From Bdellovibrionales bacterium (GTDB lineage: Bacteria > Bdellovibrionota > Bdellovibrionia > Bdellovibrionales > UBA1609), in NCBI GenBank assembly GCA_050246815.1, contig JBFWVI010000020.1:1-53907 (forward strand): 53,907 bases of DNA, in the 5' to 3' direction. The position numbers and the translations under genes are program-made. The notes under the pieces are model-generated. The model was not told the origin of the DNA. It did no database searches and saw only the letters and a program-made list of their open reading frames with translations. Of the stretch, positions 1 to 53,907 are shown piece by piece (position 1 is the first letter of the stretch; each line of letters starts with the position of its first letter).

Positions 1-60
1 GTTTGTCTCAAGTTGAGAAAATTGGCCTCTCGACACATTCTGAGATATCCTGTTAATAGA

Positions 61-1017
61 ATGTGTGGGTATGACGTGAAAAACAAAGTTTTTGCCCTGC
101 TTTACTTTATGTTTTGTTGCTGGATTCTTTCGGGAGCTGCGGCGGCGCAGGTTCGGGTCACTGCCGCGCCCGATTCGAACACCCCCATTCAATGGACCGA
201 TACGACCTTGGTCTCTAATCAGACTCCGATCAAAGCTGCCCACATCAATGAACTGCGCGCGCATATTAATTCCGCTCGCTTAAGCTGCGGGCTTACTCCC
301 CAAGTTTGGACGGACGACCCGGTCGTCGCACTGACGACGCCAATTCGTAAAATTCATATGGACGAGCTTCGCTCGGCCGCCACCGAAGTCTACACTGAAA
401 AACTGCGGCAAAGCTCTGGCGGCAATCGTGTCAACAACAATGCGCCCACTTATACAGATCCCCAAATTCAAATTCATGAAACCTCAGTCAAGGCGTCGCA
501 CGTCACGGAACTTCGAAATATCGCAAGCCAGGCCGTGTGTTTGGCGGCAGCCCCGCCACCCCCTGCGCCGCGCGGGCCGCCGGTGGTCACCTGCACCCCG
601 GGCAATGGAACGATTGGCACAATCCGCGCCACTGGTCAGCCTTGTTGGCGGACTTTCAGCCGTAATCAGAATGGCAACTTTTGTTTAGAGGAAAACCCTT
701 TTTGTCCCACCTGCCAACCCGCCAACACTTATCCGACACAGGCGGGTTGTGAAGTGGCTGAAAATGGCAACTGCCAGTCCACGAGCTCAGCCCATAGGTG
801 GATACATACTATGACGGGCGGAAGCACCACGGGCTGCACGGCTCGCAGGTCTGGTTGCGGCACTGTTCCTTATACGTTGACCCCTCCTATCGCTCAATGT
901 GATGCCTCGAAGGAAGGAATGACCACAAGTTACGGCTGTGGCTGCGATATAGATGGCACTTTTCTGCGAGCGTATTTTACATGCAAAGCCTCTGTGACCT
1001 GGTCTTGCATACCGTAA
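61..1017 (+). CDS. Secreted protein with three W/Y-T-D...I/V-x-x-x-H-x-x-E-L-R repeats, a Pro linker and a Cys-rich C-terminal domain (fibre/adhesin-like)
   Basis: Signal peptide (FALLYFMFCCWILSGAAAA-Q), three related repeats, APPPPAP linker and a Cys-rich tail. Start uncertain (13, 61 or 76). Confidence 0.7.
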   Translation: MCGYDVKNKVFALLYFMFCCWILSGAAAAQVRVTAAPDSNTPIQWTDTTLVSNQTPIKAAHINELRAHINSARLSCGLTPQVWTDDPVVALTTPIRKIHMDELRSAATEVYTEKLRQSSGGNRVNNNAPTYTDPQIQIHETSVKASHVTELRNIASQAVCLAAAPPPPAPRGPPVVTCTPGNGTIGTIRATGQPCWRTFSRNQNGNFCLEENPFCPTCQPANTYPTQAGCEVAENGNCQSTSSAHRWIHTMTGGSTTGCTARRSGCGTVPYTLTPPIAQCDASKEGMTTSYGCGCDIDGTFLRAYFTCKASVTWSCIP

Positions 1018-1051
1018 CAGCCAAATAAGCCGTGCCGTCGTTACGATGCCA

Positions 1052-2752
1052 TCAGTGACCCGAAAACCGTAGCTCCCAGCGGGTCAAAGTACCCGTGTCG
1101 CCGCTTAAACCGTCAAAAACGCGGATGCGCCAAGTCCCGGACGTGTTTTCACCATAAAAGGCATTGGTCAAAAAGACTTCCCCCAGGTAGTTGGAAAGAT
1201 TGTCCAACGAGTTATTCATATTCACAATGATGCTTTTCGTGTTCGCGGGCGAGGTCAATTCGATGGCCAATTGCCCGATATCGTTATGAGTGACAAAGGC
1301 CCGAATTTGAACCGCCTCAATCACCATGCTGGTGGCCACGTTCATGGTGTCGGTGCCACCCGTCGCACTGTTGTCGGGTATCGCAACCGCCAGTCCGGTA
1401 CGCTGATAATCCCACGCGCCCGCACCTCCGGCGCTTTGTGTGAAAGTCCCCAACGCCGACACATAGGTCTTGGCGATCGACACAGCCCCATCCACGTCAA
1501 TCATGCCAAAGCCAAAATGGTTGTGGAAGTGAAAGCCCGCACCGTTGGTGACCCAACCCTGTTCCCAAGTGTAACCCGACGGCGAGCTGACATAGCTGTT
1601 TGCAAACGACGTTGTCCCGGTGCTCACCTGCCTGGCACTTTGGGCCAAAATATGTTTCACATCACGCCAAGTCAGGGCGGCATTGGCATCCAGAATCAAG
1701 GCCACTGCCCCTGAAACCACCGGTGCGGCGGCTGATGTACCATTAAACGCGATGTCGTAGCGACAATTGGGGTTCAAGGTGCTACTTGATAAATTGAAGC
1801 TGGGCACAAAGCCGGTGAATGCCACATTTGCATAACCGAGTGTGCAGCCGTTGCGATCCGTCGTGATCATCTGGGGATAGCTGCTTTGCCCACTAGGTGC
1901 GGAAACCCACAAATTCGGACCTGTGCTTGAATAATTGGCTTTAACACCTGCCGAGTTAATCGCGCCGACCACCACCGTATAGGGTGTGCTGTTGTAGCCA
2001 TCAAAATTCGCCAGACCATGGCGCGTGATCGTGGGTGACAGCTGATATTGATATTCATTGCCTGCGGCTTTGACATAAATTGCGCCCAGGCCACCACGCA
2101 AATTGGTGATCCCGTCCAGCATCTGCGCTTCAAACAAGGGCTCCATTTCTAAAAAGGTCTCCATGGCAGATGAACCCCAGCTGTAATTGAAAACTTCAAA
2201 TGCGCCATCGGCCTGATCGACGATCACCGCCGTGCTTTGCGTGACATCTTCGCTTAAGAAATTTTTCGAGGCCCAAGTGACTCCGGGTGCAAGCCCCCGA
2301 CTGCCTTCGTCGTTGCCGGCCTCGGCAAAGATCAGCCCGGCCACGGCGGTGCCATGATTGTCATCCGTATCCAAAGGGTCCGCCCCAGTGCCCCAAACCA
2401 TCGTGGAATAATCCGTGGATCCGCCTGCGATCACATTTGCCGATAGGTCCGCATGAGTTGACTCGACCCCTGCGTCTGAAACACAAACCCGAACGCCCGT
2501 GCCATCGTAGCCCTCGGCCAAAGTGGTCAGCATATTCACGTCAATGCCCCGGGTGGCCGCATAGGTGGAATATGATTTTTGTCCGCGGTTTTGCAGGTGC
2601 CAAGCGTAAACATTTAAGGGGTCATCTTCAAGCAACGCGTTAAGCGGGTCCGTCACAGGCTCATCGTCGGTCGAAAATCCATAGCCCTGTCCAACCCCAT
2701 CGCATGCCATCAGAGGCAACGCCAAAAAAATGACCACAAGCTTGGTCTTCAC
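1052..2752 (-). CDS. Kexin/furin-like S8 serine protease lipoprotein with C-terminal proprotein-convertase P-domain
   Basis: Lipobox PLMA-C; catalytic motifs VSDAG, NHGTAVAG, AAGN and FNGTSAAAP; HFGFG; P-domain (IPDN...VTHNDIGQLAIELTSP...FYGENTSGTWRIRVFD). Confidence 0.93.
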   Translation of the reverse strand: MKTKLVVIFLALPLMACDGVGQGYGFSTDDEPVTDPLNALLEDDPLNVYAWHLQNRGQKSYSTYAATRGIDVNMLTTLAEGYDGTGVRVCVSDAGVESTHADLSANVIAGGSTDYSTMVWGTGADPLDTDDNHGTAVAGLIFAEAGNDEGSRGLAPGVTWASKNFLSEDVTQSTAVIVDQADGAFEVFNYSWGSSAMETFLEMEPLFEAQMLDGITNLRGGLGAIYVKAAGNEYQYQLSPTITRHGLANFDGYNSTPYTVVVGAINSAGVKANYSSTGPNLWVSAPSGQSSYPQMITTDRNGCTLGYANVAFTGFVPSFNLSSSTLNPNCRYDIAFNGTSAAAPVVSGAVALILDANAALTWRDVKHILAQSARQVSTGTTSFANSYVSSPSGYTWEQGWVTNGAGFHFHNHFGFGMIDVDGAVSIAKTYVSALGTFTQSAGGAGAWDYQRTGLAVAIPDNSATGGTDTMNVATSMVIEAVQIRAFVTHNDIGQLAIELTSPANTKSIIVNMNNSLDNLSNYLGEVFLTNAFYGENTSGTWRIRVFDGLSGDTGTLTRWELRFSGH

Positions 2753-3459
2753 TTGCCCACCAAACTTCGATTGATAATTTCAACTCGGGCATCATGAACC
2801 CGTGGATCCGCCACCAGTCGAGTGGTCAGCTGCAGCACACTGGCCGGATCAGCCGTTCGCGCGATCACATAGCCCAGGGAGTCTTTGCGCATCTCAACTT
2901 GCAAGCCGTACTCATTTAAAAGCGCGTCGGCGGATTCCATATTCTTTAGTTGTAAAATTACCCGCCCCATCAAAATGCCGCTGATGCGGCGATCGGGGCG
3001 ATAAACGACGGGCCACTCTTCCTGTGCGAATGCAGACTCTTCTTGTCCGGGTTTCAAGCGAAAAATCGCCACTGGCCCCCAGCGCTCAAGCAATTCTCCT
3101 TGATCGCGAAAGTTTGCAAATGGGCGGGCGCGTACGTCTGTGGCCAAATACCAACCCGCCGCACCCATCACTTTGGACGAGAGTTCCACTCCTGTGGTGT
3201 TGATGTTCTCTTTTAGACCCAGCTTACGGCCCTGAAAGCTTGGTCGCCGCGCCTCTGGACGCACAAAATCGCTAGGCCCGGCTTCAGGTCCGTGCGACAA
3301 GGTCGTTTTAGAAGTGGCCGTCACTGAGGTCGGTGTCGCAGACGGTCCGGTGATGGCTCGTGCAAGCGGGTGATTCGGCGCGGGCGGCGGAATTCGTGTC
3401 AGCCAGGCTAAAAGGCCCGCCAACAGCAACGCTAAGCCGAAAAGCCCCCACCCCTTCAA
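2749..3459 (-). CDS. Membrane-anchored protein with a C-terminal propeptide/ASP external-chaperone-like domain
   Basis: N-terminal TM segment; 4-nt overlap with the S8 gene; the C-terminus (GILMGRVILQLK...LVADPRVHDARVEII) resembles subtilase propeptide folds. Confidence 0.6.
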   Translation of the reverse strand: MKGWGLFGLALLLAGLLAWLTRIPPPAPNHPLARAITGPSATPTSVTATSKTTLSHGPEAGPSDFVRPEARRPSFQGRKLGLKENINTTGVELSSKVMGAAGWYLATDVRARPFANFRDQGELLERWGPVAIFRLKPGQEESAFAQEEWPVVYRPDRRISGILMGRVILQLKNMESADALLNEYGLQVEMRKDSLGYVIARTADPASVLQLTTRLVADPRVHDARVEIINRSLVGK

Positions 3460-3547
3460 GCCCCCCCCACTTCTTCAAACGACTCATTTCTTATCGGAAG
3501 AAGCGGGGCCCTGGTGTTGTCTCAATATAAGACTAGGAGCAAATTTT

Positions 3548-4315
3548 CTAACGGTTTTCTGCTAAAAATTGGATGATAGCCTGCCATGAGCGCGCATCCG
3601 CATTGGCATTGTAGGCCGCGCCTTTACTGTTGTCCGTGCCGGCAGTCTTATCGGTGAAACTGTGAACGGCATTGCCGTATTTCACCAACTGCCAATCCAC
3701 CTTGGCCGCGCGCATTTCTTGTTCAAAGGCCTGCAGGTCCTGGGCGGCGACAAAGGGGTCATCCGCCCCGTGCAGGACCAACACTTTGGTTTTAATCTTC
3801 TGACCCAGGGCTGGCTCGGGACTGTCTAATCCGCCATGAACACTGATCACGCCCTTTAGCTTTGCACCTTCGCGAGCCAATTCAATCACGCCGGTGCCGC
3901 CAAAACAGTAGCCCACCGCAAATAAACTTTTTTTATTCACCTGGTTTTGTTTTTCGAGCTGCTTTAATGCCAGGGTCATACGCTTTCGAAAAAGCTTGCG
4001 ATCCCCCTTGTATTTGCCGGCCTCTTGTCCGGCCGTCGCGCCGCTCGGCCGAACGCCTTTACCGTACACGTCCGCGGCGAATGCCACATAGCCTTGTTTG
4101 GCGAATTGTTCTGCTTTCTCTAAGGTTTTACCGGTCACCCCCAACCAATCGTGGGCAACAAGAATGCCTGTGCGAGGAGTGGTCTCAGTATCATCATAGA
4201 CCAAAACCCCCTCAAGAACCGTGTCGCCATCTTTGTATTCCACGGCCTTTTTGATCAACGTGGCTTGAGCCCAGCCCGCATGGGCCAATAAAAATGCGCA
4301 CAACAACTTTTTCAT
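3548..4315 (-). CDS. Dienelactone hydrolase family protein (secreted)
   Basis: HDWLG, GYCFGG nucleophile motif, HGADDP and HSFT; signal peptide; GGAGG RBS. Confidence 0.93.
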   Translation of the reverse strand: MKKLLCAFLLAHAGWAQATLIKKAVEYKDGDTVLEGVLVYDDTETTPRTGILVAHDWLGVTGKTLEKAEQFAKQGYVAFAADVYGKGVRPSGATAGQEAGKYKGDRKLFRKRMTLALKQLEKQNQVNKKSLFAVGYCFGGTGVIELAREGAKLKGVISVHGGLDSPEPALGQKIKTKVLVLHGADDPFVAAQDLQAFEQEMRAAKVDWQLVKYGNAVHSFTDKTAGTDNSKGAAYNANADARSWQAIIQFLAENR

Positions 4316-4408
4316 CCTTCACCTCCGTGACTTAGTGAAGATAAATAACGCGTCGCTAAGTTGCAACCTGAATAGACTCTGCTAACCTTTGAAGCTGTAG
4401 GAGTTTGC

Positions 4409-4774
4409 GTGTCGAATTTGCTATTGGTTTTTTTAATGACACAGACCGCGCCGATTTATGCCGGGCTGGAATGCCGGGCCAGCGAAGTTAAGAAGGCTCT
4501 TGAGACCTTGGCCCGCAATCGCGAATCCAAATGCATGAATGTTGAACAAATGCGTGCCGCAAGCCATGCCTTACGCGAATTGGCTAGCGAACCCGCCTGC
4601 GACCACAGCACCCTGGTCAAAGCGCAACGCCTGTTGGCCGAAGCTCGTGTCGCCCCTCTTTTGAACGACACCAAGTTGTCTTGCGACAATCTTTTGCTTT
4701 CAATCGAGGCGCATCTCAAGCAACTTACAAAGTCTGTAAAAACTGAATCACGTCCAGCCGCTGTGGGGCAGTAA
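4409..4774 (+). CDS. Small secreted helical hypothetical protein (4 Cys)
   Basis: AGGAG RBS before the GTG start; signal-like N-terminus; convergent overlap with the next gene. Confidence 0.6.
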   Translation: MSNLLLVFLMTQTAPIYAGLECRASEVKKALETLARNRESKCMNVEQMRAASHALRELASEPACDHSTLVKAQRLLAEARVAPLLNDTKLSCDNLLLSIEAHLKQLTKSVKTESRPAAVGQ

Positions 4775-6365
4775 GCCCACCTATTTCGTGCCCTTGCCGT
4801 GAAAGACCCGGCCGATTGGTGTCGTAACGATACTCTCTTGTTTGCCATGAGGCCGGCGTAGCTGAGCCCAGCGGATAGCCGTTGCATGCAAAATCAAAAT
4901 CGCGATCACGATCTTGTGCCTCACCCGCGTAATAAAATTCAGGCCGTTCGTTGGCGGGCATCAGCACCGCGCAAAGATTCGGCGCGGAGTTATTGTGAAA
5001 ATACGGCCAACGCGCCCAAATACCGACCAATGGTGGTGGCACATAACCGGGCTGCTGAAGCACGGTAACGCCGTTGCGCTGTGAAATTGCCAGTTTATTT
5101 AAGCTCTCGAGCGACCTCATGCCCTCACGCCGAAAAGCATCTGTGCCGACGTCAATCACAGGAGTTTGAGCATGGTAGACCACGCGCGTGGTGCGCAGTT
5201 GCTCTGCGTAAGGCAGCTGTTCGAAGTTCGGCTGATCCCATGCTTTTTCGTATTGCCCGTGGCAGTGGGCACATCGCCTAGAAAACAGCTGCTGCCCACG
5301 CTGTGCCGCCTGAAGGTCAATGCTCTCGGCAGTGAAAAACTCTGTGATTCGAGGGGCTTTGCTTGCAAATACGGCCGTGGTCAGCTCTTCGACTTTTGTT
5401 CTATTCTCTTCCAACCACTGTTCCAGCTCGCGCAAGTCCGTTCCACGCCCGATTTCATTCCACAGTATGTTGGTGACGATGGGATTGCCTGACAGCACCG
5501 AACCGTCTGAAAGCCAACGATTTTTGTATTTCAAATTCCACCAGACCGCAGGTTTGCTGTCAGCGGGAAGCGTGGCCAGCGGCTCGTCATCAGGATCCCA
5601 TGGTTTTTGCGAATCTTTGCTGGCATAGGCATCACGCTGACGACGGGCCAAAGAGAGCGCCACGTGAGACAATGAGGTGTCGAGCCCCAAGACTTCGGGT
5701 CTTTTGCTGCCGACATAAAACATGTTATGGCGAGTTCGGCGGTACATTAAACGTTCTTGGCGATTCGCTCCTGTGGCTAACGAAAACAGCGGTGACATCA
5801 CGGCCTGGGTTACTTGTTTGCCCAAAATAAAAAACGCATTGGCCCTGGGAAAGCGATTGGTCATGCCAAGAACGGGCCGACCAAAAAGTTCGGCCGAATG
5901 GCAAGCAGCACAACTAAAGGTAAAACCCGTCACCCCCTCGGACTGCAACAAACTTAAGCCCATGCCCTGGCCGGCCCTCATTCCTGGCGGCAGTGGAATA
6001 TCACTTTCTGGCTGTCCGGCGTTTTCTGGGTAAGGGTGCAGACCTAACCAGTTCATGGCTTGGTCAAAAGATTCTATCTTTGAAAACGCCCGCGACAATC
6101 CTTGCAAGAGCGCCCGCAACGGATTGGCGGTAGGCTCATCCAAAAAATTTTGAATCGGCCTTAACGGTAGAAGCGCCCCGGTCACCGACACAGGATAAAC
6201 CAAGGCATGTAATCGCCCAGCACGGGTCACTTGCACCAGCTGCTCGGGGCCAAGATCATAGGGATTGGCCCGCCCATCAATGGGAATACTTTCGCCCTGT
6301 TGCCACGTTGGTGCGGCCCAGGCCGCTGAAGAAAGGCTGATCAGTATCAAGAATAGAAAACGCAT
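4725..6365 (-). CDS. Secreted diheme cytochrome c, RoxA-like (CCP/MauG superfamily)
   Basis: Signal peptide MRFLFLILISLSSAAWA; two heme motifs CAACH and CAHCH; GYVPPPLVGIWARWPYFHNNSAP; YDT..PG.S..GH. Confidence 0.85.
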   Translation of the reverse strand: MRFLFLILISLSSAAWAAPTWQQGESIPIDGRANPYDLGPEQLVQVTRAGRLHALVYPVSVTGALLPLRPIQNFLDEPTANPLRALLQGLSRAFSKIESFDQAMNWLGLHPYPENAGQPESDIPLPPGMRAGQGMGLSLLQSEGVTGFTFSCAACHSAELFGRPVLGMTNRFPRANAFFILGKQVTQAVMSPLFSLATGANRQERLMYRRTRHNMFYVGSKRPEVLGLDTSLSHVALSLARRQRDAYASKDSQKPWDPDDEPLATLPADSKPAVWWNLKYKNRWLSDGSVLSGNPIVTNILWNEIGRGTDLRELEQWLEENRTKVEELTTAVFASKAPRITEFFTAESIDLQAAQRGQQLFSRRCAHCHGQYEKAWDQPNFEQLPYAEQLRTTRVVYHAQTPVIDVGTDAFRREGMRSLESLNKLAISQRNGVTVLQQPGYVPPPLVGIWARWPYFHNNSAPNLCAVLMPANERPEFYYAGEAQDRDRDFDFACNGYPLGSATPASWQTREYRYDTNRPGLSRQGHEIGGLTAPQRLDVIQFLQTL

Positions 6366-6460
6366 GTCCAAAGTATAGCGGCGAATGACGTCAAGCCCAA
6401 CACGGCTAAAGACCAAATCCTGCCATTGCAAGGCTGATCTATTCGCGATAAATCAAGGGT

Positions 6461-7495
6461 ATGAAACTAAAATATTTCAAAGGCTCTTTTTTATTTACGA
6501 TTGTGGGTGTTGTGGCTGGCGCCGCTGTTGGCTATTACTATGGCAATGGCTGGGCCGGAGCTTTGTCCGCCGCTGTTTTAACCATGATCTTGGCGGTCTT
6601 GGAGGTCTCGCTGTCGTTTGACAACGCCGTGGTGAACGCAGCCGTGCTGAAACGCATGACACCAGAATGGCGACATCGTTTTATCACTTGGGGTATTTTA
6701 ATTGCGGTCTTTGGGATGCGGATCGTGTTCCCCTTGGCCATTGTCAGTATTTTAGCTGAAATTTCTCCCTGGGAAGCTTTGGTCATGGCGGCCACACGTC
6801 CCGATGAGTACGCCGAAACCATGCTGCGCTCTCATTTGGCGTTGGCAGGCTTTGGTGGCGCGTTTTTGCTGATGGTCGCACTGAAGTATTTCTTGGATGC
6901 CAACAAAGATGTCCACTGGGTCAAAGAGATTGAAAAGCCTTTGGTTAACTTGGGCAAAATTGAGTCCAGCCAAATCGCGGTGGCCCTGGTGATCTTGTAC
7001 GTGCTTTCGCATCGCCTGCCCCACGCCGAGGCTTATCAGTTTTTAGTTTCGGGAATTCTTGGCGTAGTGACCTTTGTCCTTGTCGATGGCATCAGCTCGC
7101 TTTTGGAAGCTCAAGAAGAATCCGCCACCAACGCGGCCAAGGCCAGTATGGGCCTGTTTATGTATTTGGAAATTCTTGATGCCTCTTTCAGTTTTGACGG
7201 TGTCATCGGCGCTTTTGCTTTAACTCATAATATTTTTATCATCGCGATCGGCTTAGGCATCGGCGCCATGTTTGTGCGAAGTCTCACTATTCTTTTTGTC
7301 GAAGAGGGCACTCTGACTCAATTCAGATATTTGGAACACGGGGCCTTTTATGCAATCGCGGCCCTTGCAACCATGATGTTGCTTGACACCGTCGTGCACA
7401 TTCCTGAAGTGGCAACGGGACTGATTGGTGCCGCCTTTATCATTGTCGCCTTTGTCTCTTCGGTGCGCTACAACCGCGCTCAATTGAAGCGGTAG
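6461..7495 (+). CDS. DUF475 (TerC-related) integral membrane protein
   Basis: LEVSLSFDNAVVNA, LEILDASFSFDGVIGAFA and YLEHGAFYAI motifs; multiple TM helices. Confidence 0.92.
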   Translation: MKLKYFKGSFLFTIVGVVAGAAVGYYYGNGWAGALSAAVLTMILAVLEVSLSFDNAVVNAAVLKRMTPEWRHRFITWGILIAVFGMRIVFPLAIVSILAEISPWEALVMAATRPDEYAETMLRSHLALAGFGGAFLLMVALKYFLDANKDVHWVKEIEKPLVNLGKIESSQIAVALVILYVLSHRLPHAEAYQFLVSGILGVVTFVLVDGISSLLEAQEESATNAAKASMGLFMYLEILDASFSFDGVIGAFALTHNIFIIAIGLGIGAMFVRSLTILFVEEGTLTQFRYLEHGAFYAIAALATMMLLDTVVHIPEVATGLIGAAFIIVAFVSSVRYNRAQLKR

Positions 7496-8049
7496 ACAAA
7501 GGCCAGTGACGGATAGATCATGGTTCGCCCATTGCTGACGCTGGTGAGCGTGGTGCTGTTGGTGATTTGTTCATTGTAAGTGGATTTATAATAATTCAGT
7601 TTCACCCCCGCCTGAAACTGCTCGTTCCACTGCGGCATATAGCCCAATTCGCCCTTCATGCTGGTCCCGCGCCATTCTGCGGTTGAACTGCCGCTGGAAT
7701 AATCGGATTTCGCCTGTAGGTTGTAGGTGAAAAAAAAGCTCCATAAAAAATTGCGATCAAAATAGTAACCAAAACGAGGCCCCATTTCCGTGGAGCTATA
7801 GCTGGTGGTGGTGCTGCTGGCTGTGTCGTCCGCCGCAACAGAGGCATAGCTCCAGCCCAAAACCAAACTGCCCTTGCGGTTTAAGTTGAGCATGATGGCA
7901 AAGTCATAAATTGTTCGTTTGTAATCCGAATCTGTGGTCGCGGCCAAAGCATCCGTATAATAAAAAATGTTGAGGTCAAAGGTCAAAGCTTGGGCCTTGC
8001 AGCCAAAACTTAACGCCATCAAATAGAAGAGCCGGACGAAGAATTTCAT
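7480..8049 (-). CDS. Small outer-membrane beta-barrel protein
   Basis: Signal peptide, aromatic-rich amphipathic strands and C-terminal YPSLAFVYRF. Confidence 0.75.
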   Translation of the reverse strand: MKFFVRLFYLMALSFGCKAQALTFDLNIFYYTDALAATTDSDYKRTIYDFAIMLNLNRKGSLVLGWSYASVAADDTASSTTTSYSSTEMGPRFGYYFDRNFLWSFFFTYNLQAKSDYSSGSSTAEWRGTSMKGELGYMPQWNEQFQAGVKLNYYKSTYNEQITNSTTLTSVSNGRTMIYPSLAFVYRFN

Positions 8050-8109
8050 CTTGCACTAATTTAACACGACGCTGATTTTTAAGAAATTCTGGTCGCCCAG
8101 AACCGGCTC

Positions 8110-8985
8110 TTAGTCGGCCTTGTCGCAGGTCCAGATCTTCAAGGGATTCCGCGTAGGATCCGCCCAGCGCATAAAGCTAGCCACAGGCAAATAGCCCAAG
8201 CGGCAAAGCGGACGCTCGGGGTGGCCATCCTCAAAACGAATCGCCCAATGGCGCTGCACGGCCCGGCGAAGATGACTGGGCGGTGGCCCACAAATCACCC
8301 GCTGATCCACGCCAAATCCCACCACCACGGCGGCGCCTTGGCAGATTTCGTGATTTTGCGCGGCTAACTTGGTCACAGGCTGATCCACCAAACGAATAAG
8401 CTTTGGGCTGTTTCGGTCATAAACACAGATAGGTGTGGAAAATTCAGAGTGCGTGACCGAGCCTGACAACATACCGTAAGGACATTTATCCATCGGCATT
8501 AAAAAAGCCATTTCGCTTAAATCATCGCCGACCAAAACTCCGCAGTAGGGCTCGCCATATTCACTGAAGCCCTTCAGCGCGCTGCCGGGCGGACAGCGAA
8601 ATGGCTGTGTTGGTTGGATCTCTTGCAGAATCGTATCCATGCTGTCGGCCACTTCATCATCGCAACGGGTCACCAACAAGTCCCCGGTTCGCGCTTGAAC
8701 AAGGGTGGTTTCAATTTGCTGATCTATTTCGCACTCTGCATTTCCACTTTCATCGGTCTTAGCGGCCTGACCTGACAGTTTCACCAGCTCGCACATCACC
8801 TGACCATTTGTATCAACGCCGACCACCACACGTCCCGGCCCGCACATCATCGCCGGATCGCTTTGTGATCCCACGCCCATTTTGCCGTTAGCGCCTTCGC
8901 GACCTGGCTCACTCAGACAGCCACTCAAAATAATTGATATGAAGAGCAAGTGGCTCAGATTGAGAAAATGTTTTGTATGCGCCAT
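8110..8985 (-). CDS. Cys-rich lipoprotein with repeated C-x-x-G...G...C modules
   Basis: Lipobox ILSG-C; four related modules, e.g. CGPGRVVVGVDTNGQVMC and CPPGSALKGFSEYGEPYC. Start uncertain. Confidence 0.7.
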   Translation of the reverse strand: MAHTKHFLNLSHLLFISIILSGCLSEPGREGANGKMGVGSQSDPAMMCGPGRVVVGVDTNGQVMCELVKLSGQAAKTDESGNAECEIDQQIETTLVQARTGDLLVTRCDDEVADSMDTILQEIQPTQPFRCPPGSALKGFSEYGEPYCGVLVGDDLSEMAFLMPMDKCPYGMLSGSVTHSEFSTPICVYDRNSPKLIRLVDQPVTKLAAQNHEICQGAAVVVGFGVDQRVICGPPPSHLRRAVQRHWAIRFEDGHPERPLCRLGYLPVASFMRWADPTRNPLKIWTCDKAD

Positions 8986-9110
8986 CAGGTTTAAATCAAG
9001 CAATGCCAATGCCGCCGGGAAAATTGAAAATACCGTCTGAAATCAAGTCGAAGCGCTTAAGGTTTTGGTACTGACAAAAAGGGCAACAATTTTTTTGAAA
9101 AAGCGACAGG

Positions 9111-9596
9111 TCAAAAGGCCGAGCTTAAACGGCACTTGCTGTAGGCCAGCACGACGGGCGTCGTGCTTTCGCCTTCCGACGCAGAAGCCGGACGCAGCAA
9201 CGACAGCTCAGCCACCACCTGATTCTTCTTGTCCAGGCGAACTTCGTCTTTCATGGTGCCTTGCCGTCCAATCAAACCATTATCTTCTATTTGATACTGT
9301 TGAACGACCTGTGCGCCTTGGTTGTCCCATTGAGTTGTTTTTGGGCTGATGGACTTGAAATGATAAAGTCGTACGTCGCGCTCCACCTGCAAACGTGTCC
9401 GCACGCCGTACATATCGCATTTGATTTCGCGCTCGCTTAAAGCTTTGATCTCTTCGGGCTTGGGTGCGCGCGCACTGGCAAACTCTTGGCTGAGCTGGCG
9501 AACTTGATCTTTAGAAATAAACTCGATGGCGGCCACTTGACTAGCCGCCATCGCAACACCCAAACATCCTAATGCCCTGAACCAAAACCCTTGCAT
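9111..9596 (-). CDS. Secreted hypothetical protein
   Basis: Signal peptide ending SQVAA; one Cys pair in the mature part. Confidence 0.7.
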   Translation of the reverse strand: MQGFWFRALGCLGVAMAASQVAAIEFISKDQVRQLSQEFASARAPKPEEIKALSEREIKCDMYGVRTRLQVERDVRLYHFKSISPKTTQWDNQGAQVVQQYQIEDNGLIGRQGTMKDEVRLDKKNQVVAELSLLRPASASEGESTTPVVLAYSKCRLSSAF

Positions 9597-9734
9597 GGAC
9601 GGCTAAAATGGCAAGATCAAGGCCGACCCTGGCCAAAGTTGTAAGTGGCTGAAATTAATTGTGATTATTGCTATATCAAGATCGTGCTAAACCCAGGAAG
9701 GTGAACTTCTTACAGCCTGAAGCGCAACTGCGGC

Positions 9735-10292
9735 TTACATGCCCGACAGGTTCAAGCTGAAGCTGAGGGACAGGCTGACCTCTTGGTATTTGATGGGGCC
9801 GACGTCGCCTGTGACATACTGCAATTCAACTTCGGTGCGAAACAGTTTGCTTAAAGCTGTGTAGCTGACAAAGGCCAACGGCAAACCTTCATTGTAGGAT
9901 CGCTCGATCATTCCCGTGGAACTTGAAAGACTTTTAATTTTCAAATCCATCATGCGATAGCCGCCGCCAAAAGTCAGATCGCCGATCATTAGACCGGCTT
10001 TGCCTGCCATGAAGCTGATTTTGGTCAGCTCCATATACGTACTACTTGGCAACGTGTTGAGATTTTGCCCTTGGCCGGCTTCGACCTTCAAGAGGCCACC
10101 CATGCCCGTTCCGCCGCGACCGGATAGTCCTGCCGTTACAAAGTGAGCTGACCCACGAAATTCAGATTCCGTTGAATTCAATTGCAACTCGCTTTGCACG
10201 TAGCCCATTCCCGCGCCCGCAAAAAAGTACGCATCGGCAAATGTCGTATATGGAGTGCCCAGCAGGATGAACGCGACACAAAGCCGCTTCAT
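9735..10292 (-). CDS. Small outer-membrane beta-barrel protein
   Basis: Signal peptide; alternating strands; ATGA overlap with the upstream lipoprotein gene. Confidence 0.7.
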   Translation of the reverse strand: MKRLCVAFILLGTPYTTFADAYFFAGAGMGYVQSELQLNSTESEFRGSAHFVTAGLSGRGGTGMGGLLKVEAGQGQNLNTLPSSTYMELTKISFMAGKAGLMIGDLTFGGGYRMMDLKIKSLSSSTGMIERSYNEGLPLAFVSYTALSKLFRTEVELQYVTGDVGPIKYQEVSLSLSFSLNLSGM

Positions 10293-11341
10293 GGCATCAC
10301 CTTCATGTCCGTTATGCAACGGGTGTGAATCGACGGCGTCATGAAGGGCGCGGCCCCAACCCGGCTCAGCGTATTGGTCGTGCTGTTGTAAGAAAAGCGT
10401 TCAACCGTATTAAAAGTACTTGTTGCGCTGGAAATTAGAACATTGCCATTACTCGGATCTTCGACCATCGCGGACGGCCCGTTGACCACTGAAAAGTCCG
10501 TCCATGCGGCCACAGGCGCCGTGATGGTGTTGGCGGTTGAATTCACGTTGTAAGAGTAAATGGTATTTGACGCAGCGGTAGTGCTACCAAAGGACACAAG
10601 GGTTCGGCCGCTGCTATGAATCAGCACTCTTGTGGGAAGCGCCGTTGTGGTCGGCCCCGCCTGAACGGCTAAACAATCCCCCGCCGCAGCATAACCACTT
10701 GCCGAGATTAAACCAATGCGGTTATTCGGCGTGGCAGCGGCATGAGCGTAAAGTATTTTACCATTTGGAAAAGCCGCGATCGAAGAGATCAGTGTTGCCG
10801 AAGCTGCACAGGCCCCAGCCGGGGCACTTACCCAAGGAGCTGCGCCAATCAAGACGCGGGACTTTGCGGAGTTAAACTTTTCGACTGCTGTAGACTTGCT
10901 GACCAAAATGCTAAAATCACTCAACCTGATGAAGGTGCGCAAAACTGCGCTCAATGCGGTGGCGTTGATGATGTGAACAGCCGCGCCACTGCCGTCTTTA
11001 CGGACGCGATCAATTCGTCGGCCGGCGGTATTTTCCACCAAGACCAGCATTTCATCCTCACTGTAATCTGAAATGGAAACGGGTGAATCGCCTGGACTAA
11101 AGGAGTTGTAATCGATCACGTCGGCTAAAAGCTGACCCGTTTGCAAGTCAAAACGGGCCACGATATTCGACGGTCCAGGCGATGTGACGACTCCGCCGCC
11201 ATAACAGGCCCCGGTTGCGATATAAAGATGTTTTGTTGAAAACGCCTCTTGATTGAACGGGGCCGAAACTTGGTCTCCGCACCCAACTAAGACCGCGCCC
11301 AGAAACAAGATTGTGAAAATACATTGCATGCGCACCATCAA
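10289..11341 (-). CDS. Lipoprotein, probable beta-propeller
   Basis: Lipobox LVG-C; repeated blade-like segments (SPVSISD, PTRVLIH, GPSAMVED). Confidence 0.7.
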   Translation of the reverse strand: MMVRMQCIFTILFLGAVLVGCGDQVSAPFNQEAFSTKHLYIATGACYGGGVVTSPGPSNIVARFDLQTGQLLADVIDYNSFSPGDSPVSISDYSEDEMLVLVENTAGRRIDRVRKDGSGAAVHIINATALSAVLRTFIRLSDFSILVSKSTAVEKFNSAKSRVLIGAAPWVSAPAGACAASATLISSIAAFPNGKILYAHAAATPNNRIGLISASGYAAAGDCLAVQAGPTTTALPTRVLIHSSGRTLVSFGSTTAASNTIYSYNVNSTANTITAPVAAWTDFSVVNGPSAMVEDPSNGNVLISSATSTFNTVERFSYNSTTNTLSRVGAAPFMTPSIHTRCITDMKVMP

Positions 11342-11347
11342 TAGTTC

Positions 11348-11380
11348 CTTTACAATTTTAACTTCGGATCAATTGTAAAG
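11348..11380. promoter_or_regulatory. 10-bp perfect inverted repeat upstream of the beta-propeller lipoprotein gene
   Basis: CTTTACAATT (11348-11357) and AATTGTAAAG (11371-11380), between pbpC and the lipoprotein start. Confidence 0.4.
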
Positions 11381-11405
11381 AGACTATAGGGTCCTGGAGT
11401 CCAGG

Positions 11406-13535
11406 CTAGCGCTCTCGACCCCTCACTTGAAAGTGCACGACGTCCAGGGCTTTACCTTGTCGATCGACCAACTCCAGCTTGAAACGGCCTGGATAGGGTG
11501 TCCAACCGACTTCCGTCTGGGCTTTTGCCAAGCGCCGACCATTTAGGCGCAAAACCTGGTGCGCTTCCGGCTCATTGACGGTGAAATAAATTTTTTGTTG
11601 CTTGAGCGGTATATCCGGATCCAAAGCGACCATGGTCTGGTCAACCGGATAGAGCAAACGTGACTGGGCTTGTCGCATAACGCGAATCGTTTCGCCAGGC
11701 GGCTCTGTGCCGTTGATAAACCATTCTTCGATGGTTTGATTTGAGTCTGAAAAGCGAACTTTTTTCGTGCTCACCCCAAGAGGGCGTGTGGGCGCAATAC
11801 TGGTTTCGCGCTGATGCAAAAAGTTCATGATTTCCATCCACGCTGGGGCCGCCCCTTGCACTCCGGACACATTCCACATCGCAGCGCCGGTTAAATTACC
11901 GGCCCACACCCCGACCGTGTAGCGCTTCGAATAACCCACGCACCAGTTGTCACGCATGTCTTTGCTTGTTCCGGTTTTCACAGCCGTCCAATAGCGTGTG
12001 GCCAATGCGTTTTCCCAACCAAAGGTGGCGCCGCGGCTGCCACGATCGGCAATCATGTCACTGACGATAAAGGCGGCTTCTGGCGAAAGAGCTTGCCGCG
12101 ATTCAGCTTGGATTGAATCGTCTTGTAAAAATCGCAACGGCGACCAGCGCCCTTCGTTGGCCAGGCTGCGATAGGCATTGCTCAGCTCCAGCAGCCGCAC
12201 ATCAACAGAACCCAAAGCAACGCTTGGGCCATAAAAATCGGCTCGTTGCAAACCTGTAAATCCTAATTCGTTTAAAAGTTCCACAGCTTTTTCCACAGTC
12301 ACAGCCTCAAGCACCTTTACTGCTGGAATATTGAGGCTGCTGGCCAAAGCAACGCGGGCACTGACGTTGTTACGAAAACGACGATCGTAGTTCGCCGGCC
12401 GATAAAGACCCGTCGAAACCGCCACGTCCGTCGGTGTGTCGGGCAAAACTGAAGCTGCTGTGATCAGCTTTTTCTGCAAAGCCAAGCCGTAGATAAACGG
12501 CTTTAAGGTTGAACCAGCTTGTCTCTGTGCAAAGGCCGCGTCCACATGTGGCGAAGCCGATTTTTCGCCAATGTTGCCAACATAAGCCAGAACATCTCCG
12601 GTGGCGTTGTCTAAAACAACGGCCGACGCATCGGTTAAATTTTGTTCTCTGAGTCGCGACACCTGCTCGTTCAAAATGTCTCGCACCTTGACTTGCAACT
12701 CACGCTTCAGCGTTGTGACGACTCGTCCTTCTAAGCGTTCTTTCGGCAAATGCCTCATCAAATGCGGTGCCAATCTTTCCAATGGCTTGATCCAATACGA
12801 CGAAGATAGGCTTTTTGCGAGCGCTTCAGGCGGTTGGCAGGGGCTTGAGATATCGGCCATGATCCAGCACGTGCGAGATAAAACTTTGTCCGCGCTGGCG
12901 TTGGGCGCGCGAATCAATGACGTAACAACCGCAGACTCCCAATCTGTCAGGGCCAATGGGTCTTTGCCAAAAATTCCTTGCGCCGCTGCTGCGATTCCCT
13001 GTAACTCTCCGCGGAAGTATAGCAAATTTAAATAGGCTTCAAAAATTTGGCTTTTACTCCATCTCTGTTCAAGACCTATAGCCGCGTGCATCTGCTTTAG
13101 TTTTTGAGCCAAACTTCGGCGCTGCCCGCCCTTACCTCCGCGCTGAAGCAGCTCCACAAGTTGCATACTAATCGTGCTGGCTCCGCGGTAATGGCGGCCA
13201 GTTAAAGAAATCAGCGCCACTTTTGCAAAGGCGAAAACGTCTACTCCAAAGTGATTGTAAAAGCGTTTGTCTTCGGCGCGCAAAATCATTTTCTGTAACG
13301 CGTAGGGCACATGGTCTAAACTCGTCCATGGCAATCGGCGCACCGTGCTCAGCTGCCGCGCCTCATGCAAAACCAAACCATCGCGGTCCAGTAGCACCAA
13401 CTCAGAAGAACGATAGGCCCGCTGAACCGCTTTGAACATTTTGGGTTGCGGTGAGCCCCAAAAGACAAAGGCCGCTGCGCTGACAGCGGCCAGAGTGAAA
13501 ATCGCGATTGGCAGCAGCCTCCGCTGGTGTTTCAT
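11406..13535 (-). CDS. pbpC: Penicillin-binding protein 1C
   Basis: Transglycosylase EDKRFY and GASTISMQ; transpeptidase GSTLKP, SLN and KTGTS; C-terminal BiPBP_C-like domain; directly downstream of alpha-2-macroglobulin. Confidence 0.95.
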   Translation of the reverse strand: MKHQRRLLPIAIFTLAAVSAAAFVFWGSPQPKMFKAVQRAYRSSELVLLDRDGLVLHEARQLSTVRRLPWTSLDHVPYALQKMILRAEDKRFYNHFGVDVFAFAKVALISLTGRHYRGASTISMQLVELLQRGGKGGQRRSLAQKLKQMHAAIGLEQRWSKSQIFEAYLNLLYFRGELQGIAAAAQGIFGKDPLALTDWESAVVTSLIRAPNASADKVLSRTCWIMADISSPCQPPEALAKSLSSSYWIKPLERLAPHLMRHLPKERLEGRVVTTLKRELQVKVRDILNEQVSRLREQNLTDASAVVLDNATGDVLAYVGNIGEKSASPHVDAAFAQRQAGSTLKPFIYGLALQKKLITAASVLPDTPTDVAVSTGLYRPANYDRRFRNNVSARVALASSLNIPAVKVLEAVTVEKAVELLNELGFTGLQRADFYGPSVALGSVDVRLLELSNAYRSLANEGRWSPLRFLQDDSIQAESRQALSPEAAFIVSDMIADRGSRGATFGWENALATRYWTAVKTGTSKDMRDNWCVGYSKRYTVGVWAGNLTGAAMWNVSGVQGAAPAWMEIMNFLHQRETSIAPTRPLGVSTKKVRFSDSNQTIEEWFINGTEPPGETIRVMRQAQSRLLYPVDQTMVALDPDIPLKQQKIYFTVNEPEAHQVLRLNGRRLAKAQTEVGWTPYPGRFKLELVDRQGKALDVVHFQVRGRER

Positions 13536-13537
13536 GA

Positions 13538-16500
13538 TTACGGTTGCACCGTCCAGATCCCGTTCGCGATCTCCGCAAAGGTCTCTGGAGTGTACATGGC
13601 TTCCAGGCGAGTGGCGGGTACATTAAAGGTTCCGCTCACGTTCAGCTGGTAGCGATAAATCACTTCAAACTCAGAGGTCGGAATGAAGCCATAAATCGCG
13701 CGGTAACCGTCGTAGCTTTTTTCATCGTAGTCGGGCCACATCCAGCCGGTCGAGCGAGGATCCTCCGCCTGCAAACCACTGTTTAGAATTTTTGCGCCCG
13801 AGGGAATTGGGTCGAACAAGGCCACTTGCGCAGTTGGCGCCAAGCCCTTGACCTTCAAAGTCACCTCAATCACATCACCACGCGACCATTTACCGGCCAC
13901 CGCTTGACGAACGGGCTTCACGCTTTTGCGAACTTGCAGCCCCACGAACTCGCCATTGGGTTTGGGTGGAACAGCCGCCACAGTGGCGATCATGGACCAT
14001 GGCTTACCCTCCCCACGATGCGAGACCGTCACTTGGCCAGCACCACCGGCAGGCCACGAGAAATCGGTCACGGCGCCCGTCAGATTTTTGCTCCAATCCA
14101 CCTCTTTGTGGACCGCGGCCAAATCGATCAGTGTGGTGCCACTCACTTTGCCGGCTTCGATCACTTTGGCGAATTGGCGTAAGGCCACAGCAGACCACGC
14201 ATTGGTCACGGGTAAATCCCAGGCCCCACCACGAAGATAATTCATCAAACCCGCCTGCAAGCGGGGCAGATCTTGGCTCCATGCCTTAACAAGCTCAGGA
14301 CTCGACAGGGCCAATGAAATCAAACGCGATTGCGAGCCCGCACGCGAGCTGAGCAGCCACCAAATGGCCTTGGTGTCCGGCGCGATCTCAAGTCTCGTGC
14401 CGACCAGGGTCAAGCGGGCGCGAATGGCCGCGCTGTAGGCCTGACTTTGTTCGACAGCAACTTGATTGGTGCTGACGGCATAAATCACACGAATCAAATC
14501 AAGCAAGCTCGCCGTCGGCATCTCGCCAACTGGCGGCAAGCTCAAAGTCTTCAGCCATTCTGCTTTGGCCAAATCGTAACGGCTCAATGCCGCCATCGCT
14601 GAAATTCGACGCAACAACAATTCGCGATCGCTCATGTCGCTAAGCCGTTCGCGGCGCAAACGACCTTCCGCCAACTGAGTTAAGGCTGCGAGCATACGCT
14701 GCTGGTCAGCTTGCGGAATTTCGAAGCCGGCATCTTTTGCGATCGCCAGCACATAGGCGGTGAAGTCAAAGCTGCCTTTTTCAGCGCTTGGATACCACTT
14801 CAGTAAACCATCGGCGTCCAATTGGCCGCTAAGCTTGTTCATCGCCACAGACCAGACTTTGACATCGTTGGTGGCCACTGCTTGCGACACCAGGGTTTCA
14901 AGGCTGATGCATAAATAATTGTCGAAGTATTGTTTCACACTCTCAAGCCCGCGAGCCAAGGAGTCGATCAAGGTCACACGAACTCCGCCCAAAGACGGAT
15001 CCGCGCCCTGCGGACGTTCTACGCCCACAACCACTGCTTTCCCACCGAGTTGCTCAAGCTGGGACATCTGAGTTCGCGCCACTAAAAGCGGCTTAATCTC
15101 TTGCGAAATCACCATACGATCTTTTTGACCCGAATCGCCTTCGACCGTGTATTGATATTCTGCTTTGACCGCGCCACTTGGCACGTTGACATCACCCATC
15201 ACCAAAGTTTGCGCGCTACCGGCGGCAAGCTGGGCTTGCTTTTCACCTATCTGCACGACTTGTTTGCGCCCATCGGCGAAAGTAAAGGTCACCTGACCCG
15301 ACACACGGGTGCCAATGGATTTTTTGGTGGTGTTACGAACGGTCATATCGGCGCTGAATTTATCGCCTTGTCGAGCCAGTTGCGCTTGAGCAGGAATGGC
15401 GATCAAATCTTGAGTGGCTGAAATCGACGTATGCCCGCTGCCAAACTGAGCGGTACCGCTTTGTGCAACGGCCACAACACGGAATTTAGTCAGCGAATCA
15501 TTCAGCTTGAATTTTACTGTGGCTTCGCCTTGCTCGTTCAAACGAACACGGCCTTGCCACGAAACGAGTGTGTCAAAAAGCTCACGGGTGATTTGCGAGC
15601 CACCATCACCACCATGAGCGACCGCCTTTTGGCCGAAGTGGCGCTTACCAACCACTTGCATTTGCGCTGTGGAGGTCTGAACGCCCCAGGGGCGACGACC
15701 CATCATCGCTTCAAGCAAATTCCAAGAGTTGTTCGGTTGCAGCTGCAACAAGCCTTCATCCACAACAGCCAAAGCGAATTCGCCTTTGGCTGGTTTACCC
15801 TTAGAGTCTTTCACTTGCACACGCACTGTGGCCTCTTCGCGCGGCTGATAGATTTCTTTATTCGGAGTCAAGGCGACCTTCAGCTCATGAGCGGCCCACT
15901 TCACAAAAAGTTGCGCCACACCCATTTTGAAGGCCGGCTTATTCAGGTCGACGATGAACTCTTGCCCGGGGCGATACTTTTCGCCTTCCGAATCCGGCAT
16001 GCGACCGCGCACCAAGAAAGTCGAAACAAAGACGTTCGGAGCATAGCTGTCTTTTAAGGGCACTTCCACAACCGGATTGGTTCCCGACAAGCTGACCACT
16101 TTGGCGTCGATCACACCTTCGCGCTCAGTGGTGACCAATGCCGTGGCTTCGCGGAACGGCATACGAACCTGAAGTCGCGCGGTCTGACCGGGTTCATAGC
16201 GGCGCTGCTCAGGAATCAGATCGATGCGATCTGTGTCTTGAGCCTCAAACCAAAAGTCATCTTTGCCACGTAACCAAACCGAAGAGTTAGCAAAAGCCAC
16301 TCGGCCCTTGCTGTCGGCGGCCTGAGCCATCAGGCGCAACTGCCCCGAAGCGTTGGCGCGCACGGTGCAAAACACCAAGCCTCGTGCATCACTGACGCCA
16401 GAGCAGTTGGCGCTTATGTTTTGCGGTTTGGTTTCGGTGACGTGTTCGTAAGCGTAGAATCCACCCACCAAACGTTTGCGATGAGAATAGGTTTCCACCT

Positions 16501-19222
16501 TAAAGCCGCTCAGGCTGACGGCCACGCCGGCCACCGGACGTTGCTTCAAGTCTAGAACCACGGCTTGCAATTGGATGTCTTTGTCTGCTGCAACCCAGTT
16601 TTCAGAACGCAGGCCCAACAGCAAATCCGATGGCCACACCGTGGCACTGCGGCCCACGGTTTGGATTTCGCCGTTGGCGTCGCGAAATTCCATCTCCATG
16701 TTGATGGCTTTGGGCGCGGTCAACCCGCTTAAGCCAGAAATCTTCACGACACCAGCGCCTGTGCTGCTGAGTTTTGTTTTTTGCGTGATCACTTCATCTT
16801 TTTTCTCGGCATTATCTTGGCCGCTGCGTTCTACGCCAGGTTCAACCTTGCCATCCATAAAATCGAAGTCCCGATAGTCTTCAACCGGTGTGAAGTTTGA
16901 ATCCATCACATGATGGCGAAACACCACATCTAAATTCGAGGCGGGACCGCCGTTTTGATAGGCCACGGTCAGCTGCGGTTCGATCTGGCCGGGTTGCACC
17001 AAAGCCTGCTTTGGCAATGAAATCATTGCTCTCATCAAAGGAATCTTAAATTCCTCAACCTTAAAAGAGCCGGCACTTTGACGATCTTCATAATTCTTGC
17101 CGCCGTTTTTAGTCAAAATAACTTCATAGACGCCAAGCTTAGCGTCCTTGGGCAAAGTCAAAACCGTCTCGGCAACGGAGATGGCCTTGTCCCAATTTAA
17201 GGGCAAGGTGTATTTGGCACCACTACCTTGGTGTTCCACAATCACTTGTGACGGCAGATTTTTTTCTTCAACTGCCAGCAAGCCCTGACTGGTCGGGCGG
17301 CGTAGCAGATGCTTCATGTGCACGGTTTCACCGGCGCGCAGCAGAGTGCGGGCAAAAATGGTGTGGGCCAAGTTTTGTGAACGCTCCCACATCGGGCTGG
17401 TCGAAGGTAAATTGCCAAAACGATAGGCCTCTAAGCCGTCACCCCAACCTGTGTGTGTGAAGGTGAAGTCTCTCTCCTTTTGGGCGGTGACAAAAAATCC
17501 AGAGCGGTACGGGCCATAATGGCCGTCTTTTTGACAGCCTTCGACCTTCAAGATGTTTTTCAAGTTGGCCGGATAGCGGACCAAGCCATCCTTATCCGAG
17601 ATGCCTTGCCAAACTTGTTGGCCCGCGCAGTTATGCACTCGCACGGCGGCCCCCGCCACGGGGCGACCATGATCCAAAGACGTCACCCAAAAGAGCGAGG
17701 ATTCAAGACCCCATTTCAAGTGAATCGCCATGTTGGTCACCAGCGCACCTGTTGGCACATACATCTGACGGTCTTCGCCCATCAGTGAATTGCCCAGAAT
17801 TTTGCTTTCCAATTCAACCACATAGAATCCGGGGCCAGGCAATGGAATGCCAACCACCTCAAAGGTGTTGCCCTTATTTTTCAAGGGAATGTCGAAGCGT
17901 TTTTTATCTTTGCTTTGTTGCAGTAAGGACTTGCCACGATCTTCGTAGTCATTGCGCTCGCTTAAGCGCTGCATCCACTTAATAACCTCCGCAAAATTAT
18001 TCGCGTTTAATTTAACCGATGCACCGCCAACGCTTGCGCCGGCATAATTGCCGATCACTTTTGCTTCCAAATTGCGAAGTGTGGCCGGCAACAGGTTGGG
18101 CTTTTCGCTCGCTTCGATCACCCCGAAGTTCGCAGCAAATTTCGCTAGTGGCGGAAATGCGGCTGTTTTGACTGCCAAAGGAAACATTTTCGAATTGGAT
18201 AGGGCCCGGCCCGAGTCATCGATCATGTTGGCGGGCATTTCAATTTTAAAGCTGCCACCTTCTTTAAAAGGGCCCGAAAAGGTCACGCGGGTCACAGTTT
18301 TTTCGTTGCTGCGGGCACGATCCGGATGGATCACTTTGCCGTCCGCACCAACCAAGCGAACCTGTTTGGCTAGATCGGCCGAAACCGGCTCTGAGAATTC
18401 GATCTCGAGGGGCATCAAAGGCGAGCAGTCCGCTTTGGCGTTTTCGCGAGTGCAAGTGAATTGGGCACGCAACTCTTCACGAACCACAAAGGCATAAGAG
18501 GCCTTGGTCTGGCGCGCTTTGCCACCATTTGAGGCCACAATTCCAGGCCCCCAAACCAAAGAGACCTTGCTTTTAATTGCAAAGGCTTCGCGGGCCTGTA
18601 CAAGGACCACTGGGGTTTTCAAATCACGCGAGCCGAATTCAGCCTTTAAGATCTCTTGGCGCTGGATACCTTCGATCAATCGCACGGGGACGGCCGAGGA
18701 TTTGCCCGTCACCTCAAAATAAACATTTTTCAAGACCGTGTTCATATCAACGTTAGTGTCGAGCAGTAAAACAAAGATTTGGTCTTCGCTGATCACCGGC
18801 GCGTCTGCGCTCCAGCTGGACGGCATCACGCGAAGGACGTTGGGTCCGTCTATTTGAAAAGCAAAGGTGGTCGAACCCGAGATGCTGGCGCCGGCCAGGC
18901 TCTTAACGTCTTTTTTCAATTGAATTTGGCAGCTGGTTCCCCCCGGCAAGAAGTTGCCTTCTAGTTCGGTGTCGAAATCAAAGATCCAGGTTTTATCGTC
19001 GTTCCAACGAGCCCGGCCTTGAACTTGTGGCACGCAGTTCAGATTGAAAAGGTCCGCGTTCTGCGACGGCGCAGAAAGATTAATCATTTTATCACTGAAG
19101 CTGACGCGAATTTGGTTCGCGGTGTTGCTTAAGTTTTGCGGGGACACGCGGGTGATCGTCGCGGCGATCACAGTTGTATGCGCAAATAAAGTAACCAACA
19201 TCAAACTGATTAAGGCCTTCAT
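13538..19222 (-). CDS. Bacterial alpha-2-macroglobulin family protein
   Basis: About 1,890 aa; LLRAGETVH, VEEFK, AVVDEG, RELFDT and LNDSLTKFRV; C-terminal ATRLEAMYTPE; coupled to pbpC; AGGAG RBS. Confidence 0.93.
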   Translation of the reverse strand: MKALISLMLVTLFAHTTVIAATITRVSPQNLSNTANQIRVSFSDKMINLSAPSQNADLFNLNCVPQVQGRARWNDDKTWIFDFDTELEGNFLPGGTSCQIQLKKDVKSLAGASISGSTTFAFQIDGPNVLRVMPSSWSADAPVISEDQIFVLLLDTNVDMNTVLKNVYFEVTGKSSAVPVRLIEGIQRQEILKAEFGSRDLKTPVVLVQAREAFAIKSKVSLVWGPGIVASNGGKARQTKASYAFVVREELRAQFTCTRENAKADCSPLMPLEIEFSEPVSADLAKQVRLVGADGKVIHPDRARSNEKTVTRVTFSGPFKEGGSFKIEMPANMIDDSGRALSNSKMFPLAVKTAAFPPLAKFAANFGVIEASEKPNLLPATLRNLEAKVIGNYAGASVGGASVKLNANNFAEVIKWMQRLSERNDYEDRGKSLLQQSKDKKRFDIPLKNKGNTFEVVGIPLPGPGFYVVELESKILGNSLMGEDRQMYVPTGALVTNMAIHLKWGLESSLFWVTSLDHGRPVAGAAVRVHNCAGQQVWQGISDKDGLVRYPANLKNILKVEGCQKDGHYGPYRSGFFVTAQKERDFTFTHTGWGDGLEAYRFGNLPSTSPMWERSQNLAHTIFARTLLRAGETVHMKHLLRRPTSQGLLAVEEKNLPSQVIVEHQGSGAKYTLPLNWDKAISVAETVLTLPKDAKLGVYEVILTKNGGKNYEDRQSAGSFKVEEFKIPLMRAMISLPKQALVQPGQIEPQLTVAYQNGGPASNLDVVFRHHVMDSNFTPVEDYRDFDFMDGKVEPGVERSGQDNAEKKDEVITQKTKLSSTGAGVVKISGLSGLTAPKAINMEMEFRDANGEIQTVGRSATVWPSDLLLGLRSENWVAADKDIQLQAVVLDLKQRPVAGVAVSLSGFKVETYSHRKRLVGGFYAYEHVTETKPQNISANCSGVSDARGLVFCTVRANASGQLRLMAQAADSKGRVAFANSSVWLRGKDDFWFEAQDTDRIDLIPEQRRYEPGQTARLQVRMPFREATALVTTEREGVIDAKVVSLSGTNPVVEVPLKDSYAPNVFVSTFLVRGRMPDSEGEKYRPGQEFIVDLNKPAFKMGVAQLFVKWAAHELKVALTPNKEIYQPREEATVRVQVKDSKGKPAKGEFALAVVDEGLLQLQPNNSWNLLEAMMGRRPWGVQTSTAQMQVVGKRHFGQKAVAHGGDGGSQITRELFDTLVSWQGRVRLNEQGEATVKFKLNDSLTKFRVVAVAQSGTAQFGSGHTSISATQDLIAIPAQAQLARQGDKFSADMTVRNTTKKSIGTRVSGQVTFTFADGRKQVVQIGEKQAQLAAGSAQTLVMGDVNVPSGAVKAEYQYTVEGDSGQKDRMVISQEIKPLLVARTQMSQLEQLGGKAVVVGVERPQGADPSLGGVRVTLIDSLARGLESVKQYFDNYLCISLETLVSQAVATNDVKVWSVAMNKLSGQLDADGLLKWYPSAEKGSFDFTAYVLAIAKDAGFEIPQADQQRMLAALTQLAEGRLRRERLSDMSDRELLLRRISAMAALSRYDLAKAEWLKTLSLPPVGEMPTASLLDLIRVIYAVSTNQVAVEQSQAYSAAIRARLTLVGTRLEIAPDTKAIWWLLSSRAGSQSRLISLALSSPELVKAWSQDLPRLQAGLMNYLRGGAWDLPVTNAWSAVALRQFAKVIEAGKVSGTTLIDLAAVHKEVDWSKNLTGAVTDFSWPAGGAGQVTVSHRGEGKPWSMIATVAAVPPKPNGEFVGLQVRKSVKPVRQAVAGKWSRGDVIEVTLKVKGLAPTAQVALFDPIPSGAKILNSGLQAEDPRSTGWMWPDYDEKSYDGYRAIYGFIPTSEFEVIYRYQLNVSGTFNVPATRLEAMYTPETFAEIANGIWTVQP

Positions 19223-19453
19223 TTCGGTGCTCCTAAAAATGGGGGAACGTTCTTGTTTGTGGCGTAGTTCTGCTGACAATCGCGGGGACTCGCAACGGCT
19301 ATTTGCATTGTGTAAAGAAAATGATTCTTTCGTGTTCGGCGATGAAATTTCTTTATGAACAGCTCCTTTGGGCGCATAGCGTTAGTCGGCAAATTAAGTA
19401 TAGCCGCTGATTTCCTGGCTTCGCTTGCGTCTTAAATTTCCTCTTTTGCAGCA

Positions 19454-19473
19454 ATGTAAAATAGACTTTACAT
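19454..19473. promoter_or_regulatory. Palindromic operator (ATGTAAA-N6-TTTACAT), probable autoregulatory site of the XRE regulator
   Basis: Perfect 7-bp inverted repeat about 30 bp upstream of the XRE start codon. Confidence 0.55.
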
Positions 19474-19502
19474 CAAGAAACAACTCTTTTACGGTGCTCT
19501 TC

Positions 19503-19736
19503 ATGCCACGAATTGAAGGAAAGTTGAACCTTAGCAATCGAATCCCGAGCTTGCGCGCAGAGCAGAACCTGACTCAGCAACAGCTGGCTGAAGCAGTGGA
19601 CGTAACCCGCGCCACGGTCATTGCGCTTGAAAAAGGAAGCTACAATCCCTCACTCGAATTGGCATTCCGCTTGGCCAAATTTTTCAGGACCAGCGTTGAT
19701 TATTTATTTTATGAAAAAGGGGCCCGAGATGACTAA
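19503..19736 (+). CDS. XRE-family helix-turn-helix regulator
   Basis: [39 protein letters not shown]. Confidence 0.93.
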
Positions 19737-20325
19737 AGCTATACGCTATTTGCAAAACTATTTGATCCTCGCCTTGCCTTTTGTGGTGGCTATCATGGTG
19801 TGGGGAACGCTGCAGCCAGAAGAGATCGTGAATCAAAATCCGTCCTGGTTGGTCCGTGGTCTATGGGAGGTCATGGCCTGGAATCTGATGGCCTGGTTTG
19901 CGTTGTTGATTGTCTTTTTAATCTGCTTGGTCGCATTACCGCAGGCGCGCGAAAAAACCCTAAAGCGCCTCGCTCGCCTTAAAGAGCGTGACGAGCGCGA
20001 ACAATACATCACCGGTCGCGCGGCCCGTGCCACCTACCTGTCGACTTTAAGCGTTTTGATTTTGTTTTTGTTCATTTCAATCTTCAAATTCGATATCACA
20101 AAAAAACCAATCGCTGAAATGCCCGAGGGTAAACGCGGCGTCGTGAGTATCGGTCTTAACTTCAAGCTGACCGATGAAGTGCAAAAAGTGCAAAGCGAAT
20201 CGGGCGAAGTTTTATTTGAATCAAAGGATTTCCCGCTTTCAAAATCCGCGTTGATCCTGTTGCTCATTCTTTGGCAAATGGCATCGTTTCATTTTTTTGC
20301 CAAAAAAGAAGCCTTGCTTGATTAA
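19729..20325 (+). CDS. Membrane protein (DUF2178-like) paired with the XRE regulator
   Basis: Four TM segments; RDERE motif typical of XRE-associated membrane proteins; overlaps the XRE gene. Confidence 0.7.
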
Positions 20326-20804
20326 CGATGCGGGCGACGACGGCGCTGAGACTTCGTGAGCCAATCTGAAATATAGCCCGCATATTTCTTGCGGGTTGCT
20401 CTGGGCATGTTCGAGTAGTTGCCGATCCATCTTCGGCAGATCGGTGAGCCACAACGACAGCGCATTTTCCACCAGTCGTTTTTTTCGGTCATCTCATAGT
20501 CCCAGGTGATTTGCTCACCTGGAGCAATGGCCCGCATAGCGACGATTTTAAAAAGATCTTTGATGCCGCAGTTGGGATCGCAAGAGTGGTTCACCAAGCG
20601 CGCGATGCCCTTCGAATCCCGCCAGCAGGCCTTTTGAAATTGAATGGCGTGATTTAAAAGGTCTTCGGTCCAAGGCTCAAAATCATCATCCAAAATGACC
20701 CCATCAAAAACCGCGATGACTTCGTTTTTTCGAATCGGCTTGATAGCGTAAACGCCACGGCCAAATTTTTTAGTGCGCCGAACGGCGACCTTACGGCTGT
20801 CCAT
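20322..20804 (-). CDS. SET-domain protein-lysine methyltransferase with post-SET motif
   Basis: GRGVYA, RLVNHSCDPN, EQITWDY and CRCGSPICR. Confidence 0.92.
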   Translation of the reverse strand: MDSRKVAVRRTKKFGRGVYAIKPIRKNEVIAVFDGVILDDDFEPWTEDLLNHAIQFQKACWRDSKGIARLVNHSCDPNCGIKDLFKIVAMRAIAPGEQITWDYEMTEKNDWWKMRCRCGSPICRRWIGNYSNMPRATRKKYAGYISDWLTKSQRRRRPHR

Positions 20805-20930
20805 TTCACCCTAATGTAATTTCTCTACGTTCTTTATTCATGCTTCGAACCAAATAAATGCGGCGCATTGACCGCGACGCATTAATCATTTAAGGATTTC
20901 CATCTATTTCAGTAGTTCTGGAGGCTTGAG

Positions 20931-23900
20931 ATGATCGGGCGGGTGCTTTGTTTGAGTCTTTTTTTGGCTACTGCCGCCCAGGCTGAATCCGACCGAAACC
21001 CGGCAGAACTGGGCAACTACACCAAGGCGGAAATCTTATTGGCTCGGTACGGAAACGAAGCTCGCCAAAAGCTCTTCGCCAAGGCTCTTGAAGTTCGAAC
21101 AATTACGAACCAGCACATTGTCGGCCAAGACCACCTGGCCGCCGCCCTGCAAATTCGATTGGTTCAGTACCTGAATTCCGTTGGTACTCGCAAAGAAGAA
21201 CCGGTCGCCTTACACATCATCGGCCTGCCGGGCGTTGGTAAAACATCGCTCTTGGCGGTGCTGGACGAATTGGGCTTTCCAGTGGTGCGACTTGACGCAC
21301 AGAAGTTTTCCGGCGGCGAACAGTCCGGATCCTCGTACTTTCTGATGCAGGCCCTTGAACAAACCTTGCGTCTAAGAACTCATCCGGATCAGCCCTTGAT
21401 TTTATTTGTGGATGAGCTGGATAAAGTTCCCGAAATTAAACTTTCCGAAAACGGTAAAGAGGTCTCTCAACCCGTCATCGCCTCGCTGAACGAGATTTTG
21501 TCCGAGGGTAAGCTGGCCAACAGCAATATTTTGGGCCGGGTAATGGATTTTTCGAATGTTTTTATTTTGACCGCGATGAATTTTTCGCCAGTGCAAATCG
21601 AAAGTTTTTCGAAACAAAGTCTGGGCAAAACAAAAAGCTTCTGGGACTACACCGAAGCTGACCTCGCTAAATTTGACAAGTGGATTCGTTCTTCTTCGAC
21701 CTCTCAATCCTCGGTTGCCAAAGTGATGGCCCTGCTCTTTCGCTCAAACACGATTAGCCGCATGATCCCCGATGCGATGGTTGCAAAATCGCTTTTTGCC
21801 GACGATTTCGATCAAATTGTCGGCAAAAACATCGAAACCGTTGTTAACCGGATCGCCGGTAAAAGTAACCGCCTGCAAGTGACCCACACTTCCGCCTACA
21901 CCGAATTTTTGCGTCGAGTGAGCGTTTACGCCCCTTCGGGGGCCCGCATGACGGTCAAGAGAGTTGACCTGCTGACCGAACAATTGGTGACCGTCGCGAT
22001 GCACGCCAACCTTCAGGACGACGAAAGCCTTGCGCTGCCCAGACAAATTGTGCTGGATTTCGAAAAATCAGGTACCCATGCCGTTATTCGGATTCAAGCG
22101 CTCTCGGGCAGCGGCCCTCGCGCCCGAGTGCGTTCACAAGGCGATGTGAAGGTCCTCTACAACTCCTCCACGGGCTCCTTTGAACTTCCGATGGATGCTT
22201 TAAAACCTCTGCCCGCAAGGCTGGCCAAAAACGCACAAGATCAGGATAAAAAACTCAGCTCCCGCAAAATCACGGTCGCCCAAGTCCGAACTCACCGTCG
22301 TTTACTTGAGAACAACCATGACCTGGCCAAACACCTGAACAGAGTCATTTTCGGACAACCTGAATTGGCCAGCCAGCTGGACGAAAACCTGCATCTGTAC
22401 ATGAATTCCGAGGAAGAGGTCTTGCGCTATCAAACCGTGCCCGGCTTTACCGGGGTTGGCAAAAGCGCGATTGTCATTGAAGCCGCTAAAAAACTTGGCA
22501 TTGAGTTGGTCAAACTGAATATGCAGCACTACTCGGGGGATTCACAAGAAGCTGCGGATCGTTTTGCCGAAGATCTCTACCTCCAGATCGAGGAAGCTCA
22601 GCGCAAGTCGCCTAAGGGCAAGTACATTTTACTGCTTGAAGAAACGGACAAAGCTTTCGAAATCGATCCTGGCAACGGCAGCAACACCAAGCGCCCCGCC
22701 ATGGCCGTGCTAAAGGATCTGCTAGACAAAGGCACCAGCACGGTGACGCTGAAATCGCGCTGGGACCAAGCCGAGCGAAAAGTGATCGACATCCGCACAG
22801 GCTATATGGTCTTGACCATGAACTTCCCTGTCGATCATTTTGATCTTAAGGCCGATCCTCGCCTGACGACCATCGAAGATATGCAGCGTGTACATCATGA
22901 TGTTTCAAGTTCCCCTGAAGCTCTGCGTTCTTTGTTCACCAGCATGTTCTTGCCTGACACCGTCAATCGGCTTCTTGCGGCCAGTACGCAGGTTGCACGC
23001 CCGCTGGATCGGTTGGGTTATGAACAAGTGCTGCGCGCCCAAATTAATGAAGCACTTGTCGCTCTTTCGTCCGGTGAGACCGGCAAAAAAAATCACGGCG
23101 CTTTGAAGGTTGAAATGACTGCCGCCTACTTTAACCAATACCTTTTCGCAGAATCTGTGATTCCCTCAGAAGGCGGGCGCCAAGCCGCCAATACGGCCAA
23201 AACGCTGTTGATTCGCGATTTGCTTGAGGCTGTCGCCGCTTTGCCTAAGGGCTCCACTCTTTACGGACATCCGCTGACCATCACACTTGATTATGCAGCA
23301 AAAAGTAGAACCTCGGGGCCACGCGTGTTGGCCACAGCCCGCTTGACCTCGGGCAAAGCCTCTTCGCGAAGAGCGCTCTTCAAAAGTCCACGAAAACTGC
23401 GCTTTCCGCCGGTACAAGAGTTCGGCAACTTGGAAGCCCAAAGAATTTTGATCACCGCGCACGAGTTTGGCCATGCGATGGCCGCCGTGATGCATGGCTT
23501 TCGCATCGAACATGCGGTGGCCGTTTCGCCCGTGCCGTCGATCGGCGGCTATGTGAAACCGAAACGAAATCTTAATCCCACAGGCGCGACGCTGCTGGCC
23601 GACCTGATGGTGAGCCTGGGCTCCATCGCCATGGAAAGGCTAATCTTCAGCGACACTCCGACCGAGCCCACTTCAATGCTCGAAATTTCACACGGACCCA
23701 ATCAAGATATTCAGATGGCAACAAAAGCGATTTGGAAAATCATCCACCAATACGGCATGGATCCGGACGGGGGCATTATAGAGCGCTCTGGCCTTAAAGG
23801 CGAGCATCGCGAATTGTATGATAAGCGAGAGTACTTTTTTGCTGAATTGCCAGATGAAAAAATTGAACAGCTGTCTTTGGTTGTACGCGATCTTGTGGAT

Positions 23901-24281
23901 CATCTGGTTTTGCAAATGCAACAGGCCCATTCGCAAGATTGGTACCGCACAAAAATCGTCGACTTTGCGCGCAAGGGCGCCGTGAACGAAAAAGAACTCT
24001 ACGCACTGATCGACTACCCCTTTCCGGGCGAAAATAATATCTTTCTGGGCGAAGATCTGCGCGTGAACCGTGAGTTCAAAGCCGAGCTTGCAATCGAACC
24101 CGAAAGTGTCAGCACTGCCCGCCGATTTAAGCAGGGAGAACATAAAAAAACCGCATCTGAAAATATGCGCGACACCTTAGACGTCTTTATTGCCTCTTTG
24201 AGCAAGCGGCTGCACCCCACCGCAGTGGGTGGTGCGTGCGACGCAGCACTCGCTGCTGGGGCTAGCGAATCGAAGAAATAG
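20931..24281 (+). CDS. Signal-peptide-bearing tandem AAA+ (ClpB-D2-like x2) / peptidase M41 fusion
   Basis: Walker A GLPGVGKT and GFTGVGKS; Walker B FVDELDK and LLEETDK; HEFGH zincin motif with FtsH-like downstream motifs; N-terminal MIGRVLCLSLFLATAAQA. Confidence 0.85.
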   Translation: MIGRVLCLSLFLATAAQAESDRNPAELGNYTKAEILLARYGNEARQKLFAKALEVRTITNQHIVGQDHLAAALQIRLVQYLNSVGTRKEEPVALHIIGLPGVGKTSLLAVLDELGFPVVRLDAQKFSGGEQSGSSYFLMQALEQTLRLRTHPDQPLILFVDELDKVPEIKLSENGKEVSQPVIASLNEILSEGKLANSNILGRVMDFSNVFILTAMNFSPVQIESFSKQSLGKTKSFWDYTEADLAKFDKWIRSSSTSQSSVAKVMALLFRSNTISRMIPDAMVAKSLFADDFDQIVGKNIETVVNRIAGKSNRLQVTHTSAYTEFLRRVSVYAPSGARMTVKRVDLLTEQLVTVAMHANLQDDESLALPRQIVLDFEKSGTHAVIRIQALSGSGPRARVRSQGDVKVLYNSSTGSFELPMDALKPLPARLAKNAQDQDKKLSSRKITVAQVRTHRRLLENNHDLAKHLNRVIFGQPELASQLDENLHLYMNSEEEVLRYQTVPGFTGVGKSAIVIEAAKKLGIELVKLNMQHYSGDSQEAADRFAEDLYLQIEEAQRKSPKGKYILLLEETDKAFEIDPGNGSNTKRPAMAVLKDLLDKGTSTVTLKSRWDQAERKVIDIRTGYMVLTMNFPVDHFDLKADPRLTTIEDMQRVHHDVSSSPEALRSLFTSMFLPDTVNRLLAASTQVARPLDRLGYEQVLRAQINEALVALSSGETGKKNHGALKVEMTAAYFNQYLFAESVIPSEGGRQAANTAKTLLIRDLLEAVAALPKGSTLYGHPLTITLDYAAKSRTSGPRVLATARLTSGKASSRRALFKSPRKLRFPPVQEFGNLEAQRILITAHEFGHAMAAVMHGFRIEHAVAVSPVPSIGGYVKPKRNLNPTGATLLADLMVSLGSIAMERLIFSDTPTEPTSMLEISHGPNQDIQMATKAIWKIIHQYGMDPDGGIIERSGLKGEHRELYDKREYFFAELPDEKIEQLSLVVRDLVDHLVLQMQQAHSQDWYRTKIVDFARKGAVNEKELYALIDYPFPGENNIFLGEDLRVNREFKAELAIEPESVSTARRFKQGEHKKTASENMRDTLDVFIASLSKRLHPTAVGGACDAALAAGASESKK

Positions 24282-24537
24282 CACGATTGGGGCGAGCCGG
24301 GGCCCAAGCGCGACGCTCGTAAAGACGAGGCCTTGGGGCTTGGTTTTTGGCCAGCTTAAACATAGCTTCTTTGCCCATAGGCCGACGCGCATTCAAAGGC
24401 TTTTTGCCTTGAACATAGGGCTTCACCGGGGCGGTCACCGCGAAATCGTCAGGGTCTGCCTGGCGCGGCTTGGGCTTAAAAAATAGAGCAAAAGATAAAC
24501 AGGCCAAAATGAATATAAGCGGTATATAAGGGCGCAT
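24262..24537 (-). CDS. Small basic membrane-anchored hypothetical protein
   Basis: N-terminal hydrophobic helix; fills a gap; overlaps the AAA gene end by 20 nt. Confidence 0.4.
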   Translation of the reverse strand: MRPYIPLIFILACLSFALFFKPKPRQADPDDFAVTAPVKPYVQGKKPLNARRPMGKEAMFKLAKNQAPRPRLYERRAWAPARPNRAISSIR

Positions 24538-24684
24538 ACAGTGAGTAAATTCAAACCCTGTGCCCCTTTAGAGGCTTTATATCGCTTGGGCAGACGGCTG
24601 CCACTGTCACCTTTTACAATCTGCTTAAAAGTTGGACGTGGCTATTTGACAGCTGGTACAAGCCTTACTTTCCGGGGAGGAAAA

Positions 24685-25152
24685 ATGACGACGCGCCTCT
24701 TGTTTATGACTCTTATTTTGACCTTGGCCGCCAAGGCCCACGCCACAATTTTAGATGAAACCCGAACCGATGACGTGAATCAAAGTTCGGTGCACATCAA
24801 ATGCCAGCTTCAAGATATGGATCTGGCGGAATTTGCGGCTCATACAAAAATCGTCATTCACACCGAATTCGGCGACGATGCGCCGAATGCAGAGGTCTAT
24901 GGGACGGACAAAAAATTAGACGCAAATATCACAATGACGGATTTTTCAGACCATCCGCATCTGAATATGCGAATTTTTGTTCTGCTGAACATGGAAACCG
25001 ATCAGATCACCAACTTGATCGTGGTCTACAGCAAACAAAACGGCCGCATTCAGGCCACTGGTGTTTTGACCACAAATGGCCAGCCCAACCCTGTGGTCAA
25101 TGCCCGTGACATGAAGTGCGAATACGTAGGCCCCATGGCCATTAATGGTTAA
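24685..25152 (+). CDS. Secreted beta-rich hypothetical protein
   Basis: GGAGG RBS; signal peptide ending AHA; one Cys pair. Confidence 0.75.
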   Translation: MTTRLLFMTLILTLAAKAHATILDETRTDDVNQSSVHIKCQLQDMDLAEFAAHTKIVIHTEFGDDAPNAEVYGTDKKLDANITMTDFSDHPHLNMRIFVLLNMETDQITNLIVVYSKQNGRIQATGVLTTNGQPNPVVNARDMKCEYVGPMAING

Positions 25153-25161
25153 GCAAAAAAA

Positions 25162-25845
25162 ATGAGCACTGGGCCCGGCCCTCAGCATTTGATCCGCGAA
25201 AACTGGCTAACCCGTGCGCCCAAGCCCTGGGCGGGCTTTGTTATGATTTTGCTGACACTTCTTTTGATGCTAGCAAATTTCTTTTACTGGAATGGCTACG
25301 CTCAGGCGGACCAGTGGATGCCATCTAGCTTTCATACTGTGATGGACCGACATGAATTTTGGCGCCTTTGGACCGCGCTATTTGCACACGGAGATTTGGG
25401 GCATTTGCTGAGCAATTCAATTTTATTCTTACCGCTAACTTACTTGCTATCCGGTTACTACGGGCTTTTATTTTTTCCCGTTGCTGGATTGTTGGTGGGC
25501 GGCTTGGTCAACGCTATGGTGATTCAGTTTTTGCCCCCACAAGCCTCTTTGTTGGGCATGTCTGGCGTGGTTTATTGGATGGGTGCAGCCTGGCTGACAC
25601 TTTATTTTTTGGTGGATCGACGCGAAGCTTGGCGACGACGTTTTGCCGTTGTGGCTTTTTTAGCCGTCATGCTTTTTGCGCCTGAAACCTACAAACCAGA
25701 GATCAGTTACTTAAGTCATCTTCTTGGTTTTGTTCTTGGCATCTTCAGCGCTTTTGCTTTGTGGTGGCTGCGCCGCCGTGAATTTGAAAGGGCCGAGGTT
25801 TTAGAAGAATTTTTTGAGCGCGATGAGCCTGGCGCTATCCCTTGA
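25162..25845 (+). CDS. Rhomboid intramembrane serine protease
   Basis: FWRLWTALFAHGDLGHLLSN, catalytic GMSG and SHLLGF. Confidence 0.92.
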   Translation: MSTGPGPQHLIRENWLTRAPKPWAGFVMILLTLLLMLANFFYWNGYAQADQWMPSSFHTVMDRHEFWRLWTALFAHGDLGHLLSNSILFLPLTYLLSGYYGLLFFPVAGLLVGGLVNAMVIQFLPPQASLLGMSGVVYWMGAAWLTLYFLVDRREAWRRRFAVVAFLAVMLFAPETYKPEISYLSHLLGFVLGIFSAFALWWLRRREFERAEVLEEFFERDEPGAIP

Positions 25846-26569
25846 GTTGAGCGCGAAGCAATTGATCACAACTCTGAGCTGTTTTCTCATCAGCAAATTG
25901 TTGAATTAAAATCCAGCTCTGCCAAAGAGCTTCCGGGATGGGCGAGGCCGCGATTATTTTTTTTACTTCTTCAGCTCGGGCCACTTCACTTTCGCCGTGC
26001 CGGCTTAAAATGTTGACCACTTCGATCGGGCGGTAAACGGCATAAATGGTCGCCAATAAACCTAAAACTTTAAGGCCAACAACCATATCCGCGGGCTGCA
26101 GTTGAATCCCCGAAGCCAGAGCCCAAGCAGAGAGCATGCCCACATTCATTGCGGTGATGCCCTTCATCAATTCAATACCCACCTTCACCTCAACCGAACG
26201 CCCGGGGCGGACCTGATGCCGACGATCACGGTAAATTTTTAACTGCTTGGCGAATTCCGCGACGGCAAGGGCGGAGATTTGCTGACGCATTTCAGATGTG
26301 ATTGTGGTTTGACCACTTTTCATCCATTGCAATGCTTCATAAGAAAGCCCCAGTCCGTTTTGCAGCTCAGGCAGACGTGCGATAGTTGCAAGCGCATTTG
26401 TTAAGCGCTCGCCCTCACTCAGCTCCGCCCAACTGGCGGTGACCTCCATCAACCGCTTTTCAACCGCTTCGATCAGGGCCTGATCAGGGGTCACGGGGGC
26501 GAAGGTTTTGCCCTCCTCTGCCAGCAGCGGGGCTGCAAACAAGCTTAGCAACAGGAGAATTTTGACCAT
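25835..26569 (-). CDS. Secreted helical protein with an internal hydrophobic hairpin and C-terminal SCDQLL motif
   Basis: Signal peptide MVKILLLLSLFAAPLLA; two hydrophobic helices mid-protein. Confidence 0.7.
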   Translation of the reverse strand: MVKILLLLSLFAAPLLAEEGKTFAPVTPDQALIEAVEKRLMEVTASWAELSEGERLTNALATIARLPELQNGLGLSYEALQWMKSGQTTITSEMRQQISALAVAEFAKQLKIYRDRRHQVRPGRSVEVKVGIELMKGITAMNVGMLSAWALASGIQLQPADMVVGLKVLGLLATIYAVYRPIEVVNILSRHGESEVARAEEVKKIIAASPIPEALWQSWILIQQFADEKTAQSCDQLLRAQLKG

Positions 26570-26646
26570 GACGCTGTGTAATATGGTGCGACATTGATGT
26601 CCAGGATTTTGTGGGGCGAGTGGTTCCGCATATGACGGCCGCCCAA

Positions 26647-27249
26647 CTAAAGGTGCAGGCCTATACCGACTAACAGGTTCATCTGCGTTGCCGTAGATTC
26701 AGACTGACCCGTCAGAAAATCATAGCGGAATTCGACATTGGCAAAAACTTTATCGCGAAACAACCAATCTAAACCCACGTTTACACCGGGCCCCACATAG
26801 GTCGTGGTCAGCGTCGTTAAGAACTGTCTTTGTCGAAGTGCAACCCCGGCGTAGGGTCGAAGGACGCTGCTAAAATGCATCGACATCGGCCCACTGCTCA
26901 AAGACTGATAGCCCGAGGTCGACATTGGATAATAGCGAAGCCCCAGATCGAATCCTGTTGCCGTGTCTCCGCCAAATCCTTGAGAAGACACTAAAGTCAT
27001 TCCCGCATCGACCACATATTGCTTCCAAAAGCCAACACCAAAAGAAAGGGAGTAGGAGCCAAAACCAGAAATTTCTTCTGCCGCACGCCCTGGTCTTTTC
27101 GCAGAAAAGTTGTAAGATCCGGCTTGAAACAATAGGCGATAATCTTGTTTGGCCTCTTCGCCAAGCGCAACGCCACTTAGCAAAAGAGCCGCAAGGGCTA
27201 ATGTCGCAAGCTTAGGCGGCTTTTGCCACAGTTTCACTCTTGCCCCCAT
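26647..27249 (-). CDS. Outer-membrane beta-barrel (OmpA/OmpW-like), last gene of the motAB operon
   Basis: Signal ending GVALG; strands GFDLGLRYY, LRPYAGV, GVNVGLDW, ANVEFRYDF and NLLVGIGLHL; overlaps the upstream gene. Confidence 0.8.
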   Translation of the reverse strand: MGARVKLWQKPPKLATLALAALLLSGVALGEEAKQDYRLLFQAGSYNFSAKRPGRAAEEISGFGSYSLSFGVGFWKQYVVDAGMTLVSSQGFGGDTATGFDLGLRYYPMSTSGYQSLSSGPMSMHFSSVLRPYAGVALRQRQFLTTLTTTYVGPGVNVGLDWLFRDKVFANVEFRYDFLTGQSESTATQMNLLVGIGLHL

Positions 27250-28951
27250 CTGTGGTTGGCGCCGTCGCCTCTCGCTCGCTAGCCTCTTGATAGGCCTTCG
27301 TCACTTGTCGACGAAGGCGGCGGGTCGCGATGAGGTCAAGGTTAAAGGGGTCGACAAGTTTGAAGGCCTCGTTGACCTGAAAACGTAACCGATCGGTAAA
27401 GGCCGCCAAAAACTTATCCCGATCATAGGGTTCGCAGCCAAACAGAACCAAGGCCCATTCGCGCACCGTCAAGATCGGACCCAAAATTCGAAGCACCTGA
27501 GGCGGGGCTTCGAGCACCTTGAAAAATGGAACTCTTTCTCGGCGAATGGCCGAGTTCTCGGGCAAAACGGTGTAAAAATCTTTTTCATCTCTTGGGCTGG
27601 CTAAGTCTAAGTAGTTCACAAGATCTAGGTCTTGAAAGAAGGCTTGAATCTGCGATTCACTTCGCAAAGGTTTCATCTCTTGCGCCTGCTTCTCTAAATG
27701 CACCAACACGGGCGGATCAATGGGCTTTAGCTTTTTCTTGGCCTCAAGAAAAACAGCCCACTGCCCGGGAAACATCCGCTTCGCAACAGCAAGGGCCAAT
27801 GTTCGCGGCATAAGCTCAAAAACGGACTGCGCGATTTCAATTGGCAAATCTGCAAATAAAACGGCCAGCTCTTCATCGCGCAATCTAGAAAAAATAACCC
27901 CGGCTCGACGAAAATCATCATTGTTTCCAAGCTTTAAATCTTCAGAAAAATGTCGTCGAAGGCGAAGCTTATCGGCTTCACTCAAAACCTGAATCGATTT
28001 TGATGTCAGCGGCCCCGGCTGCGAAAGGGCAACAAACCACCAGTTGCCCACGCCGTACTTAAAAAGTGTGCGAAGTGTCGGCTCTGGCAGCTCCGCAAGA
28101 ACCGAGCCCACTGTTCCTGGATCCTCTTGTCCTCTTCGTTCAAGAAATTCCATCAACCGCGAATCCGGTCGCGAAAAAAGATCTTGGTTGCGATTGATCA
28201 ACTCGAGCGCGTTTTTGCGAATCTCAAGAAGGTTCGCGCCAAAATCAAGATTGTCATTGCCTGCGCCGACATCTTTTTCGCGCTCGCTGGTTGGTGCTGC
28301 GCCATGGGCCATATCGCTGGCCAGCGACAAGGCGTCGGTGGCAAATTTTTGTGTGCTTTGGCCGATATCTTGGATTGGCTTTGACAGGCCCTGCACCAAG
28401 TGTTTCACACTTAGTTTTGCCAGCATCCAAAAGCCCGCCATCGTCGTGACAAGAGCCACCACAAAAAAGAGGGCGATCCATGAGAACGTTCGATATTTTT
28501 CGGCTTGAAGCCAATTCATCTTTGTAATTGTGATCGTGTCGGCTTTCGCATCCAACTTTAATTGTTTTGCCAGGTTGGTTTTTAACTCTTCAACTTCGCT
28601 GTCGGTGAGTGAAGAATCGATCGACACATCGATCTTAACGCTTTTCAGCTGACCAATCAGAGTGCCAAGCGGCACATCCATGCGATCCCAAAGATCCAAC
28701 TCGTCCTGCTCCCACTCTAAGTGCGGCAGCCGGGTCGTGGTTTTTTCTTTTCTAGTTGAGTCCTCGCGTCTGCTGACCTCGTCACGGCCGGTGTCAATCG
28801 TCACAAACACTGTGAAGGGCCGGTCTGGAAATCGAGTTTTTAAAATTTCAGTTACCTTTTCCGCATAAAACTCTTCGATTTCAGTTGTTCTCGACGCCTG
28901 TGCCAGGGGAAAAAATCCCAAAAGTACCGCCAGCATTATCATCTTTTTCAT
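27212..28951 (-). CDS. Putative FliF(RBM3)-TM-FliG(M/C) fusion rotor protein
   Basis: Signal peptide ending AQA; periplasmic segment resembling the FliF C-terminal ring domain; one TM helix; the C-terminal region aligns by eye without gaps to FliG-C (ALVLFGCEPYDRDKFLAAFTDR vs LIALKGAEQPLREKFLRNMSQR). Confidence 0.7.
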   Translation of the reverse strand: MKKMIMLAVLLGFFPLAQASRTTEIEEFYAEKVTEILKTRFPDRPFTVFVTIDTGRDEVSRREDSTRKEKTTTRLPHLEWEQDELDLWDRMDVPLGTLIGQLKSVKIDVSIDSSLTDSEVEELKTNLAKQLKLDAKADTITITKMNWLQAEKYRTFSWIALFFVVALVTTMAGFWMLAKLSVKHLVQGLSKPIQDIGQSTQKFATDALSLASDMAHGAAPTSEREKDVGAGNDNLDFGANLLEIRKNALELINRNQDLFSRPDSRLMEFLERRGQEDPGTVGSVLAELPEPTLRTLFKYGVGNWWFVALSQPGPLTSKSIQVLSEADKLRLRRHFSEDLKLGNNDDFRRAGVIFSRLRDEELAVLFADLPIEIAQSVFELMPRTLALAVAKRMFPGQWAVFLEAKKKLKPIDPPVLVHLEKQAQEMKPLRSESQIQAFFQDLDLVNYLDLASPRDEKDFYTVLPENSAIRRERVPFFKVLEAPPQVLRILGPILTVREWALVLFGCEPYDRDKFLAAFTDRLRFQVNEAFKLVDPFNLDLIATRRLRRQVTKAYQEASEREATAPTTDGGKSETVAKAA

Positions 28952-29682
28952 TTGTCACCGCCTGTCGGGGTTCGTGACCATGGCAGATTTTCGAGGCCTC
29001 GCTCCGTTGAGTCCAAAGGTTCAATGACCAGTACAATTTTTCGATCATAGCGCAGTCTTTCTTCCGCCGAAACCTGCTGGCTTTTGTCTGTTTCACCATA
29101 TCCGCCAATGCGCATCAGATGGTGCGGAATGCCGGCGCTGTTCAAGGCCCGAAGCGCCGCAATCGCACGAAGGGCGGACAACTCAAGATTGTCAGAGAAC
29201 GGCTGGTGCCGCCCCCGACGCACAGGGCGCGAGTCCGTATATCCCCTCACAATCAATCGCATCTGTCCGGTAAACCCTGTAAAGACGCTGGCAAATTTTT
29301 TGAGTGAATTTTCGCCCTCTGGGGTCAACACATACTCTGCCGTTTTGAAAAATGACACGATTGGAAATTCAACTAAAAGTTTATTCCCCTGAACCGTCGT
29401 TTTGAGATCTGGCGCCACGGGGTCCGCGGTCTGTTCAATGGGACCCCATGTTGCGTCTGGCCGGGTTGGAGCGACATACGCAAACTCTTTTTTCACCAGC
29501 TTATCGATCAGTCGAATCTGAAGCGTGTCGTTGCCAAGACTAAAAAACAAGACGAAAAAGGCCAAGAGCAACGTAACCATGTCACCGTACGAAATCGCCC
29601 AATTGCTATTGTGATCTCCTTCAGGAGACTGGTGTTCTCTTCGCGAGCGAAACATCTGAGAGCGAAGCATTCGTACTGCCAT
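28948..29682 (-). CDS. motB: MotB-family stator subunit
   Basis: WAISYGDMVTLLLAFFVLFFS with the conserved Asp; OmpA-like C-terminal domain (GYTD, NLELSALRA, GYGET, DRKIVLVI). Alternative start at 29715. Confidence 0.92.
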   Translation of the reverse strand: MAVRMLRSQMFRSRREHQSPEGDHNSNWAISYGDMVTLLLAFFVLFFSLGNDTLQIRLIDKLVKKEFAYVAPTRPDATWGPIEQTADPVAPDLKTTVQGNKLLVEFPIVSFFKTAEYVLTPEGENSLKKFASVFTGFTGQMRLIVRGYTDSRPVRRGRHQPFSDNLELSALRAIAALRALNSAGIPHHLMRIGGYGETDKSQQVSAEERLRYDRKIVLVIEPLDSTERGLENLPWSRTPTGGDK

Positions 29683-29683
29683 C

Positions 29684-30478
29684 TTATGCCGCCCTTGATG
29701 GGCCACCGAGGCCAATCAAATCTTTTCGTTTCATCGGCGGCAGGAACGAATTGAGTTTTTCCTGCACAACCACTGGCGATGAGCGGTCATAGATCATCAA
29801 AAGCCCCTCAAGCATCAGCTCTCGGTGGACCATGTTGGCCGCTGATTTATTGAAAAGGTTTTCGCTCATTGGAACCAGCAAAAAATTGGTTAAGATCAAA
29901 CCGTAGAACGTTGCGACCAGCGCCAACGCCATTTGCGTGCCAATTTCCGCGGCATCGCCACCGGCCGCCACTGAGCGCATCACCGTCACTAGACCCAAAA
30001 CCGTTCCAATCAGGCCGAACGCCGGCGGGTATTTCGAGATCGTGCGCAGCAATCCGCCGTAGGACTCCTCGCGCTCGCGATCACGATGCAGTCGTTCGGC
30101 CATGATTTCCTCGAGGTCTTGACGCGAAAATCCGGACAAAATTAATTCCAGCCCATCGCGAAGATAGGGGTTAAGACCTTTGTCTTTTGACGCGTCATCA
30201 AGTGCCGCCTGCGATTTCTGCGCCAATTGCGCCAATCGAACAATTTGTGCCACAGTCATTTCACGTTGCTCGGGAACTTTTTTGGCTATACGAAATAAAG
30301 CCTGTGCCATTTTAAGAAGATCCGAAACCGGGTAGGTGATGATGGCCGCACAAGCCGTTCCGCCAAAGACGATCAGGGCGGCCACTTCATCGAAGTAGTA
30401 CGCCACGTCCATCTTGAGCACCCACATTGTGCTGCGCAGAAGGACGACCGCAATGACCAAACCAAATAAATGCGACAC
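29684..30478 (-). CDS. motA: MotA-family stator subunit
   Basis: LIVFGGT, PYLRDGLELILSG, PAFGLIGTVLGL and ALVATFYG...FLLVP; adjacent to motB. Confidence 0.92.
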   Translation of the reverse strand: MSHLFGLVIAVVLLRSTMWVLKMDVAYYFDEVAALIVFGGTACAAIITYPVSDLLKMAQALFRIAKKVPEQREMTVAQIVRLAQLAQKSQAALDDASKDKGLNPYLRDGLELILSGFSRQDLEEIMAERLHRDREREESYGGLLRTISKYPPAFGLIGTVLGLVTVMRSVAAGGDAAEIGTQMALALVATFYGLILTNFLLVPMSENLFNKSAANMVHRELMLEGLLMIYDRSSPVVVQEKLNSFLPPMKRKDLIGLGGPSRAA

Positions 30479-30489
30479 CGTTAGCGCTC

Positions 30490-31134
30490 CTAATAGCTTG
30501 CGTTCTTGATCCTCTCAATCACGCTTTTTGTATCTTGGTTATCCGGATTCAACGCCAATGACCTGCTATAGGCATCTAGCGCATCCCCCATCCTCTTCTG
30601 TAAATAATAGATGTTGCCAATCAAACTCCATCCTGTTGCGAGCTTCGGATAGCGGGTAACCATGGCACGTCCTAGCCGTTCGGCCTTGGCGAAGTCGCCG
30701 CGTACCGTGGCGCCTTGAATCTCAGCCGCCATCGCAGCCACATCTTCAAGGTATTTTTGCGCATTATTGTCTTGATAGGCTTCCATCCAATTTGCCATTG
30801 GCGTCATGTTGACGTGCAGCTTGCCCCGCGCCTTCACTGCAACCACATCGACAACAACCTGCTCTTTTACAAAACCCGATTTGGCCAATTGGATTCGCAT
30901 CAATCGATCCTGCCGATTTAAAATCTCTTCGGGTATTGTCATTGGTGTAGTACCAAGGCTTGATTCGCTTCCGCTATCCGTAATCAGAATGACGTTTGCG
31001 CCTATGGGTTCCGTCGTGACTTCAAACTTCGAACTTGGCGGCACCATTGCGCAGGACGCAAGAATTAATAAATAATTGTAAGCAAGCACAGTGCTGCATA
31101 ATTGTTTTAAATTTCTTGTTGATGCGCAACGCAT
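30490..31134 (-). CDS. PEGA-like plus TPR lipoprotein, first gene of the motAB operon
   Basis: Lipobox LILAS-C; PEGA-like VTTEPIGANV...LGTTP...LAKSGF; TPR GWSLIGNIYYLQKRMGDALDAYSRSLALNP; AGGAG RBS. Confidence 0.8.
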   Translation of the reverse strand: MRCASTRNLKQLCSTVLAYNYLLILASCAMVPPSSKFEVTTEPIGANVILITDSGSESSLGTTPMTIPEEILNRQDRLMRIQLAKSGFVKEQVVVDVVAVKARGKLHVNMTPMANWMEAYQDNNAQKYLEDVAAMAAEIQGATVRGDFAKAERLGRAMVTRYPKLATGWSLIGNIYYLQKRMGDALDAYSRSLALNPDNQDTKSVIERIKNASY

Positions 31135-31152
31135 AGCAATCTCCTGTTAAAC

Positions 31153-31179
31153 TTTTCGGCACTTTGCCCTCATGCTTCA
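31153..31179 (-). promoter_or_regulatory. Sigma28 (FliA)-like promoter of the motor operon
   Basis: Minus strand TGAA-N15-GCCGAAAA against the consensus TAAA-N15-GCCGATAA, just upstream of the RBS. Confidence 0.6.
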
Positions 31180-31333
31180 CGTCTAGCAGGACTAAAGGAG
31201 GCAGAATTGGGCTATCGTCCAGTCAGGGTGGCTTTTGCTTGCGCGATATTGTCTCGTTGTGCGCCGCACCTGCCTCAGGATGGTACAAGCGAATTTCATT
31301 GTTGTGAGACAATGCTCATATCTGTTTGTTTAC

Positions 31334-31362
31334 TCAAGATAAAGGCCCAAAACAGCCGATAT
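31334..31362 (+). promoter_or_regulatory. Sigma28-like promoter of the NHL lipoprotein gene
   Basis: TCAAG...GCCGATAT; the -10 matches 7 of 8 positions but spacing is slightly longer than canonical. Confidence 0.45.
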
Positions 31363-31369
31363 TATAGAT

Positions 31370-34300
31370 ATGGGACAGGGTAAGTGGCGTCGGCCCAGCA
31401 CATACAATATCTTTGCAATTTTTCCTTTGGTCATGATTTTGTGCGCCTGCTCCGGGGGCTCAGGGGATTTTGATCCGCTTGCGGGTGGCAATATATCGGA
31501 TACTGTGGCGACAACGATTTCATCATCTCTGCCTGATTCGGGCAGTGTGACGATACAGCAAGCCCAGACCCAACAATTTTTTGTTACAGCCGCGGCTCCA
31601 CTTGGCGCACCAATCACTTACACGTGGGCGCTTAATGGAGTTGTTGTGCAGACCGGCTCGTTGTCTTCTTATGGCATCACCGCAACGGTTGGCAATATCG
31701 GCACCCACACGCTTCTTATCACGGCGACAGATGGTGCTACCAGCGACAGCAAGACCTGGAGTGTGAAGGTCAACGGCCCCCCCGTTCTCACCAAGCTCTC
31801 CACAGACACACCTAAGGTTACCGCCGATATCAATCCTGATACGGGATTGCCTTACGAAATTTATATCGAGGCCTCAGTGAACGACCCCAATAACGACAAC
31901 ATCACGTACACCTGGCGTCTTAACGGGGCGGCCTCTGACTACCTGATTTCAAGCGGCGGCAGCAATACGCTGGCGCGGGCTAGGCTCATCGGCAATCAGT
32001 CCATTGTTGGCTCGCTTAATATTTCTGTGGAGGCCTCGGATGGTTCCGCAACCGCCACAACGACCTGGACCGCCGAAGTTAATTATTTCCCGATGGCTTG
32101 CAATCAGCTGACCCCTGGAACCATTTGCACCTATGGAGGCAATCCTAATATTGGACAAGGGCGCAATCCCTTAGAGTCTTCGGTGGGAATCAGAACTCAA
32201 ATTATTGCCGAAGCGGCTGACGAAGTCGGAAATTTTTTCTTGGCTGATTACGCGAACAATGCCGTTTGGTATTGGAACAAAACCAATACCGATGTTGTTC
32301 GATTGGGTATCACTATTCCGGCCAACCAAATGAAAGTTGTGGCCGGCAGTGGCGAGGCCACCAGCGGTACAAACGGCAAAGCGATTGAAAAGGGTCTCTA
32401 TAACCCCCGAGGCCTTTATTATGTCCCAGACGGGTTCGGCGGGAATCTGTATATCTCGGAGTGGAGCGGTAGTAAGGTTAAGTGGGTTGATGCAACGGGA
32501 ACGATGCGCCAGGTCACTGCGATTGCCTCGTGCTCGAACCCCGCAGGTCTTGCTTATTATAGCGGCTATCTTTACGTCGCCTGCTATGGATCCCATCGCG
32601 TTGGCCGCTACGATGTCTTGAACGAAGTTTGGACGGCTAACTTTCTTGGTAATGGAACCAACAGCTACACCGGCGATGGCGGCGCACCCGCAAGCGCGAC
32701 CATGGCGAATCCCTATGGCGTTTTTGCCGACGCGGATGGTCTTTATGTTTCGGCTCTTTCCCATCACCGAATTCGATTCGTGCGATGGAGCGGCCTAGCC
32801 GACAAAGTATTTTTTGGTGTAACTACGGTGGTGCAAAATACGGTACGCACCATTATCGGCGACGGCACGGCGACCAACAACAATAATGACCAGGCTCCTT
32901 TAAGCTTAAAAATTGGCGGCCCCACGGGGGTCCAAGTGGACGATGATGTTATCTTCATGTCAATGATCAACGGCAACCGAGATTATGTCTCTGCAGCAAA
33001 CAACACCGGCTCAGACGTCGTTATTGGCGCTGTCACCGTCGCGGCCAATCGCGCGCGCCACTTGACGTATTACACGGGCGCAGATGTCGTCGGCTATAAC
33101 GGCTCAGGGATTCCCATGACTTCTGGGCGAATCAACAATCCTTATAGTATCTATTTAGATGCGACGAACAGCGTTCTTTGGATCAGCGACTATAGCAATA
33201 ATCGCTTTCGCAAAATTGATCTCACTGCATCGAGACTTTACGACCAAGTTGGTTCAGGTGATACTCGCGCTGGCAATAACGGCTCGGCTGAGCTAGCCAG
33301 TAATCTCCATCTTTTCAACAACCCCTCGGGGCTTGGCTGGGACGCCAACTCGCGCAACCTATATGTGGTCGATCAAAATAACCAGATGATCCGTAAAATC
33401 TCGCCCTACGGACTGATGTCCACCGTTTATGGCAGTGGATCGGCCGGCAATCCAACGCAAGATAACGATGTGCCCAGCAACGTTTTGACAGATTTGGCCT
33501 ATAGCGGAAATGCGTCGAACGCCGGACTTTTTTGCTCTGCCGATGGCAGTCTGTTGACGGTCAACCCAAATGGCGGCCGGACGGTTCGTGCGTGGAATCG
33601 TTCCACGGCGACCCAGGCCTTTGGCGGCGTCTTTATCAGCGCCAATCGGGTTTCAACGATCGCGGGTGATTACACCAACCCCTTGGCCGGTGCAATCACT
33701 GCCAACGTCGCCCCCATTTATCCTGCGACCTCAAGCGCAACGACCGCGCGCTTTTACTTTCCGACTGATATCACCGCCTATGAGCTGAGAGATTCCGGTA
33801 CGGGCGCGGTCACTTCACGCACATTTTTCGTTGCGGACCAAGGCAATCATTGCATTCGTGAAATTGACAACGACGGCAACATGCACACTGCGGCAGGCAT
33901 TTGCGTCTACCGAAATACAGTGACCAACCCCAACTCCGGCGGGACGAACAACAACGCGGACCCTTGGACTGTTGAACTGAATCGACCTCACGGAGTTGTC
34001 AACGATTCGATCGGCAATTTATGGGTTGCCGATACGTTCAATGACAAGATTCGCTATTACAATCGCAGCGCCGGCGCCGTAACGATTGCCGGCATTGTGG
34101 TCAATGCGGGCAAAATGGCAACCATTGTCTGTCGCGACGGCAACAATGTCACAGGCGACACGGGCGAAAACGTGGCTGCCGATTTGGCGCGCTGCTATCG
34201 CCCAACGGATTTGGCATACTTTAAATCGAGCACCGCGGAATATCTGTGTTACTCGCAGTTTTGGGCTCATAATGTTCGTTGTTTAAATTTGACTGCAGGC

Positions 34301-34528
34301 AACGCCGAGTACGGTCGCATTCGCACGGTGGCCGGGTCCGGCCAGGCCACGCAACAGCCAGGCTACACGTTTGGCTATGAACAAGAGGGTATTCCGGGCT
34401 TTGCCGCTGCGGGCACCGCCGCACGCCTGTACAACCCCAAGGATATCACTTTTGATCATCTCGGCGACCTTTACATTTCAGACCACACCAATCAAATGGT
34501 CCGAAAGCTTCGTTTTCTTTCGCCCTAG
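31370..34528 (+). CDS. Large surface lipoprotein: two Ig/PKD-like domains plus NHL-repeat beta-propellers (adhesin-like)
   Basis: Lipobox ILCA-C; ITYTWALNG and ITYTWRLNG Ig-like domains; many NHL repeats (NPRGL, NPYGV, NPSGL, RPHGV...GNLWVADTFNDKIR, NPKDITFDHLGDLYISD). Confidence 0.88.
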   Translation: MGQGKWRRPSTYNIFAIFPLVMILCACSGGSGDFDPLAGGNISDTVATTISSSLPDSGSVTIQQAQTQQFFVTAAAPLGAPITYTWALNGVVVQTGSLSSYGITATVGNIGTHTLLITATDGATSDSKTWSVKVNGPPVLTKLSTDTPKVTADINPDTGLPYEIYIEASVNDPNNDNITYTWRLNGAASDYLISSGGSNTLARARLIGNQSIVGSLNISVEASDGSATATTTWTAEVNYFPMACNQLTPGTICTYGGNPNIGQGRNPLESSVGIRTQIIAEAADEVGNFFLADYANNAVWYWNKTNTDVVRLGITIPANQMKVVAGSGEATSGTNGKAIEKGLYNPRGLYYVPDGFGGNLYISEWSGSKVKWVDATGTMRQVTAIASCSNPAGLAYYSGYLYVACYGSHRVGRYDVLNEVWTANFLGNGTNSYTGDGGAPASATMANPYGVFADADGLYVSALSHHRIRFVRWSGLADKVFFGVTTVVQNTVRTIIGDGTATNNNNDQAPLSLKIGGPTGVQVDDDVIFMSMINGNRDYVSAANNTGSDVVIGAVTVAANRARHLTYYTGADVVGYNGSGIPMTSGRINNPYSIYLDATNSVLWISDYSNNRFRKIDLTASRLYDQVGSGDTRAGNNGSAELASNLHLFNNPSGLGWDANSRNLYVVDQNNQMIRKISPYGLMSTVYGSGSAGNPTQDNDVPSNVLTDLAYSGNASNAGLFCSADGSLLTVNPNGGRTVRAWNRSTATQAFGGVFISANRVSTIAGDYTNPLAGAITANVAPIYPATSSATTARFYFPTDITAYELRDSGTGAVTSRTFFVADQGNHCIREIDNDGNMHTAAGICVYRNTVTNPNSGGTNNNADPWTVELNRPHGVVNDSIGNLWVADTFNDKIRYYNRSAGAVTIAGIVVNAGKMATIVCRDGNNVTGDTGENVAADLARCYRPTDLAYFKSSTAEYLCYSQFWAHNVRCLNLTAGNAEYGRIRTVAGSGQATQQPGYTFGYEQEGIPGFAAAGTAARLYNPKDITFDHLGDLYISDHTNQMVRKLRFLSP

Positions 34529-34743
34529 AATCTGTGTGAACACCAAGTCGACAGATTCAATTATATCGACATCTCAATTTTGATCATCCCCATTTTCATT
34601 GCAGTTCTTTTTGAGATTTGAATTTGAGTCCCTTCTAAAGCGCAACTGGTCGGCTTCTTTTGAGACTGCCCTGCGACACAGATCCTGGCACCCACGTTGC
34701 AGACTTTAAGTCCGTTGATCCGAACAACGTGGAGGGAAATCCG

Positions 34744-36441
34744 TTGAAACACTTAACATTTGCAATTGCTCTTTTGAGTGGTACGCAGTCTTGGGCTCAA
34801 ACCGGAAACTTAATTCGCAACGCAAACTTTGAACGCCAATCCAACAAAGCTATAACGGATTGGACCTCGTCGTGCTCTGTCCCCGTCCGACTCACAACCA
34901 CCACGGCTAAGTTTGACCGTACCAGTCTTGAAATCGTGGATGAGCGGACCGATCGTGCTTGTGTGGCCTACTCGAGGCCTTTTGAAGTCGCGCCCGGTAA
35001 AACTTATTCTATTGAGGGGTGGGCGCGGCACGCCGATCTAAATGCAACTAATTCTTCTCCATCATATTATGTCAAATTTTATAACTCGTCGGGCACCGAG
35101 ATCGGCACTTCTTCCGCCGCAGTTTCAGGGAATTCGGGAGTTTGGACAAAGTTTTCGCGCACAGTCACCGCGCCAGCGTACTCTGTCTCGGCAAAGCTCC
35201 TGCTGTATTCGAATATCGCCGCGAGCCAAATTGTACAGTTTGACGGCATCTATGTAGCGCAAGCCCGAACCGCACCAGCCGGCGAAGTGATCCGTTACGT
35301 TGCGCCTGCGGCCATAGGACGCGGCGATGGAACGAGTGCGGGTAACGCCGCAAAGTTTAATAATTCCAGTTTTTGGTCAGGAGTTCAAAGCTTACTGAGC
35401 TCTAAACCTGTGCAGGTTTCATTTCGAGCAGGCCAGTATGTCATTAGTGCGCCCACGGACGCGTTAACTTTGACTCGAATCGGTCATCAAACAAATCGGT
35501 TGTCGATCGCCGGCGCGGACGCCAATTCGGTGCGCATAATTTCTGGATCCGCGTCGTCAGCCTCTCTGCCACACCTGATCCGGGTGGATAATTCTCAAAA
35601 CATTACTTTCTCAAACATACATCTGCGCACGCTGTCGGCATTTGATGTTGGCTATCTCTTTTTAATCACAAACAATTCAACAAACATTCGCCTCGAAAAT
35701 TTGACTAGCGTCGACACCATGCGAGTGGGCTACGGAGTCCTTGGCTTTCATCAGGGGTCAAATGCTATTAATTTAGTGGGAAGCGAGTTTTTGCGTGTTG
35801 GCTACGATGGTCACCAGCACTTTCTTTATAACTTCAGAGATGTAAGCGATATCACGATCGCCAACAGTGTATTTGAAGACTCAACCGGGGCCTATATCCG
35901 GTGTCGCGACCAATGCTCCGATTTTAATGTGCTTGAATCAAGTTTCAGGGCGACCGGCGCATGGGGAAGCGCCAACGAATTTCGCTACGCCCATTTCATT
36001 GAATTGGCGGTCTTCAATGACGTCTTGTATTCAGGGCGCTCGAGCCAGTCGCAGCAAGAATGGTTTTTGTCAGGCTTTACCGCCATCGGCAACAGCTTCG
36101 AATATGCCGCCGCTCTGGGCGTGCGAGCTAAACCATTTTCTATACACCATTCCGGATTCAACCCGTGGGACGGCACCCAGTTCAGAGATCACTTGTTCTC
36201 AAGCACGGATGCCAGCGTGCTGACGAGTGGAACTGCTTCGGCCAAACGTCAACTGATACTCTCAAAATTCAAACTGAACATGGCAACACAGTTCGAGATT
36301 CATTCAAATACTTACTCAAATATGACCTATAAGTTTGAGCTGGAATCACAAGCGTCCTACGGCGCCAGCAGCTACTATCCGATAGCCGATCATGTCGGCA
36401 GCGGGACCTACGATATTTCCGATTTGTTTCCGTGGCCCTAA
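34744..36441 (+). CDS. Secreted CBM4/9-like domain plus right-handed beta-helix (pectin-lyase-like) protein
   Basis: GGAGG RBS before TTG; signal ending SWA; NLIRNANFE...VAPGKTYSIEGW CBM-like domain; YVAPAAIGRGDGTS and NITFSNI/NIRLENL beta-helix rungs. Confidence 0.78.
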   Translation: MKHLTFAIALLSGTQSWAQTGNLIRNANFERQSNKAITDWTSSCSVPVRLTTTTAKFDRTSLEIVDERTDRACVAYSRPFEVAPGKTYSIEGWARHADLNATNSSPSYYVKFYNSSGTEIGTSSAAVSGNSGVWTKFSRTVTAPAYSVSAKLLLYSNIAASQIVQFDGIYVAQARTAPAGEVIRYVAPAAIGRGDGTSAGNAAKFNNSSFWSGVQSLLSSKPVQVSFRAGQYVISAPTDALTLTRIGHQTNRLSIAGADANSVRIISGSASSASLPHLIRVDNSQNITFSNIHLRTLSAFDVGYLFLITNNSTNIRLENLTSVDTMRVGYGVLGFHQGSNAINLVGSEFLRVGYDGHQHFLYNFRDVSDITIANSVFEDSTGAYIRCRDQCSDFNVLESSFRATGAWGSANEFRYAHFIELAVFNDVLYSGRSSQSQQEWFLSGFTAIGNSFEYAAALGVRAKPFSIHHSGFNPWDGTQFRDHLFSSTDASVLTSGTASAKRQLILSKFKLNMATQFEIHSNTYSNMTYKFELESQASYGASSYYPIADHVGSGTYDISDLFPWP

Positions 36442-36517
36442 CGGCCAACGCTTCAAAGAAGCGTTGGTCAGAAGAACACCCAAGCATATTGGCGCAGCCG
36501 GCCAGATCTTCCGATTG

Positions 36518-36554
36518 GCAAATCCGCAAGTCTGCAAATCCGCAAGTCTGCAAA
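36518..36554. repeat. Short intergenic tandem repeat (GCAAATCCGCAAGTCT x2.3)
   Basis: Two exact 16-bp copies plus a partial copy; 8-bp GCAA periodicity. Confidence 0.8.
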
Positions 36555-36734
36555 ACTTTTTCCAGTCGATGCATTTGCGACACAAGCATCTTTTCCGACT
36601 CTGTGGCAAGGAACTTGAGCATGACCAACTTGAATAAGCATAGTGCTCGTGCCCCCGATTTGCTCGAGCCGAACCAGTCGGGCTCCAATGCCCTCTCGCC
36701 TAATCGCTCAAAACAATGAACTGACCTGCTGGAC

Positions 36735-37070
36735 TTAATTTGCCGCGCGAACCAGCTCTACCTTCTCGCTTGCCGTTTGCCCGCTATCGCCAATGACTCC
36801 CGTGATAAACAGGGTTCTTTCGTCAGAACAAAAATACATCGCGCGAAACTTGCTAATTGAATCTTCGGTAAAATAGTCGATCGTTTTCTTTTTACTTTCG
36901 TCCACTGCAATTTGGCACGAAATCGCCTGCTCCTCTTGTAGCCCGCGAAGAACAGCATGGATAAATTTTGAATTTAAGACCGCCGTATCCCGCGGGTCAT
37001 CAGCAGCGCCAGACAGGACGGGGAAAAATACTGCGGCCGCCAAGATCAACGTTAAGCTCTGTTTTTTCAT
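36735..37070 (-). CDS. Small secreted hypothetical protein
   Basis: AGGAG RBS; signal peptide; one Cys pair. Confidence 0.75.
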   Translation of the reverse strand: MKKQSLTLILAAAVFFPVLSGAADDPRDTAVLNSKFIHAVLRGLQEEQAISCQIAVDESKKKTIDYFTEDSISKFRAMYFCSDERTLFITGVIGDSGQTASEKVELVRAAN

Positions 37071-37140
37071 AAAATTCTCCTATAAACAATTAATGTTACT
37101 ATTTAAACGAATGAAAGGTCTGTAAAGAGCCTTACGCTCC

Positions 37141-38208
37141 CTACTTGCGCCACATCGTGAAGACACTTTTCGAAGTTGTGTCACCCCACGGATATGATTC
37201 TTTGATCGTGTCGCCATCTAAATTTTCAATCAGGATGCTATTGTGATAGCCTTGTTCAGTTACTAAATTAGACTTCTGGTGAACCCAAAAGGTTCCTTTT
37301 GCAGTGGGGTGGCCAACCACAGCAAAGTCCATAACGTTTTGGTTGGCCCACGAACTGCTCCAATAGTTTCTGAATTTGCTGGTGGCGCTGAGCTCGAGTA
37401 AATTTCCAGTTCGGTGAAAGAAAATATAAAATCTTGAAAGATCAACTTTGTTATAGACAATGTCAGCGCTGTTCCAACGCATTGGCACAAATCCAACAAG
37501 CTTCTGTTCATTCGCCGGAATTTCAGCCTCGTTCAGCATAAACGCAAGCGCACGCGCCGAAAGTTTTGGGACAAGGCTATCTTTGCCGAATGTGACGTTA
37601 ACAATGTTTCCGATTCTTTCAGTCGACTTAAGATTGGAGCGAGCGCCCTCAATAAAAACGCGAATAAACGCTTCATGCAAAGCAAAAGCCGCTACGTGCT
37701 GTTCATCGTTAGGATCTTCACGCAAAAGATCTTTGAAGAGACTTTTATCGACAAGAACAATTTTGTGTTCCACACTTTGAATCGCCAGCCGTTTAATTTG
37801 GCCTTTGAAGTTCCAGTTTAGAATGACCAGCCCCGCATCATTAAGTGGCGGCAGAGGGCGAACTGTCATAACAAACTGAAGTCTATTGAGTGCCTCGATC
37901 AGGCGCGTCTTGATAGTTTTGGTCGCGCCCATGTTTTGTTGAAAAACGCTAACGGCATTGTATCCGGAGTTCCTTTCCATCGCCTGCAACATAGTGTTGT
38001 AAGCCTTGGTCGAGGTCATATCGTAAGGAACTTCGGTGGCCTCTTTGACCAGATCTAGAAACTTGGTCATGTCACTAGATTTAGCGACCCCACCGCCATT
38101 GCTGGACCCGGCGCCTAAGGCATCCATTGATTGGGCCAAGGTCGGCGTCGTGGCCAGGGTACACACAAAGCACACTAGACTGGTTAAGTTCAATAGAGTG
38201 GTTTTCAT
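37141..38208 (-). CDS. Secreted hypothetical protein with a GSSNGGG leader and an LHEAF motif
   Basis: AGGTG RBS; signal peptide ending PTLA; Gly-rich stretch after the cleavage site. Confidence 0.75.
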   Translation of the reverse strand: MKTTLLNLTSLVCFVCTLATTPTLAQSMDALGAGSSNGGGVAKSSDMTKFLDLVKEATEVPYDMTSTKAYNTMLQAMERNSGYNAVSVFQQNMGATKTIKTRLIEALNRLQFVMTVRPLPPLNDAGLVILNWNFKGQIKRLAIQSVEHKIVLVDKSLFKDLLREDPNDEQHVAAFALHEAFIRVFIEGARSNLKSTERIGNIVNVTFGKDSLVPKLSARALAFMLNEAEIPANEQKLVGFVPMRWNSADIVYNKVDLSRFYIFFHRTGNLLELSATSKFRNYWSSSWANQNVMDFAVVGHPTAKGTFWVHQKSNLVTEQGYHNSILIENLDGDTIKESYPWGDTTSKSVFTMWRK

Positions 38209-38350
38209 TTTCACACCTTTCGTTAGCAAGTTGTGCGCCAAATGCCACCTCACTGAGGGGCACTTGTTTCGGGTGAACTTAGATTGAGGCAAAAGTGTTT
38301 TCCAGATTAATTTTATTAAAAAAGCAAACATATTTTGCTATAATAGCAAC

Positions 38351-38520
38351 ATGGGTGTTTTAAATGAATGGCTAAAATCCGGCGTGCGGGGGTAAGTTTT
38401 ACATAACGGTATCAGATGATGGGATTTATGTGTTTCATACTTTTGAACGGCAACAAAGCTGTCCGCCTTGAGCGCGTCGCTCGTTTTGCAAAAGCCCTAG
38501 GCCATTTTACAAATGCTTAA
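38351..38520 (+). pseudogene. Possible decayed HTH (XRE-like) regulator
   Basis: Fragments MGVLNEWLKSGVRG* and ...ILLNGNKAVRLERVARFAKALG in different frames. Confidence 0.35.
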
Positions 38521-38574
38521 TTCATGCCCGCACTACAAATTCATTCGGCTAACGGCTAACGCTTCTTTGACGCG

Positions 38575-39267
38575 TTATTTTGCTGAACTCGCGGGCTTTA
38601 CGGACGCATCGTCTTTTTGTCTTAGCCAATTATCACACTGTTTGGCCTGATATTCTGAGTCACCCAAGTTTTCACTTGTTGCGCCCCTTAAAATTGTGAC
38701 TCGATTCCCGGGCTTCTTGTGGTCCCTTATCAGTTTCATGATTTCGTCATCTGTTATTCTTTTATTCGGCGTTTGAAAGGCCACAAATTCAACACTCTCC
38801 ACCCCAGGTTCTTTGGCGAACTCTAGTTTATATTCAACCCAATAAAGAGTGGTTCCGGGTGGATACGATTTTCCAAATGTCGCCAAATTTTTGCTTCCGC
38901 AATTATCTCGAGATCGTAAGTTGGCCGCTTGCTTATCTGCTCTTTTTTCCGGAAGAAGATTTTTACACATTGATGTGCCGGGAGCGTCCAAGCAGCCGGG
39001 CACCCAGACATCTTGCGATGCTAAATCAGAATTTCTAATCGGTAAATCTGCGAGCCTGCAGCGACATTCTCCGGTTGTCGCATTATCAACTTGAGCCTGG
39101 CTTCGCCAGCACCAACCAGTTTTCAGCTTACATATGTCCCCCGCCTTATGGGGAGGAATTTGAGCATGACTAGCTTGAACAAATCCCGCGCTAATCACAA
39201 ACAGCGCAAAGTATTTTACATTCATACACCAGGCCTTCCATGTGCATAGAGAAAGGTCGCCATCCAT
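38575..39267 (-). CDS. Secreted Cys-rich hypothetical protein
   Basis: Signal ending ASHA; 8 Cys in the mature region; start at 39267 or 39225. Confidence 0.7.
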   Translation of the reverse strand: MDGDLSLCTWKAWCMNVKYFALFVISAGFVQASHAQIPPHKAGDICKLKTGWCWRSQAQVDNATTGECRCRLADLPIRNSDLASQDVWVPGCLDAPGTSMCKNLLPEKRADKQAANLRSRDNCGSKNLATFGKSYPPGTTLYWVEYKLEFAKEPGVESVEFVAFQTPNKRITDDEIMKLIRDHKKPGNRVTILRGATSENLGDSEYQAKQCDNWLRQKDDASVKPASSAK

Positions 39268-39401
39268 ATGATTCGCCTCTTGTTAATTTTCGGTAAATGT
39301 TGGACTGAACTAAACACGCCCTAGGTCGTGTAAATGAAACTCAATGACGTTATATCTGTTCGATTTACTTCCTCTAAATAGTTTGATAGCCACGAGGCTC
39401 G

Positions 39402-39782
39402 ATGTTTGATCAGTTTGAGCCTAGCGAGCGTTACTTTCGCTACTTAATGATTTCCTGGATTACCTTTTCGGCTTGGGCTATCGTCCTGCAATCGTTATTC
39501 AGAAAAAGGCTCGCCGCGATCACCTCCTGGAATTATTCGCCAGGATGGCAAACAGAAATTGCCCTCTGGAATGTCGGTGCGGTCGTGCTGTTGGCGTTAA
39601 GTTTAATTGCTAAAAATCAGATTGCACATATCACGGTGCCCGTGATCTGCGTCTGGTCGACGCTTTTCGGAATTAATCACTTAATCGCATATGTTCGGAC
39701 TTCTGCACGCGGGCATCTGAATGCGGCCATCCTTAATTTAGGCGCGGTAGTTTGGGCCGCAGTCATACTGTTCACAACTTGA
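39402..39782 (+). CDS. Small 4-TM membrane protein (DUF6790-like)
   Basis: GAGG RBS; four hydrophobic helices; GWQTEIALWNVG. Confidence 0.65.
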   Translation: MFDQFEPSERYFRYLMISWITFSAWAIVLQSLFRKRLAAITSWNYSPGWQTEIALWNVGAVVLLALSLIAKNQIAHITVPVICVWSTLFGINHLIAYVRTSARGHLNAAILNLGAVVWAAVILFTT

Positions 39783-39798
39783 GTCGATTTAAATGAGT

Positions 39799-39931
39799 TG
39801 GCGGAGAGGGAGAGATTGATTCGGGCCATCCTGGCCCTCACCCCCTTCGGGGGCTCTGCGCTTCGCTCCGAGTCCAAAAATCGCATCCTGCGATTCTTGC
39901 CGAACTCTTTGAACGAGTTCCGCCTCTCTCC
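39799..39931 (-). ncRNA. tRNA-Ser-derived structured element ending in GCCA
   Basis: A 20-bp copy of the tRNA 3' end (39798-39817 = 40004-40023), an 83-bp multi-hairpin insert in the T-loop, resumed similarity at 39901, and a 5' GGAGAG able to pair with CUCUCC-GCCA. Confidence 0.55.
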
Positions 39932-39933
39932 TG

Positions 39934-40008
39934 GCCAATCCCAAAAGCAGAAATATCTTTACCCCTCACTTCGCAAAGGGCAAAAATATTTCTGCTTTTG
40001 GGATTGGC
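39934..40008. repeat. Perfect 23-bp inverted repeat overlapping the tRNA 3' end
   Basis: GCCAATCCCAAAAGCAGAAATAT (39934-39956) and its reverse complement (39986-40008). Confidence 0.9.
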
Positions 40009-40095
40009 GGAGAGGGAGAGATTCGAACTCTCGAACGGGGATTAGCCGTCACACGATTTCGAATCGTGCGCCTTCAGCCACTCGGCCACCTCTCC
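40005..40095 (-). tRNA. tRNA-Ser (CGA)
   Basis: Acceptor stem GGAGAGG/CCTCTCC with G-CCA; anticodon arm CACGA-TTCGAAA-TCGTG; long variable arm; GTTCGAATC T-loop. Confidence 0.97.
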
Positions 40096-40219
40096 GGATC
40101 AGAACAAGATCTGCCCTTTTAGCCGATCAGAACTCTGGATTCAAGCCTTCGGCCTTATTTAAAGCGAATTCCAGCGGCCTTCGTGGCGCCTAAATGGAGT
40201 TTCATTGGCCGAAATCGGC

Positions 40220-40585
40220 TTAGCCGAAGAGAGCCGGCGCCGCAAAAGCAAAACCAATGCCGACAATATAAAGGCCAAGCGAAATAAAATATGTGATCTT
40301 TGACCAGCGGCGAGCAGAAGCGCAGGCTTGCGCCATCTGGACATCTGCTGGGCATGCTTGCACGCGGCTTCGCCATTGCATCACCCCGGCCATCACCAAC
40401 ATCGCCGCCGCAAAGCTGAACACGATCAGTTTGTGCTCAGAAAACCAGACCAGCTGCGGCACATGGGAAATCAAGCCCGCAAATACCGCGCCGAACCCCA
40501 ACACCACAAACAAGGCGGGCAAAGCGCAGCACACCAATGTGCTCAGTGCAGAAAACAAGGTTAAAAAGGAAAGCGCTCGCCCCAT
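40220..40585 (-). CDS. MerT/MerC-like metal transporter (3 TM)
   Basis: TLVCCALPALF CC motif in TM1; loop Cys pair ACPADVQMAQAC. Confidence 0.8.
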   Translation of the reverse strand: MGRALSFLTLFSALSTLVCCALPALFVVLGFGAVFAGLISHVPQLVWFSEHKLIVFSFAAAMLVMAGVMQWRSRVQACPADVQMAQACASARRWSKITYFISLGLYIVGIGFAFAAPALFG

Positions 40586-40588
40586 TCT

Positions 40589-40867
40589 TTACTGCCACAC
40601 AATCTTGTCGACGGTGACGCCAGCTTTGGTGATGACTTCGGAAATTTGATTATCTGAAAGCTGCTGTCCCTCTTTCAAGGCAACTGTGATGATCTTACTT
40701 TCCATGCTGACATCCACCTTTTCGACTTCGGGAAATTCTTTGAAACCTTTGGTGATACCTTGGCTGCAAAAGGCGCAGACCATGCCATTGACATGCACCT
40801 TCGCTTGTTTGGCAAAGGCCATTTGGTTAAAAAGCATTAGCACGATTGCGATCATCCATTTTTGCAT
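40589..40867 (-). CDS. Periplasmic HMA-domain metal chaperone (MerP/CopZ-like)
   Basis: Signal ending AFA; GMVCAFC motif; AGGAGG RBS. Confidence 0.9.
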   Translation of the reverse strand: MQKWMIAIVLMLFNQMAFAKQAKVHVNGMVCAFCSQGITKGFKEFPEVEKVDVSMESKIITVALKEGQQLSDNQISEVITKAGVTVDKIVWQ

Positions 40868-40881
40868 CGGGTCCTCCTGAT

Positions 40882-41523
40882 TTAAAAGTGCACCATAAAA
40901 TTCAGCATAAAATCGCCATCGAAGCTTGAGCCCATTTCCCACAAAACGTTGCGATAAAAAAAACGCACCAACGGAGTCAAGACTTCTTTGCTGACCATCT
41001 GCGGTCTATATTGATACTGCAACATCAGCCACGAGGCAATTTCATTGAACTCGGCCTCATACGGGGCCGCACCTAAGCGAAATTCATACAACTCGAAGTC
41101 TTGATTGTGGCTCGAACGCATACCTTCGCCGCGGCCCCAAATGAAAAGCTTACGACTTTCGGCATCCGCCTCGAGACCCCAGACCCCTACTGTTCCGGAT
41201 TGCCCAAGGTGCTCATGGGAACCAAAACCGCCATAAAGATAAACATTCGCCTGCGAGTTTTTTTGATTCCAACGTTTCACTAGCCAATTGAATTGGCCCA
41301 TATTCATCTTGGATAGACCACTGCGCGTTTGCACACGCATATGGCGGGCCGCCAAGGCTTTGTCATAACGAAAGGAATAGACCACCCACAAATCATTTTG
41401 ATCCGGTTGGTTCCAGGTCATCACCGCCAAGCTGTCTTGGTAAGAGGTGGGGTGGGCTAAGGCTTGGCTGACCAAGAGGCCCATCTGCAAAGCGACCAAG
41501 ATTAACGTGAGCTTCGATTTCAT
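40882..41523 (-). CDS. Outer-membrane beta-barrel associated with the metal operon
   Basis: Signal ending ALA-H; amphipathic strands; C-terminal MLNFMVHF. Confidence 0.7.
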   Translation of the reverse strand: MKSKLTLILVALQMGLLVSQALAHPTSYQDSLAVMTWNQPDQNDLWVVYSFRYDKALAARHMRVQTRSGLSKMNMGQFNWLVKRWNQKNSQANVYLYGGFGSHEHLGQSGTVGVWGLEADAESRKLFIWGRGEGMRSSHNQDFELYEFRLGAAPYEAEFNEIASWLMLQYQYRPQMVSKEVLTPLVRFFYRNVLWEMGSSFDGDFMLNFMVHF

Positions 41524-41772
41524 TGCCTTTGCCTTTTGGCATAAAGGTCTAGTTCTGCCAATGATTCGCTCTGATATTCTCAATTCAAAATCATTTGGAT
41601 TTTGTCGCTCAGTTAAACAGGGCCAAAGTGCTGAACACTTTCTGGTAAATTTTAAATCGTTTCAGCATGAGAATCCCCTGAACATTCAAAGTCTTGATGC
41701 GAGTGCGTCAAAACTCCAAGACTTGGCCAAGGTCTTGCTCTAGCAAGTCGATGCACCTTGAGGGGGGTAGAC

Positions 41773-42957
41773 ATGATCAAACTCGTCCAGACAACTAAAT
41801 CCATCGTCGCTTTAATAGCCGCAGTTTCGCTTCTAAGTGGTTGTTCGGATAAGGTCAGCTTCTCGTCGTCGGCACAAAAGGCCACGGCAACGGATGATGA
41901 GGGCACCTATATTGATCCAGATGCTCCCATGATCCCAGATCCAGATCAGCCGCCAGTGGTGGATCCACCTCCTGTTGTCGGCCCGCCACCCGTTGAGCCC
42001 CCACCGGTCACACCGCCGCCTGTTGAGCCTCCACCCGTCGTTGATCCCCCACCCGTTGTGGGTCCTCCTCCTGTCGAGCCACCCCCTGTGACACCACCGC
42101 CGGTTGAACCTCCGCCCGTGGTACTGCCTCCGCCGGTGGTCGTGATTCCGCCGCTAGAAACGTTGGACCTGGCCTGCCCAACTGGACGAAATGGCAGCGG
42201 CGCCTTAACAAGTTGCTTAAGCTGCCCGGCGCCGGTTGTTGAACCTGATCTGTCAAGCAAAGCTAAGCGTTTATTGGACACCATGGAACGCGCCTGCCAA
42301 GTCCCAAACAGAGGTGCACCCGAAGGCTATGTGGCGCCCACCCGCGCCGAGCTGATGCATCGTCTGCGCGCGTGCTCGCCGCAGATTTATCCAGACACTG
42401 TCTTAACCCCAGAAGAAACCGGCGTGATCCCGCCGCTCGCTTCGGGCGACGCCGCACTTTTGCGTCGTATGTTCGGCGGCTTGTGGTATCAACCTCCTTA
42501 CTCAGATGCTTTTGATCACTACTTTGGCTTGGGCGTTGAAGAGGCCGTTCCCTTATTCTGTTACAAAACCAAAACCGCTTTGACCGGCGAACTTTGGAGC
42601 CGCGAAATGTGGGATTGGTCCTTGCGCGGTTTCGTGTGGGAATGGCCGCGCGACCTGCAAGCACTGCATGCCTATTATCAACATGTGCGTTCAGGCTTAG
42701 TGAAGTGCTTGGATCAAGAAGGCAGCGGCGGCCCCACCGGCGCCATCAACAACGGTTCAATGCCGCAGGCGCCAACGTGCACAGTGAAAGCCTATCGCGG
42801 AGTGAATCGCGCTGAACTACGCAGCCGCACAGCTGAATTATTGGCCAGCGGTCACACGGTAAGCCTTGAAAGCTCAATGGCTTGCATGATTATGAAGGAC
42901 GGCGTGATCGCCGATGGCACAGACAGTCTGAATTTGGTCGGCCTGAAGTGCGAATAG
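41773..42957 (+). CDS. Lipoprotein with a long Pro-rich stalk and a Cys-containing globular domain
   Basis: Lipobox LSG-C; PPPV repeats; GAGGGGG RBS. Confidence 0.8.
   Translation: MIKLVQTTKSIVALIAAVSLLSGCSDKVSFSSSAQKATATDDEGTYIDPDAPMIPDPDQPPVVDPPPVVGPPPVEPPPVTPPPVEPPPVVDPPPVVGPPPVEPPPVTPPPVEPPPVVLPPPVVVIPPLETLDLACPTGRNGSGALTSCLSCPAPVVEPDLSSKAKRLLDTMERACQVPNRGAPEGYVAPTRAELMHRLRACSPQIYPDTVLTPEETGVIPPLASGDAALLRRMFGGLWYQPPYSDAFDHYFGLGVEEAVPLFCYKTKTALTGELWSREMWDWSLRGFVWEWPRDLQALHAYYQHVRSGLVKCLDQEGSGGPTGAINNGSMPQAPTCTVKAYRGVNRAELRSRTAELLASGHTVSLESSMACMIMKDGVIADGTDSLNLVGLKCE
41950..42153 (+). repeat. Pro-rich coding repeat containing two identical 27-aa units
   Basis: PPVVDPPPVVGPPPVEPPPVTPPPVEP at 41950-42030 and 42031-42111. 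Confidence 0.9.
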
Positions 42958-42983
42958 CCGCCTTCGCTTAAAACACAAAACAC

Positions 42984-43014
42984 GCCAAGGCCCTTGTCAG
43001 GGCCTTTGGCTTTT
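42984..43014. terminator. Probable bidirectional intrinsic terminator
   Basis: GCCAAGGCCCT-TGTC-AGGGCCTTTGGC hairpin with T tracts on both strands, between convergent genes. Confidence 0.55.
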
Positions 43015-43521
43015 GTCGTCGGGACCACCGCCCGCTTCACGTTCTGGAAAATCACTTAACTCATCGCTCGCGCCACAAGCATTGCCATGATCTTCACAAG
43101 CGTACCAGGGATGTCTGGAAAGGCCTTCGTGCCCGATTCGCTCCAGTGCGCCATCATCGGTAGCCACGGGCTGAGTGCACATCGGCTGCCCGCCACTAAA
43201 ACCCTCACATTTTTCAAACATAGCCAAGCGGACGTTTTCGCCGATTTGTTCGCAATGCGTTTTGCCGCACTGATAATCCACGTAGCCGTATTCGTAGCGA
43301 TGCTCGCCCCACTTAGCGATATAAAACCGCCGCGCAATTTGGACGCCACCGGCCTTCGACACAACTTCGGCCGCCGTCTGCGCCAGCACAGGATGATCAA
43401 ATGGCGCAATGCTTTTGAGCCTTGGTACCCGGGGTCTTGGGGCGCTGAGAGGTCGGTCACAATCGGCGGCCCAGGTCGCCGCGGTGAGCAGGCACATCAG
43501 TCCCAGAAATGCGTTTTTCAT
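42997..43521 (-). CDS. Secreted Cys-rich hypothetical protein
   Basis: GGAGGG RBS; signal ending ATWA; several Cys pairs. Confidence 0.7.
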   Translation of the reverse strand: MKNAFLGLMCLLTAATWAADCDRPLSAPRPRVPRLKSIAPFDHPVLAQTAAEVVSKAGGVQIARRFYIAKWGEHRYEYGYVDYQCGKTHCEQIGENVRLAMFEKCEGFSGGQPMCTQPVATDDGALERIGHEGLSRHPWYACEDHGNACGASDELSDFPEREAGGGPDDKSQRP

Positions 43522-43621
43522 TATCCCCTCCGCCTTAAGCTGGGTAAGCCTGGCGAAGATCCTTGCCACTGACTAGTTTGGCGTTCGTTTTGTATTTTTT
43601 TTGCATAAGGAGGCCCTGCGT

Positions 43622-44506
43622 CTAAAAGATGCTTTGTAGGTTCACGCTTAAAAAATCCAAAATCGCACGGGTGCTTTTGGGCAGATACTTTTGTTGGGGG
43701 TACACTAAATGGACGGGGTTTTTGTCGGTGCTCCACGAGTCCAGCACGTGCACCAGGCGGTTTTTTTCGACATCTTCTTGGCACAAAAACGACGGCAGCA
43801 GCGCCACGCCATAGCCTTCCACCGCCATGCGGTGAATTGCGATTAAGTTATTGGCGGCAAACGGTCCTTGCACTTTGATTTTTTGCACCGTCTCGCCGCG
43901 CCGGAGAAACCAATAATCTGTGGTTAAAATACTGAAAATCAAACAGTGGTGCGCTTCTAAGTCTTGAGGGCGCTTAAGCGGAGCTGCTTTTTTAAGATAG
44001 GCCGGCGCCGCATAAAGCTGAAATCCAGCCGTGCCAATTTTTTTAGAGATCAGGCTTGAATCCTTGAGTTGACCCATACGAATGGCTAAGTCGACGCCCT
44101 CACCAATCAAATCCACCAGACGATCCGTCAACAGCAACTCCACCTTGATTTTGGGGTGTTTTTTTAAAAACTCCGCCAGAACTTCGGTCAAAGTGCTCAT
44201 GCCCATTTCAACCGGAGCGGTGATTTTCACCTTTCCTTGAACTTCTTCTTGTCCTAAAGCGGTAGCCACCTCGGCCTGCTGCAATTCAGAGACTGCCTTA
44301 ACCGCATGCTCAAAGTAGGCCACCCCAGAGTCGGTGAGGTGAAGTTTTCGGGTGGTGCGCTTCAGCAAAGAGACCCCTAAGCGCTTCTCAAGAGCGGCCA
44401 CCTTGGCGCTAACGGTGGAAATCGGCATGTCCAACTGCTTGGCGGCTTGCGAAAAGCTACCCGCCTGTATCACTTTGACAAAAACCAAGGCGGCGTTCAA
44501 ATCCAT
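43622..44506 (-). CDS. LysR-family regulator (CrgA/DmlR-like)
   Basis: HTH GSFSQAAKQL...LEKRLGVSLLKRTTRKL; DLIGEGVDLAIR. Confidence 0.96.
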   Translation of the reverse strand: MDLNAALVFVKVIQAGSFSQAAKQLDMPISTVSAKVAALEKRLGVSLLKRTTRKLHLTDSGVAYFEHAVKAVSELQQAEVATALGQEEVQGKVKITAPVEMGMSTLTEVLAEFLKKHPKIKVELLLTDRLVDLIGEGVDLAIRMGQLKDSSLISKKIGTAGFQLYAAPAYLKKAAPLKRPQDLEAHHCLIFSILTTDYWFLRRGETVQKIKVQGPFAANNLIAIHRMAVEGYGVALLPSFLCQEDVEKNRLVHVLDSWSTDKNPVHLVYPQQKYLPKSTRAILDFLSVNLQSIF

Positions 44507-44599
44507 GGGTATACAATTTCCTTACATTCTATTGTATTGGAATATCTTTACAGAAAATACAGTCTAATAGAATATCAAAAAAGGCACTAGATTAAACCC

Positions 44600-45397
44600 A
44601 TGAGCGATAAGTTACCCACAATATTCATTGGTCACGGCAGCCCGATGAACGCGATACAAGACAACGACTACACCAAAGCGCTGGCGACATTGGGACACAG
44701 CCTGCCCAAACCAAAAGCCATTTTGATGGTGTCGGCCCATTGGATGACGGCGGGCACTTGGGTGACTCATATGTCAGCACCCAAAACTATTCATGATTTT
44801 CATGGCTTTCCCCCAGAGCTCTTTGATGTGCAGTACCCGGCCGCTGGCGAACCTCAGCTTGCTGAATCCATCCACAAGATGATCGACGATCCGCCGATTT
44901 ACTTAGATGAGTCGTCATGGGGACTTGATCACGGCACCTGGGCCGTGTTGAAGCATCTGTACCCCGCGGCCGATATCCCGGTTGTGCAACTAAGCTTGGA
45001 CATGACCCAGCCGCCTGAATTTCACTTTGCAATGGGTAAGCGACTTCGTGCTTTGCGCGAGCAGGATGTTTTGGTGCTGGGCAGCGGCAACATTGTGCAC
45101 AACTTAAGAAAGCTCACTTGGAGCAATCCCGAAAAAGTCCATGAATGGGCCCAGGCCTTTGACACGCAAGTGAAAAAGCAGCTGCTGACGCGCGATTACC
45201 AGCCCTTGCTGGGCGCGATTTTGCAGAGCGAGAATGGCCGCTTAAGTGTCCCGACACCCGATCACTATTACCCCTTGCTTTATATCTTGGGAGCATCGGA
45301 TGATCATGAATCCCTGAATTTTGTCTATGAAGGAATGGAACTGGGCGCAATATCAATGCGAACTTTAATCTTTGGCCAACACCAAAAACACAACTGA
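44600..45397 (+). CDS. ygiD: 4,5-DOPA extradiol dioxygenase (LigB family)
   Basis: FIGHGSPMNAI, SAHW, HDF.GFP, WGLDHGTW and PTPDHYYPL. Confidence 0.93.
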   Translation: MSDKLPTIFIGHGSPMNAIQDNDYTKALATLGHSLPKPKAILMVSAHWMTAGTWVTHMSAPKTIHDFHGFPPELFDVQYPAAGEPQLAESIHKMIDDPPIYLDESSWGLDHGTWAVLKHLYPAADIPVVQLSLDMTQPPEFHFAMGKRLRALREQDVLVLGSGNIVHNLRKLTWSNPEKVHEWAQAFDTQVKKQLLTRDYQPLLGAILQSENGRLSVPTPDHYYPLLYILGASDDHESLNFVYEGMELGAISMRTLIFGQHQKHN

Positions 45398-45408
45398 AGG
45401 AGTATCTT

Positions 45409-45999
45409 ATGCACAAAACAATTTTAGCCGCCGTCTTGCTGATCCTTAGCGCACAAGTCAGCGCGGAAACCCTGAATGTGGACACCAAAGCCAGCAGCGT
45501 GGCTTGGACTGGAACAAAAAAGATCGGCAGCGCACACAATGGAACAGTCGCGTTGAAAGAAGGCAAGATTGATGTGAACGCCAAAGGCGAAATCACCGGC
45601 GGAATGCTGGTCGTCGACATGACCACCATCGCCAACGTGGACCTGAAGGATGATCCAGAAAACCAAACGAAGTTAATCACCCATCTGTCCAGCGCTGATT
45701 TTTTCGATGTTAAAAACCATCCCACCGCCACCTTCAAGCTGAAAAGCGTGACCAAAAAAGATGGCGACAACTACGAAGTAAAGGGTAATTTCACCATGAT
45801 CGGAAAAACCAAACCCATCAGCTTTCCGGCCAAGCTAAAGGCGAGCAAAGAGGCCGTCGACGGCGAAGCCACTGTGGAAATCGACCGCACCTTGTGGGGT
45901 TTGAAATACAACTCGGGTGATTTCTTTAAAGATTTGGCCGCCGATCGAATCATCAATAACAAATTTAAATTGGCCATTAAAGTTGCGGCTAAGAAATAG
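45409..45999 (+). CDS. YceI-family periplasmic lipid/isoprenoid-binding protein
   Basis: Signal peptide; HLSSADFFDVKNHPTATF, GNFTMIG and IDRTLWG. Confidence 0.92.
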   Translation: MHKTILAAVLLILSAQVSAETLNVDTKASSVAWTGTKKIGSAHNGTVALKEGKIDVNAKGEITGGMLVVDMTTIANVDLKDDPENQTKLITHLSSADFFDVKNHPTATFKLKSVTKKDGDNYEVKGNFTMIGKTKPISFPAKLKASKEAVDGEATVEIDRTLWGLKYNSGDFFKDLAADRIINNKFKLAIKVAAKK

Positions 46000-46016
46000 A
46001 CCCCGCGTATTGTCGG

Positions 46017-47015
46017 TCAGGGTTGGTGCAAAAGCCAGCCCTGTACTAAAGAAGCCTCAACCGTTTCAACCGTCTTAATCTTTAAAGCCCTCATATAACC
46101 CAGCACTAGTGCCAAGTTGCTGATCTCGGTCGCACGATACTCGCTTTCAATTTCTGAATCCTGAAGCGCCGCACGTTGTTCGAGGGCTTTCTTTACCGCG
46201 GTCTCAGAAAACTCTTTTTTATCTTTCGCCACTTGCTTTTGCACAGACAGCGCCAGCACCCCGCCAAGGCCCACCCACCGTGCACTGCCGGCCTTTTTCT
46301 TAAAATATTCCGGCACATTGGATTTTGCATGATCCGCCGCCAACGCTACGGCGCCCGCCGATTGCGCGCCCAAAGGATTGGGAGAATAGACCTGGGCCGG
46401 ATTCTGATTTTTCAATTCGCGAATGATGCGATTCTTAAAGGTGACGGCGGCCAAATCGCCCATGAACACCTGATTTTGATCTTTGCCTTTGGACCACATC
46501 TGCATCGAGCCTCCGCCGATATCCCACACAATCACAGGCTTGGCGGCGGCGGTTTTTTTGGGGGGTAGTTGTGCGAGCGCCGACTGCGCACCAATTTCGG
46601 CTTCTTCCTGCTGGCTTAAGATCTTAACTGTGATTTGACTTTGTTTTGCGATTTCGGCGGCCGCGGCAGGGCCATTCGCTGCGGCACGAAATGCCGCTGT
46701 CGCCACCGCATCAATGCGTTCCAGCCGCTTTTCTTTCATTTCCTTTACTAGGTTCGAAATTTTTTTACCCGCGGCCTGGGCGAAAGACAGCGGGATTTCA
46801 TTCTTGGGGTCATGTTCACGCGTGTCACCAAAGGCGATCGGAATTTTTTGATCAAACAGGGTTTCCACGATTTTCTTTTTGCAGACGTCCACAACGGCGG
46901 CGAAGGCCTTGGTCGCGCCTGAGCCAATATCCAAAGCACCGCGCCTCTTAAGACATGGATCGGCAGAGGCCGTTGCGCAAAGAAGGCCAAAAACAAAAAT
47001 TAGAGTTTTGCTCAC
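46017..47015 (-). CDS. Ppx/GppA-like ASKHA phosphatase with a signal peptide
   Basis: ALDIGSG, ATAAFR, ILSQQEEA and WDIGGGSMQ; N-terminal MSKTLIFVFGLLCATASA. Confidence 0.85.
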   Translation of the reverse strand: MSKTLIFVFGLLCATASADPCLKRRGALDIGSGATKAFAAVVDVCKKKIVETLFDQKIPIAFGDTREHDPKNEIPLSFAQAAGKKISNLVKEMKEKRLERIDAVATAAFRAAANGPAAAAEIAKQSQITVKILSQQEEAEIGAQSALAQLPPKKTAAAKPVIVWDIGGGSMQMWSKGKDQNQVFMGDLAAVTFKNRIIRELKNQNPAQVYSPNPLGAQSAGAVALAADHAKSNVPEYFKKKAGSARWVGLGGVLALSVQKQVAKDKKEFSETAVKKALEQRAALQDSEIESEYRATEISNLALVLGYMRALKIKTVETVEASLVQGWLLHQP

Positions 47016-47878
47016 GGATTCATGTCCTCAATGACGATCTTGTAATTGCCTTCGACTTCGGTGAAGTAAAGGGCCTTTCTGCCATAGCCCGAAAAGGCGG
47101 TCCGCCCGCCCGGGAAGGTCGAGGAGTATTTTTGCATAAAGGTCACCACGGCATATTTGGGGTGCACTAAATAATTCACATCGCTGGCCATCACATCGAT
47201 GGTCTCGTACTTTTTATTCAGCCCCGCCTTGTATTCACGATAGGTCTTCAAGTTCATATTCTGCCCTTTAAAGTCGGCATGATAGGCGTTGATGTAGGTG
47301 TCAATGTCTTTGCCTTTCCAGGCATTCAGCCAAGTCTCGAAGGCGGCCTTTAAACCGGGCTTAAAATCGGCGCGCAAGTACTCGGGCTTTAATTCATCGT
47401 AGATCAAGATTTGGGTCTGTTGCGGCTTGATGCTTTTATCAAGCTCAAGGATTTGTTCATTGCTGACCACTACGCATCCGTCTGAATCTTGGTTGAGTTC
47501 GAGGCGCTTCGGGTCATCCGTGGCGTGCAACATGATGTCGAATCCGGTTTTCCCGGCCAAACGATCCATGGCATTGGGATAGTTGATGTAAAACGCCATC
47601 ATGCCGAATTTTTTCTTGATCGACGGTGGCGTATAACGATTGGTGATGCGATAAATGCCCTCAGGAGTTTTTAGGTCTCCCTCTTTTTCTTTGTCGCCGG
47701 ATGCTTTACCCAAGGTGGTTTTGTACGTCTTGACGATTTCCATGCCCTCGGGCTTGACGACAGCCTGATGCAATTGAAATTTGGTCTTGTCGACTAAAAA
47801 AATAAATTCCTCGGCACGTGCCGTGACCGCGGTGAAAACGAAAAGCGCCAAAAAGTTGAAAAAGCAGGATTTGAACAT
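47012..47878 (-). CDS. YkuD L,D-transpeptidase-family protein with a C-terminal NTF2-like domain (Csd6/DpaA-like)
   Basis: GDKEKEGDLKTPEG.Y, INYPN..D, IMLHAT...SDGCVV; C-terminal W..AW...D...Y...Y. Confidence 0.88.
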   Translation of the reverse strand: MFKSCFFNFLALFVFTAVTARAEEFIFLVDKTKFQLHQAVVKPEGMEIVKTYKTTLGKASGDKEKEGDLKTPEGIYRITNRYTPPSIKKKFGMMAFYINYPNAMDRLAGKTGFDIMLHATDDPKRLELNQDSDGCVVVSNEQILELDKSIKPQQTQILIYDELKPEYLRADFKPGLKAAFETWLNAWKGKDIDTYINAYHADFKGQNMNLKTYREYKAGLNKKYETIDVMASDVNYLVHPKYAVVTFMQKYSSTFPGGRTAFSGYGRKALYFTEVEGNYKIVIEDMNP

Positions 47879-47886
47879 CTTCTTAT

Positions 47887-48747
47887 TTAGGGGCTGACCC
47901 AAACCCAATCCGCTCGTTGACCCCATTGCGGGCGGGGCTTGATTTCCTCTTTTATTTGTTCGCAGGTTTGTCGACCTTTAGCAACCTGAGAAATCGTGTA
48001 ACGCGCATTTAACCCACGGGCCCGTAAGCGGTCCGGCAGTCCGCCGCCATAGGCGTTGTGAAAATCCCCGACAATGACCACAAGGGTCCGATGTGGGGCC
48101 AGATCGTGAATTTTTTTGATTTCATAGGCCATCGTGTCGTCCCAAATGCTTTGCGCCGCGAAGTAGCGTTCGATCTCATCGGGGCTTGCATGGTCTTTCA
48201 TCGCCTCGCGAAAACGCCCAAAATATTCTCCATTTCCGACCACAAAATCGGCGGGCAGCTCAAGCCGCTCTTTTTCGCTCAGCGATTCAAGCCCTGACGC
48301 GGCCACCTTGCTGGTCAGGCGGCGGTCGGCATTGATGCCCCAGGATCGTCCACCACTCAGGACTGGCGTCCAAATGAGGGGTTTGTAAAGTTCAAATGGA
48401 ATCTTCCCCCACTCCGCAGCTTGAGTGAACTGTTCGTCGGTCAGTTGCCCCGCCATGTATCGCTCGAACTCCAAATTAAAACGTCTCTGCACAAACTCAA
48501 GTGCAGAATCAACCTGATGACCTTGGCCAAGCAAGCCCTCGATCAGTGCTTTTTGATTACGGTGGTGGGGGGCATGGCCATGTTGCTCGCTGACGATCAC
48601 CACAGAGCCCTTGGGAATTTGCGCCAAAACCTCGTCCAGCGAAACCACATCCAGATTGCTGCCGCGGTAAAGTACACTTTCAGCTTGGGCGCCAAGGCTG
48701 CACACTGTAAGGAATGAAATCAGAACCCTTTTGATATCTAGAAGCAT
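47887..48747 (-). CDS. ChaN-family (iron-regulated/heme-binding) protein
   Basis: VSEQHG...HHRNQ, ALEF, AQSIWDDTMA and IVGDFH motifs; signal peptide. Confidence 0.85.
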   Translation of the reverse strand: MLLDIKRVLISFLTVCSLGAQAESVLYRGSNLDVVSLDEVLAQIPKGSVVIVSEQHGHAPHHRNQKALIEGLLGQGHQVDSALEFVQRRFNLEFERYMAGQLTDEQFTQAAEWGKIPFELYKPLIWTPVLSGGRSWGINADRRLTSKVAASGLESLSEKERLELPADFVVGNGEYFGRFREAMKDHASPDEIERYFAAQSIWDDTMAYEIKKIHDLAPHRTLVVIVGDFHNAYGGGLPDRLRARGLNARYTISQVAKGRQTCEQIKEEIKPRPQWGQRADWVWVSP

Positions 48748-48749
48748 AA

Positions 48750-48784
48750 GCCCCCTCCCCTGCGGTAATTGCAGGGCAGGGGGC
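48750..48784 (-). promoter_or_regulatory. GC-rich hairpin occluding the chaN-like RBS
   Basis: GCCCCCTGCCCTGC-AATTACC-GCAGGGGAGGGGGC immediately before TTATG. Confidence 0.5.
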
Positions 48785-48896
48785 CGGACTTGTCAACTGC
48801 TGCACGATGGTTGTAGAAAATCGTACCTTTTTTCCGCAGCCCGAATTGACACTAAAGTTCTTTCATAATTGATCGCTTTAAGACAAAATTTCCCCA

Positions 48897-49763
48897 ATGA
48901 GACGCTTTGAAGCTTTTTTGTTAAAACTGCGCAAATTACCGGCTTCTGCCTGGGTTTTGGTCGCAAGCTTGTTTTTAATCGTGCTGATTTCACTTTCTGT
49001 GTTGAATCGCAATGTTCCCGTGCATGGGGGCGATGCCGAGCACTTTGCTCCCAACACTGTTAGCAAAATTCATTGGACCGTGGGCGATAAAACTTGGGAG
49101 TTTTATCGCCCTGACCGCAATCACCCGTGGTTGCCGGGTGTACCCTCGGCAAGAGTGCAGAGAAAATTGCTGGCGATCTCCGCTTTGAATTTAAAAAAGA
49201 TGAAGCCTCCAGTCTCGCCTCAGGTGTTTGTGCGATTGGAATTCGGTAAGCCCGAAGACCATTGGGACGGCGGCTATCGTGACGGTCGCTTTGTGTGGAT
49301 CACTGGAAAACTGGCCGGGCTGGGCGCGGATTTAACAGATGGGCAAAAAGAGGTTTTTTTAGAAGGGCGGTTCGCTTTTGACCCCTTGCAATGGTCATGG
49401 TGCATGACCCGCCCCGAACAAATTCTTTTCGAACTTGATTCCTATCAATGGAATTTGACGCTCAAGCAAAAGCATTGGCAGTTGAAAATTTTAGAACAAG
49501 AGGTCCCCATCGACGGCGCTTGGGTTGAAAAATGGCTGGGCCGCGCTTGCCAGGTTGAACTGCGCGCCTTTCGTGATTTGGCTATTGAATCTTTGCCGTC
49601 CAGCAACGGTCTGTTGAGAATTAACTTTCACAACGGCATGCAGACCACTTGGCGCTTTTATGACAGCTGGCTGACTTTGGATGCTGAACGCGGCGGCCAC
49701 GCTGCCGCCTTTGTCAAAACCCTACAAGAGGTGCAGGACTCCCATGCGACCACCAAAAAGTGA
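48897..49763 (+). CDS. Membrane-anchored periplasmic protein (DUF4340-like two-repeat architecture)
   Basis: N-terminal TM; two internally similar Trp-rich halves; overlaps the PP2C gene. Confidence 0.6.
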   Translation: MRRFEAFLLKLRKLPASAWVLVASLFLIVLISLSVLNRNVPVHGGDAEHFAPNTVSKIHWTVGDKTWEFYRPDRNHPWLPGVPSARVQRKLLAISALNLKKMKPPVSPQVFVRLEFGKPEDHWDGGYRDGRFVWITGKLAGLGADLTDGQKEVFLEGRFAFDPLQWSWCMTRPEQILFELDSYQWNLTLKQKHWQLKILEQEVPIDGAWVEKWLGRACQVELRAFRDLAIESLPSSNGLLRINFHNGMQTTWRFYDSWLTLDAERGGHAAAFVKTLQEVQDSHATTKK

Positions 49764-51072
49764 CGTTGCCGTCAAAATGATAGAAGAGGCCTTTAGCCGC
49801 GGCGCCACGCCCGCGATGGCCTATTTTGCCATGGGCATCCTGATTTACTTTTACAAATTCAATTCCGTTCGTTTTGCAGAACAAATGCAGTGGTTGGCCC
49901 TTGCCATGTGTTTGGTTTGCGTTGTTCGCGTAATCGTCGCCGTTGCGGGGGCTCGCAGAAAATCAAGTCAAAGTATGCTTTTACCGATGCTGCAAACCAC
50001 CATCGTGTTGCACGGGTTTATTTGGGGTTGGATTTTCTTTTTGGTGTTTTTTGAATCCCCCCTTGGCTCAACACAGTCGCAGGCGGCTATCGCCATTTTG
50101 GCTGGCATCAGCGCCACCGTTCCGACCTCGCTGATTGCTTTTCCCTACATCCAGATGTTCTTTTTTATTGTCACCACTCTTGTCAGCACATTGACTTATC
50201 TTTACCGCTGGCTGCAGCCGGACTCGCCGCAAGACACGTGGATCCCAGTTGTGTTGCTGTCTATTTTCTTGTCTTACCTGGTCGGCCTTAGTCGCAAGCT
50301 TCGCGCCAACTTGATTTTGATTTACGAGCAACAGCAGCGCATCAAACAGGATCTGCAGGCCGCCAAAGACATTCAGCGTTCCCTGTTGCCCGCAACCTCG
50401 CACACCTTCGGCAACACCAAACTCGAAATTCTGTACAAACCCTGCGAAGAGCTTTCAGGTGACTTCTTCGAGGTGTACCAGGATAAAAATCATTTGCTGT
50501 TTTACGTGGCCGACGTCACCAGCCATGGCACGGCCTCGGCGCAGGTGACTTATCTGTTAAAGGGAATCTTTAAAAATATCTTAGCTCGTCTTGGGGATAA
50601 CATCGAGATCGTCGCCATCGCCGAGCGCATGGCCCAAGATTATATCGCTTATGATTTGAACTATGCCGTTAGTTTATTTGTGGCCCATTACGACATCAAA
50701 AGTGGTGCCCTGAACTACGTGTCTTCTAATTTCCCCAGCCCCGTGCTGGTTTCAGACGGGGCCATGGACGTCATGGCCCCCTTGATGAATCCGGTGATCG
50801 ACTCACGTATGTTTGACAAAGAAGAGCCTTTCGCCAAGGCGACCGCCGAAGTCAAACCCGGCGATGCCTTTTATATGTTCACAGACGGCTCTTACGAATT
50901 CAAATCCGACGAACAGGGCCATGAGTTTGGTCTGAAGCGCTTCTTAAAACTGCTTGTTCAATCCCCCGCACAAAACTGGGCCGACAGCTTCTACCAAAAA
51001 CTACGCGAAACCAACGAACACGCCATCTTCGACGACGACATCACCGTCCTAAAGCTCAGTCGCCGGACGTAG
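49744..51072 (+). CDS. Membrane-bound PP2C/SpoIIE (RsbU-like) phosphatase
   Basis: About 6 TM helices; AKDIQRSLLP, LSGDFF, VADVTSHG, FTDG and DDITVL. Confidence 0.92.
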   Translation: MRPPKSDVAVKMIEEAFSRGATPAMAYFAMGILIYFYKFNSVRFAEQMQWLALAMCLVCVVRVIVAVAGARRKSSQSMLLPMLQTTIVLHGFIWGWIFFLVFFESPLGSTQSQAAIAILAGISATVPTSLIAFPYIQMFFFIVTTLVSTLTYLYRWLQPDSPQDTWIPVVLLSIFLSYLVGLSRKLRANLILIYEQQQRIKQDLQAAKDIQRSLLPATSHTFGNTKLEILYKPCEELSGDFFEVYQDKNHLLFYVADVTSHGTASAQVTYLLKGIFKNILARLGDNIEIVAIAERMAQDYIAYDLNYAVSLFVAHYDIKSGALNYVSSNFPSPVLVSDGAMDVMAPLMNPVIDSRMFDKEEPFAKATAEVKPGDAFYMFTDGSYEFKSDEQGHEFGLKRFLKLLVQSPAQNWADSFYQKLRETNEHAIFDDDITVLKLSRRT

Positions 51073-51200
51073 GCCCTTCTTTTCCCGTCTGCGTTGCGTC
51101 GAATCCTTACCTATGACCCCGCCCTGGGAGGTCAGTCGGGAGATTCCACCATGGATGAGCTGTACAAGTGCCAGGATTAAGATCCAAAGCTCTTCATTTT

Positions 51201-51818
51201 TTAAATTTGTACCAAGTGGCGCTCGACTTCAAGAACGGGAGAGGTCAGAGGCGTGATTTGAGCTTTGAGATTTTTAAATTGTTTTTGTGCGGCCGCCAGT
51301 TCTTCATCGATTTTTTCACGCCGGGCTTTCAGCAGAAAGTACTTGCCCCCTTTTTGATAAAAACTGCGACTCATTTCCAAAAGCACATCGATGGGTTTAA
51401 AAGCACGCGACATGACAATCTCAATTTGTCCGAGCTGCGGCGGAATCTCGCCTAAAACTTCAAGATTAGGGGCCACTTGCTTTTTGCAATGGTTTAAAAA
51501 TTCTTGCTTTAAACGACTTTTTTCATAAAGGCGAAAGCGAACTTCAGGAAACTGAATGGCGTACACCACACCAGGCAAGCCGCCGCCCGAGCCAAAGTCC
51601 GCCGCCACTTTCACGTCTTTTGGAAAATACTTAAGCGGCAACAGGCAATCGATCAGATGATTGTCAATCAGCTCCTCAAAGGTCATCTTGCGGCTGATCA
51701 GGTTCAGCTGGGTGTTGGCGTCCCATAAAAGATCGATGTAGTCCTTTAGGGCCGGCACGGCCTCTGCGCGAAGGCCAAGTTCAAGGAAGATGGGAATGCG
51801 TTTTTCGAAGTGCTGCAT
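51201..51818 (-). CDS. rsmG: 16S rRNA m7G527 methyltransferase
   Basis: NLIS, HLIDCL, DFGSGGGLPG, MSRAF and ERHLV. Confidence 0.92.
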   Translation of the reverse strand: MQHFEKRIPIFLELGLRAEAVPALKDYIDLLWDANTQLNLISRKMTFEELIDNHLIDCLLPLKYFPKDVKVAADFGSGGGLPGVVYAIQFPEVRFRLYEKSRLKQEFLNHCKKQVAPNLEVLGEIPPQLGQIEIVMSRAFKPIDVLLEMSRSFYQKGGKYFLLKARREKIDEELAAAQKQFKNLKAQITPLTSPVLEVERHLVQI

Positions 51819-51946
51819 GGCCTTAGTTATCCTAGTTTGGGGTTTAGGGCAAAGCCCCAGCCTGTTTGAGTGCAAGTACCAAGGAATCGCAGGGGGGTCA
51901 CTTGAACAATGGTTTACAAGAACTAAAACTGCTAAGATTCTTCTCG

Positions 51947-52573
51947 ATGTCATCTTTTTTAGAGGGCTTTTTGCTGCAAGCTAGCTTGATTCTGGCCCTG
52001 GGCGCGCAAAATCTGTTTGTTTTGGAGTCCGGCTTGCGTCGGCAAAAGCACGCTCTGGCCGCAACCGTCTGCACGATCTGTGATTTTGCTTTGATTTTTG
52101 TCGGTGTTTTGGGGGCGGCCTCTGTTTTTGTTCGCTATCCATTGCTTAAAATTTCATTCGGCGGCGCGGGCGTGGCATTTTTGTTTTATTATGGGATTTT
52201 AAAGTTAAAAGATTTCAGAAGTCCTTCGCTTGCGATTGGGCCCAATCAGCCCGGCCCCGATCGAGCCCGTTCCGTTTTCGCGGCTGCCATGGCGTTTAGT
52301 TTGCTCAATCCGCATGTGTATTTGGATACCGTGATCTTGATCGGCGGCTACGCCGCAAAATTCCCCGCCTGGCAAGAGCGGTTGGTGTTTGGCACCGGGG
52401 CTGGTGTGTTTTCAACCTTGTGGTTTTATGGTTTGGCTTTTGCCGCCTCCTCGCTAAGCGCACTCTTGCGTAAGCCTAAGCGGATGCGTTTCGTCTCTTT
52501 GGCTTCGGGACTAATCTTGATCGGCCTGGCTTTGAAATTGGGGCATGACGTCTGGGGATGGATTTCGCTCTAA
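51947..52573 (+). CDS. LysE/ArgO amino-acid exporter
   Basis: LILALGAQNLFVL and LLNPHVYLDTV. Confidence 0.93.
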   Translation: MSSFLEGFLLQASLILALGAQNLFVLESGLRRQKHALAATVCTICDFALIFVGVLGAASVFVRYPLLKISFGGAGVAFLFYYGILKLKDFRSPSLAIGPNQPGPDRARSVFAAAMAFSLLNPHVYLDTVILIGGYAAKFPAWQERLVFGTGAGVFSTLWFYGLAFAASSLSALLRKPKRMRFVSLASGLILIGLALKLGHDVWGWISL

Positions 52574-52612
52574 AATCAGCTTATGTTACTTCTTCTCTTA
52601 AAAGGAGCTCCC

Positions 52613-53098
52613 ATGCCAACGGCGCAAAAAAGCATTTCTTCTGAAATCGGTGTGATTCACTTGGTGGCCTCTGAAAAAGGTTTAAAAAGTCTCGATTGGC
52701 AGGCGACGGCCACGCCACAGTCAATTGCCCACGCACCGGCGGCGGCTTTTAAAATTCTGGATCAGGCTGAAAAAGAACTGGTGGAGTACTTTAAGGGCCA
52801 ACGAAAAAAATTCGACGTCGCCTTAGACTTGGACGGCACCGACTTTCAGAAAAAAGTCTGGCAGCAACTGCGCAAGATCCCCTACGGTAAAACCTATTCG
52901 TATCAAGAGCTGGCTCGCCAAATTCAAAACGAAAAAGCCACCCGCGCGGTGGGCACTGCCAATGGCCGCAACCGCCTGCCCATCATCATCCCCTGCCATC
53001 GTGTGATCGCGGCCAATGGCACATTGGGCGGCTATTCCGGAGGCCTGGACATCAAAATCAAGCTCCTCGAGCTAGAAAAAGCCACCTTCCGCCCCTGA
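52613..53098 (+). CDS. ogt: Methylated-DNA-protein-cysteine methyltransferase
   Basis: GTDFQKKVW, IPYG, RAVGTANG and active-site IPCHRV. Confidence 0.96.
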   Translation: MPTAQKSISSEIGVIHLVASEKGLKSLDWQATATPQSIAHAPAAAFKILDQAEKELVEYFKGQRKKFDVALDLDGTDFQKKVWQQLRKIPYGKTYSYQELARQIQNEKATRAVGTANGRNRLPIIIPCHRVIAANGTLGGYSGGLDIKIKLLELEKATFRP

Positions 53099-53175
53099 CT
53101 ATTGCGGCGCGGCGGAGGCTGGGTTTGCCTCCCGAAAAAGAAGCGGCTAATGCTTATACCTCTTTAAGACTATGC

Positions 53176-53265
53176 GGAGAGGTGGCCGAGTGGCTGAAGG
53201 CACTAGTCTTGAAAACTAGCAGCCTCGTAAGGGGCTCGTGAGTTCGAATCTCACCCTCTCCGCCA
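53176..53265 (+). tRNA. tRNA-Ser (TGA)
   Basis: GGAGAGG...CCTCTCC-GCCA; anticodon arm CTAGT-CTTGAAA-ACTAG; long variable arm. Confidence 0.97.
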
Positions 53266-53328
53266 ATTCTCATTTCGCTTTGTTGGTTGGAAAAAGTCTG
53301 GATTTGGTCTGGACAATTCTGGATGGGT

Positions 53329-53907
53329 TTAGATAATTATCTGATCTTTTATATTTTTCAAACTCGTCTTTATAGAAGTTAGTGTTGGATCGGCAAAGCC
53401 GCAAACACTGTAGCAATTGTCAGCTATTCCGTAAGTCATACCTACTGCGAGACTCAAGCAGCCATCTTGGAGCGCTACCAATCCTTTTACATCCTGATAC
53501 ATAAGTGCAAAAGCAGAAGCGCCATGGGTAGCCAAAGAAGCTATTCGATAAAAGGTATCGTAAGTGACTTTATGACCGACTTGTTGTGCCCGCTTTTCTA
53601 CGTTACTTAACTTTGACCAATGCTTGTAAACTTTCCCAGTCGCGGGATCAGTGAACTTTGCGACAGCAGCTATATCTTGAGGTGTTATGTTTGCAGTATA
53701 GCCATGTAGCCTTTTAAGTTTTTCTTGCTCCACGTGAGCGTACTCTACAAAGTCCGCGAGGTTCTGTGCCGGATTTGCCCCCGACTTAATCAGCTCAGTA
53801 TCGATGAGATTCTCCAAAATCGCTCTGGTAGATCTAACTATACCCAGAGTAGAGCTTGCTTTGGCGGAAGCCAGCGCGCCTTTAAAGCCATCGGCAGCAA
53901 ATACCAA
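53329..53907 (-). CDS. DUF5677-like (HEPN-related) protein, 5' end outside the window
   Basis: R.ILE motif, W, and Y...YRIASLATHG; visibly AT-richer than flanking genes; immediately downstream of a tRNA. Confidence 0.6.
   Translation of the reverse strand: MVFAADGFKGALASAKASSTLGIVRSTRAILENLIDTELIKSGANPAQNLADFVEYAHVEQEKLKRLHGYTANITPQDIAAVAKFTDPATGKVYKHWSKLSNVEKRAQQVGHKVTYDTFYRIASLATHGASAFALMYQDVKGLVALQDGCLSLAVGMTYGIADNCYSVCGFADPTLTSIKTSLKNIKDQIII

Follow-up and report, generated by a model that had tools for sequence, protein, structure and literature searches.

In bacteria, the ATP-dependent proteases FtsH, Lon, ClpXP/AP and HslUV are cytoplasmic, where ATP is found, whereas proteolysis in the cell envelope relies on ATP-independent enzymes such as DegP, the periplasm being considered to lack ATP. 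We know of no bacterial ATP-driven protease that works outside the cytoplasm. The members of MEROPS family M41 (E. coli FtsH, T. thermophilus 2dhr, T. maritima 2ce7, YME1 and AFG3L2) share a zinc-protease domain. FtsH carries the ATPase and the protease on one chain, with one classic-clade AAA module, two transmembrane (TM) helices and the bulk of the protein in the cytoplasm. The identity of its third zinc ligand is debated between the AEE Glu and the NDI Asp. The class I Hsp100/Clp proteins (ClpA, ClpB and ClpC) contain two stacked AAA+ modules, and the Clp proteases use ClpP as a separate protein.

AAA+ proteins placed beyond the cytoplasm of the cell that produces them are described in eukaryotes. 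HSP101 (ClpB2) of the Plasmodium PTEX is ATP-driven and is located outside the parasite plasma membrane, in the vacuole that encloses the intracellular parasite, according to PMC7355975. It has D1, D2, a middle domain and pore loops with Tyr, and feeds a membrane pore without any protease. Torsins are lumenal, Clp-D2-like AAA+ proteins with a signal sequence, a single module and no protease; they are described as the sole AAA+ proteins of the ER/nuclear-envelope network (PMC7175109) and as weak ATPases that need the activators LAP1/LULL1 (PMC4999309). Among M41 enzymes, phytoplasma FtsH/AAA+ copies are predicted to face the host cytoplasm, and the degradation of host proteins has been proposed for them (PMC6981957). 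These copies are canonical one-module FtsH whose topology predictions differ between programs, and they do not form a cleavable-signal family.

Domain architecture and conserved sites

The stretch of DNA that was analysed (the window, 53,907 nucleotides) contains an intact ORF of 1116 aa with an ATG start at 20931..24281 on the + strand. Its product, hereafter the window protein, is identified from its sequence as two tandem ClpB-D2-type AAA+ modules fused to an FtsH (M41)-type zinc metalloprotease. The features are the following, all on the + strand:

20920..20924, +, Shine-Dalgarno GGAGG, 6 nt 5' of the ATG, read directly
20931..20984, +, predicted Sec/SPase-I signal peptide, residues 1-18, cleavage predicted before E19
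21018..22259, +, AAA+ module 1, residues 30-443 (PDB profile, VIA-align)
21222..21245, +, Walker A of module 1, GLPGVGKT, residues 98-105
21399..21425, +, Walker B of module 1, LILFVDELDK core, D161 E162
22260..23405, +, AAA+ module 2, residues 444-825, paralog of module 1
22443..22466, +, Walker A of module 2, GFTGVGKS, residues 505-512
22626..22652, +, Walker B of module 2, ILLLEETDK, E570 E571
23406..23930, +, FtsH-type M41 zinc-protease domain, residues 826-1000 (Pfam PF01434, BLASTP, domain model)
23460-23474, +, HEFGH, residues 844-848
23634-23636, +, E902 (IAMERL)
23706-23708, +, D926 (QDIQMAT)
23931..24278, +, helical family-specific C-terminal extension, residues 1001-1116

Pfam places AAA in two stretches of the window protein (E=1e-17) and Peptidase_M41 (PF01434) at 35.7 bits, with a cut-off of 29.9; the latter is matched at E<=0.001 by 21 of 30 family members. 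The Clp_N domain gives no Pfam match in the window protein at E<=1. The NCBIfam FtsH equivalog TIGR01241 covers the protease part only, and its score of 30.6 bits lies far below the cut-off of 600. When the family profile is compared with the PDB, module 1 resembles ClpB D2 (1qvr 547-716), module 2 resembles ClpA D2 (439-525) and residues 805-995 resemble the FtsH protease domain (E=2.1e-14).

Module 1 consists of ClpB/ClpX-type large and small subdomains and then a beta-rich end. In VIA-align, it superimposes on ClpX (Z 20.5, 4.0 A over 300 residues, model range 40-390), and module 2 superimposes on the Skd3 NBD (Z 22.6, 3.7 A over 306) and on Thermus ClpB NBD2 (Z 21.4, 3.6 A over 288). Foldseek of the model returns ClpA/ClpC/ClpB-type structures (E=4e-17). 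The two modules share 25% identity over 338 aa (E=5e-16). Both match Clp D2 and not the AAA module of FtsH, and they are D2-like, mutual paralogs and not a D1+D2 pair. The M41 domain model (pLDDT 81.7, pTM 0.82) gives 40 Foldseek matches at E<=0.001, the best at E=1.4e-6; all chains among the matches listed (TM about 0.46, rmsd about 7 A) are FtsH, AFG3L2, YME1 or FtsHi-complex. The chimera of two D2-type modules and M41 that was proposed in the initial annotation is thus borne out by Pfam, the PDB profile and structure alignment, and the motifs quoted there are all found in the translation at the positions given.

The window protein combines features of both groups of cytoplasmic enzymes. It resembles FtsH in the HExxH, the downstream Glu and Asp, the GM..G lid region and the presence of ATPase and protease in one chain, and differs from it in the number and clade of its modules (two, HCLR, D2-type), in the lack of a TM pair and in the signal-like leader. 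It resembles ClpA, ClpB and ClpC in its two AAA+ modules, each with the hallmarks of a Clp D2 (also of ClpX and Skd3), namely VxGQ, Walker A/B, sensor-1 Asn, the Arg of F.P..(N/S)R, the GAR sensor-2 and the D2-small subdomain. Unlike these proteins, it has two D2-type modules and lacks both Clp_N and an aromatic pore-1 loop; unlike Clp with its separate ClpP, it has the protease fused and a leader present. The phytoplasma FtsH is related to the window family by M41 alone.

HSP101/PTEX is listed by both Foldseek and the PDB profile. The top PDB sequence matches of module 1 are a tie between HSP101 NBD2 and Thermus ClpB D2 (7e-20 vs 7.6e-20); since HSP101 ties with ordinary ClpB, no special kinship is indicated and the analogy is one of place, not of descent. 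As for torsins, 13 of 30 family members match Pfam Torsin (PF06309; best E=9.4e-12), as do several of the sister proteins described below. The window protein has no such match at E<=1, and no torsin chain stands in the best 60 PDB profile matches. The family has an invariant Arg at the finger position.

Motif conservation was scored in 35 non-redundant members, relatives sharing 31-54% identity. In module 1, the Walker A pattern G..G.GK[ST] is found in 32/32 members that cover the region and the Walker B pattern [DE]E-x-DK is kept, E162, D164 and K165 being invariant. In module 2, Walker A is kept in 34/35 members, the remaining one having GFPGNAKT. The second Walker B is Glu-Glu and not Asp-Glu, as had been pointed out before; this EE occurs in 34/35 members and DD in 1. 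The window protein also contains the lead-ins HIVGQDH (62-68) and VIFGQPE (472-478), FRSNTISR (270-277) and FLPDTVNR (673-680), and SGAR (336-339) and EGGR (747-750). The sensor-1 Asn, R277/R680 and the G-[AGS]-R sensor-2 are kept throughout the members.

In the protease domain, HExGH is present in 35/35 members, E902 in 34/35 and D926 in 35/35. BLASTP against the genome's own FtsH pairs HEFGH with HEAGH, AMERL with AAEEL and QDIQMAT with NDIERAT, so that E902 and D926 align with the residues from which the third acidic zinc ligand is drawn. As read from the alignment, strong conservation acts on the zinc site and on the ATPase site of each module.

The N-terminal leader

The leader of the window protein reads MIGRVLCLSLFLATAAQA and is followed by E at the predicted cleavage site. 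It is divided into MIGR / VLCLSLFLATA / AQA, with cleavage predicted at AQA|E. The n-region is basic, the hydrophobic core has 12 residues and the site is A-x-A. A heuristic scoring, which is not a trained predictor, finds all the marks of a Sec/SPase I signal (basic n-region, core of 7-15, small residues at -3/-1, first ~35 residues); the same crude filter flags 671 of the 2130 non-TM ORFs of the genome. The character of the leader, and not its sequence, is kept in 30/30 full-length members, in 3 more by eye (P0025-27) and in 14/14 readable genome loci. In the full-length members (n=30), the hydrophobic core has a median of 13 residues (range 10-23) and the predicted cleavage falls at a median position after residue 23, with Ala at -1 in 24/30 and K/R in the n-region in 26/30. 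On the other hand, K/R lies within +1..+5 of the chosen site in 23/30 members, and K/R just after the cleavage site disfavours Sec substrates. We predict the leader to be a cleavable Sec signal, in agreement with the Sec-type leader that the initial annotation had read in this protein alone.

A mis-called start or a non-functional relic would turn the protein into a soluble cytoplasmic Clp-FtsH hybrid, in line with all the other bacterial ATP-dependent proteases known to us, which are cytoplasmic. The database forms of P0002, P0012, P0013, P0023 and P0024 lack a leader. These five, however, are N-terminally truncated gene calls that are also missing conserved core sequence. The spacing of the GGAGG supports the annotated start, including the leader, and no other in-frame ATG is present in the window protein before about residue 139. 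A relic would not keep its character in 30/30 members and in three sister families, and a soluble cytoplasmic protein is considered highly improbable.

The leader could also be an uncleaved anchor, with the bulk of the protein in the cytoplasm as a single-pass, FtsH-like tethered quality-control protease with a doubled motor. FtsH is itself membrane-tethered, and a cytoplasmic site removes the problem of ATP. In 15/30 members, the uncharged N-terminal stretch is of at least 20 residues, and strongly basic sequence follows the core in L005, L015 and P0020; under the positive-inside rule, basic residues after the core favour the N-out orientation. The Elusimicrobiota-type clade has a linker of 142-210 residues, mostly Ala/Pro-rich, between leader and core, which could be a tether. 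Fusions of D2-type modules with FtsH that have no leader also occur elsewhere (P0029 and P0038), and they contain a full classic FtsH AAA+M41 unit. Against an anchor, the strongly hydrophobic core is short, its median of 13 residues falling below the length that a membrane anchor needs. The small-x-small site, the Ala at -1 and the preceding K/R are the anatomy of a cleaved, N-in signal, which anchors have no reason to keep and which recurs in 21/21 sister proteins. The FtsH-like pair of N-terminal TM helices with its periplasmic loop is absent, a single N-terminal hydrophobic stretch standing in its place. A Kyte-Doolittle scan upholds the earlier remark that no further TM is present, as no 19-residue segment of the window protein reaches a mean of 1.6 or more; in the relatives, the only stretch beyond the leader is a borderline one, in the Ala/Pro-rich linker of L009. 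Tethering by the leader is accordingly regarded as improbable.

In the C-terminal extension, the conserved C1103 (nt 24237-24239), near the terminus, is the sole Cys of the mature window protein. Most Bdellovibrionota-type members share this Cys, and the Elusimicrobiota-type clade lacks it. A single Cys is likewise found in the 866-aa Clp-type ATPase that the genome encodes on C5, and equal Cys depletion is seen in 9/127 long leaderless vs 12/67 long leader-like proteins. As support for export, Cys depletion is weak.

Site of action and source of ATP

The reading that we prefer, with a probability of about 0.45 and hence somewhat short of even, is that of an M41 protease with two ClpB-D2-type modules that is exported by Sec and acts, as a mature enzyme of ~1100 aa, outside the cytoplasm of its producer and on prey ATP. 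Once exported by Sec and cleaved at AQA|E, the protein would fold and bind zinc. Subsequently, it would assemble into a ring, probably a hexamer as in Clp and FtsH, in which two ATPase tiers are stacked on a protease chamber. ATP would be needed because the ATPase sites are intact, and its most plausible source would be the prey cell or the bdelloplast in which the predators feed. It could be reached by onward secretion or through prey nucleotides that leak through porins, and prey proteins would likely be digested there. Delivery into the prey is a reasonable inference. The sequencing runs found for this uncultured organism are of metagenome DNA only. An ATP transport system has reportedly been found in B. 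bacteriovorus 109J. A search of the 99.1%-complete genome for a TLC-type ATP/ADP translocase gave no match, but its controls were silent as well, so that this negative carries no information.

The motor lacks one expected element. A pore-1 loop of the aromatic-hydrophobic-Gly type (GYVG), located between Walker A and B, is found in only 2/66 family modules, which is at or below chance (193/3300 shuffled segments match). As controls, the C5 and C43 Clp-type ATPases of this genome give PGYVGY in the same search. The region that matches the GYVG pore loop of ClpB D2 is hypervariable and without the motif, and many sister proteins keep ClpB-like pore loops. The absence of this canonical substrate-gripping loop was not remarked on in the initial annotation.

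Export could also end in the periplasm or envelope of the producer. The AAA+ part would then be a nucleotide-stabilised scaffold, holdase or gate without sustained ATP turnover, in a quality-control or processing protease that is not aimed at prey. The leader evidence is identical for this explanation, and the missing pore-1 loop for ATP-driven threading, the patchy occurrence of the gene and its presence in Elusimicrobiota-labelled MAGs are all consistent with it. Among 15 loci, no neighbouring gene recurs in 3 or more, so that no secretion partner or ATP supplier is linked to the gene. Torsins, as weak ATPases with activators (PMC4999309), provide a precedent for lumenal Clp-like AAA+ proteins. 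Nevertheless, both sets of catalytic ATPase residues are complete and near-invariant at 31-54% identity, with the Arg fingers, the sensor-2 Arg and the Walker B Glu among them. This is hard to reconcile with a protein that does not hydrolyse ATP, and the periplasm is considered to lack ATP. A periplasmic scaffold is rated as unlikely.

If the preferred reading, export and action on prey ATP, is correct, the window protein would share with HSP101 a ClpB-type AAA+ engine beyond the plasma membrane of the producer, and with the phytoplasma copies an ATP-dependent M41 protease with predicted exposure to an ATP-containing host compartment. The occurrence of secretion signals on such proteases leads to the testable idea that predators feeding inside cells can use the ATP of the victim to unfold and digest its proteins. 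The old question of how periplasmic predators dismantle folded prey proteins, and of whether usable ATP is present in the bdelloplast, also comes within reach. For structural work, the protein offers a minimal single-chain, two-tier unfoldase-protease.

Distribution and superfamily

The family gene is found in 13/400 other genomes of the phylum, 2/27 in its family and 0/1 in its genus, and this patchy occurrence indicates that it is not a core predation gene. One well-supported clade of the family consists of Elusimicrobiota-labelled MAGs, the other members being Bdellovibrionota. To our knowledge, Elusimicrobiota are not known as predators. These observations count against the predator-only framing of the initial annotation.

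The proposed chimeric protease stands as regards its architecture, but it is not a one-off. On the domain matches, the gene belongs to a superfamily in Bdellovibrionota that had gone unnoticed, of which it forms one branch; the proteins of this superfamily bear leaders and combine two or three AAA+ modules with M41. Sister proteins (L021-L041) contain two or three AAA_2/ClpB_D2-small modules and M41, with leaders in all of them, and are present in 40/401 genomes of the phylum sample; at least 50/401 sampled genomes carry one form or the other. The sisters are remote, as the family HMM matches three of five tested at E=1e-11 to 1e-18 and gives no match for two. No published description of such proteins was found. 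The best-sampled genus, g21, has no match for the family or the sisters in 26 genomes and the second M41 is the canonical FtsH in the five genomes inspected, which could explain the absence of the superfamily from print.

Extended to the Bdellovibrionota and the Elusimicrobiota clade, the preferred reading would describe a superfamily of AAA+ zinc proteases that are exported by Sec and self-compartmentalised. Two or three rings of Clp-D2 type would sit on an FtsH-type chamber and run on ATP outside the cytoplasm of the producer, in or near the prey. If so, ATP-dependent proteolysis outside the cytoplasm would be seen for the first time in bacteria, as a bacterial parallel to torsins and PTEX HSP101. 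This extension is tentative and somewhat less probable than the reading of the window protein itself. An AAA+ protease superfamily with secretion signals challenges the division of ATP-dependent proteolysis between cytoplasm and envelope. The genome of the window keeps a separate canonical FtsH, and it encodes two further leader-bearing AAA_2 ATPases.

Gene, leader and domain architecture

The protein under study is encoded by a single gene of the window:

Window 20931-24281, (+) strand: leader (residues 1-18), AAA+ module 1 (30-443), AAA+ module 2 (444-825) and M41 protease domain (826-1000)

The ORF is an uninterrupted run of 1116 codons with an ATG start and a GGAGG placed 6 nt 5' of it. 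The next in-frame ATG lies only at about residue 139 and, therefore, the hydrophobic N-terminus is part of the protein. The motifs quoted in the initial annotation are all found in the translation where it had placed them (HEFGH at nt 23460-23474), as is the Glu-Glu Walker B that it assigned to module 2. Promoter and terminator scans returned signals no higher than the chance level. The read-archive matches to the gene are two metagenome DNA runs from a single study, possibly the source sample itself, with no RNA run among them.

The Sec-type leader that had been recognized in this protein is a general property of its relatives. In 14 of 14 genome loci with a readable leader (the locus L007 is masked), a short basic N-terminus is followed by a hydrophobic core and then by a small-x-Ala site; the leader sequences of these loci cannot be aligned to one another. 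In 30 full-length members (five N-truncated gene calls were left out and two over-long calls were trimmed to an internal Met), the core measures 10-23 residues (median 13), the predicted cleavage site falls at a median after residue 23, Ala occupies position -1 in 24 and K/R occurs in the n-region in 26, the sites and scores being those of an in-house heuristic, not of a trained predictor. Three further members outside the 30 agree in leader character. The claim that no other TM segment exists also held, since no second hydrophobic segment was found.

The leader is thus predicted from these features to be, with good probability, a cleaved Sec signal. A K or R within five residues past the chosen site, found in 23 of the 30 members, counts against this prediction, as does the low specificity of the crude leader filter, which flags 671 of the 2130 non-TM ORFs of the window's own genome. 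An uncleaved leader would leave an anchored form facing the cytoplasm, which is considered distinctly unlikely because the hydrophobic core is short and the -3/-1 pattern is conserved. A plain cytoplasmic enzyme is regarded as highly improbable.

The protease character of the C-terminus, proposed initially from FtsH motifs, is supported by several comparisons. Pfam places Peptidase_M41 on residues 836-955 (35.7 bits, gathering score 29.9) and AAA on two stretches (E=1e-17). NCBIfam aligns residues 835-991 with FtsH positions 415-564, and residues 459-535 with ClpA positions 445-524, both with scores far under the equivalog cut-offs. A profile of 11 relatives, searched against all PDB sequences, aligns residues 805-995 with the FtsH protease domain, and a 30-member profile retrieves FtsH 2dhr at 2.1e-14. 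The same genome also encodes a canonical FtsH (662 aa, contig C1), and BLASTP against it pairs HEFGH with HEAGH, AMERL with AAEEL and QDIQMAT with NDIERAT. The C-terminal 291 residues, modelled alone from 14 sequences, reach a pLDDT of 81.7 and a pTM of 0.82; Foldseek against the PDB returns 40 matches at E<=0.001 (best E 1.4e-6), and among the matches listed all chains belong to FtsH, AFG3L2, YME1 or the FtsHi complex. The superposition of the M41 fold on FtsH-family chains is moderate, as indicated by a TM of about 0.46 and an rmsd of about 7 A.

Both AAA+ modules had been likened to the D2 ring of ClpB, and the PDB profiles and their mutual paralogy agree with this. The 11-relative profile takes module 1 (residues 52-225 and 264-334) to the D2 ring of Thermus ClpB and module 2 (458-538) to that of ClpA; with the 30-member profile, HSP101 NBD2 (7e-20) and Thermus ClpB D2 (7.6e-20) are tied. 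The two modules share 25% identity over 338 residues (E=5e-16) and are paralogs, so that the protein is of D2-D2 and not of D1-D2 type. The AlphaFold model of the protein (mean pLDDT 77.1, pTM 0.49) has ClpA, ClpC and ClpB as its best Foldseek matches (E down to 4.4e-17). VIA-align superposes model residues 444-820 on the human Skd3 NBD (Z 22.6, 3.7 A, 306 residues) and on Thermus ClpB NBD2 (Z 21.4, 3.6 A, 288 residues), and residues 40-390 on ClpX (Z 20.5, 4.0 A, 300 residues).

Conservation and distribution of the family

Conservation was assessed in 35 non-redundant relatives, drawn from the database searches and 15 genome loci after three rows identical to, or contained in, others were dropped. 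Walker A is intact in 32/32 rows covering module 1 and in 34/35 for module 2. Walker B reads [DE]E-x-DK in module 1, and in module 2 is EE in 34 of the 35 and DD in one. The sensor-1 Asn, the Arg of F-x-x-x-T-x-x-R and the G-[AGS]-R sensor-2 are conserved in all relatives. In the protease domain, HExGH (35/35) and the downstream acidic residues E902 (34/35) and D926 (35/35) are retained. Behind its signal-like leader, the single chain combines three conserved sites, two for nucleotide hydrolysis and one of the zinc-protease type.

The segment that links Walker A to Walker B is hypervariable, in sequence as well as in length; in ClpB D2 this is the place of the GYVG pore loop. Of 66 family modules, 2 contain the textbook aromatic-hydrophobic-Gly motif, which is not above chance (193/3300 shuffles); in the positive controls, two Clp-type ATPases of the window's own genome (contigs C5 and C43), PGYVGY was found. 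With the catalytic ATPase residues conserved and the pore-loop motif at chance level, the family retains the engine without the usual grip.

The mature protein has one Cys, C1103 (window 24237-24239), about 14 residues before the C-terminus. It is kept in most Bdellovibrionota-type members and absent from the Elusimicrobiota-type clade, in which four of five members have no Cys past the leader and the fifth, L010, has one at residue 788. Speculatively, in an oxidising compartment C1103 may link subunits by a disulfide. Cysteine depletion was considered as an export marker and rejected as weak. P0028 (1000 aa), a database variant of the L010 protein, departs just past HEFGH into unrelated sequence (…HVLGFPDEYEVGY…) and could reflect either a chimeric assembly or a rearrangement of the allele.

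The family has few members and a sharp boundary. Word-based searches of a database of 5.8 billion proteins recovered at least 27 clusters; the scores of members exceed 1100 bits, against 92 bits for the next match and about 75 bits for ordinary ClpB/ClpC. The members are named there only 'AAA family ATPase', 'hypothetical protein' or 'ClpA'. A search with one genome per species found the 15 loci, of which 11 are labelled Bdellovibrionaceae, Bdellovibrionales, Bacteriovoracia or Bacteriovoracaceae, three Elusimicrobia and one 'bacterium'; no neighbouring gene is common to three or more of them. In an even sample of the phylum Bdellovibrionota, the gene is present in 13 of 400 other genomes and 11 of 203 genera, including 2/27 genomes of the window's family and 0/1 of its genus. 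The window's genome has a single copy. Two copies, on one strand and some 16 kb from each other, occur in a Bacteriovoracia-labelled genome, that of L011 (G158, C4:323954-327190 and 342848-345844).

A quick ML tree with midpoint rooting (31 rows, four rows under 1000 aa left out) groups L006 and P0009 with the three sequences labelled Elusimicrobiota (one clade, SH-aLRT 100). All five members carry an insert of 142-210 residues, mostly Ala/Pro-rich, that separates the leader from the core. Module 2 with M41 gave no tblastn match in 50,697 phage records, and the PHROGs and PADLOC matches are at AAA level only (phrog_4871 1.8e-10, DolB 1.3e-8). The ESM-Atlas contains candidate single-module forms from phages, Bacteroidota and Campylobacterota, as clusters of 581-874 aa in which M41 is combined with AAA, ClpB_D2-small or AAA_2.

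Sister proteins and other AAA+ proteins with leaders

All M41 domains were listed in five multi-copy genomes of the phylum, which hold further long M41 frames of 1168-1544 aa. The five sisters retrieved combine AAA_2, ClpB_D2-small and Peptidase_M41, with a leader in 5/5 and three Walker A motifs in 3/5. The family HMM matches three of them at E=1e-11 to 1e-18 and gives no match for two; by sequence, the sisters are remote from the family. A three-module alignment search detected relatives in 40/401 genomes and 29/203 genera, and none in the window's own genome. Sixteen additional sisters all have a leader (exposed in five by choosing an internal start codon), and 12 have three strict Walker A motifs. 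The leader is thus found in 21/21 sisters, and three strict Walker A motifs in 15/21. ClpB-like pore loops (GYVGS or GYIGS) occur strictly in five of the 21, with aliphatic variants in more. Family and sisters together cover 50/401 genomes, with both present in G144, G328, G159 and G398. The best-sampled genus, g21 (26 genomes), matched neither, and in five g21 genomes inspected the second M41 protein is a canonical FtsH.

The sisters and the further leader-bearing AAA+ loci of the window's own genome (G000) are:

L021-L041 (e.g. G144:C37:76463-80812, G328:C35, G159:C2): sisters of 1116-1574 aa; leader, two or three AAA_2 modules, Peptidase_M41
G000 C34:11490-21659 (L042): five co-directional genes (207, 1201, 509, 533, 795 aa), signal-like leader in all five
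G000 C43:19969-22698 (L020): ORF of 909 aa; signal-like leader MSLDWKILSFCICAVLLPSESWG, then AAD

The C34 and C43 loci each encode a leader-bearing AAA_2 ATPase without protease domain (795 and 909 aa), both scarcely related to the window protein. The C34 ATPase (C34:19272-21659; AAA_2-type, 73.5 bits, zero Cys) is the last gene of its run, in which two junctions have 4-base overlaps and the four upstream proteins match no Pfam family. The run resembles an orphan operon in which exported proteins are accompanied by an exported Clp-like ATPase of their own. The C43 protein, the third AAA+ protein with a leader in this genome, has two P-loop regions (AAA_22 at 339-453, AAA_2/AAA at 610-774).

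P0029 (1145 aa) and P0038 (1161 aa), unlike the window family and the sisters, have no leader. In these two database proteins a ClpB-D2-type module is joined through a middle region to a complete classic FtsH AAA plus M41 unit (HEAGH, GGRAAE), which is a different Clp-FtsH fusion architecture and presumably a cytoplasmic one.

Proposed site of action and gene surroundings

From what is known of Clp and FtsH, the protein would assemble into a ring, probably a hexamer, with the ATPase tiers stacked onto a protease chamber into which ATP would drive the substrate. The leader points to a site of action outside the cytoplasm. The periplasm is generally regarded as lacking ATP and, consequently, the enzyme would need an outside source, which may be the prey in the case of predators that live in or on other cells. 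An exported AAA+ zinc protease working outside the cytoplasm with prey ATP is given a probability of about 0.45. A periplasmic enzyme that does not turn over ATP in a sustained way would accommodate the same leader and is judged rather unlikely; a small remainder of the probability is given to none of the readings.

Ruby & McCabe 1986 (cited in PMC13689555) reports, by its title, that B. bacteriovorus has an ATP transport system, which suggests that external ATP is physiologically available to this predator. A TLC ATP/ADP translocase search of the window's own genome gave no match, the controls being equally silent. For the place of action, there are precedents in HSP101 in the vacuole of the malaria parasite (PMC7355975), torsins in the ER lumen (PMC7175109) and phytoplasma FtsH copies predicted to face the host cytoplasm (PMC6981957).

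The component parts are already known; what is new is the D2-D2-M41 order of domains, the universal presence of a leader and a whole superfamily that bears such leaders. In a literature search conducted mostly outside subscription journals, no paper was found on periplasmic, secreted, extracytoplasmic, exported or extracellular AAA+ proteins, or on Peptidase_M41 combined with AAA_2 or ClpB_D2-small. The Bdellovibrio and bdelloplast literature on AAA+, FtsH, signal peptide, ATP and protease likewise yielded nothing on such proteins.

The genes around the protease gene in the window are:

11406-19279, (-) strand: bacterial alpha-2-macroglobulin, 1913 aa (bMG3, A2M_BRD, bMG10), then a PBP1C-type penicillin-binding protein
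19425-19736, (+) strand: XRE-type HTH protein, upstream of the protease gene
20322-20804, (-) strand: SET-domain protein, 160 aa, divergent from the protease gene
24541-25845, (+) strand: orphan ORF, 203 aa, with an internal signal-like stretch (MTTRLLFMTLILTLAAKAHA), then directly a rhomboid-family protease gene

Neither the SET-domain nor the XRE-type HTH gene is conserved beside relatives of the protease gene. The PBP1C-type protein has Transgly, Transpeptidase and BiPBP_C domains, and its gene and that of the alpha-2-macroglobulin form what we take to be the classic A2M/PBP1C pair.
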